A stretch of DNA of 64,000 bases from Guillardia theta CCMP2712 (taxonomy: Eukaryota > Protista > Cryptophyta): NCBI RefSeq assembly GCF_000315625.1, contig NW_005434569.1, forward strand, positions 1 to 64,000, in the 5' to 3' direction. Shown here piece after piece: positions 1-64,000 of this stretch. How positions within the stretch are numbered: position 1 is the stretch's first letter; the number at the start of each line of letters is the position of its first letter. Below the pieces are notes generated by a model that was given only the letters and a program-made list of their open reading frames with translations, was not told where the DNA came from and did not search any database. A program made the position numbers and the translations under genes.

Positions 1-13570: not shown

Positions 13571-14113
13571 GAGTCTGCTCCTACAGGCTGCTGTGACGAC
13601 CAGACTTTATTTTGGACCAGACTTTTTTTTTTTTTTTTTTTTATTTTCCGGGAGCCACCCACCCCCTTCCACGACGTCAATTGAGCCACTTGATGGGGTA
13701 CATGAGGCAAACGTGGTTTCTAGACACTACCCGTATATATTAGTCCAAGTACCCCCTCTTATGATGGGGTCCCACTAGTCTCAGCCCACATGACCCTGTA
13801 CCTCCGACCTCCCACTCACCGACCCCACCCCTGGTCTTTGTACCCCTGAATTTGTAGAACCTTAGAAAAATGACCCCTGTTATGTAGATGAAAGTACCCA
13901 CCCTTTACAACATTTCTTGGACCCTACCCTCTTAGAATCCGACCCCACTCGCCCTTACAAGCGGATCGAAACCTTCACCTGCCCTCGCTTCGCATCCCCT
14001 ACACGCTTCGGAACAGCTGCTTCCTCCCAGACCAGCCAAGCTCCCTCACATCTACTCCCTCTGCCTTCCTCCCTTCCTGTCTCTCACGAAACACAGCGAG
14101 GAGATACCAACAA

Positions 14114-14533
14114 ATGCCGCACAGACTCGTAGCACGTCAGAGTGGGCTGGTAAAGAAATGTTTCAGTGCCAGGTCCGCATCCCCTCCGGCAATCTCGCTG
14201 GAGCTTCAGCTGGTGGTTAGAAGATGGGTCGCCACGTTCATAGCCTATGCGCAATGTCTCCTGGTTGGAAGAATCTTCACACCATTGCGATCACAGTCGT
14301 GTCACAGGACTACCAACGAGAACGTTCACATCCCCAAGAACAAGTTCGACCTCGAAAGGGAGTCACAAGATCTCATGAGAATCTTCCTCGAGTCCAAGAG
14401 CCTGGGATTCGTTGTTCAGACTCAACCGCCGCCGGTGGCCATGTTGGCACCTCGCCCCTCGGTATACGACACGAAGGTTCACACGCTTGAGGAACTCAAA
14501 CAGAGCATCTTGAAGCTCAAGGCGGCAGCATGA
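14114..14533 (+). CDS. Small hypothetical protein (probably spliced at the 5' end)
   Basis: Coding-like 3' part NENVHIPKNKFDLERESQDLMRIFLESKSLGFVVQTQ...LEELKQSILKLKAAA*. Confidence 0.45.
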   Translation: MPHRLVARQSGLVKKCFSARSASPPAISLELQLVVRRWVATFIAYAQCLLVGRIFTPLRSQSCHRTTNENVHIPKNKFDLERESQDLMRIFLESKSLGFVVQTQPPPVAMLAPRPSVYDTKVHTLEELKQSILKLKAAA

Positions 14534-14779
14534 AGGTTCAGTGCCGGGACACCCTAGAGCATGGAACTAGGTTTACAGCCACAAAGCTCTCTTGTACATT
14601 AGCATACCCCGTTACCAGTCAGAGACTGAAAGTTATTCTTTACGATTAAGTGAAACCAAGGTTAATCTTCTTTTCGATGCTTTCATTGCTAGTAACGCTA
14701 GTGCCAATTTACCTATTGGGTATTACGCGCCTTGAACATAGCAGTTCTGCTCGAACTGTCCTTTGTACATGATCACCCT

Positions 14780-17700
14780 TCAATTCAAACTGGTCAAGCA
14801 ATGAGAAGAGAAGAAAAGTTTCAACCTGCACCCAACGTCTGCCGCTGAGAGAGCAAGAGTTGAATCACTAGCACCCTTGCACCTTGCAAGCACATGTCAG
14901 CAGCGAGTAGCTCCAGCCCAGCATCTTGTCCACCAGATGTCGTAGGGAAAAGTAGAATTCTTCTTTGACGCCTGAGAATGCTTTCAGCTCGCTTCTTTGA
15001 CACACCAACTCTCCGTACCGGCCCGTTGATCGGAGGATTGACTGGCAGTCCGGTACTCGGGCCGATCCCAGCATCGATCGACAGCCCATTGAGACCTAGC
15101 ACGTTGATCAACACTCAGGTCAGTTGTGAGAGATCACGTGCTACCGCTGCAGTTCGGCGAAGGCGGCAGGCCGAAAATGCCGTTGAACAGGAGCCGGTTT
15201 TGCTCTTTCCCTCCCAAAGGGTTAGTGTCTTCAGGTCCGTATCCCCTGTGCGGTTCGGTCAGGATCGTGCTGCAAGCTTGCATAGGCTTCGATTGCAAGA
15301 GGTTCTTACTGCGGGTTCAGGCTGGAACATTTGATGCTGCCCGACACCTCTTGTACTTGGATCATGCAACCTGTTACAACAGCAACAATCAGCAGCCATG
15401 ATTTCCTCGTATACTTCCTTGCCGTGCGGGACCATCATATTGCACTCAGTGAAATCATATTCACGGTAATCTCCCAGCGACGGACAGCGAAACTCAAGAG
15501 CGTACGGACATCGTCTACTGACGTCCAGGCACTTCCAAAGGATAAGTCACAAGACCAGAAGCATCTCAGACGTCTCGCACCACTGCATTACAAGTCTTGA
15601 GGGCACAATCATCCTGTGCCTTATCCGAGATCGGCAGAAAGTCCGTAGTGCATCTAAAATCCTTGGTGTGACTTTTCGCCGTCACAGGAGCATCAAGCAT
15701 GGTATACCCTGACTCTTTGCTGGCAGGAACAGCGAGAGTAGCAGGAACAGTCACATTCTTCTTGGTTGCTACGATTGCCTCCGAAAGAGTTGACCCCGAC
15801 TACAAACATCTCAGAGCAGCAAGGGGAAGATTCGACGTGTTTACCAAACCAACACAGCTGTAGTTCAGTGTGCCTGTCCCAGCGGCCAAGTGGTAGGCCA
15901 TCCAGTTCTGCGCATTGCCCAGATTTTTCAAGTAGTACCCGGACCTGAAGCGAATTGTTACACGAAAAACAGTCTCAAGGCAAACTGTGATCGATTCCTT
16001 GGGCAGCAAGCGTATCCATAGGAAGTGGCCGTGGGGCTGGAGCCAGGGTCTACCTTGACGCACACCTCGCCTTCATGACACCTGATTCCGCCGTAGCTGA
16101 GACCAGGCATTGGGTAGCTGTAATATTTGGGAGGGATTTGAGCAGTTGCTGCAGGGCCATTCCAACCATCCCAGAAGACAAAACTTGTTGTCGTGGAAGA
16201 GTTCGCCCCAGACGAGCTCGAGCTCGAGCTCGAGCTTGAGGTGCTGGCAGCGTTCTCCTATGTAGACTTTCAGCCTTCTGCCAAACGCACCAAGACAAAG
16301 TGGGACGTATACCAGGACGCCACCTGGACTCCCACATCCCGTGGCAGTGAAGGGTGAGCCATCGAGACAGGTCTTGACACCCTGCCAGCATGAGATGGAT
16401 CCTCGTCAAACGGAAGAGACAGAGATCAAGACATCAAGATCAACATACGTTGACCATCAGGTAAGGGATCGCAGGCCATCCCGTGGAAATAGTCTGGTCA
16501 GGAAGGAATTGTTGCATTTGTTCACATGGAGGCCCCAACCGCTTCTGTTGAAAACCTTACAACACACTTCAACTTGGATTGATGGGAGATCACCGATGGA
16601 TCCACAGTCGATCTACAGAAACCTTGTTGTTTCTTCGTTAGATATATTCGATATGTGTTGCCCTGGAATTTGAAGATCATTTGATCTCTTTACTTGCTCG
16701 TGGAGAGCAAGTAAAGGAAGAAGGAGGAAAACTGGTGATGTAAGGGCACGCCGTTGGATTTCGCTTACCTGTGCTGGAACTGGAGGTGGATTGGGCATCG
16801 TCGTCCCATACGGAGCATTCCATTGAGTCCCCATGGCTAACTTGGAGAAACCGTCGTATTTGTCTATCAGCATCCAGTACCCTTTCATATTGGTGCTCGT
16901 GATTTCGACTTTTGAGCCGACATAGAAGTCATCAAAGCTGGAGGCCGATTGCTGCTCTGACATGTCAGGAGGTAATCAAGTGGCAAGCAGGAAGAACCGA
17001 ATCTAGGTACACCGATGCTGTGCATCTTCCCGGGTCATCAGCGGTACCTTTGGCACCGCAAGCTGGGGTGGGACATGAGGGAACGGCCTGAGGTCAAATC
17101 GTCAAACGAGAAGTCAACACATGCTGAGCGCACTTGTCCTGGAGGGGCGGTGCAATTACGCGGCAACCCAGCGCAAATCAACAGACAGTATGGTTTGCTT
17201 GCAAAGTCCTTGGCCTGCGCTGCGACGTCAGAGAACAGAACCGTGAGATAGTCAGGTGACTCACTGTCTGTTCTGCTGTCTGATTGAGGGGAGGCCACGG
17301 GCATGTGCAAGCATACGATGGCAAGGAAACCTGAGGATAGTCACTACATCAAGTTCTCTCTCTCTGAGCGGGGTGTAACACGCCCTCAATTACATTTCCT
17401 TCTTCGAAGAGGGTCGTATCTGGAATAACGAACTTCTTGTAGATCTGCATCTTACGATGAGAATGTTGATGTACGCATGTGGAGATTGCTGAAACCTGAG
17501 AGCATAGCCATCGTTTGAACGCTGCTTTACAATCACTGCAGGTCCAGATGTTGCTGTACGATTTGCAGCTTTGGAAAAGCAGATGCCGTTACAAGATCGA
17601 GCACACACGATGTTGGTTTCATTACCTGTAGACATCTAAAGCCCTGACGAGGTTCGAGTAAATCTTCTTTGCGTATTTGTTGTTGCATGATTTGTTTGGT

Positions 17701-18413
17701 CTGGCAAGGTCGCATGCAGCTGCAAACAATTCATCAACCCTTCAACAACCATCACAACATCTTGACATCTTGTACCTGCATAGTCCACGTACCCATCACA
17801 AAAAAATGTTCCATCAGTGTACTGGTTGGAGGCTGCGCTAAGATATGGGTCCGTTGCCATTGCCTGAAACAAGCTCACCCAGCAATCTCAATCATGTGTG
17901 CGCTTGCATTACAATGTACTCATGTCGAGCAACGCAAGTGTAGTTGGACGTCCCCAGGGAGGAAGTTTCTGATGAGTAAGGTGGCTCAGAGACATGGCGG
18001 TCACCAGCAGGGGAGGAAGGCGATGAATACCGGGCATGACGGTTGACGCCTGCAGCAACTCCCTCATGGCCGGATGTTGAGCTGACAATGATTCCAGGAC
18101 CTGCGTGCGGAGACGCCGTTCATCTCACATGAATGAAGCAAGAAGGAAAGAGCAAGGAAACCGCATCAGGGATCTCTTCTTGATCCACGTTGAATGGCTC
18201 TCTGATGCCAAAACAAGAAGAGTGAGTGGGAAGATGCGAATTCGAACATCATCACCCGTCGGAGGAGATGAAGAAAAGCAAGAAAATGAAAGCTGAGGCA
18301 ACAACAGAGCACAAATCCTTTGAACCACGTGCCGGCACCAATCGTCGACCTCGATGGTGTCCTTGCTGTTGGGCGCTTGAATCCACCAGCATCATCTTCT
18401 TTCCTGCTGCCAT
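14780..18413 (-). CDS. Large Cys-containing secreted or surface hypothetical protein, multi-exon
   Basis: N-terminal hydrophobic segment (LCSVVASAFIFLLFFISSDG), followed by many short exons with extracellular character (GTFFCDGYVDYAGTRC, NETNIVCARSCNGICFSK, DDFYVGSKVEITS...IDKYDG) separated by ~50-nt GT-AG introns. Confidence 0.55.
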
Positions 18414-19619
18414 CTAGCTGCGCTCCTACCTCTCACTGCAGGTATCCCCCCCCCCTCCTCCTCCTGCCATCGCCTACTCCCCTAGCGCGCCTTTTCGGTA
18501 GCAACGACAACAAAAACTGGTTTTAACTCCACTGCCCGGCTGAGTGGCCCGGGCCCGGCCCGGCCGCCCGGCCCGGGACCGCCGCCGAAGTTCCAGAAGT
18601 ATTTGAGCCGACAGGGTAGGGGGGTGATCAAAGTACCCCACCCCTATGTGGTAAATTGGCGGGAATTCAACGAGAAAGTACCCCTTCAAGCAACCACCCC
18701 TTCAACACGAACTGTGATACATGAACACCCCTGTTTTCACACACCACTACCCCTCGTTACAAGGGGTATCTCAAAATGTGCCGCTCCGCCTCAGGGTTCT
18801 CTTAAACCTCCGTTGAATTTGATAACTTACCCGAAATTTGAGAAAACAGGACTAAAATTGTTCTAGATACATCAAGAAGAACACCCAAAGATGTGAGTTT
18901 ATGTAATTGTATATAAGGATATTTACCTGTACATGTTGCATATGCGCTGAGAGAAAGAGACTTTGAAACAAGACGAACTTTTGTTAGAAAAATTGAAATT
19001 CGGGTATGAAATAGTCTGCTCCTCCACGCGCGTGGAAAAAAACCCTAGCAAGATCGACCAGTACAAGTTGGCGTGCATTGCACTTGGTCTGCATCCGTAC
19101 ATTGATAAATAATATAATACACCATTAAGATTCAAGGGGTATCTATTGACCTTGGACAATTCTTTTGATAAATAATCCGCCAACTAGAAATTTAGATAGG
19201 TGGCGACCCCAAGCGCGTGCCCCAGCCGCCGCCGATGGCGGGAGAGAGAGAGGGGAAGGGATGGTGCGGCATGCGACAGAGAGCGAGAAATACATAGAAT
19301 GTGATTGCCAAGATAGAAACGAAGAGGATCAGGAATGGCACGATGGAGAGAGAAGGAGCGGAGCATCATGAAGGTTTCGAACGTGTCGCAAGAGTCAGCG
19401 AGTCGACACATGAATTGAATTTCCACCTACCCCTCCTTGGGATAGGAGCATAGGAGCATCACCACTATAATACCACACTGTCGCACACGTTGAATGTGTT
19501 TTTAGTTTTCATGTTTTGTCTTGAACACAGATCAGGTTGTAGCTGGCACATGAATGAAGAGTTCACGAAAGAGCGAAATGGAGGCTGTGGGGGTTGACAC
19601 GATTTTCTTGGCAGGCACG

Positions 19620-21708
19620 ATGGCTGAAGAGGCTAAGGTGGAATCTCAGGAGACTGAACAGCCTGTCGCAGCAGAGGCTGAGGCAGCAGGCGACTCTGCT
19701 GAGACCGAGAAGAAGCCATCCAAGTCCTTCGAGGAGAGGCTGGCTGAGCTCAACAAGCCCGATCCTGTGCCGCAGCCTGACCAGGACAAGGTGAATGAGA
19801 AGCTCTCGAGGCTCAATGCTCAGATCGAGAAGTGCGAAAAGCGCCTGGTGAGCCCATGCTCCATGCCGGCGGGCTGCCCTGACCTTGTGCTGCTATCAGA
19901 CGGAGATCAAGGCTGCTCTTGAGAAGGCCAACAGCCTGCGCGATGGAAGCAAGAGCGAGTCCAAGGCGATTGTCGAGCAGCTCAAGGCCGCCCGTGCCAA
20001 GATCAAGGCCGCCAGCGCCGACAAGGAGGCAGCCTTCCAGCAGCTCCGCGAGCTTACCTCCAACAGGCAGGCCCAGCAGAAGAACCTCCAGGACCTCCGC
20101 AAGAGCCTCAAGTTCGAGGACGTGGCACAGGTGGAGGCCAAGGTGAAGGAGCTGGAAGCTCAGATCGAGACCGGGCAGTGCACAAACCTCGCGCACGAGA
20201 AGCGGGTGATGCAGGAGATCAAGAGCCTTAACTCAACCAAGTCCATGATCCTCCACTACCAGTCCCAGCGCAGCCAGGTAGTCGATGATGCAGATGCTAA
20301 GGCAGCCCTCGAGCAGAGGAAGGCCGAGGCGACTGCCAGGCTTGACCAGGCCAGGAAGGAGGCAGAGACTCTTGAGAAGGCTCTGGATGCGGTCAGGGGC
20401 AAGCAGCAGGACAAGGGTCCCAATGTTGGTGAACTCTGGAAGGAGCAGAAGGAGCTCTACTCGCAGATCAAGGAGCACCGTGCTGAGATCCGCAAGGTTC
20501 GCATCCCATCCCTCCCGACCTCCCGCCCTGCCTATATCTTCCTCCCTTCCTACCCAGCTCTACCTTGCTGCCCATTGCCCCGCTCCTCGGTTCCCTTGAT
20601 GACCTCCCTCCAATGGCGACAAGGAAGTCCAACTCGGGTGTGACGATTGTGTAGGTGAACAATGAGTTCAAAGAGGAAGTGAGCAAGTGGAAAGACTTCC
20701 AGAGGGCAATGAACGGCTACAAGAGAGCCAAGGATCGTATCATGGTATCGTGCTCGTTCCCCTCCCGTCCTCTGTCCTGACCGTGCAATTCTTTTTCAGA
20801 ACGAGCAGCGCAGAGCGGAGCTTGCCAAGAGGAGAGAGGAGGCTGAGGGCCCGATCGATGCGTAAGCTCCGCCTGATGCTCGTCCTCCGACCCTGACTTG
20901 GCTGCAGGGACCTCCCTTCGGACAACCCTCTCATTGGACACCCGTGGGCTGATGAGATCTTGCAGTGTCAGGACCTCGAGAAGGTTGGAGGAGGGGACGG
21001 CAGCTGACTGATTGAGGTCGTTGACGTGCAGGCAGGTTCTCTCCTCGTTCTTGCCCAAGGACACCAAGGAGGATGGGGGGGCTCCTGAGGCAGCCAAGGC
21101 GAGTGCAGGGGAGATGACATTGAACAACAAGGGGGTATACGAGGGGGGAAAGAAAGCCAACCTCGACGACGACATGTTCAGCGGCCTTGTGGCGGAGAAG
21201 AAGAAGAAGAACAAGGGGAAGGGGAACGCAGAGTCTGCTCGCATCACCCTGACGCTCGACACCATCTCGACCCTGGGCTCCATCGGCGTTTCCATCCCAA
21301 CGAAAGTTGCTGATGTCGCCGCCTGCATCGAGAAGGTGAAGGAGAAGAAGAAAGCCTTCGAGGGTAAGACGTCCCTCTCTCCTTCTTGTGTCCCCCGCTG
21401 ACTCCGGTGAGCAGGCATGACCGAGGAGGACAAGAAGGCTGCCAAGGCTAAGGCCGGCAACGCTGGCAACAAGAAGGGAGGGAAGGGCGATCGCTCGGAC
21501 AAGTCAGGCGCTGACAAGGATGAGCTCGTCAACGTTGACATCTCCGCTAAGGTGAGAAGGATGAGCGATGTGAGGTGGATGTGGGGGAGCGAATGGTGGT
21601 GTGACCTGAGGAGGAAGAGGAAGAGGAAGAGGAGGCTGAGAGTGTTTTCAGGGAGCGGACAAGGTCCAGGTCAAGATTGACTATCCTCCTTTGACTGTTG
21701 GCGCCTAA
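19620..21708 (+). CDS. Bfr1 / proton-pump-interactor-like coiled-coil protein
   Basis: PQPDQDKVNEKLSRLNAQIEKCEKRL-TEIKAAL..., LKFEDVAQVEAKVKELEAQIETGQCTNLAHEKRVMQEIKSL and C-terminal HPWADEILQCQDL resemble the Bfr1/PPI family. Strong GC3 coding bias and clear short introns. Confidence 0.7.
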
Positions 21709-21815
21709 AGGGGGAGGAGTCGAGGATGTCATGGGGTTGCGGCGCGTGGTGCGATGAATGGTTTCCGATCTTTATATTCACATGATGTACTTTCATAAAC
21801 TTGCAGTATTCGTTG

Positions 21816-24400
21816 TCAAACACGACTGAAGTTTGACCCAACTGTGTCAAGTCGATTGCGATCGAGGCTGCCCAGCAGGCTGTGAGCTGGGCTGCCGTGT
21901 TGGAGACTTGATTGGAGGTAGGGAGATTGTCGTGTCATCAACACATAGTCACCTGCTAGAGATCAGCAGGCAGGTGGTAGAAGAAGGAAGGAGACAGAGG
22001 GGAGAACGGGAACACGCGAGCGAGGCTGGGAGACAGGGCTAGGCAGGAGGAGTGGGGGCTAGCAAGAAGAAACTTGTACCTGCATGCTCTTCACGTGAGC
22101 GCCGTCGTCCAGACCTCTCGCATCACCCTGGTCCCTCCTGAAATCTCACGCTTAGCCACCAGTGATGAACGAGTCGTCTGACTTGTCCGGGGAGGAGACG
22201 ACCGGGGCCCGTGCGAGGGAGGCCAACAGGCTGCTTTCCACTGGTTCTCCTGCTGCCTGCCAGGGAGGTTGAGGCGGAAACTGTGAGACGAGTTAGATGA
22301 GAGAAGAGGAAGGACAGGACAGGGAGAAGAGATGATAAGATAAGAATCAACAACAAGTTGAAGGCGGGGAGGGAGAAGTAGGAAGGGGGGGGGCAGCGGA
22401 GGGAAGGGAAGGGTATGGAGGAGGCAGGCGTGCATAGATGGGAGTGCGGAGCAAGTTGCCTGTCGGTCGGGAGAGGAGGCGACCATGCTCTGCCTGCTGG
22501 CAGAGATCTTCATCTCGTCGATGTACCGGTAGGACCTGACGAGCTCCTCCTGGAGGTAGAGGATGTCGAGGTGGACCTTCTCGAGGATGGGGGTGAGCGT
22601 GGAGCTGCATTCTTGGACCTTCGACGTCCTCTCCTCCTCCCTCGCGCGGCATCCTTCCTCCCTCTCCTGCTGCGCGCGCGCGATCTTGCTCCAGAGCCCC
22701 ATGGCCGTGAGGGCGAGGTCACGACCGTTGGCGTCCTCCCTCGAGACTGCATCCTCCCTTGCCAGGTTGAGGTAGTGGGACAGCAGCGCCTCCTCGGGGA
22801 GGTCAGCACACAGCTGCCGTTGGACCACGACCTCCAAGACTTCGTTGGTTCTTGCCCTCCTCAGCCTCAACTTCACCGTCTCTCCCGCGCGGTCGCTGCC
22901 GTCCAACATGCCGTTGACGTTCCAGGTCGTCGCTACCTGGTCGTTGACGGACATGATGACGTCACCTTGCTCTATCGTGTTGCTGTTGAACGCTGCGCTC
23001 CCCACCATAACATGCACTATCTCCAGCCCATCAAGCACAAGCCCGACTGTCGTTCTCTTGCTGAAGGACTGGGCGTTGCCACATGTCGCTCGTTCGAGAG
23101 CATCTCGACTCTCATTGACCTCTTGCAGCATGTTGGAGATGAGGTGGCATCGGAAGACGTTCTGCAGCAATCTCTCGCATCCCTTGGCGCGGTTCTCATG
23201 AGAGACGGCGAGCATGCTGTTGAATTCATCCTCGTTGACGACATTTGACGAATCTCTCTTGCTCTGCTCAGCCAGCACCTGCGGCCTCCGAGTCTGATCG
23301 TACTCATTCAGGAACACAATCTTGGCCGAGATCGAAGGGTTGGGCTGTGGCACGGGTGGAGTGGTAGGAATCGAGCCGTTGACGGATTGCCTTTGATGAA
23401 TCCATTCCTGATAACAACTTAATGTTCCAGCCTTCATATCATCGTATCTTCACAAGTTTTGATCATCCTCTACATAGCCATCATCATGTCGGACCAACAA
23501 AATCTTACCGGAAACGGAACTTCCTGGGATGCAATCGTATTCTGCTTCACAGACGAAGCCCTGTCTTTCTCAAGCTCTTCTATCCTCTGCTTAAGTTGAT
23601 TGATGGCCTGCGTGTTATCCGCATTTTTCCGCTGCTCAGTTTGCAATCTCTCCTCAGCGCTACTCAGCAAGTCCCTCAGGCAATCATTCTGAACCAGCAG
23701 CTCGTCCTGTCCCACTTGCTCCATCCCCGGAGGTTCATTTTTCTCTGCCTCGCCATCCGCAGCCAGCGAAGACCGTTGGAGCCAGAGGGCAAACGTCTTC
23801 CCCTGCCTCTCGAAATCCACTCGAACTTGCGACCTCGCTGGCCCCCTCAGCAGGCTTATCGTGTGCCCTGTGCTCTGCACGTTGACATTGTTGGCGGCTA
23901 CAATTCTGTCCCCCACCTTCAAGACGGCTTGTCAGTGGGAGGAGGAGGAGGAGGAGGAGGAGGAGGAGGAGGAGGAGGAGGAGGGATCACAAGGGAACAC
24001 CTGTATCAACTTGCTCTGCATGGCAGGACACCCGGGCTGGAGCTCCTTCACGAGCACCAACTTCCTCGTTCCATCGCTCGACAGAGAGCATTGGACGATC
24101 ATCCCGACCCCTCCTACGGGACTCGGACATGCATTAGCTGAGCCGTTCATACCCTCTTGTACTCCTCGATTGACCTGAGGGCTCTTCAGTCAAAGGATGA
24201 GAACGCATTATAGTCGAGCATGAAGCTCTCGTTGCAGACGGGTGATTGGATCGCCTGCAAATGTGTGGAACACTTCTATACGCCCAGCACTTGTTGACAA
24301 TTTCCGTTACATGCACAGAAAATTCACAGAGGACTGCATGACTGGGTTTGTGTCAGATCGCTGAAGGTGATGCTGATAGATGTGTGTGTGACATTGATCC
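21816..24400 (-). CDS. Protein with two PDZ domains and coiled coils, multi-exon (start approximate)
   Basis: PDZ1 GGVGMIVQ...VKELQPGCPAMQSKLIQ / VGDRIVAANNVNVQ...SLLRGPARSQVRVDFER. PDZ2 TTVGLVLDGLEIVHVMVGSAAFNSNTIEQGDVIMSVND...GSDRAGETVKLRLRR. Confidence 0.8.
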
Positions 24401-25623
24401 AAATATTTCTTCCGCAGCACACGAATCTCACTGCATCAAAGAAAACTCCAAGGATCTCATGTGGACTATCTTGACACGTCTTTGAAGCTACCGACAGAAA
24501 AATCCGTAATTACACAATAACTATTCGGAGATACCTCAAAAAAGGTATGGATACTAGTCAACTTTCTAATGGTCAGGGGGTCAGAGTCACGCGAAAGAAG
24601 AGGATAGGAAGGGAAAACTTTGCAGGGAAACTTGAAAAGGAGAGAAGAGGAGGGCGGGGGGGAGGAAGGAACTCTGAAGGAGGATCTAGTCGTCGGACCA
24701 CCGGGCTCCTCTGCAGTGCCATCGACGTGTGCATGCAGTGCGGTAGCCGCGGCGGCTGCTTCTGTCGTGTGCATTGTTGTCACGTTGACCAGTAGCGTAC
24801 GGCTCCCTCGGCAACGCCGTCTCGGAGTTCACGACCCCCCGGATGAGATACCAATAAGATTACTCACATTCAAATTTGATACCAATTCATTTCAGTTAAT
24901 CTTCCCCTGAGGGATCACTGTGCCGTCACCGTTGTGCCGGGCTCGGATAAGTTCAGTGAGCGTCACGGTCCGATCCGGGAGTCCCGGCGGGCCGCCGGGC
25001 AACCGTTGGCAAACAGTGAGTGACGCCGGTACGGTACTGATCATACCGAAGGTTGTGTGTACAACACTGTGACATGAGACCCGGCCTGGGTCTCTCAAGG
25101 TTCCGCCAGTGCACCTGCACCTCTTTGCAGCACGGACTCAGGCAACGCTGTCTGCAGCGAGAGCTTCTAGGCTGTCCGCGAATTGCAGCCTACCTCCCGG
25201 AGTCCAGCAGCAGCAGCGTCACGGTGGTGTATCCTTCCTCGACGCCGCCGCGGCTTTCACTTTTGCTTCCGCCCCCCCCCCCGCCCCCCTCCATTCCCAG
25301 CGAGTCCTGCGCTAGTTTTGCTCTTTCCTCTGGTCATACCTTCCTCCCTGCTCCTCCTGCCCCTCCGAGCCGGGAGCCTCCCGGGAGTCCCCAAGACCAC
25401 CTCTGACCGTCTCCAAGACAGCACTTTGCCTCCCTCACGTACTAGTTCACGTACTAGTTCATGTACTAGTGGGTGGCAGCGATGGCGGAATGAGATCAAG
25501 TGCAAGGACGACGACGAGCACTTGCAGCAGCTCTACATCGACAAGCCGTCATTCATGCACGACTACTGTATGAGGAGCTGGAGGAGTCGGAGGAGCTGCC
25601 GGACTCTGTCTCTGTCTGTCTGT

Positions 25624-25788
<165 letters not shown>

Positions 25789-26013
25789 TGTCTGTCTGTC
25801 TGTCTCTCGTTGCAGCAGCTTCGACCGGTGGGGCGGATTCAAGAGAGCCAGGTGCTCCTCCCATGAGCCCAGGACCCACAGCCAACTCCGGTACACCGTC
25901 CATGGGACTAGAAGGATAGCATGACAATGCCCTGGGGATGAGGGCAGAGGAGGAGGATGGGGTGGGAAGCAGCCGCGGCCGTCAGTAGAGAAGCGCGGAG
26001 TGCATGATAGAAG

Positions 26014-27410
26014 TCATAATGAAGACACTATAACATACCAATTGAGCCACATTACAAGGTATCGCTGACCGAGCAAGGCTCGATGCGTGTGATCCTGGTG
26101 AGTACTTGTTGCTGCATAAGCGTCAGGGGTACTCACAGCGCGTTTTCTGAGGTGCGGGTACATATGAGTACAAGCACCCTGACTGCTAGCAACGGGTACT
26201 CGCCCTACCCTACCTCCGACAGTCGCGCCTGTTCCCACAAATCTAGCATACAAGTTAAGATAATTTCTTGTCCTGGTACTGCTCAGGTCGCTCCGTGGTG
26301 CACTTTGGAGTCTCCATAGAGAGGACAACACTGCAGACTCCAGATCAGCCTTTGTTGCAGAAGAACACGATGCACATACCCCGAGACGTAGAGGTCGAAC
26401 GCGATCGGAGGAACACTCTCGTCCCAGACTGATGAATTCACAATGTTCAGTGTTGGGTCGGGAATAATGCAGATGGACTGCACTCACTCTCTTTTCGCTG
26501 CACGGGAGCCCGTATAGGTTGCAGACGAATTTCGGGGAGATTTTCTGAGGAGCTTGTTGTGCATTCCATGCGCATGCAGAGGAGATAAACTGCTCCTGTC
26601 AACACAGAAACCCCAGGGACAATGTAGATTAGCTGAGGAAAATCGAAGATTCCTTTCCTTGCCTGCAAGAAATCAAAAGGAAGCACATAGCCTCTTGGCT
26701 TTGAAATGAAATGCAGCTTACCCCATCAGTGTATTCGATACATCCGTCGTATTCCATGGAAATGTTGTTCTCTTTACATTCACTCAACTGAAAAGGAACA
26801 GGTCATTCAGTTCAATGTAGATCTCCGCGATCTATGCTGCAAAGGAAACCAACCTCTCCATTGTTCTTATTGACTTTGCAGATCTTCTTTCCCGTTTTCC
26901 ATCGACAGGAGCAGCCACGTCTGAAATTGACATCAGAAACATGTTAAAGTGAATAAAAATTCATTTCAAAGCATCATTAGATCGAGTTTATGCAGTTCAC
27001 ATCCTCAAACAACACCAGGAATGCATTCGTTACCTGCAGCATTGTCCGGTTGTCCATGCCCAGCATTGTGGGACACCTTTGGTCAAAACAGGAATGAAAC
27101 GCAATAGAAACGAGTTGACATCTTCCCTTCATACCTTGGCAGCGTTGTACGGTGTTTGATCTGCATACCGAACTGCAGCAAGAGAGCATATCTTGTGGGG
27201 GGGGAGTGCGTTGTATTAGCCTTCGAGTCAAAAGAAAAGCATTTTGCGTGAAGAGGAAGAGAAAAACCCCGAATGGCACCGTTGAAGTCCGCAGGCAATT
27301 GTGTAGGTTCATGGCAGCTCGTAAATCTCCGTCCTCTCCTCGAGGTCTCAAGCTCTGCCCTGCCTACTCGCGCTGCGACTCGGGCGGTCAACCTTGTCTG
27401 CACATGATGG
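26014..27410 (-). CDS. Possible multi-exon hypothetical protein
   Basis: Short coding-like segments flanked by splice signals (ARKGIFDFPQLIYIVPGVSVLTGAVYLL; SICIIPDPTLNIVNSSVWDESVPPIAFDL). No recognised domain. Confidence 0.3.
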
Positions 27411-28560
27411 AGCCATGCCCCGGATGTTTTGACCACGTTGATTTTTTAGGTGGTGCGCTGCTCGTCGCACGGCTGAGAGCACCGTGACCCGGACCGGGCC
27501 GCCGCGCCCCGGGTCACGTGGCTTAACTTGTAACGGGCTTGTAACTTAGTAACTGATACCAAGCCTTCCGACTTAACTGCGCCGCGGCGCGGCGCGGCGC
27601 GCAGGGCCACTGGCCCAAGTTCCCGGAAGTTTGAGTCCCCCGCGCCATGCCAGCGCGGCGATGTCCGACTGTGCCCGCCGACCATCGTACTCAGTCCGCG
27701 GGCACATCCCTGAGTCAGGAATGAGACGCACTGCGGCATACCGGAATGCACCCCGGGCCCGCCGCGCGAAGGACAGGGAGGCAAGTTGAGCCGCCGAGCT
27801 GACGAAAGATCGGATCCTGAACCGGATGCGTTTGCAAGAGTCGGATCAGGCTGACTCGCAGTGAGACGTCTTGCGAGGCCGAGAGACCATCCAGCGCTGC
27901 CGTTTCCTTGTTCGCCGAGCGATCCGCCAGCCCGGCAGAGGCCCGCCACTGGGCCGGCCCTGGCACGGTGACTCACTGACTCTCATGACTCGAAGTTTCA
28001 AAGTCTGTAACTATTGAAGTTTCATCACGGTCAAGTTTGTTCCTTGAAACTTTCAAGGTTCTAGAAACTACTGCTGGTCAAGGCCGAGGATCGGGGGGGT
28101 GGGGTTGTACTATGTCGGGGTGCATTGAGGTATATGAGGGGTAGTCTAGCTAGTGTGTAGTATTCAAGATGGTCTAAAGGAAGGCAGAAGTACCGGTATG
28201 CAGTGATGACAGTAGGGTGGGGTGTAGAGGGAGGGGGTAGGGTTCAGTTGGGGCGGAGGGGATGTCACGACGAGGATGCAAGGGAGGGCACAGCATGAGG
28301 AAGAAGAGGGAGGGGGAGGGAGGGGGAGGGGGAGGAGGAGGGGGAGGGAGGGAAGAGTAGGAAGAGAGAATATGGCGTTCCTAGGAAGTTCTTCCCCTTG
28401 CACATCTTTCTGCATCCTTGAGATCCTGAAGTCACTTGCAATGATGCCCCGAGGCTGATATTCCCCTTGTCAAGTTTCACGGATCCTTTCTCGGATCATG
28501 CGGTGGAGTGAGAAAACTGAGCCGTCTATGACACATTCGCAGAGATTCTTGGAGAAAGCC

Positions 28561-30085
28561 ATGCTGCTCGCTTCTCGTTTTCTCTCAATCCTCCTGCTTC
28601 TTCACTGCACAGCAAGCCTGCCTTTAGATCCTCGGAAGCATCCAGCAGGTAAAGATGCAAGTTGCAAGCAGCATTGTAAAACCATTCGCTGAATCTCGTT
28701 CCTCTAGAGTGTGGACGATCGAGCCCCTCATGGGTCTGCGACCCCGACGAGGTTCTAGGAGAGCAAGCTGCGGACCGAATCGACATGGTCGCTCGGTGAA
28801 GTTCTACACACTTGCTTGCATTCCGAGCAATCGCATGCTCATCCTTTGCCGCAGGTCGATCAATGCTGGAGGCACCAAGATCGCCGTCTCTGTGATGAAG
28901 AAGCTGAAAGAAGACTACGGAAAAGACAACAAGAGCGACGACAAGAAAGTTTGGTCCTGCTCGTCAGCAGGGAGCCGAGCCGCCAAAGCCATCATAACGC
29001 TGTGGAGCGCCGATGCTCTTGTCCTCTTGTGAGACTCGATTTCTCTATGTGCATGTTCAAGGGGAAGCAAGAATCAATTGGTTCTAGGTCTCAAGACGAC
29101 AAGAACTTCTGTGTGGTCACAAGGGGCACCAGGATACCTCTCAGTCAAGATGACACAGACAGTATCCTGATGGATGTGCAAGACCCTCTCATCAATGGAA
29201 TCCCCGAATACGCTGTCATGTTCGCGATCCTCAGAATGAAGGTTGCAGAGTTGCGAAATGTTGTTGGCTGGCTCATTCTCCGTGCAGGACAATGCAATGG
29301 TTGCAGGAAATGTGATCGCTCCAACTAGGAAGGAATTGTTTCAGGCAGGGAGACGCGTCACCAACCCTTCTAGCCTGACGTTGTTGCTCAGCTCTTTGCG
29401 TCAGGAATGATTCCATTCATTGGCTTCGGGATGACAGACAACGGGCTCATGATCATCTGCGGTGAGGTTCCACGTGTGCGAGGGGCACCAGTAAGAACAT
29501 CGCAGGTGAAATCATCGAGGAGTTCCTTGGGAAGAGGCTGGGCCTCAGTGCCATGGGCGCTGCGGCATGGGGAAATCTCCTTTCGGACATGGCAGGTAAG
29601 GACAAACATGCGAACACGCTTGATCTTGCACTGTTTACATGCATGGTTTGACACAACTTCTCACTTCAACTCTGTTTATTTCTCTACAATCTCATAAGCT
29701 TGCCAAAATGCTGTATAACTCAAAGGCTTGCAGGAGTATTCTTGGGAGGAACTGTGAATCAGATCGCCCAAAGAATTGGAGCAACAGAGCCGGTGGCGTT
29801 TTCAACCTACAAGCTACGACATTCTGACACATTGAAATGCCAGGTCTTAACTCATGCACAGAAATCACTGCCTATTGCGGTTCAAAGCAAACTTCTTGGT
29901 GAGAATGCGCTGCCGCCTATACTGAGTGGAATTTGACGGAAGCAACAGGGGAAGCACTCGGTGTCGGCTTCGGTTGTTGGTTGGGGATGGCTCCTTTGAT
30001 GTTTTCCAAGTCTGAGGAGGGAGAGACTTCGAACAGGGAATGTGGAATACGCAGGGAGCTTAGTGAAACTGGATTCAGTGCTTAA
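28561..30085 (+). CDS. TMEM65-like membrane protein with N-terminal extension, multi-exon
   Basis: Spliced PTRKELFQ-LFASGMIPFIGFGMTDNGLMIICG-EIIEEFLGKRLGLSAMGAAAWGNLLSDMA-GVFLGGTVNQIAQRIG...GEALGVGFGCWLGMAPLMF matches the TMEM65 consensus (PFvGFGflDN...stMaAAAlGNlvSD...G.aiGv.iGC.lGM.PL). Includes a GC-AG intron at 29345-29391. Confidence 0.85.
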
Positions 30086-30907
30086 ATGAAAGTGCAGATG
30101 AACTACAATAAGTGACCGTACACAACAACGTCCGTACACAACAACAACACCTCCAAGACCTGAGAGGGTTCCTTTGAATGAACATCGTAGCGCGGTTTAG
30201 TTTGCATGCAAACAGAATCATGATGATCCGAAATCCTTAACGAGGTTATATTATAGTCAATCATTCACTTTTCCATCGCGGTCCTGTTTCTCTGCTGTAA
30301 ACTGTCCTACCATCTGTTCATTCTTTACTAGCACGCAAGCTACGAAACTGTGAACTCTACATCTTGATCTTGACCGATCTGTAACATCTCGAAATGGCAT
30401 ACTACTGTCTTAGACTACCTAGAGCTATTCGGATATCCTTCGCCGTTTCGCCTTCCATTATCCTTCCTCCATTCTCGTTTCTTTCCTCTCATTTCTCCTC
30501 TCTCGCTCTTCCCTACAAGTCAGCCGGCATTTCGCAAACTTCCCGCTTCTGCCCTTCCTACCACCCCCACCCCCCCATTACACATCAATGCCCCAGGTCA
30601 CCGTCACTACCACGTTCCATGACCCACCCCCTCTTGCCGTGTAAACAAAAGCTGACTACCACCCCCTGAGAAAACTACCACTATACTACCCACCTGTACC
30701 AATGCTTTATGATTTGTTGACCCCACCCACAGGTATTGATGATTTGACCGCACCCCTATATCCATCCACATTGTACCCCTTATAACTCCACCCTCACCCC
30801 CTCATTTCACTGAGGAACCCCTACTACGTCCCACTACCCCCGGTTCACAACATGACTCCACCCACCCCCTACATGTTTGATTGCTCACCCCCTGCAGCTT
30901 TGGCGCC

Positions 30908-33420
30908 ATGCAGGCCGGCGAGCGGCACCCAACACCTCCTCCCTCGCAGTCGCCGCTTTCCTCCCTGAGCAACTACACTGACACTCCTCCTCAGCTGTCA
31001 GAGGCGCAGGATGGCTCCTCCAACCACGACGCTCATGATAGATCTTGCCTGCAGCCAGCTCCGTGCCCCCCGATGGACTGTGTCTCAGGGGCCCCTAGTA
31101 ATCGGGCGCTGTGCAACGAGGAGGAAGCAACAGAGGTTGTACACATGAGCGATGATGATGATCGAAAGCAAGATGCTATATCCAGAACGTCTATTGCGAA
31201 AGAGGCAGAGCAGAGTGAGAGTCAGTGCAAACAAAAGGAGCCGGCGCACCATAGTGAAAATTCCGACGAGTCTGAAGAGGAGCCAGCGACAAAGCGCTCC
31301 CGCTCTTCCTCTCCTGTCATCACAGAAGGTCGTCCAAAGAGAAACCGTATCCCGACGCAACGGCTGAGGTCGTCCGAGCTTGTAAAGTCTGCTCCAAGGA
31401 ATGTTAAACCCAAGAGCAAACCGACTCCTCCTCTCAAGTCCTCCTGCAAGGTCCAGCGCCCCCAGGTTCAGGTCGTCCAGCACCCTATTGCAGTACAAGC
31501 AGTTGCCACTCATGTTGCATGTCAACCCATGATCCACCACTTCTTTGCTCGTCCTTCACAGCTCCCGTTCCCCCAGGCCCAGGTGTTTCCAGCTCCTAGC
31601 TTTCAGCAAGTGCCTTCGAAGATTTCCAGCGACATGCCCGGGAGCAATCAGCCTACTATTACTGAGGCATTTGTTGCTAGGCCGATCTATCTTAATACTG
31701 CAGTTTCACAGAATTCGTCATGTTTTAATTCGTCAAACACTTCTGTTCCAGTTGACCCCCAGCAACGGTCAGCAAGCGCAAGTCAAGATCTAAGAACTAT
31801 TTTTCCACAAATCCCATCCACAGCCTTCAACTCACTCATGTTCAGAAAGAATGTTTCAAACAGTCTTGTTGGTGCAAATGCCGACAAGCCGATGCCGACA
31901 TGCTTAGCAAGCACGGATCTGCCGACCCAGCACCTGAGCTCAGCTGCCGTCTCTGCACCAGCACATCAGATTCCTCTAACCTATGACGTCTTCCCCGCAG
32001 CTTCGAATGGTCGAGATGTTGCGCTCCATCCTGGTACACTCCCAAAATCGTCGAACGAACCCAACAGATTGTCAAAGAGTAACCTGCCAAGCAACAACCC
32101 AGCACCACACAAGCGTGACTGGGGGCTGAAGATGGTATGAATCGATTGCCTGGTTTCTGCTGCTGCTCCTGCTCCTGCTTACTTTGAGTCAGGTCAACGC
32201 AGTTGGAAAAATCAAACCTCCTTTCGCACGCACATACTTGTTCTGTGGGAAAATCCCGCTGAAGCTGACAACAGACGATACTAAATCCTCTTTGTATGTC
32301 TTGCATGTGATGTTTCTGATTAGCCGTGATCATTTTGTGCAGCAACTGGATCATCAAGAGATGGACAGACAAATCAAACAGAAGAAAAATAGATGTGGAA
32401 GTTCATGAATGCATCAAAGCGAATCCGCATCCACATGTAGTCAGGGTGATTGATATCAGTGAGACGGAAGGAATTCTGATGGAGTGAGTTTCTTTGCGTG
32501 GACTCACCTCATTGAATTTTATTTGTTTGTGACTGGCGTTCATTCGATCAGGTACTGGAGCGAAGGTGATCTTCATAAAAAGGTACATCAATGTTCTTCT
32601 TTTTGCTGTAGTTTCCCTTCTTGTGACTTTATCCAGATGACGATGGCACGGAGGACTTTTATGCCCATCAAGCAGATAACAACTTTCATTTGCCACACTA
32701 TGGATGGTTTGAGACATCTGCACGGCTTGAAGATTGTGCATTGCGACATCTCCCCACAAAACATTTTCTTGCGATCTGAACGAGATTATGATCGTGAAGA
32801 AGTATTTTTTTATCATGGTGTTTGAATTCTTGACGGAGCAATTTCAGGAGATAGGATGCAAGGCCTTAAATTTCATTTATGCCATTGGCGACTTTGGTCA
32901 TTCGTATGTAGAACATCAGCATGAAGAAAGCAGATCCATTGTAGCGGAAGGGATGCGTTTTGTGGCCCCAGGTTTGTGTTACTGGTAATCCTGATATTCC
33001 CCCTAATGTTAAACATTTCCCCAGAGGTAGTTCTGGGTGACTTCAACACTATGGCGTCAGACATTTTCAGTACAGGGAAAATCTTAGAGGAGTTGCTGTG
33101 AGTTCGATTGAAAGGTTGACGGGAAGCGCCTGACAGTAAATGCTCGCAGGACACTTGCAGCAACCTTCAAGGATGACATGCAAGACGAGCCAGAGGAAGT
33201 CTTCAATGAGTTGAAGACTTTGGCAGCGTCAATGTGCTTCGAACAACCGGCAGAGGTTTGCTTTCCACTTCTGTGATGACTCCTGTTGTTGAGCCTTGGA
33301 TTTGCTCAGCGCCCTTCATCTCAGGAGATCTGCGAGAAGCTGGATCGGATCGGCGAGCATCCTAGTTTGAGAGCTGCTGACTACTCCTCTTCATCATCAT
33401 CGCCATCCGTGGCAGACTGA
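30908..33420 (+). CDS. Ser/Thr protein kinase with ~410-aa disordered N-terminus
   Basis: WIIKRW (beta3 Lys), HPHVVRVID, GILME-YWSEGDL, DGLRHLHGLKIVHCDISPQNIFL, IGDFGHS, FVAP-EVVLG, SDIFSTG. Confidence 0.88.
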
Positions 33421-33969
33421 GCTTGACCAAGTTCAGACATCCGCGTGGTTCATGGGTCTCAATCACGGCATCCCCTGCAGACGGTGCTATGACTTTGACT
33501 GAGCACGATCGAATGAGGGTCACCGTCGAGATTGAATCGGGCTTGCCTTAAACTTGTCATTACGGCGGCGTACCACTGTCATCGTGCCGCAGTGCGTCGC
33601 CGACGGTCGAACGCGAATCAACGAGTTTCGGCCGCCCGGCCCGGCCGCCGTCCAGCGACAGGCTCAATCTTCTTGCTGTGGCAAAGTGAAGGAAAGGGAC
33701 CGCGACTATGGCGCACGGCACGGTAACTCTACCATGTCCTAGTGCTGTCGTGCGAGGCAGCGGGACTTACCGTGTACAGTACGATACGATACAGACCAAG
33801 TCGGCGAACTTTGAAGTTCTGTCCGTCTGTGGCAGCGACTTGAACATCAGCAACTTGAAGCTCAATGGCTCGGTAGGCTGCCCGGCGCTGTGCTCAGTTA
33901 GTTCATATGTACTCAAATCCAGTAGTCAATAAAATCAAGCATCAGGTGCGGTGGCGGCACGTTGTTGAA

Positions 33970-35070
33970 TCATATATGATGATCATACATCTTGCCAACA
34001 AGATTGAAAAGAAACAATCGAGCGACACAAGGTGTCTGGTCGAAACTGACGAATACGCCAAGGAGGAGTGTACCAAGAGAAGTTTAGCATGCATGAAACG
34101 GTCAAAGTCACGTTTCGGAGAGTGCAAGGAATGCTTGAAACTACCAACTACATAAGGGAGAGTGCAACCGTCAAGACCCAGCAGTCTGAAGCAAGTTGGT
34201 GCAGAGATCTCATTCATCGATATCATTTGCTCGAAATCCCTAGGAACATCTCCATCATGTAAGAAAATAAAAAAAACGCTCTTTCCTTGTTCATCAGGCA
34301 ATTGGAAGCTTGACAAGGACTACAAGGACGACACAGGGCCGAACCTGTCTGCCCACCAACCAACGAATGACCTGGACGATGAGTCATCGTCGACGTTTTC
34401 TGACCCCTCGGTGTCTCTGGTAGATTCGTCTAACTTTTGCTCTTCCGCATCTGCTGAGACTATAAGCTCTGTAAAATCATTTCCCCTCAGCTGCAGTGGA
34501 AGATAGGAACACAAACTTTTCAGCGCTCACGGGATCGTATCAGGGAGCGGTCAGGCTGTTTTTACCGGATCAAAGAAGGGTAACGCAAGGCCCTCTGGTA
34601 GCGCGATCTCTTTCGATACTGCCCGCTGGAAGCTTTCCTGGCCTTGCAGGAGCTGATCCCTTCATGTCTCTCATGCAGAACCGCCCTACATCGGCGGCGA
34701 CATCAGCTCAGCTTCGCAGACATCTGGTCTGTGAGTTCAACTCTGATGGTCTTACCCACAAGCGCTTCTTCTCATCGCGCAAGTTCCGCATAGCTCGAGC
34801 AGGTGTGACAGAAGCTGGGGGAGCCTCCGAGGCCCCCCGGCGATCCAGGCACCCAGTCGGCGAAAGTTCTGGACTCAGCCAGTCACGGTCAGGAAGCAAC
34901 GGAGACTGAGGGGCATAGTAGAGCTCACTGAACTCGGAAGTCGTCTTGACTCTACCAGTGGCCTTGACACCGTCCGATCACCGTCGAACAACTTGTCAAG
35001 TTGAAGACGACTCGGCGGTGGTCTAGATGATCGGGACTCCGGGACTCCTTTACTCAAAGATAAGTGAAGT
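33970..35070 (+). CDS. Possible multi-exon hypothetical protein
   Basis: Coding-like segments with short introns (NWKLDKDYKDDTGPNLSAHQPTNDLDDESSSTF). No recognised domain. Confidence 0.3.
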
Positions 35071-35558
35071 TAAAAACTTGATGTACGACCTGAAGGGGTC
35101 ACTCGGGTAGCCCGGGCGGCCCGTTAGTACCGTGACGGTACCGGGTATCACCGAGCCGGGCTAGTAACTTGCTAGTAAAGGTGGTATCATGAACCGACGG
35201 TTTTCCGGGTCCGAGATACCCGGAGATCGAACGAGATTTGATTTGACCGGTCAGGTCAAAATCCAAGAGGTCGGTCGAGGGAACAGGCATTGGGTTGAAG
35301 CGGTGTACGGAGGTCGGGTGGACGTAGCAAGAAGCAACTTGGCAGAAGAAGCAGCGGGGAGACGAGAAGGGCAGTAGAAGAAGCACAACAGCAAGGACGG
35401 GAGGGTGAAAACAAGACTCAGCTTCGCTACCTGCCCCTCCTGCTCCTGCTCCCTCTGCTCCCTCTGCTCCCCCTCCCCTTCCCCACGGTATGGTCGTGGC
35501 TCTCTAATTCTCGTCGACACGAAGCCGTTGCAGCATCGCAATCTCGCATCTACAGCAT

Positions 35559-36420
35559 ATGACTGAAATGGGGTATGCCATGCTACACGAGCCGACCGCT
35601 GAAAATGGGGATGATGTGGTTCAAATGACGGATTCTGAATTTCTTCTCCATGAGAACAGAACGCAAGACGAGGAAGAGAAGCGAACGATTATGATGCAAA
35701 GGCAGAGGAAGCTCAGCAGCCTGCAGTACTGCATCGAGCTCTTGAGCCGGCCAGCAAGGCCTCGGATAACAAGTGCAACAGGGTCAGAGCTGCAACTTTG
35801 AAGTTGGTTCAAATCAAGGACGAAAGGTTGCTTCGACTAGACAGGAGTTGTTTGCAACGTTGTAATCTAGTTCAGCATCTCTATGGTGTTGTTCTTGTGT
35901 TTCTATTCTGATGAGGCGTGAAATTTTTTAGTTCTTCAATGTGCTCTATCTCGAATGTCACATTAAAACATTCGACACTGGTGTTGTATCCAGGAGGATT
36001 CACTCATACCTCCACGGATATTCCCATGTTAACAGGACGCAGCATCAGCGCGGCAGCTCTTCCTGCCTCCCCCTTGTGTGCGCACCAAGCTTGATGTTTG
36101 CATGGATTACCTCAAGTAAACTGAAAGACTTGTGTCTTCTGATCTTATACCTTTCACACACTTCTTGCTCTACTCGCAGCGTCGTTGATCTCGCTGTTGT
36201 GTGTACAAGAAATTGCCTCTGAGAGTCAAGTTCATCGTCCATTGACGGGCAGAGCTGATATTAGAAGCAGCTCCCTGATAGTGCAATGGTGCACAAAAGT
36301 TTTGGACTCAACTAAGAATTCATGCGCAGCTCAGACATCTATGCCAGATCCGTTCTTCAGCCCATCAGTGTTCCTGTTCAAGTGATCTCCTTCTATCTTA
36401 CATCATCGACACGATTTTAG
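35559..36420 (+). CDS. Possible small multi-exon hypothetical protein
   Basis: ATG-initiated acidic exon MTEMGYAMLHEPTAENGDDVVQMTDSEFLLHENRTQDEEEKR followed by short exons. Confidence 0.3.
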
Positions 36421-37170
36421 ACATCGTTTTCGAAAGCAAACTTGTATTCGTTCCTTATCTTTCCTTCCTTCGATGATGTGCAATAAGAACGGACTCGCTC
36501 TGCCTCTTCCCTTCTTCTTGTTTGTCGCGTCATGTCTGCCCTGCCCTGCCCTGCCCTCAGGCTGCTCTGCCCTGCTCACTTTCACACATCTGCTTCTCTG
36601 CCCTGCCCTGCCCTGCCCTGCCCTGCTCAGGACTCGATTGAGTGTCGGACTCCTCGATTACGACAAAGGGGATGTGATTCGACCCACCCCTACCTTGAAC
36701 TTTGATACCCGTCCTTTTGATAGTGAATTGAAGGGATAAGTACCCTTTCTTCTGTACCACTACCCCGTTGTAATTGCTTGTAACCCCGCTACAATCCTTG
36801 CACCTTGCACCCATCACGGCCTAGCAGCGCTCGAGCAACGAAGTGGAGGAGGAGGAGGAGGAGGAGGAGAGGAGGAGGAGGAGAGGAGGATGTTAGATAG
36901 GGTATGTGAGAAGAAACTTGAGAGGAGCACGAGGACAATGAGGAGGGCGAGGAAGAGAGGAAGGGGAGGGGGTACAAAGACTGGAAGAATGTCATTCCAC
37001 CGAGGGGAGGAGTTGGTGAGAATGCTCTCCGTTTGGCTGTGGGAAGGGATTGCGCGGGGAAGGGAGGATTTGTCGCGAGTGCAATGACGGGAGCATAGAC
37101 TCACGAGATCAACAAGTCGGTCAAGATTGCGCGAGGCGAAGTGTAGAGGAGGGGAGGGGCTGACGGCGGC

Positions 37171-40290
<3,120 letters not shown>

Positions 40291-40727
40291 CCTTGACATG
40301 GCAGGATGACGGTGAAGCCATTCTGGCTCAAGATTCTCTCTCTTTCTCCAGCGGGACAACTGTGTGAACACCTCCCACCCTCTCCTCCCCTCCCCCCCCT
40401 CTTGTCCAACTTCTCCTCCTCCCTCTTTCTTCTTCCTACCCTATCCTCCCACTCCTCTGAATATTATCCGCACGTATGTCTGGGAAACACGCCTTCTCTT
40501 GAATCCTCCTCCTCCTCTGCTGTCGTGTGTTATGTTGTACATAATTTCTTTGGATGCACTTCATTGAACAATTGTGTCATATCTTCTACATCCGTAGCTC
40601 ACACCTGCTACTTACCACCTCTCACTCCTCTCATTCTTCCAACATCTTCTCCTCGCACCCGCACTAGAACTGGCAGCGCCGTGCTCAACAGGAACACTTG
40701 ACAAACATCATCTTCTCTCGCACAACT

Positions 40728-43206
40728 TCAAGTGAGATCGGATTCTTTGAGCTGATTCTTGACTTTGAGGAGCAGAGATGTCTTCCACTTGTCGAGTTTC
40801 GATATCTGCATCGCCAACATCATCATTTCCGTCAACACCATCATGAGCTCCGCAACATCATGAGCAGAAGTAACAGCAACTACGCAATCAACATCTCCCT
40901 CCTCTTCCTCCTCACCATCATCATCTCCATCATCATCATCATCATCACCATCACTCCATCATCATGCATTCTTCTCTTGATAATTGTCAGACCTGATCGA
41001 ATTCAAAGACAGCATTCGTGAATTTCTCGACATCCTGCGTAAAGGCATGAGATACAAGAGAGGGACGAGGAGAAATGAGGCAGAGGGGAAGAAGAGGCGT
41101 TGAAGTAAAAGCAGCACAAGAAGACAAATGGAGCTAGAAACAGGAAAAATGAAGGAGAGGAGAGAGGAGGAAGGATATGTTAAAATAAGTTAACAACCTG
41201 TTCCTCGTATGCCTCCCCAAGATCTTGTAATCTGCAAGGAGGAAGTATAAGGCAAAAAAGCAAGGCCATGAAAACAAGGAGGATGCTAGGGAAGGAGGCG
41301 GTGGCGGTCGTGGTGGACGACGAGGGGAGGGAGGAGGGAGGAGGGAGGAGGGAGGAGGGAGGAGAGAGGAGGGAGGAGGGAGGAGAGAGGAGGGAGGAGG
41401 GAGGAGATATGAACTCACAATTTGCACTCTCTCGTGTCAGAGAAGCTGACATCGAGGTCTTGATACCTGGCGTGTCAAGTGTCATTTACAGATCCGACAA
41501 AGGACAAAAGAAGTCCCAAAACCCTTCCTTGATTCCCCCTCTTCACTCCTCTCAAACTTTGAATCCCCACCTCTCCCTCTCCTTCTCCTCCCATCTCCCT
41601 CTCCTCTTCAACTCCTCTCCTCTTCAACTCCTCTCCTCCCCGATCTCCAGCAACTCACCGATCTACCGCTCGCTTGAACGCGATTACGTCGCCGGTGGCA
41701 AGGTGGCAGAGACCGGCTTGAAAGAAATAATCTTTGACGCTCCACTGCGAGCCAACCGATCAGAACCTGCCCATGGAGAGAGGGTGATCGACCTTGAGGA
41801 GGGCGACATCCAAGGAGGAGGAGGCAACGGATTCGAACACCTCGATCGCCCTCGTGTACTGCTCTTGCTCTGTCAACAGCACCAGCGTCAGCCATTCACG
41901 GTTCCTCGGTCCCTCTGCTATAGTCTGCAGTATCTTCGAAGGGATTTCACCTGCCGATAGGACAGCAACGCGCAAGAAGCATTGGTTCGACGAGCTCGTC
42001 TGGTCTTCTCCTTTGTAATAATCTCCAGCAAGCTGTTCAAGCTCTTCAGAAAAGCAAAACGAAGACGCAAGTGAATGGAGGAATGGAGAGGCGAAGTAAA
42101 ACAGGGAAGAGAGCGGAAGAAGTGAAGAAAAGAAGAATGAAGAGGAAAGGGGAAGGGGAAGAAAGGACAAGGAAGAGGGGAGGAAGAGGAGATACGAAGT
42201 GTCCTGTCACCTGGAAGTGTTCGATTGCTTTCGGATAATTCAAATCTGACTCAAACAATTCTCCTGCAAAGATAAGTGAGAAGAACAAAGATCGCTAGCG
42301 AGATGCTCCCAAGCAGAATTGTTTTCAAACTTTCATATCATATGTCATATCACAGATCATCTCAAACCATCGGATCACGTCACATTTCATATCAAATTTC
42401 GCGTCATGAGAATATTACCAGCTTCTTTGTGAAACTTGGCAGCCTGCGAGAATCGCCCGTTGTTGATGTGAAGATCGATAGCTTGATTCCTAAGATGTCT
42501 GTCATCCTCTCCGGATGCATAGAGATAGCGAATACAAGCATTCGACCGCAACCGTAGACGAGCCAGCGTCCTTCTTGTATGCTTGAAAAGCTGCCTGAAA
42601 GCTGCATCGACAGTAAGCAACCATTAACCTTCAAAGGAACACAGTGGATGAGACAAATTATCGAAAGAGTATTCTCAGGTGAGATGAGATGAGATGAGAT
42701 GCGATCCCATGGAGTGATATCCGATGAGGTCAGGTCAGGTCAGGTCAGAGGAAGGGAGATCAGATGAGAGGACAGGAGACAACAACGAAGACCAGCCTTC
42801 CTCCTTCATGCAGCAACAAGCACGGTCCCCGCCTTGGGTGTTACCTGGAAGCAGCTCCGAACTTGTCATTCAAAGCTAGCTGCAGCTCCGCACTCTTCCT
42901 GTGAGCGTCTCCGCACGAGCTCCATCGTTTTGCCTGGACGTGACATGAGCGAAGGCCCTCCAATCCCTCATCTAGTCCTCACCTGCTTGTACTTGTTTGC
43001 TGCCTCTTGGTACAACTCGATCGCATCTTCTTTCTTGCTCCCAAACAGACTGCCGAACATGCCACCTGCCAGCGGGCAAGTCATCTCATCGTCATCTCAT
43101 CGTCATCTCATCGTCATCGTAGCAAGTTACTTCAACAGTCTTCATCCTCACCCTTGAGTTTCTTCTCGGCCTTTGCGACCAGCTCGTCGGCCTGCTGCTC
43201 CGCCAT
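40728..43206 (-). CDS. SEC17: Alpha-soluble NSF attachment protein (alpha-SNAP / Sec17), multi-exon
   Basis: MAEQQADELVAKAEKKLKG-GMFGSLFGSKKEDAIELYQEAANKYK; AIDLHINNGRFSQAAKFHKEAGELFESD; AGDYYKGEDQTSSSNQCFLRVA; VKDYFFQAGLCHLA; FSDTRECK; ISKLDKWKTSLLLKVKNQLKESDLT*. Confidence 0.95.
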
Positions 43207-44490
43207 TTTGCCTGAGAGACCTGCAAAGAGCGCGAAGCGATATCAGCCATACAAAGTGAGAGAGCATGCTACAGGATAGAATCTTTAGATTCTCTCGCTA
43301 TGAACATCAAACAATCAGCATGTCTCTGCCCTTTCGTATGGATCCTGGCCCCTTTCCGCATTGTAGCGATTGTCCACACAAAGATCCTTATGACATCTGA
43401 ATCTCACCCAATTATTTTTGTTTGTTACGACTAATGCATCCTGTTTTTCATATTTTTGCTAGAAATCACATCGTCTACACTTTCCCTCCATGCTGTTCTC
43501 TCGACCTCAAATTCCTGTCTGCCGTTTCCCTCCTTCGTCACTGTCGGCTTGTTGTCCAAGAACCTTTGTAGCTGCTTGCCTGATCTTTGTTCTGATCTAG
43601 TCTCCGTTTTCCTCTCAAACTCATCAAATCAATGAGTCCCAGTAGCCTCTTGGTTGATGTCCTCCATACCTCATCCTCTTCCCTTCCCACTCCTTTTCAG
43701 CTTGACACGACTTAGTCAGAAATATTCCATTCGTCTCTATGCATTCTCGTCTTTCTTCCAGACCCTTACCACATTTTCTCTCAACCTCTCACTTCATTGC
43801 TCGTTCTCCTCGCCATCTCTTGTCGTTTTCTCTTCTCCTGCTCCGCATTTTCTCTTGTTCTTCCTTGACACTCTTGACCATGAAAACAGCGGTGACCGCA
43901 ACCTTCCTACCCTGCTTCCAAATACCCCTCCCCTTCCTACCCTGACCCCCAACATTTCTTGACTACCCCTCTTTCATTACTATGTCCCCCCATTTGTACT
44001 CATTTTATCCCCACCCTTGTAATCATAGTTTACCATTTATGACTACCCCACCGGTACTAAAACAGAAATACCCCAAGAATTTGCTATCACCTTGTTGCCC
44101 TACCCTCAGCTGCCAATCCCTTGCTAGCGGGAAGACTACCCCTCCTTTTTTATTACCCCACCCTCACAATTACTGGGAAAATGTGAATAAGGAGGGGTAT
44201 TTTCGTATACTACCACACTGGTCGATCGCCCCCACCCTAAACCTCCTCCTCCTAGTCCCCCAATGCCCACCCTGTACATGTACCCCATTCATCTTCGATC
44301 AAATAACCCGTACTCTTGGTACCCCAGTGTACCATCTGATTGAATTTACCACCCGTCCTTTCATGCGCAAGTTTTAGTAAGAAGTAGGGGTCCATTAAAG
44401 GAAGGATGGGTAGGGTGCTCGAGAACAAGAAAGGATGGCTTCAAGAGACGGAGCATTAACGAAAAACGATGTAGCGGAGAAAAATGCGAA

Positions 44491-44539
<49 letters not shown>

Positions 44540-45424
44540 ACAGGCAGACACAGACACCGAGTAAGAGTAAGAGTAAGAGTACGAGTAAGAGTAAGAGTTA
44601 GAAGCACATTGGGGACAGAAGATAAGGCACAGGTACCGAACACGAGGTGTCACGAGGGGATAAACGCGTAGAGGATGATGCAATTTCCTTGCCGGGTTTC
44701 TGGGATGATATTTGGGAGTACTCCGAGTAGAATGGCAGAGATTAACAGTATAGGAGCTGGAGGGCGACAAAGTTGGAAGTTGAGGAGGGCGAAGTGAGGG
44801 TGGCGCAAGCTGGACTCGAGGAACCCAAAAAGGCTCCGAGCCATTATGAAATAAGTTCCCTCAATGCTTTTTCTGGCTGACTCTGCATTGACTTGCCAGG
44901 TGATAGAGAATGGCTGAGGTGCTGCTGGTGCTCGGAGCGGTGCACATTGGAGCGCTGGTGGTAGCAGTAAATGCTCCCGGGGTGAGCGAGAGTGAGGAGG
45001 AGGAGGAGGAGGAGGAGGAGGAGGAGGAGGAGGAGGAGGAGGATCTCATGGAGTCGTGCAGGCGGATTTCAAGTGGGAGTTTCCCAAGGAGGAGCAGCGG
45101 GTTGAAGAGGAGGTGGTGAGGGAGGAACCCACGCAGAATCGGTCGTACTTTGCGCAAACGATGCCGGTCGGGGTGCAGGACGAGCCAAAGAGCGTTCCAC
45201 CGTCGACCTCGATGCCCAAGATCATCGTGTGATATAGGAGGAGGTTGTGGAAGAGAAGTGTACATAGATACCTGGGTGTAGCGCCTATGTCTACATGCAA
45301 GGAGCCTTTGTTTTTCACAGAAATATTACAGTTTCCCTCTCCTCTCCAGCATCTTCCAAGCTCGTCGTCCACTTGCAAGATGACGGATCGCTCACCGCCC
45401 GCTAGGCTGACAAGTTGAGAATTG

Positions 45425-47595
45425 TCAACTCCGAGGATAAAATTGAATGTCTCGTCGGACTCGATCATGGGTGTATCGCAGAATTTCCTGTACAAGATGC
45501 TGCGGGAAGAAGAAGTCAACCTTAGTACAGAGCAGAGCAGAGTGGAGCAAGGCACAAAGGCAGAGGAGGGAGTGCCATGGAAGAGGAAAGCTTGCGGAAA
45601 CAAGAGCTGTGAGGGAGGGAGATGAAGGAAAAACCTGATCAAGAAGATGAACGTAACTCCTGACCCCCAGACGCTGCAACACGAGAGAGCATGAGACTTT
45701 CACCAGCGCTCCCGGCAGGTTCTCACCTCATGCAAACCCATCGCGAACGCAATCTGCGACGTCGGATCGAACCATTTGATCTTGAACGTGTTTTCAGTAC
45801 CTGCGGTGAAGAGAAATCACATCCCGGTCGACACGCACTGCACTGGCTCGTTACCTTGCGGAGAGCAACAGCTCCCTCGCCATCCTCATCTACATCGTTT
45901 TCTGCATGAACATAAGATGCCTGCCTAACGATAACACATCCTCGTCCCCACCTTCTAAATACAAAGTTTCAAGCGCATAATTCATATTCAATACATCCGC
46001 CAATTCCTTCGCTCCTTTATTACCTGCTCGCCCAGCAAATATCAGTACACACGGCGCGTATTCATCATCTCTGCACTCACCAATGCTGTTGGAACTCAAC
46101 CCGACTTGAACCAAAGTGCAGTTGTCCCTCAGCGCGTCTGCAACAAAGGATGAGCCTTATGCTCACGGCAGGATCATCCACCCACTTGCAAGTTCGGCAG
46201 CGCCTGCGTCGCTTATACCTACACACACTGGGGTCACCCACAAGTCGCCTGACTGTCAGAGGTCCAACCATTCGACGGTACTCCAAGACTTGTCAAGACT
46301 GTGTTAGTTCGCATGGCTCGCGCTAGCTCCAACGCTCCCTGCCCATGACATTCAGAACAAAGGAACTACGAGGACGTCACTGATCGTCTCACAGCGTCCG
46401 TGATGCCGTTGTATCCTAACTCCTACAAGATGCGATAGTCACAGGCAGGTGTTGATAAGAACCAGATCTCTCATCCTTTCATACCAAAGTTTCAAGCCAG
46501 TGATTCTTTGTCAGCCCGCACGCCAACGCCCTCGCTCCATCAGTACAGACACCTAGACCATGTTCGTGAGCAATCAAGAAGCTTCCATCCCCTTCAAACA
46601 CGAAAAGCACTGCTCAACATGAAATTGTACCATTGAAACCGAGATCGAGCTGTTTCAATGTTGTGTTCTGTCCAGCTAGAACCTCAGCTAGATGTGTCGC
46701 TCCCGCATCACCAAATCCATTGAAAGCAAACCCCAGATACTGTAACAGACTCATAAGCAGAACTGTCAAAGACAAACACCGAGCAACAAGTGCCTGGACA
46801 GAGAACAGAGGTCATAATCACCTGCAGTGACGTGTTCTGCCTTAGCGCATCCGCAATGTATCTCGCCCCCTCCGAGCTAATCCCGTTTCTCTGCAGCTCG
46901 AGCTTGACCAACGTGTTGTTCACCTTGATCGCCTCGGCAAGAGCCGTCGCTCCCCTGTCTTCGATCGCGTTCGACGCGAGGTCAAGGGTTTGCAGCGTGG
47001 TGTTGGTGTGGAGCATGCGTGCGATGTGGGTCGCCCCCACGGCACCAAGGATGGTGTCTCGCAGATCCAGCCCATCGACGGTTGAGTTGTGAGCAAGGAG
47101 GTCCCCGAGCTGACCGGCTCCCAGCGGCCCAATCCTCTCAGAGTTAAGGTCCACGGTTCCTTGAAGGCCAAACCTCCGGAGGTTCTCCACCCACCCCATG
47201 AGTGTGAAAGCCGAAGGTCTTAGATGACAATAAGCCTCTCGTCTCCCTGCCCCAACACCTGTGAGCAACTGTACACCTCCACCCGCACGATCGGACCTTG
47301 ACTAAGACCTTGACTGAGGCTTCATTCAGAGTGCCCCACTGTAGCCACGACCAGCCATCTCAAGGAATTCTGCAAAACGTGTCAGTTACATATGACGACA
47401 TGACAGTTGAAACAGTAAGCCTTGAAATGATTTAACTCTTTCTGCCTCAATCTCTATCTGGTAGCGGCTCTCTATATCAGCCTGAGCACGAGAAAACATA
47501 ATAGCAGAAGCTGGCTTTGAATCGCTATGCATTACGCCGCGTAAGTCCTCGAACAATGCTTGCTTGCATGCATTATTCAATATTCTTGCAGCCAT
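45425..47595 (-). CDS. Ribonuclease-inhibitor-type (NLRC3-like) leucine-rich repeat protein, multi-exon
   Basis: 28-aa repeats LHTNTTLQTLDLASNAIEDRGATALAEAIKVNNTLVKLELQRNGISSEGARYIADALRQNTSLQ etc. Probable C-terminal exons AFAMGLHE-RLGVRSYVHLLDQ-HLVQEILRY. The start and one junction are uncertain. Confidence 0.85.
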
Positions 47596-48199
47596 CAAGA
47601 ACTGTTGGGATGATATCAGGAGGTGGTATGGATGGATCGATCCCAGGCACAATTTCCCACAACAGCAATCAAACAAAAGCGAAACAGGGTAACGGGGAAT
47701 GCAGGAAGGGTCATCACACCATGACAAGGGACGAGCTGCAGAGAAATCTTCTTAAGTCAGCTCAGCTCATATGATGATCAGAAGCATTGAGAACAAAATC
47801 AACCCAAACTGCAGTAGTCAAGCAAAGGAAACTGATCATGCCGAATGGGTCAAAAATGTTCACTTGAGGAGTGAGACATAAGAACGCTCAGTGTGATGAT
47901 GATCGAGGAAGGAGAGAGGAGATCAACAAGAAAGGCACAGGGAGGCAAGAGGAGGAGGAGGAGGAGGGAGGGAGGGAGGAGGTGCAGAAAGGATGCTTCC
48001 GGCATGAACGGAAGTAGCGCTGACAGCGTGGAGTATGTGGGAAGCCTGCAGGAAGGGAACGACTTCTTTTTATGGGGTCCTGACTTAGGCCAAGAGCCTT
48101 TTTTTGTTCAGTTTTAGAGCGTGAAATATATTTAACTAAAACCTGTGATTAAGAAGTTCCATTAATGTCTCCACCTTCTTAGCGCTCAAGATTGTGTCG

Positions 48200-48560
48200 T
48201 ACATGGTGGGTAGTCAAGTTCAGTACTGTGAAGGGTAGGGTACCCATTCTTAGCATCGAAAGATACCACCCTCTTGTGTCCTTCTTGACAATTGTCGGGT
48301 AGGGTACATGATATGTGTGGGTAGGGTGATATGAGAACCGGATGCTGTCGTATGGTAGGGTAGGGTACCCAATTCTTGCTACAAACTAGGGTAAAGAGAC
48401 ACTGAGAATAGGGGTGGTGAGATAAACTGTACTACTGCTGTGGTAGGGTGATGAGTTGTAGGGGTGGGTAGTCGTAGATCCACGGAGATGGGGTGGTCCC
48501 TGGTGGTGACAACGGGATGGTCATTGTAACAAGGGGGTGGGGGTGGTGGAGGGTCACAAT
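48200..48560. promoter_or_regulatory. GGGTA/GGGGT-rich tract (candidate promoter-associated motif cluster)
   Basis: Dense degenerate GGGTA(G)/GGGGTG words. Equivalent TACCC tracts occur at ~13660-13990, 18610-18770, 28090-28260, 30540-30890, 36660-36810, 43900-44410 and 49485-49530, all in 5' intergenic DNA. Confidence 0.45.
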
Positions 48561-49572
48561 TCCATTACAAAAAGATTTATTTATGTCGAAGATATAACTG
48601 GATATTAAAGATGAAACGGTGTATCGTTGTTGTTTTGTATCAAAACTTTTTAAAAGTGTTTATACATATATTGGTCTGTGGTACTGTCCTTGGGGTCCTT
48701 TTAAAATATCTCAAATTGTTGACTATATACATCGTACAACCACGTAAAATTATGAGTAATGTTCTTCTACTGTGCTCTTAAAAATAATGTTAAAAGGGGG
48801 GGGGGGACATATAAGGCGTCCCGGCCCGGGTTGCCGCAAGTTGGTCGGCGGACGATTAAGGCCCAGCAGTGACTGATGATCGGCGACAAACAAACAAACG
48901 AACCGTCGGCATGACTCGGAGAAAAAACATTTAAAAAACAAGCGTCCGATCATCAGGCTGAGGGGCACTGATACTAGGGCCTCACTCAGACTCAGTGAAG
49001 CGGCTGCGTCGGCGAGACCGACCCGGCGACGGACGACTCATGATGGTGCTGAGCCTGAGCGGCTCGCCGGCCGGAGTCGGGCCGCGGCGCGGGCGGGCCG
49101 TGCGGCCGGGTACGGGTCGACTCAGTCAGATCTCCGGCCCGGACCGCGGCCGCGCAGCGCGGTAACTTTAACGTCGTCACAGTAGGCTGGCCGCTGAGCC
49201 GCCCGTCCCTGCGACTCGGACGCGCTGCCGCGGGTACCGGCGCGGCCCGGCCCGGTTGGTCCGACGGTCACTCAGGAGTCCGGGCGTGCCATGAGGCTTT
49301 CAAGGCTTTCAACTGGCAAGTTACTCAGACTCCTAACAGGCCGGACTCCCGGAACTTATTTTGAGTATAACCTCCGCGCGGGCCGGACCGTCTGCGGCAC
49401 CGCCATGGTGACGGTGATGGGAGTCACGTGACAGGGGGCGGGTCACAGTCCGAGTCCGAAATTTGTTAACTTCGGGGTGTCATGACTACCCCCAAAACTC
49501 CCGTCGAATGGGGGGGAAAGTACCCCCTATGACGATGATGGCCCCTTTTCCTTGTTTTGCCACAAAGCGAAC

Positions 49573-52500
49573 ATGGCGGTACAGGAGTGCAAGGAATGCC
49601 AGGTAACAAGCATTTCGTTCCATCGTCTTCCTTCCAGCCTTCATCTCACTTCTCTCAACACCCCTAACATCACTCTTCCACCTCTCTCCTCCTCTTGCGT
49701 CCCCTTCGCTCCCCTCCCCCACTGTCTCCTCGCCTCGCCTCGCCTCCCCTCTCCCAGTCTCGTGACGCCTCCTGCTAGACCCCGATCATGGTAGGAAACA
49801 AGTCGAATCCCAACGTCTGTGTAAGTTGCACTGCCCTTGCAAATGAAGCATCGCTGAGCTGACTCGTAGGCGGTAAGTGCGACGCTTCTCCATGGATGAT
49901 GCGCTGAAATCTGAGTCACTCCATCAAACGTTATGTGAAATGGTCTTCTCAGGCGGTATTTCCAACATGATCATCATCCCTTGTTCGACTAACACCCCTC
50001 TGCTTCTTCTCTTCTACCTTGGCTGACTCGACGCCTCTAGGGAGTGAGTTCTCCCTTACGAGTGTTGCAACAATCACTCACTATGTTTCTTCTCCTTCTG
50101 CCGTTCCCGTCACCTTCCTGCCTCTTGCTATCAGCGAGTGAGACTTGTTCTTTTGTTCCCATATCCCATCACATGCTGATGTGTTTTGGTTGCGATCGTC
50201 CCTTTGCCGACGGGCGCTCTACAGTTTGTGAGTTTTTGCGCTTGTTTCCTTGGCTGGCACATTTGACTGTGAAATCTTCTCTTGCCCTCAACATGGCAGG
50301 AGGTGCGCTGAAACAAGACGATGCCATCATCCGATGCTGACTATGAGTTCTTGACCTCGAATGCAACTACCGCCTTGTTCCCAGGCTGTGAGAGTCATTG
50401 GGGGGTTGAAAGCATATGATACTGACTTGTTTTGTTTTTTTTGGATGTTTCCCGGTTTCGCTCAGCATGTGAGTAGATACTTTCTGCCTTGTTGAAGCCC
50501 ATTAGAGCCTGCTCATTTCTCCTTGCTGACTTTGCTTGTTTCATCGTTGCTCTACCTGGGCTGGCGCCTGGTCCTAACACACCTGAAAACAGTGGGTGAG
50601 TCAACTATCAAGTCAATATGTTGAGAACTTCTGACATGTGTGTTTTGTGTTGCCGGTTGAAACGTAACAGACGGTAAGAAAATCAATCTCAATGTCGACT
50701 GTTTCATCTTTGACGCACATTCCTCTTGTTTGAACGCCCTTCTCTTGACTGCGCCACGTAGTGGGTGAGTGCGTGAAATCTCATTTCCTACTTCTTGTAT
50801 GTTTGTTGCAGAGACTGATCGTTTACTCAACCTTGATCGTTTTTGATACGACATGCGATATGATGATGATCAGATGGTAAGTGATGAAGAATAAGAGTTG
50901 TCTCCACTATTCCCATCTCCTCCATTCTTGTCAGACGCTATCTCAACATCACTGAAGGGAATATCTTGCAGGCGGTATGTACCAGTGTACCTTGCTTTCC
51001 TCGCTAAAATTTGCCCCATCGCCATCTGAACATGGTCTACGAATGAATCAGGCGGTGAGCAGAGGGCCAAGGGTAAGGGATACACTGATACTGACACGTG
51101 TTACTTTCCTTGTTATCTCGATGTGCCTTCTCGCATTCAGCTGGTGAGTTTCAATGTCTTCTGTGTATCTGGATTGATCATTTCAATTCTTTGCACTGAT
51201 TGCGACATGTATGATTGCAGTTGGTAATGATGATATACTCATACAAAACAAGTTGTAACAAGAATGTTTTTCTTACATTCGCTTTTCCACCTGCTTTCCC
51301 GGCCTAACAGATCGTAAGTTCGAATCAAATTTTGATCAGATCTCTTGTCATTGTTCTTTGATGGAAGTCAACTTTGCCTGTCTGTTTACATCTGAATGTG
51401 ACAGGTGGTAAGCTCAAGCGTTCTCCTGGATCTGCTGCACGCTGATCAGCCTCGGCATATTCCACTTGTTCAAATCGTCTTGCTCGACCGCAGCTGGTAA
51501 GTATCTTGTGACTGTACTGCCTGACTGATAATGGTTTGCTCTTTGATAAACTGCTGCTGATCTATTGGTTGCAGTGGGTGAGGAGTTTAATGTTGGTTTG
51601 AGACAAGCTTGATGATTCCTCTTACTGCTTCTGCTGCGTTCGGGCACTCTTTTCTTCGGATCAGATTGTGAGTATTTCATGCACATTGTGAAAAACTGGA
51701 TTTTGGCCCTGACATTTGTATTAAAAACCTGTGTTTTTGATTTGTGCGATCAGGTTGTAAGTTTGCTGAAAGTGATCATTGAGGAAACTGACAAGCTGTG
51801 GTTGGTTTGTTCTCAACTTGCTCCGTTAGCTCGTAAGTCTTGTTTCGTCGTGGTGAGGGTCAACTGAACAACCTTTGTCTTGTTTTATTGGATTTGGGAA
51901 TGACATTGACGACTATCAGTGGGTGAGTTTCACTGATTCCCATCGGATAAAACCACTGACATGTCTTCTCTTGTTGTCTCTTGCCCTTTCCTGCTTACCC
52001 TCAATTTCCAACTTCATCTTTTCTGCTCTTCTCTGTTCTTTTACACAGGGGGTAAGTTGAGTCTGGTTCGAATCCAAGGATGTTTGATCAACTGACATGA
52101 TATCTCTCACGTGTATACTCTCATTTCTGCTCCATCAAGACGGTAATACAACCTCCGCTGCCTCTCCTTGACACGAAAGAATGACAAGATGTTTCGTATG
52201 CGAACCTCTTCGATCTCACTTTCATCGTTCGTGAAGCTCGTGAGTGATGAACTAGCCTGTAATATCAACTGAGATCTCATTCGCTTTTCGTTTTGCAGGG
52301 AGTATGTTCCATTCACATCTCAGAGGCTTGTTTTCACTCACTTCATTTCATCTTTCCTCGCCATTTGTTGCAAACTCTTTCCTTGTCGTATAGGTGGTGA
52401 GTATTCACCTAAGAATTCGATTCAACATGTCATTGAGAAGAAACTTTCTTGTTGCAGGTGGTAAGAAAGCTTTCGATCTTGAAGATGATGATTTCATGAT

Positions 52501-55500
52501 TACTTCTCAACTTTTATAATCACTGCCTCTCACACTCACTGCTGTCTATAGCTCGGGGTAAGTTGTCACATTGCAATGCCAGCAGCACAACTGACACTCC
52601 TCTGAATCGATTTCTCCTATTCTCATGCAATCGCCACAGAGAGTAAGTCTATGTGTATTGTTACAACATGAATTGACTCTCCTTCACAGACCTCAAATGT
52701 ATCTGCATCTTCAGTTGTACGATGTGATCTGACTTGCTTCGCTTCTTGGACCTGCCCTGGTTGATAGAATGCGTTTGTGAGTTGTGGAACCAAATCATCT
52801 GGCATGCGTTTACTTATCATTTCTTTCCGTTTGCTTCTTCGTTGGATTTCTGATTGCCAACAGTTTGTAAGTTGATGATATCACATCTCCGGCGTTGTTG
52901 TTAGCTCTGACTGATCGTTGTTTTGTATTTTGTTTCCACAGGCGGTGAGTTGAGTGTACTGGAAAAGTACATCTTTTCCCCTGCTGATGATGTTGAAAAA
53001 TCTCGGACTGTGTTCGGCCAATCAGATTGTAAGTATGGAGAGGAAATGTTAAGAATCTGACAATTTCTTCTCTATTCGATCTTGTTCTTCTTGTCCTCAG
53101 GCGGTAAGACAACGCCATGTTCATAAGACTTCTTCTTACAATTTCTCTTCCCTTCTTCGTCTTCCTTGGTGTCAATCAGGCGGTGAGTGCAAATTTCAAG
53201 TCTGACTTTCTTGTTTGTGATGCTCTGTTTTCAATCAGGTTGTAAGTTCGAGTTTGTGTTTCATTTTGTTCTTCTCACTTTTCATGGTCTCTGCTCCTGC
53301 TCTGCTACACCCTTCATGTCACAGGCGGTGATATCAGTCTTCAACCTCCTGCCCTTCTGACTGAACTCGTTTCTTGCTTCTCGCCTGCCCAACCCTTCGA
53401 ACATGACAGCTGGTAAGTCTGAACTTTGAATCTTTTCACATTGGTGTCGCGATAACTGATGAATTGTTGTCTTTATTGTATTCAACCTCCTTCAGTCGGT
53501 AAGATGCATCGAATGCAACACAGCACGACTGATTCTCTGTCCTCTGAATCTCGACCATATCTTTACTTCAATCAGCCGGTGAATGGAACATCTCATACGG
53601 AGTTTGTTGCTGACGCAATCCCCTTCTTGCCGATCGTTTGAAATGCGACGGACTTTTTCCCTGAGAAGGCGGTACGAGAATCAGTTCAAAGATGCTGCGC
53701 ATGCTGATATGATTGTTCCTCACAACTTGATGGACCGACGGCGAGCAGTTGGTCAGTACGAACATGTCGATCGTTTGAGAGTCGACTGAGACGTTTCTTA
53801 ATCCTCCTCTTCTCCCTTGATCGCAGCTGGTGAGTACCCAGCAAGACGATCAGATGCTGTTCGTTCACTGACTTGTTTGTAACACAGTTCGTGAGTTTGC
53901 TCAAAGTTCACTTGTTCTCGAACTGATGGTGTTCCGACGATGCAAACAATTCTCTGCCTTGTCAGGGCGTGAGTGAACGACTTCTTGGCGATCACAACCT
54001 TGACTTCATATTTGATTTCTTTCATGTACTTCGTCTCTTGTTGTGGTTGTGCAGGTGGTAAGTCGGTAGCGATTGGAAAATTCTCTCTCATAACGATTGT
54101 GCATGTGCGATGATGGTGCTGTTTGAAATATCAGCCGGTGAAGATTTTTCTTGTCTTTGCCTGAAAGCAAGAAGCGGAACTGAAGCTGATTTTTCTCCAA
54201 CCGTGCGATCAAAACATGGACAGGGTGTAAGTCTAAATGCTTTCACTGATTGTGGTGTGTCTGACAATGGTGCATTTGCAGAAATCGGTGAGAAAGAGAT
54301 GTGATTTTTCATGCAATTTACTCAATGACTGCGACAACAAATCTGAATGTTTGCATACAGAGATCAAGCGTAAGTTCTTGCACAATATTCTCTTGAATAC
54401 CTGACGCTTTCTTGTAATACTTTCTCGGACTGCTTCTCGTCTGCCCTACAGTGGGTGAGATTTTTGATTGAGATTGTTGCAATTTGAACATAGAAATGTG
54501 ATACTGAATTTTTTCTTCCATCTGCTTGATTGCCACTACCCGCGGACAGAACGGAAGGGTTGATGATTTGAGCGATGCTTTCCTGTGACTGAATGTTTGT
54601 TTTGGGATGTTGCTTATATACAGCATCACGGGGTGACTGATTCAAATCCATCGCTTGTACTTCACTGACCTTGTTTCCGATCTTTCTTTGATCAACTTGC
54701 AGCATACGACGGTGAGTTTGTGCAGACTTCTTGTTTTCAGCACGATGTTGAATGACATGCTGTCATGTTGTTTCTTGTTGCTCTCAACATCTGTCGACAA
54801 CTCAGAGCGTTGTAAGTTTCATGATTGCCCATCTTTTGATCTCTTAATTTCCTTGCAGTGGGTGAGAATCTGCAACAAGTCATCGTATTGAATGACTTGT
54901 TTCTTCTCTTCTTTCTCTCCGGCACATTCATCGAGACAGATTGTGAGCTGTTTGAATCAACCATATGCAAGTCCATCTGAATATTTGCCATGTTTGCTAT
55001 TTGCGAATTTTTCTCCTTCTCTCTAGTCGGTGAGCATCAGTGATACTCTTCACATGTGTTCTGACGAGTTTGATGTTCAACGACGAATTCGTTGTGAGGA
55101 AAGTGTGTGAGTTCTCAACACTTTCTAGATTCTTACTGACATGTCTTGCATGTGATTTCACGACAATTTTGATGCTCAGCCGGTAAACCAACATTGTTGT
55201 CGTTGAACTGATCAAACTCATTATCAACTGCCTTCCTTAAACTCTACCCGACATCGGATGGACGGGACGTACAGTGGGTGAGTTGTTGTTGCCTTGGCTT
55301 TGAGTAAGTGCATAACGTTCTTCATGTGACTGCAAATCTTCTTCAATGAATGCAAAACATCAGACGGTAAGGAAGCAACATGCATGTTCAATCAGATTGT
55401 TGCCTTGATATCTCAATTCAAGTTTCTGTAGTCGAACTGAAGTGACTTTGTTTCTCAGCCGGTGAATGCTTTGTATTAGTGAAAGCAAGCCCTGACCAGA

Positions 55501-57653
55501 CCGCTTTTTCTCTCTTCTGCCTGTCATTATCTTACATCGGTTTGGATAGTACGTGAGTGAACAGAGGCAACTTGGAGAGCTTGCTGTCATCTGACTTCTG
55601 CTTTCAGATTGTGAGTTTGCTCGAAAACAATATTCTTTTCTTTCCTCAGCCCGTTCTGATACGCTCTTTCTCCTTGCTACGATGATTTGTTCTGCCATGG
55701 AGCAGTCGGTAAACAGCTACTGGACTTGTTTGTCATGAAAGACTCTGATCATTGTGAAATCTATTGCCCTCCCTCTTCAACACTCAAGTCGGTAAGTCTG
55801 CCTGTGACTCCGGCAGTCTTGCTGACTTCGTTCTTCCTTTTGCTTCTTCAACCCGCCTCCGCAATGAATCAGCAAGTAAGTTCGCAAACTGATCTTGTCT
55901 TAAACACTTGACTCTGTTTTACCCCAGATCGTAACATCACCTCTTCTTCTCTACTTAATTGCTGATGAAAACTTGTGTTGGTCTGCTGTTGTGAACGCCA
56001 ACATGTTCAGCGGGTGATAACATCAAGACCTCTGCATAAGTGGCAACTGATGACTTGTCTTTGCTTACTTGATGTCGCCCCTCTCCTACAACAGACTGTA
56101 AGTTTGCTTCTTGTATGCTGTGGACAAGAACTGACCTTTGGCTTGACAATCTGCTCACTCGACCTATCGACACAGTTTGTAAGATCTTCAGTCCTTTTGC
56201 GCTTTGTAATGATTCGTATCTCTTCCTCCTCGCGTTACCCTGCTATCCTCGCAACGAACAGTTTGTGAGTTCAACTTGTAAAGCACAGCTGTCAGGATTC
56301 TTACTGACACCTTCCTTGTTTGCCTGTCGTCATGCTGCAATATTCTAGTGGGTAAGAGATGCGTCAGAAACTTTCATTCTCAGCTGATCTTATTCTATCT
56401 TCGTCCTTTTTGCCCTCCTCTTCTTGGTTGTCCTTCTCTTTCTCTCTTTTTCTCTCTCTCTCTCTTTCTCTTTTTCTCTTTTCTGCAACTTCCTCCCCCT
56501 CTCTCTTTATTCACAGCAGGTGAGCCCTTCAATCAAGTTTGAAGCTTTCCTCTGATATCCAATTTCTACTCCTTGGGAATTACATGGACGTCGCAGAATG
56601 TGAGTTGACGATCAAGATTGCTTTGTTCCTGCAAGAATTCCTGACTTGATGATTTGCTTCCTTTCTCTTTAATCATGAACAGCTTGTGAGTTTCTTTGTG
56701 ATTTTCTCCTTCTTCTTGACCTTGTTGCTTTCTCCTCAATCGTCTCATCTTGTTCCTCTTCAACGTCAGTTCGTAAGTCTCTAGCGCCTTCCTTTCTCCT
56801 CCCCCTTCCATAACCTTCTCTTTTCAAACTCGACCGTCTCCATTCTCCGGCTGTCAAACGTAGCGAGTGAGTCGAACTATACATGTCTTGCTTTCATTCT
56901 GATCCTCATGTCTTGACCAGGGGGTAATGTATCCTTGATTCCTCCCACGTGTTCTCACCAGCGTTCTTTCAAACCAACACGGGATCGTTTGGAGCAGAAG
57001 GTGGGTGTCTGTTACTGACTTCAAACCTGATTATTTCCTTGTTCTGCTCTCTTTGGACTGACAATCTTGTTCAGAACGTAAGTCTTTCATCTACTCACCG
57101 GGCCACTTTTCTCTCTGAAGGAATTTCTTGACAACTCAACAAACTTCCGCACTCCTCTCAGTGTTGTGTAAGTCCTTCAACTTTAGATGCTGATCATGGA
57201 TAACTTTGTCTTGGACAGATTGTATGATGATTCAACGTCGTCAAAGACTTTTGACTTCTCAATGCAGTGCGACCAGAAAGCAGGATGGACACGATTCGAA
57301 CGGGTGCGTCAAATTGTCTTGCGTTCCCCTGAATGCATCTGTCCTCCTTCCCTCTTTTTCATTCCCTCCCTCCCTCCCTCCCTCCTTCCCTCCCTTTCCT
57401 TCCTCTAATCTTCATCACAGAGGGCATGCCTGCAGTGCAGGCAGCGAGCAAACCCTGGAGCTGTCCACCTGTTCCCCCAGCGAATCAACATATCCCTCGA
57501 CCCTGTGCAACTCAACAGAGCAGCAGGAGCTCCAACTCCTTTCCCTGCCCCTGCTGCACTCGGCGCGTTGAATCCCGAGCAGCTTGCAGCGTACAACAAC
57601 ATCCTTGAAGGTTTCAACACCTCCAACCTGCAAAACAACAGCACCAACAACAA

Positions 57654-57684
<31 letters not shown>

Positions 57685-58022
57685 AGCAGTGTCCCAGTGC
57701 AGCATCGTGGCGCCAACGTGATCGAGGCTCTGCGATCGGCCGGCCTTTCACAGAATGAGATCAACGAGGTCTATCCCAAGCTGGTGGCTGCCGGGGTTCA
57801 GACGACAGCAGACTTCAAGTTCATCCGCGACCTGAGCGAGCTAGGGGACCTGAGCTTGTCGATAGTGAGCAAGAGGAAGCTTGCTGACTGCCTGTGAGTA
57901 TGTTCGCTCCACCACCTCCACCTCCACCTCCACTTCCACTTCCACTTCCACCACCTCCTCCTCCTTCTCCTCCTCCTTCTCATGTTTCTGATCTTTCAAT
58001 TTCTTGCAGCGGACTTGAGTGA
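49573..58022 (+). CDS. Micro-exon gene (~93 exons, ~78 of them single-codon 3-nt exons) encoding a ~307-aa two-TM protein with Cys motifs and a C-terminal SAM-like domain
   Basis: Exon 1 49573-49602, exon 2 49779-49820, 88 small phase-0 exons 49870-57221 each bounded by (C/T/A)AG and GT donors, then 57268-57303, 57421-57893 and 58010-58022. The concatenation is stop-free and in frame with the large terminal exon: MAVQECKECQTPIMVGNKSNPNVCAAGRFEAHWTWMAALLIVLWIVLWGTLGVVLGRTSNVSASSVNAFFAIAAVALSPALLFGVPGKSRSSWNGRHHGHTTSVWISCPWTPYISSQIRTFFWQNLFRGKNCCICDQKAGWTRFERRACLQCRQRANPGAVHLFPQRINISLDPVQLNRAAG...NVIEALRSAGLSQNEINEVYPKLVAAGVQTTADFKFIRDLSELGDLSLSIVSKRKLADCLGLE*. Confidence 0.88.
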
Positions 58023-58385
58023 AAGGAGGCCATGCCGGTGGTTGGTTCTGATTTGACCTTGGTGCCCTCCAGTTTCGTAGAACACAGCCGTCTCATTGCC
58101 CTTGGATGAAAGCGCATTATTGCAGACTTGCTTTAGGAGGTGATAAAGACGTGATTAGAATACAAGCATAGAAGTTAGAAACCGAAACATGACAAAACTG
58201 GTTGTGGTGGAAATGACTTGTGAAAAATCAACTATCCTGTCTCATCTCTTCTCGCATCTCTCCCCTCTCCCCTCTTTCCTCTTTCCTTCATCTCTCCTCC
58301 CTCCCTCCCTCCCTCCCCCCTCTTCTCTATACCTCTGCTTCCTTCCTCCTTCCTCCTTCCTCCTTCTCTCCTCTCTCATTCCCTC

Positions 58386-58485
58386 NNNNNNNNNNNNNNN
58401 NNNNNNNNNNNNNNNNNNNNNNNNNNNNNNNNNNNNNNNNNNNNNNNNNNNNNNNNNNNNNNNNNNNNNNNNNNNNNNNNNNNNN
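58386..58485. other. Assembly gap (100 N)
   Basis: Run of N. Confidence 1.
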
Positions 58486-58659
58486 CCCTCCCTCCCTCCC
58501 TCCCTCCCTCCCTCCCTCCCTCCTCCCTCCCTCCCTCCCTCCCTCCTCTCCTCCCTCCTCCTCCCTCCCTCCCTCCCTCGCTCCCTCTCCCTCGTGGCTT
58601 TCTTGGGGGTTGTGTGAGTGGATAGCGTTGTAAGCGTAAAGAATTTGGATCCTCGTGCG

Positions 58660-59813
58660 ATGATATCTAGAAGCATCAAAACAATCCTGTTCTGCACGAT
58701 ATTTGGCTGCTGCTGCATCCCATGCAAGGGGGAAATAGATTCCGGCAAGAGTCTGTTCGAGTGGTTGGAGGAGGAAGGAGGAAGCGTGCTTGACGGAGTA
58801 AGTGTCGGAGGAACACCGAGGGGATTGATAGCAGAGAAAGAATTTTCACCCGGGGATATCATCGTCACCGTTCCTCTGAAACATGCTATCAATCTTGGTA
58901 CTGCTTCGTCCTCGACGGAAAGTGCGGCTATCCTGCTACGAGAAAGATACAGAAAGAGCCGGCGGAGATTTGATCCTTACCTCCAGTCCCTTCCCAAGAT
59001 AGAAGAGCTGATGACGGTCGACCTCGCAGATGAAGACGACATCTGGTGGCTTCAATCCCCTGACCTCATCGAAGCAGCATGGCGATGGAGGAACGCCACG
59101 TTGGCGGGGTACAGGAGCATTGGGAGCAAGAGCTTTATGTTGGGCGGACGCCATCTCACCCTCAACGAGTATCGGTGGGCCGTATCTATCATCTCCTCGC
59201 GCTCCCTTGCCATCGTCGCGCCCAACGGGGACATGTTGAAATATCTTATCCCTGTGATGGATCTGGCGAATCACCAGGAGGAAAGCAAGCATCATGTCAG
59301 GTTGGCCGATGGCGCCCGGGCGTTCCACCTAGTATGCGGTCAGCCTATCAAGCCGAAAGAGGAGATCAGAATCAGCTATGGTCCTCTTAGAGGAGACGAG
59401 ACCGTTCTCTTCTACGGGTTCCTGCTGGAGCCTCCCTCTTCGCTCCAACCCTTCGCAGGTAACGAGGCTCGGCCTCCCTCTCAGCTCAGTCTCTCCTCAT
59501 CCTCAGTTGATGTCACTCTAGCAATGCTCTGACCCGATTTGCTGCGACAGTTGATATGCCAGGATGGACTCCGGATGCTCCTCCTCCTCTTCTTCGCTAT
59601 CAACCTGTCTCGGTGGTGACATCTCTGGAGTCCGAAATTCAGCGAGTCCAGAGCAAGCTTTCCATGCTCAACACCAGCGTTGCTTCGCAGAGTCGAGCTC
59701 CTTTCTCGAAGTTCGCTCAGATGTACCAAGACATGCACGCTATGAGGATAGAATCTCTCAGGCACGAGCTGCAACAACTTCAAAGGAGGGGCGCAGTGAG
59801 TGATCATACATAA
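58660..59813 (+). CDS. SET-domain methyltransferase, Rubisco LSMT / SETD3-like, two exons
   Basis: LFEWLEEEGG, RGLIAEKEFSPGDIIVTVP, YLQSLP, YRWAVSIISSRS, LIPVMDLANH, EEIRISYG, LFYGF. Confidence 0.9.
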
Positions 59814-60427
59814 CAAGAAACCGTAGTACTCCAATCTTATGGTGCGATATCAAATTTGAACTTTGCCAGTACTGCGCGGCCGGGCGAAATTAAACAAACG
59901 GCAGTGTGCCAGCTGCTGACCGTACCGTACCCCGTCACACTGTGATCGATTTCAGAGTCAACGCCGTGGTATAGTACCGTACGGCGTACGGTCGCCGGCC
60001 AACGCATCATCAAGTCACACAGCACACAAACGGTTGAGTCTGAGTCGGATGCAGTCCGCTGGGCCCCCGCGGGACTCCGGCCGACACCCGGGCACCGGCC
60101 GACACCCGGGCACTGGGCCGGGTCTCGGACACTATGACTGACTGAGGACTGCCAGGGCCGGTGACTTCCACTGGGGAGGACTTCCCAGGGAACTGGTGGG
60201 TGTAACTGCCGTAACTGACTGTATGTGTGAAGGGGCGTCGACCATGTCCTGTAAGTCGCGAGGAGGAGAGAATACTTATGAGAAAAGGAAGAGGAAGAGG
60301 GCGAGGGCAGAGCAGCGCAGCGGAAAGCTATGGGCAGAAGAAAGAAACGAGTTTGATGCGATCTGATGTTGAAGCAATGTACCATAGAAAGATCATGTGT
60401 TTCGAGGCACATAAGTAGAAGCTGGAG

Positions 60428-61119
60428 ATGGAAAGCAGGAGAAGAATATCTTGTCTAGTGTGCTTTTCGTATACGTGTGTAGCTCGTGACTTTCAACTAC
60501 CGCAACACGCTGAACTTACAACTTCTGTCAGACGGAGCTTGCGAGGAGGGTGCTGGAGCAGGGAAAGTTTGCAAGGAGCCCATAGACGCTAATCGCGCGT
60601 TTGCTCGCTCTTTCGCAATCGTCTTCGCTGTTGCACTGGGATGCATCGCGTTGGCTGTGCTTCTTATTCAGGCAGGAGCAGCGAAGAGCGTCTCTCTCTA
60701 CGTATACTACTTCCTGTCCCGCTTGGCAAGTCCTAACGCCATGCTCAGGGAGGTTTCACTTCGAATTTGGATCTTGACAAGGGTACACTCAGCGCCCTCG
60801 AGGCAGTAGCTGGTCCTGCCTCCGGACGCCGTGGAGGAATTGCGTTCTCGGATGCTGCCCCCCGCGTTCCTCGTATCTTGGCAGCTCAGATGCAGAGGTA
60901 TTATGCATGCAGGGGATGAACCATGTGTCTGATCGCTGCCTCTCACTACAGGCGATCAGCTTCGCAGCAGATGTTGGCATCTATGAACAGCAAGAGGTAG
61001 CTGATGAGATCCCTCGCCTCTCAAGCTGACCAGTTTTCAGGAGTGAGGCTGATAAAGTTGCCGATGGGATGAGGACACAGGATTACATGGATCTTACGGA
61101 TGCTGCCGGGATGGAATGA
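60428..61119 (+). CDS. Small single-pass membrane hypothetical protein, multi-exon
   Basis: Hydrophobic segment FAIVFAVALGCIALAVLLIQ followed by short exons ending ...MDLTDAAGME*. Confidence 0.4.
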
Positions 61120-61259
61120 AGGGTAGGAGGAAAAAACTTGTTAAACTTTTGAGTATATATTCTTAATTTTGAGAGATTTCTGTCTGCTGCGGGAACAAGT
61201 CAATTAATGTGAGTCCTGTGTAGCTGCGTCAGATCGATCCACTTCTAATTTGTCAAACA

Positions 61260-63966
61260 TGTATCACATTAGTATGGTGCATTGAGTCGGTTCCAAGAGA
61301 CTCAGGCCACATTTTCTGTTCATCACTAGTGGTTAGAGACACGTGCCTCCTGATAGTTTTGTGATCACCTTCTTGCACCACAATCGATGCGCTGAGATAG
61401 CAGCCTGATCAGAAAGAGAGTAAGTTTGTTTGTTCGATCAATTCCACAGCAGTCCATACATGTCTCTTGGATGGTTCTTTACAGAAGACGCGGACTCCAT
61501 GCATAATTTGATCGCGAGGAAGAATGCTTCCATACCTTACAAAAATTCAAGGTTACTTCGACTGCCAAGACAAATCTACATCATCGTTGCGTTACCTGTT
61601 CTGGCTCACTCTTCTTGCAACCCAAAGACCTTTAACTGAAGCTTCCTTCTCGGAAGAGAAAAAGAAAACCTACCAAACACATCAGACAAAAAAACGTCAA
61701 ACGCTACAAAGGCTGACCTCATCGACAGGATTTTTCGATTTCTTCCCATGGTGCACACTCCATTTCTCAACGATGAGGTCGTCGGCTGACAACTGACCCG
61801 CACTAGGAGCATTCTGATTTCCTCCCTTCACTGGAGTTCGGCTTTGAGAAAGAAACTCCTCATTCATCGGTTGCGATCCTCTATCATCTAAAGGATACTC
61901 TACATCGCTGTTTTGCTCGTCTGGCGTGTCCGGAATACAAACTAGAAAGTACTCGTCAATTAGCAGAGCGAAGAAATCGCATGGTCACCATTTTCTTCTT
62001 CCCAGAGAGATAACATCTCTTGCTTCAATGCATCTACAGAGGTTTTGATTGGATGACTATCGGTTTGAGAATCAGCTGAAACTGAATTGCCTCCATGCCT
62101 TGCATCGACGAAGTTCATCTGAAACCTCAATCAAACACATAGCAGTGAAATCAATTTAGAAACCGGTGTGTTTCCGACAAACTTGTAGAAGTCGTGGCGC
62201 TGATACCGATGGAGAAGCGCTCTCGCACATTGCATATCCTGAGCATGGGATTCAGCTGATTTGTATCAAGAAGGAGATTCGTTACCTCATCTTCACTTTG
62301 AAAATTATAAATATTCGAAAGAATGTGATCATCAAGGTTGACAAATGCTGCGGGATCATATATCGCTTCTTCTATCGGTACTCTGTTGGTAGAAATCAGC
62401 TTGTAAAGTCCATTGGAATTCTGAATTACCTCCTCACAAGACGAGCAGTATCCTTGTCGTAACACGGCACAGTGTAATGCTTGAAAGCAAGCTTCAACAC
62501 ATCACGGATCAGATACTCGACTGCCTTGACGTTCCTATGAGTATAGACCTGAAAATTGGAATCAGAGTCAAGACTGTTTGATTTCTGTGGTTATATTACA
62601 CCTTCCAGTGCATGTTGAATCTAATTTTGAAGATTTCCATAGCTTCAGGGGCTAACTTCTCTGGCCAACATATGCCCCAACGTCCTTGTTTTGTCGGCTC
62701 ACCATCCTTATCCAATTCTGGGCACCAACATACCTTTGAGCAAACGTAAATGTTGAGAACGAGACTGAAATTGAACAAGAAAGAACTCACTCGTGCAAGG
62801 TCTATGAAGCGATACGGCTGCTTATCTTCTTCTCCCAAGGAAACTTTCTTGTCTCGCATGAAATAATCCAACTTGTCGATGTCTAAGCCGCTATGTGCGT
62901 TGTTTATAATGTCATACAGAAAGTTCTTCTCTGGGCCACGACCCCGGCGAGCTTCAATTCCTCCTCCATTACGCTTTCCACCGTCAAGATCATCACCAAC
63001 AATCAGCTCTTCTATGAAACGAAGATCATTGACTGGATCTAGACCGTAGTCTTCCAGACGGATATTGTTGTCTCGGAGCAGATACTTGAGCATTAAAACA
63101 CTCATCTCCTCATGGGCCCAGTCCAAGCCCATATCCTGACAGATCATTGTTTCGAACATGTGGCTGAAAGGCCCATGGCCAAGGTCATGACACAATGCCG
63201 CAACTTTTACACAGAGCTTGTCTGCCTCCGTGATTTTGGCTGGAATGGAATATGTGCATGAACCATCTTCATTCCGTTTGGAAGGCAACGCAGGGTAACC
63301 CTTCTGCTCCCTCAGATTCTCCCAATACTGATTGATTGCTGAAAGCTCAATTTCAGGGGATCGATACATGATAAGACGGCAAAAAACAACCTGGAAACAT
63401 GCGCCTCAACTTCTTATCCTTCCGCCGTTGTTCCTCAAGGGTCTGCATCATCCTTGTAGCAAGGTGCATTGCCCCAACACTGCCAAACGCTGCTTGTGAG
63501 ACTCGAAAATACAAAAAGTGTGTGTACACGAACCTGTGCTCAAACCTTGTATGGTTAGCAGATCGGAAAACATTTTCACAAAGTCCAAGCTGCTTCAACT
63601 GCTGTAGCCTTTGGAACTGTTTCGTGTCCATGATTCTAATTATCAATGGATCCAACTCAATCTGAGAGATATTATTGGCGAAGTGAGATGAAAGATACAA
63701 AACTCTACCTGGCCGTATATTCTGTCGTGGAATGTTTTGGTACGAAGGCCAACCGAGCGGAGGATTGGCGTCAAAGGAAAGTTTTGAGTGCCTACGACCG
63801 ACAAGTGCTGCTTCTTCGGAACCTCAAAGTCATAGCTTTCTTCAGTTTCATGATCAACATCTGATGATTTGCGTTTTCCTCCTTTCATTCCTTCAAAGTC
63901 ATCAAACTCTCTTGGTTTGGAGGCTTTGTTAGACATGTAATAATTCAGGATAGTCTGTTGAGACAT
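61260..63966 (-). CDS. SAMHD1-like HD-domain deoxynucleoside triphosphate triphosphohydrolase, multi-exon (3' end approximate)
   Basis: [36 protein letters not shown]...[16 protein letters not shown]; [20 protein letters not shown]; WAHEEMS; [24 protein letters not shown]; [21 protein letters not shown]. Confidence 0.92.
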
Positions 63967-64000
63967 CGTTGTTGTGCTTCAGTCTGCAAGAGCTTCCCAC

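What the first reader, a model, noticed from the sequence alone, without database searches (positions are those of the whole stretch)
49870..57221. A gene spelled one codon per exon: ~78 three-nucleotide exons in a nearly uninterrupted array
Seen: the pattern [C/T/A]AG-NNN-GT(R)AG(T)-like recurs about every 85 nt for 7.4 kb, separated by non-repetitive, pyrimidine-rich 46-165 nt introns with CTGAC/CTGAT branch-like motifs. Exon starts and residues: 49870 A, 49953 A, 50041 G, 50135 R, 50225 F, 50300 E, 50385 A, 50466 H, 50593 W, 50671 T, 50762 W, 50874 M, 50972 A, 51052 A, 51141 L, 51221 L, 51311 I, 51405 V, 51494 L, 51575 W, 51665 I, 51754 V, 51830 L, 51920 W, 52049 G, 52140 T, 52237 L, 52299 G, 52394 V, 52458 V, 52552 LG, 52640 R, 52690 TSNVSASSV (or TSN), 52768 NAF, 52864 F, 52942 A, 53026 I, 53101 A, 53180 A, 53239 V, 53325 A, 53410 L, 53496 S, 53576 P, 53669 A, 53749 L, 53827 L, 53888 F, 53966 G, 54055 V, 54135 P, 54224 G, 54282 KS, 54361 RSS, 54452 W, 54550 NGR, 54624 HHG, 54703 HTT, 54806 SV, 54859 W, 54940 I, 55027 S, 55104 C, 55180 P, 55275 W, 55364 T, 55459 P, 55550 Y, 55608 I, 55706 S, 55789 S, 55873 Q, 55928 I, 56011 R, 56095 T, 56176 F, 56262 F, 56349 W, 56517 Q, 56597 N, 56683 L, 56770 F, 56864 R, 56921 G, 56998 K, 57075 N, 57162 CC, 57219 I. 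By my count 78 exons are 3 nt, four are 6 nt, five are 9 nt and one is 27 nt. All are multiples of 3 and phase 0, none contains a stop, both other frames hit TGA early, and the chain joins an ATG exon to a large terminal exon in frame. Known: isolated 3-nt micro-exons and Schistosoma micro-exon genes exist, but I know of no described gene with runs of about 30 consecutive single-codon exons. Inference: this is an extreme, expressed micro-exon gene that ORF finders and spliced aligners would miss.
Basis: partly seen in the sequence, partly recalled or inferred. Interest (0 to 1): 0.98.

Follow-up and report, generated by a model that had tools for sequence, protein, structure and literature searches.

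The report
Gene with 88 tiny spliced exons
In the alga Guillardia theta, about 104 amino acids of one gene are written in 88 consecutive exons, most of them a single codon long, and public RNA data show these codons really are spliced together, a gene layout not described in the papers I could search and missed by the genome's annotation.

Summary
All 88 listed micro-exons sit exactly where stated: 78 of 3 nt, 4 of 6 nt and 6 of 9 nt, one of which may be 27 nt. Each is flanked by YAG/AAG and GT and is in phase 0. The motif occurs 74 times in the window against 12.8 expected, and 59 of those lie in 49867-57082 on the + strand.

RNA-derived contigs from two public runs spell the predicted codon chain letter for letter at five places, and those strings are absent from the genome. 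This shows splicing directly for roughly the 3' half. The 5' half is inferred.

The assembled CDS has 92 exons, 867 nt and 288 aa. It extends GUITHDRAFT_117106, which is annotated as 172 aa. It encodes two hydrophobic helices, a CxxC-x13-CxxC motif and a helical C-terminus.

That motif, with the same exon split, follows shorter single-codon arrays at 12 or more other loci. This is therefore one gene family, and this array is the longest my scans found.

This scan had already reported such arrays on other DNA of this genome.

A metagenome scan also found 69 stop-free arrays of 3-nt units in other eukaryotes; one contig looks Amanita-like. No paper describing this was found.

The parts
49788..49820 (+). 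First coding exon (ATG; MVGNKSNPNVC), followed by a GTAAGT donor
   Evidence: Sequence read and an in-frame join to the array. It was not covered by the RNA lay-out, so it is inferred.
49870..57221 (+). Array of 88 phase-0 micro-exons (78 x 3 nt, 4 x 6 nt, 6 x 9 nt) separated by 47-165 nt GT..AG introns. It encodes 104 aa, including two hydrophobic helices.
   Evidence: The order of the triplets clusters hydrophobic residues (p = 0.005 by permutation).
52690..52716 (+). Exon with two possible donors: 9 nt (TSN, ends 52698) or 27 nt (TSNVSASSV, ends 52716)
   Evidence: Both are in frame. No RNA letters were shown here, so this is unresolved.
53496..54226 (+). Ten single-codon exons (S P A L L F G V P G), read contiguously in an RNA contig
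   Evidence: Loose end of an X2 contig before 54282. 30 letters were shown of 168 in total, and they match the CDS at index 174.
54282..54369 (+). Exons KS (6 nt) and RSS (9 nt), with the intron between them (54288-54360) retained in contigs of two runs
   Evidence: X2 record 7 and X3 record 14.
54452..55106 (+). Nine exons (W, NGR, HHG, HTT, SV, W, I, S, C), 48 nt in total
   Evidence: The X2 loose end after 54369 spells the first 30 nt. The X3 joint 54369->55180 has exactly 48 letters between its sides.
55180..55552 (+). Exons P, W, T, P, Y. Intron 55183-55274 is retained in one contig and the next three introns are removed.
   Evidence: X3 record 14 and the loose end ACGCCGTAC after 55277.
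56095..57221 (+). Exons T F F W Q N L F R G K N CC I, read contiguously in RNA contigs
   Evidence: X2 loose ends before 56921 and before 57268, and the X3 joint 57167->57268 with ATT between its sides.
57268..57303 (+). 36-nt exon (CDQKAGWTRFER), the middle of the CxxC-x13-CxxC motif and the family signature exon
   Evidence: The joint 57302/57420 is seen in X1, X2 and X3. The same exon is found in 12 paralogous loci.
57421..57893 (+). Large exon: RACLQC, an Asn/Ser-rich linker and a helical C-terminal domain
   Evidence: 100% identical to P0001. No Pfam family matched. There is a weak SAM-like lead only.
58010..58022 (+). Last coding exon (GLE + stop). The 3' UTR is covered to about 58207.
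   Evidence: The joint 57893->58010 is present in the contig pieces of X2 record 13 and X3 record 15 (table 8). The stop is shown.

Best explanation
This is a real, transcribed protein-coding gene of Guillardia theta. It is the true, longer form of GUITHDRAFT_117106. Its N-terminal 104 residues are encoded by 88 consecutive phase-0 micro-exons, most of them one codon long. The ordinary spliceosome removes 91 short introns (median about 82 nt in the array) by intron definition and leaves one codon behind at each step. A 3-nt exon puts a 3' splice site and the next 5' splice site within the footprint of one spliceosome, so neighbouring introns are probably removed in turns rather than together (inferred). 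The introns seen lingering are isolated ones, mostly with weaker donors. The exon letters serve two purposes. They are codons, giving a stop-free frame and ordered hydrophobic helices. They are also part of the donor signal, because the third letter is G in 58% of the 3-nt exons against 26% in the large exons. The product is predicted to be a 288-aa protein (294 aa with the alternative donor) with two membrane helices, a CxxC-x13-CxxC cysteine motif and a helical C-terminus. It belongs to a G. theta family in which this motif always follows a single-codon array. All exons are 3n and all introns are phase 0. This fits growth of the array by adding intron-plus-codon units, where only in-frame additions survive. 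That origin is inferred: the introns of this array no longer resemble each other.
For: Splicing is shown: five loose ends or insertions identical to the predicted codon chains, a 48-letter insert of the predicted size, and the joints 57302/57420 and 57893/58010. These strings are in the assembled CDS and not in the window, and two of them are not in the assembly. For coding signal, there is no stop in 104 codons while the other frames have stops, and the hydrophobic clustering of triplet order gives p = 0.005. The third codon letter is G in 58% of 3-nt exons against 26% in large exons. For the family, '...CC x | C(A/D)(K/Q)xxGWxx(Y/F)xx | xxCxxC' with the same 6-nt, 3-nt and 36-nt exon split follows arrays at C33, C66, C12, C22, C60, C146, C308, C118 and C206 among others. 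One of these runs into a kinase. None of the G. theta chains of five or more 3-nt exons has a stop. Retained introns in X2/X3 contigs are isolated, in patterns such as retained-spliced-retained, and four of five have non-GTRAGT donors. Unit duplication is visible in another G. theta array, L010, where the mean intron score is 20.6 against 13.4 shuffled and the maximum is 47.
Against: RNA letters were shown only for exons from 53496 onward, and the first 42 micro-exons and the ATG exon are unverified. The RNA runs are recorded only as 'RNA?'; their cDNA nature is deduced from the spliced contigs. The evidence is assembled contigs at depth 3-9, not raw reads, and the one raw-read RNA run gave 18 reads, all but two near the 3' end. 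X1 holds long unspliced stretches of the array at a depth similar to the terminal exon, so much of the RNA may be unspliced, antisense or DNA carry-over. There is no proteomic or ribosome evidence. No homologue was found outside G. theta for the C-terminal exon. Tryptophan makes up 8 of 104 residues and third-letter G is frequent, so splicing needs may shape the sequence as much as protein function does. There is no trace of unit duplication in this array.
Confidence: 0.85

Rival explanations
1. The array is a combinatorial diversifier. Every exon is symmetric (3n, phase 0-0), so any subset can be skipped without breaking the frame, giving many protein variants from one gene.
For: All 88 exons are 3n and phase 0, which is the precondition for frame-safe skipping. 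X1 has one odd joint, 56084->56135, that removes the exon at 56095.
Against: Every RNA contig that crosses several exons includes all of them: 10, 9, 9 and 10 consecutive exons, and a 48-letter insert of exactly the full size. The X1 joint has CT..AC ends, not a sense-strand exon skip. Too few molecules were seen to exclude rare skipping.
Confidence: 0.06
2. The array is mainly a regulatory device. With 91 introns to remove in turns, it acts as a splicing delay or detained-intron gate on production of the C-terminal protein, and the encoded N-terminal peptide matters little.
For: Partly spliced forms are common in the contigs, and the same introns (54288-54360, 57078-57161) linger in two runs. 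X1 holds long unspliced stretches at a depth similar to the terminal exon. Codon third letters follow splice-site needs.
Against: The triplet order gives two well-formed hydrophobic helices (p = 0.005). The frame is open only in the coding phase. Paralogues keep the cysteine motif across the same micro-exons. A delay function and a coding function are not exclusive.
Confidence: 0.07
3. The array is a non-coding host for intron-borne small RNAs (snoRNA-, mirtron- or other intron-derived RNAs), and the triplets are mere spacers.
For: There are many short introns in a row, and CTGA-like and TGATGA-like words occur in some of them.
Against: There is no Rfam match at E <= 1 on either strand. The introns share no sequence. 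All spacers are 3n and stop-free and join two coding exons in frame.
Confidence: 0.02

Closest known systems
Micro-exon genes (MEGs) of Schistosoma (from my own knowledge: DeMarco et al. 2010, Genome Res)
   Same: Most of the coding sequence lies in runs of short symmetric exons whose lengths are multiples of three, flanked by ordinary first and last exons. These genes are missed by gene predictors.
   Different: MEG exons are about 6-36 nt and number about a dozen or two. Here 78 of 88 are a single codon. MEGs encode secreted proteins and are varied by exon skipping. Here the product looks membrane-bound and only full inclusion was seen. There is no sequence relation.
Isolated 3-nt micro-exons (Drosophila homothorax, PMC7392893; human MAP4K5, PMC8632122; plant micro-exons, PMC8831610)
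   Same: A 3-nt exon can be recognised and ligated by the spliceosome, and it is commonly mis-annotated.
   Different: Those are single exons or small clusters between normal-sized exons. None of the papers found describes tens of consecutive single-codon exons.
Recursive (ratchet-point) splicing of long introns in Drosophila and vertebrates (PMC6110457, PMC5126111)
   Same: A long non-coding span is removed stepwise at juxtaposed AG|GT sites. Adjoining sites cannot be used at the same time, so the order of removal matters.
   Different: Ratchet points leave nothing in the mRNA (a zero-length exon). Here each step leaves a codon, and the pieces are ordinary short introns with their own branch sites.
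Introns born from tandem repeats or tandem duplication (Rogers model; potato RdRp case, PMC4974935; from my own knowledge: Zhuo et al. 2007, PNAS, human introns from tandem arrays)
   Same: Repetition of a unit carrying splice sites creates new introns in series. This is the likeliest way such arrays grow.
   Different: Known cases add one or a few introns and give alternative, often non-coding products. Here the array is long, constitutive and in frame, and its units have lost all likeness.
Introner elements (Micromonas, Aureococcus, dinoflagellates, fungi; from my own knowledge: Worden 2009, Huff 2016, Gozashti 2022)
   Same: Families of look-alike introns multiply within a genome. The look-alike introns in array L010 and in the metagenome arrays recall them.
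   Different: Introners are dispersed, one per site and in any phase. They are not packed head to tail with one codon between. The introns of this window's array form no family.

Membership tests
Spliceosomal micro-exon gene (general sense) | Exons of 51 nt or less, bounded by AG and GT and joined in mature RNA | tested here: met
   88 of 88 sites. The codon chains are read in RNA contigs and are absent from the genome.
Schistosoma-type MEG | Symmetric 3n exons making up most of the CDS | tested here: met
   All 88 exons are 3n and phase 0. However, they make up 312 of 867 nt of the CDS, about a third.
Schistosoma-type MEG | Protein variation by exon skipping; secreted product | tested here: not met
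   Only full inclusion is seen in the contigs. The predicted product has two internal hydrophobic helices and no signal-peptide-like start. Sampling is thin.
Recursive splicing ratchet points | Juxtaposed AG|GT with a zero-length exon, leaving nothing in the mRNA | tested here: not met
   Three to nine letters remain at each site and are read in RNA.
Introner / introner-like element array | Introns share a family sequence | tested here: not met
   Mean pairwise score is 14.3 against 12.9 shuffled, and neighbours are no more alike. The feature is met in another G. theta array, L010, and in many metagenome arrays.
snoRNA / small-RNA host gene | Introns carry recognisable RNA genes | tested here: not met
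   No Rfam hit at E <= 1.
G. theta 'array + CCxC-GW-CxxC' family (defined here) | A single-codon array, then a 6-nt Cys-Cys exon, a 3-nt exon, a 36-nt exon C-x4-GW-x5 and an exon starting xxCxxC | tested here: met
   This gene reads CC | I | CDQKAGWTRFER | RACLQC. Twelve other loci have the 36-nt exon, eleven of them with xGCxxC in the next exon, and most have upstream 3-nt exons. This gene is a divergent member (DQ in place of AK).
Named zinc-finger families (RanBP2/NZF, others) for the cysteine motif | Match to a curated profile | tested here: not met
   Pfam gives nothing at E <= 5 for three spliced 35-aa peptides. Metal binding is a guess from the CxxC...CxxC spacing.
SAM domain for the C-terminus | Match to SAM profiles or fold | tested here: inconclusive
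   Pfam gives none. The AlphaFold model is poor, with pLDDT 48. The Atlas feature score is 0.81, below the level of trust.

The most novel reading that the evidence does not exclude
Arrays of single-codon exons are not a curiosity of one algal gene family but a widespread, overlooked gene architecture. The same layout, with stop-free triplets, occurs in at least 64 environmental eukaryotic contigs, one of them from an Amanita-like fungus. In many of these arrays the introns are 80-96% identical to each other while the codons between them are almost random. This points to a dedicated process that multiplies or homogenises an intron while leaving one free codon between copies. In effect it would be a way to write or diversify coding sequence one codon at a time.
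Probability: 0.4. Interest if true: 0.95.

Novelty: new variant of a known kind. Interest (0 to 1): 0.9.

Why it matters
This gene has 91 introns in an 867-nt coding sequence, about 105 introns per kb. By my recollection that is roughly ten times the density of the most intron-rich genes known.

It shows that a spliceosome can accurately process dozens of adjoining 3-nt exons. That bears on how small an exon can be, on whether neighbouring introns must be removed in a fixed order, and on how exon-junction marking and mRNA surveillance cope with a junction every three letters.

It also exposes a blind spot. Gene predictors and spliced aligners cannot see such genes, so proteomes of this alga, and perhaps of many fungi, are truncated or incomplete.

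If the arrays grow by adding intron-plus-codon units, they are a previously unrecognised route to new protein sequence.

Tried and rejected
- **Chance.** Rejected by shuffles and by the strand and place bias of the motif.
- **Repeat or introner family in this array.** Rejected. I also tested the IVLW/IVLW block for duplicated introns and found none.
- **Small-RNA host.** No Rfam hits.
- **Processed gene copy as the source of the spliced strings.** None in the assembly.
- **Function of the C-terminal exon.** Pfam gave nothing. The single-sequence AlphaFold model was too poor to search with (pLDDT 48). The Atlas gave only sub-threshold SAM-like and EcoEI_R_C hits. The homologue search returned only the annotated G. 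theta model.
- **Cysteine motif.** No Pfam family.
- **Naming the metagenome organisms.** One contig (L082) is Amanita-like by a neighbouring PNGase gene. The matching loci of A. phalloides and of a 90%-identical metagenome contig have no array. A second attempt, on L092, gave no names.
- **The 77-nt look-alike intron of L021/L114.** It is not structured (z = +0.9) and has no Rfam match.
- **Not done.** I did not search with the full spliced 288-aa protein or fold it. I did not make a second read lay-out over 49700-52300, because the cap is one call.
The lay-out only skipped three simple repeats.
Full report
**What is in the sequence.**
The window is contig C105 of an 87.1-Mb, 669-contig assembly. 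The terminal exon is 100% identical to GUITHDRAFT_117106 of Guillardia theta CCMP2712.

- Their lengths are 78 of 3 nt, four of 6 nt and six of 9 nt. The one at 52690 can alternatively be read as 27 nt.
- Every exon follows CAG (72), TAG (11) or AAG (5) and precedes GT. GTGAGT or GTAAGT make up 48 of the 88 donors.
- Introns are 47-165 nt with a median of 82. They are T-rich (35% T). In 54 of 89 there is a CTRAY word, the last one typically about 40 nt from the 3' splice site.
- HAGNNNGTRAG occurs 74 times in the window against 12.8 +/- 4.1 in dinucleotide shuffles. Of these, 59 lie in 49867-57082, all on the + strand.
- Beyond the splice signals the introns are unrelated to each other. The mean local score is 14.3 against 12.9 shuffled, and neighbours are no more alike than distant pairs.

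**Is it spliced?**
One lay-out of public runs on 52300-58299 was allowed. Contigs of runs X2 and X3 (one study, same species label) carry unaligned ends and insertions that are exactly the predicted codon chains:

| Place | Letters read in the RNA contig |
|---|---|
| before 54282 | TCG CCG GCG TTG CTG TTC GGC GTG CCG GGT (30 letters shown of 168) |
| after 54369 | TGG AACGGAAGG CATCACGGG CATACGACG (30 shown of 111) |
| joint 54369 -> 55180 | 48 letters between the sides, the predicted number for nine exons |
| after 55277 | ACG CCG TAC |
| before 56921 | ACT TTT TTT TGG CAG AAT CTT TTC CGA |
| before 57268 | AAT CTT TTC CGA GGG AAG AAC TGTTGT ATT |
| joint 57167 -> 57268 | ATT between the sides |

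- All five strings are found in my assembled CDS and nowhere in the window.
- Two of them, searched with up to two mismatches, are absent from the whole assembly. They therefore arise by splicing and not from a processed gene copy.
- The ordinary introns 57304-57420 and 57894-58009 are also removed.
- No contig joined an outer exon directly to 57268 or 57421.
- Limits: the letters shown cover exons from 53496 onward only; the evidence is assembled contigs at low depth; the only raw-read RNA run gave 18 reads, nearly all at the 3' end.

**The gene and its product.**
Joining 49788-49820, the 88 micro-exons, 57268-57303, 57421-57893 and 58010-58022 gives 92 exons, 91 introns and an 867-nt CDS of 288 aa ending in a stop.

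- The public model (172 aa) starts at an ATG inside the last array intron and reads through the last intron, so it lacks the first 116 residues.
- The micro-exons encode 104 residues. Two stretches (about residues 21-43 and 47-67) have 19-residue hydropathy of about 2.5 and 2.1, which fits membrane helices.
- Shuffling the order of the exons reaches that clustering in only 0.5% of trials. The order of the triplets therefore carries protein-like information.
- A CxxC-x13-CxxC motif follows (CCIC...CLQC), then an Asn/Ser-rich linker and a helical C-terminus with no assignable family.
- The triplets also serve splicing. The third letter is G in 58% of 3-nt exons, against 26% in the large exons of the same gene and 20-35% in other long ORFs of the window. 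This explains the excess of TGG, GCG, CTG and GTG.

**A gene family.**
Two genome-wide pattern scans (reversed-pattern controls gave 1 and 2 hits) found further runs of 3-nt exons on at least ten other contigs. This window gave the most hits by far (18 of the non-repeat triple hits, with 5 for the next locus).

- Decoding those loci showed that nearly all arrays end the same way. A 6-nt exon encodes Cys-Cys, then a 3-nt exon, then a 36-nt exon C-A-K-x-x-G-W-x-x-Y-x-x, then an exon beginning x-G-C-x-x-C.
- A strict pattern for the 36-nt exon finds 11 loci with no control hits.
- Of 13 loci examined (12 plus this gene), 12 have the CxxC in the next exon, and most have 5-16 upstream single-codon exons.
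- One member continues into a protein kinase. Another (C308) shares this gene's C-terminal domain.
- This gene reads CC | I | CDQKAGWTRFER | RACLQC, so it is a divergent member with the longest array.
- None of the G. theta chains of five or more 3-nt exons contains a stop.
- Pfam does not recognise the motif.

**How it probably works.**
What is shown: the exons are ligated in order, and partly spliced RNAs exist.

- In the X2/X3 contigs the retained introns are isolated among removed ones. One contig shows the pattern retained, spliced, retained, ten spliced, retained, three spliced. Another shows retained, spliced, retained.
- Two introns (54288-54360 and 57078-57161) linger in both runs.
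- Four of the five lingering introns have donors that depart from GTRAGT: GTGAAG, GTGAGA, GTAAAC and GTAATG.

What is inferred: recognition is by intron definition, using short, uniform introns with strong donors. Two spliceosomes probably cannot sit on introns that share a 3-nt exon, so neighbours are removed in turns and the weakest go last. This resembles recursive splicing, except that each step leaves a codon.

**Origin.**
Inserting an intron never changes the reading frame, so inserted introns could sit in any phase and leave exons of any length. Here all 91 introns are phase 0 and all 88 micro-exons are 3n. This is what is expected if the array grew by adding intron-plus-exon units and only in-frame additions survived.

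- Another G. theta array (L010) still has look-alike introns.
- This array has none. Its origin is therefore inferred, and either it is old or its introns evolve fast.

**Beyond this genome (side finding, partly followed).**

- In 69 arrays on 64 contigs with ten or more 3-nt units and six or more distinct triplets, there are 1637 triplets with 9 stops, against 107 expected from position-wise composition. Sixty-two arrays have none.
- The longest has 69 units.
- One contig carries a PNGase gene 79-80% identical to Amanita proteins. The matching A. phalloides locus has no array.
- In many of these arrays the introns are 80-96% identical to each other, while the triplets are close to random, with per-site identity of 0.3-0.4.
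- Two arrays from different samples share one 77-nt intron with a period of 80 nt. That intron is not structured and matches no Rfam family.
- Simple duplication followed by neutral drift does not explain this. There is no RNA evidence for these arrays.

**Known or new?**
Full-text searches found no paper that holds both Guillardia and microexon. They also found no paper on runs of single-codon exons, only isolated 3-nt exons in fly, human and plants. One paper abstract returned by these searches says that functional micro-exons had not been described in filamentous fungi before it (PMC11121469, listed).

This scan had already reported such arrays, spliced, at other loci of this genome (s1-431588, s1-436876; s1-431662). 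I confirmed independently that other loci exist, and I add the shared family motif and the metagenome arrays. I rate the finding a new and extreme variant of micro-exon genes, with high interest.

Noticed in passing
L015-L134 (metagenome contigs), e.g. L022:47-5329, L133 (- strand), L060:977-4770, L082:2636-5014: At least 69 arrays of 10-69 three-letter 'exons' between 60-80 nt GT..AG units occur in soil, ectomycorrhiza-type and other metagenome contigs. Their 1637 triplets contain 9 stops against 107 expected. One contig (L082) is Amanita-like by a neighbouring gene. There is no RNA evidence.
   Followed up: partly
L021 (- strand, units at 656-1780 of the reverse strand) and L114 (- strand, 1300-3300): Two arrays from different samples share one 77-nt intron with a period of 80 nt. 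Within each array the introns are 86-94% identical, but the codon between them differs almost every time. Across 64 arrays the introns are much more alike than the triplets. This is unexplained. Possible causes are homogenisation of the introns, a constraint on them, or a copying process that leaves a free codon.
   Followed up: partly
window 56084-56135: A contig of run X1 skips 50 nt, including the exon at 56095, with CT..AC ends. That would be GT..AG on the opposite strand. It could be an antisense intron, a deletion allele or an assembly quirk. X1 also holds long unspliced stretches of the array at a depth similar to the terminal exon.
   Followed up: no
L010 = G000:C33:172000-181000, array at 3238-4469 (+): This G. 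theta array of 12 single-codon exons has introns that still resemble each other (mean score 20.6 against 13.4 shuffled, maximum 47). It lacks the CAK..GW exon by my regular expression.
   Followed up: partly
window 57262-57264 and 57894-57896: The public model GUITHDRAFT_117106 starts at an ATG inside the last array intron and stops at a TGA that is the first letters of the last intron. Both of its ends are therefore annotation artefacts.
   Followed up: yes
window 49620-49770, 56400-56510, 57340-57410, 57900-57990, 58230-58385: Long CT-rich (CTCC/CCTC) low-complexity tracts flank the gene and fill several of its longer introns. The assembly gap at 58386-58485 follows one of them.
   Followed up: no
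window 22091-23437 (-), 58618-59532 (+), 62596-63369 (-): Neighbouring long ORFs carry PDZ, SET and HD/phosphodiesterase-like domains. They are ordinary genes and were not examined further.
   Followed up: no
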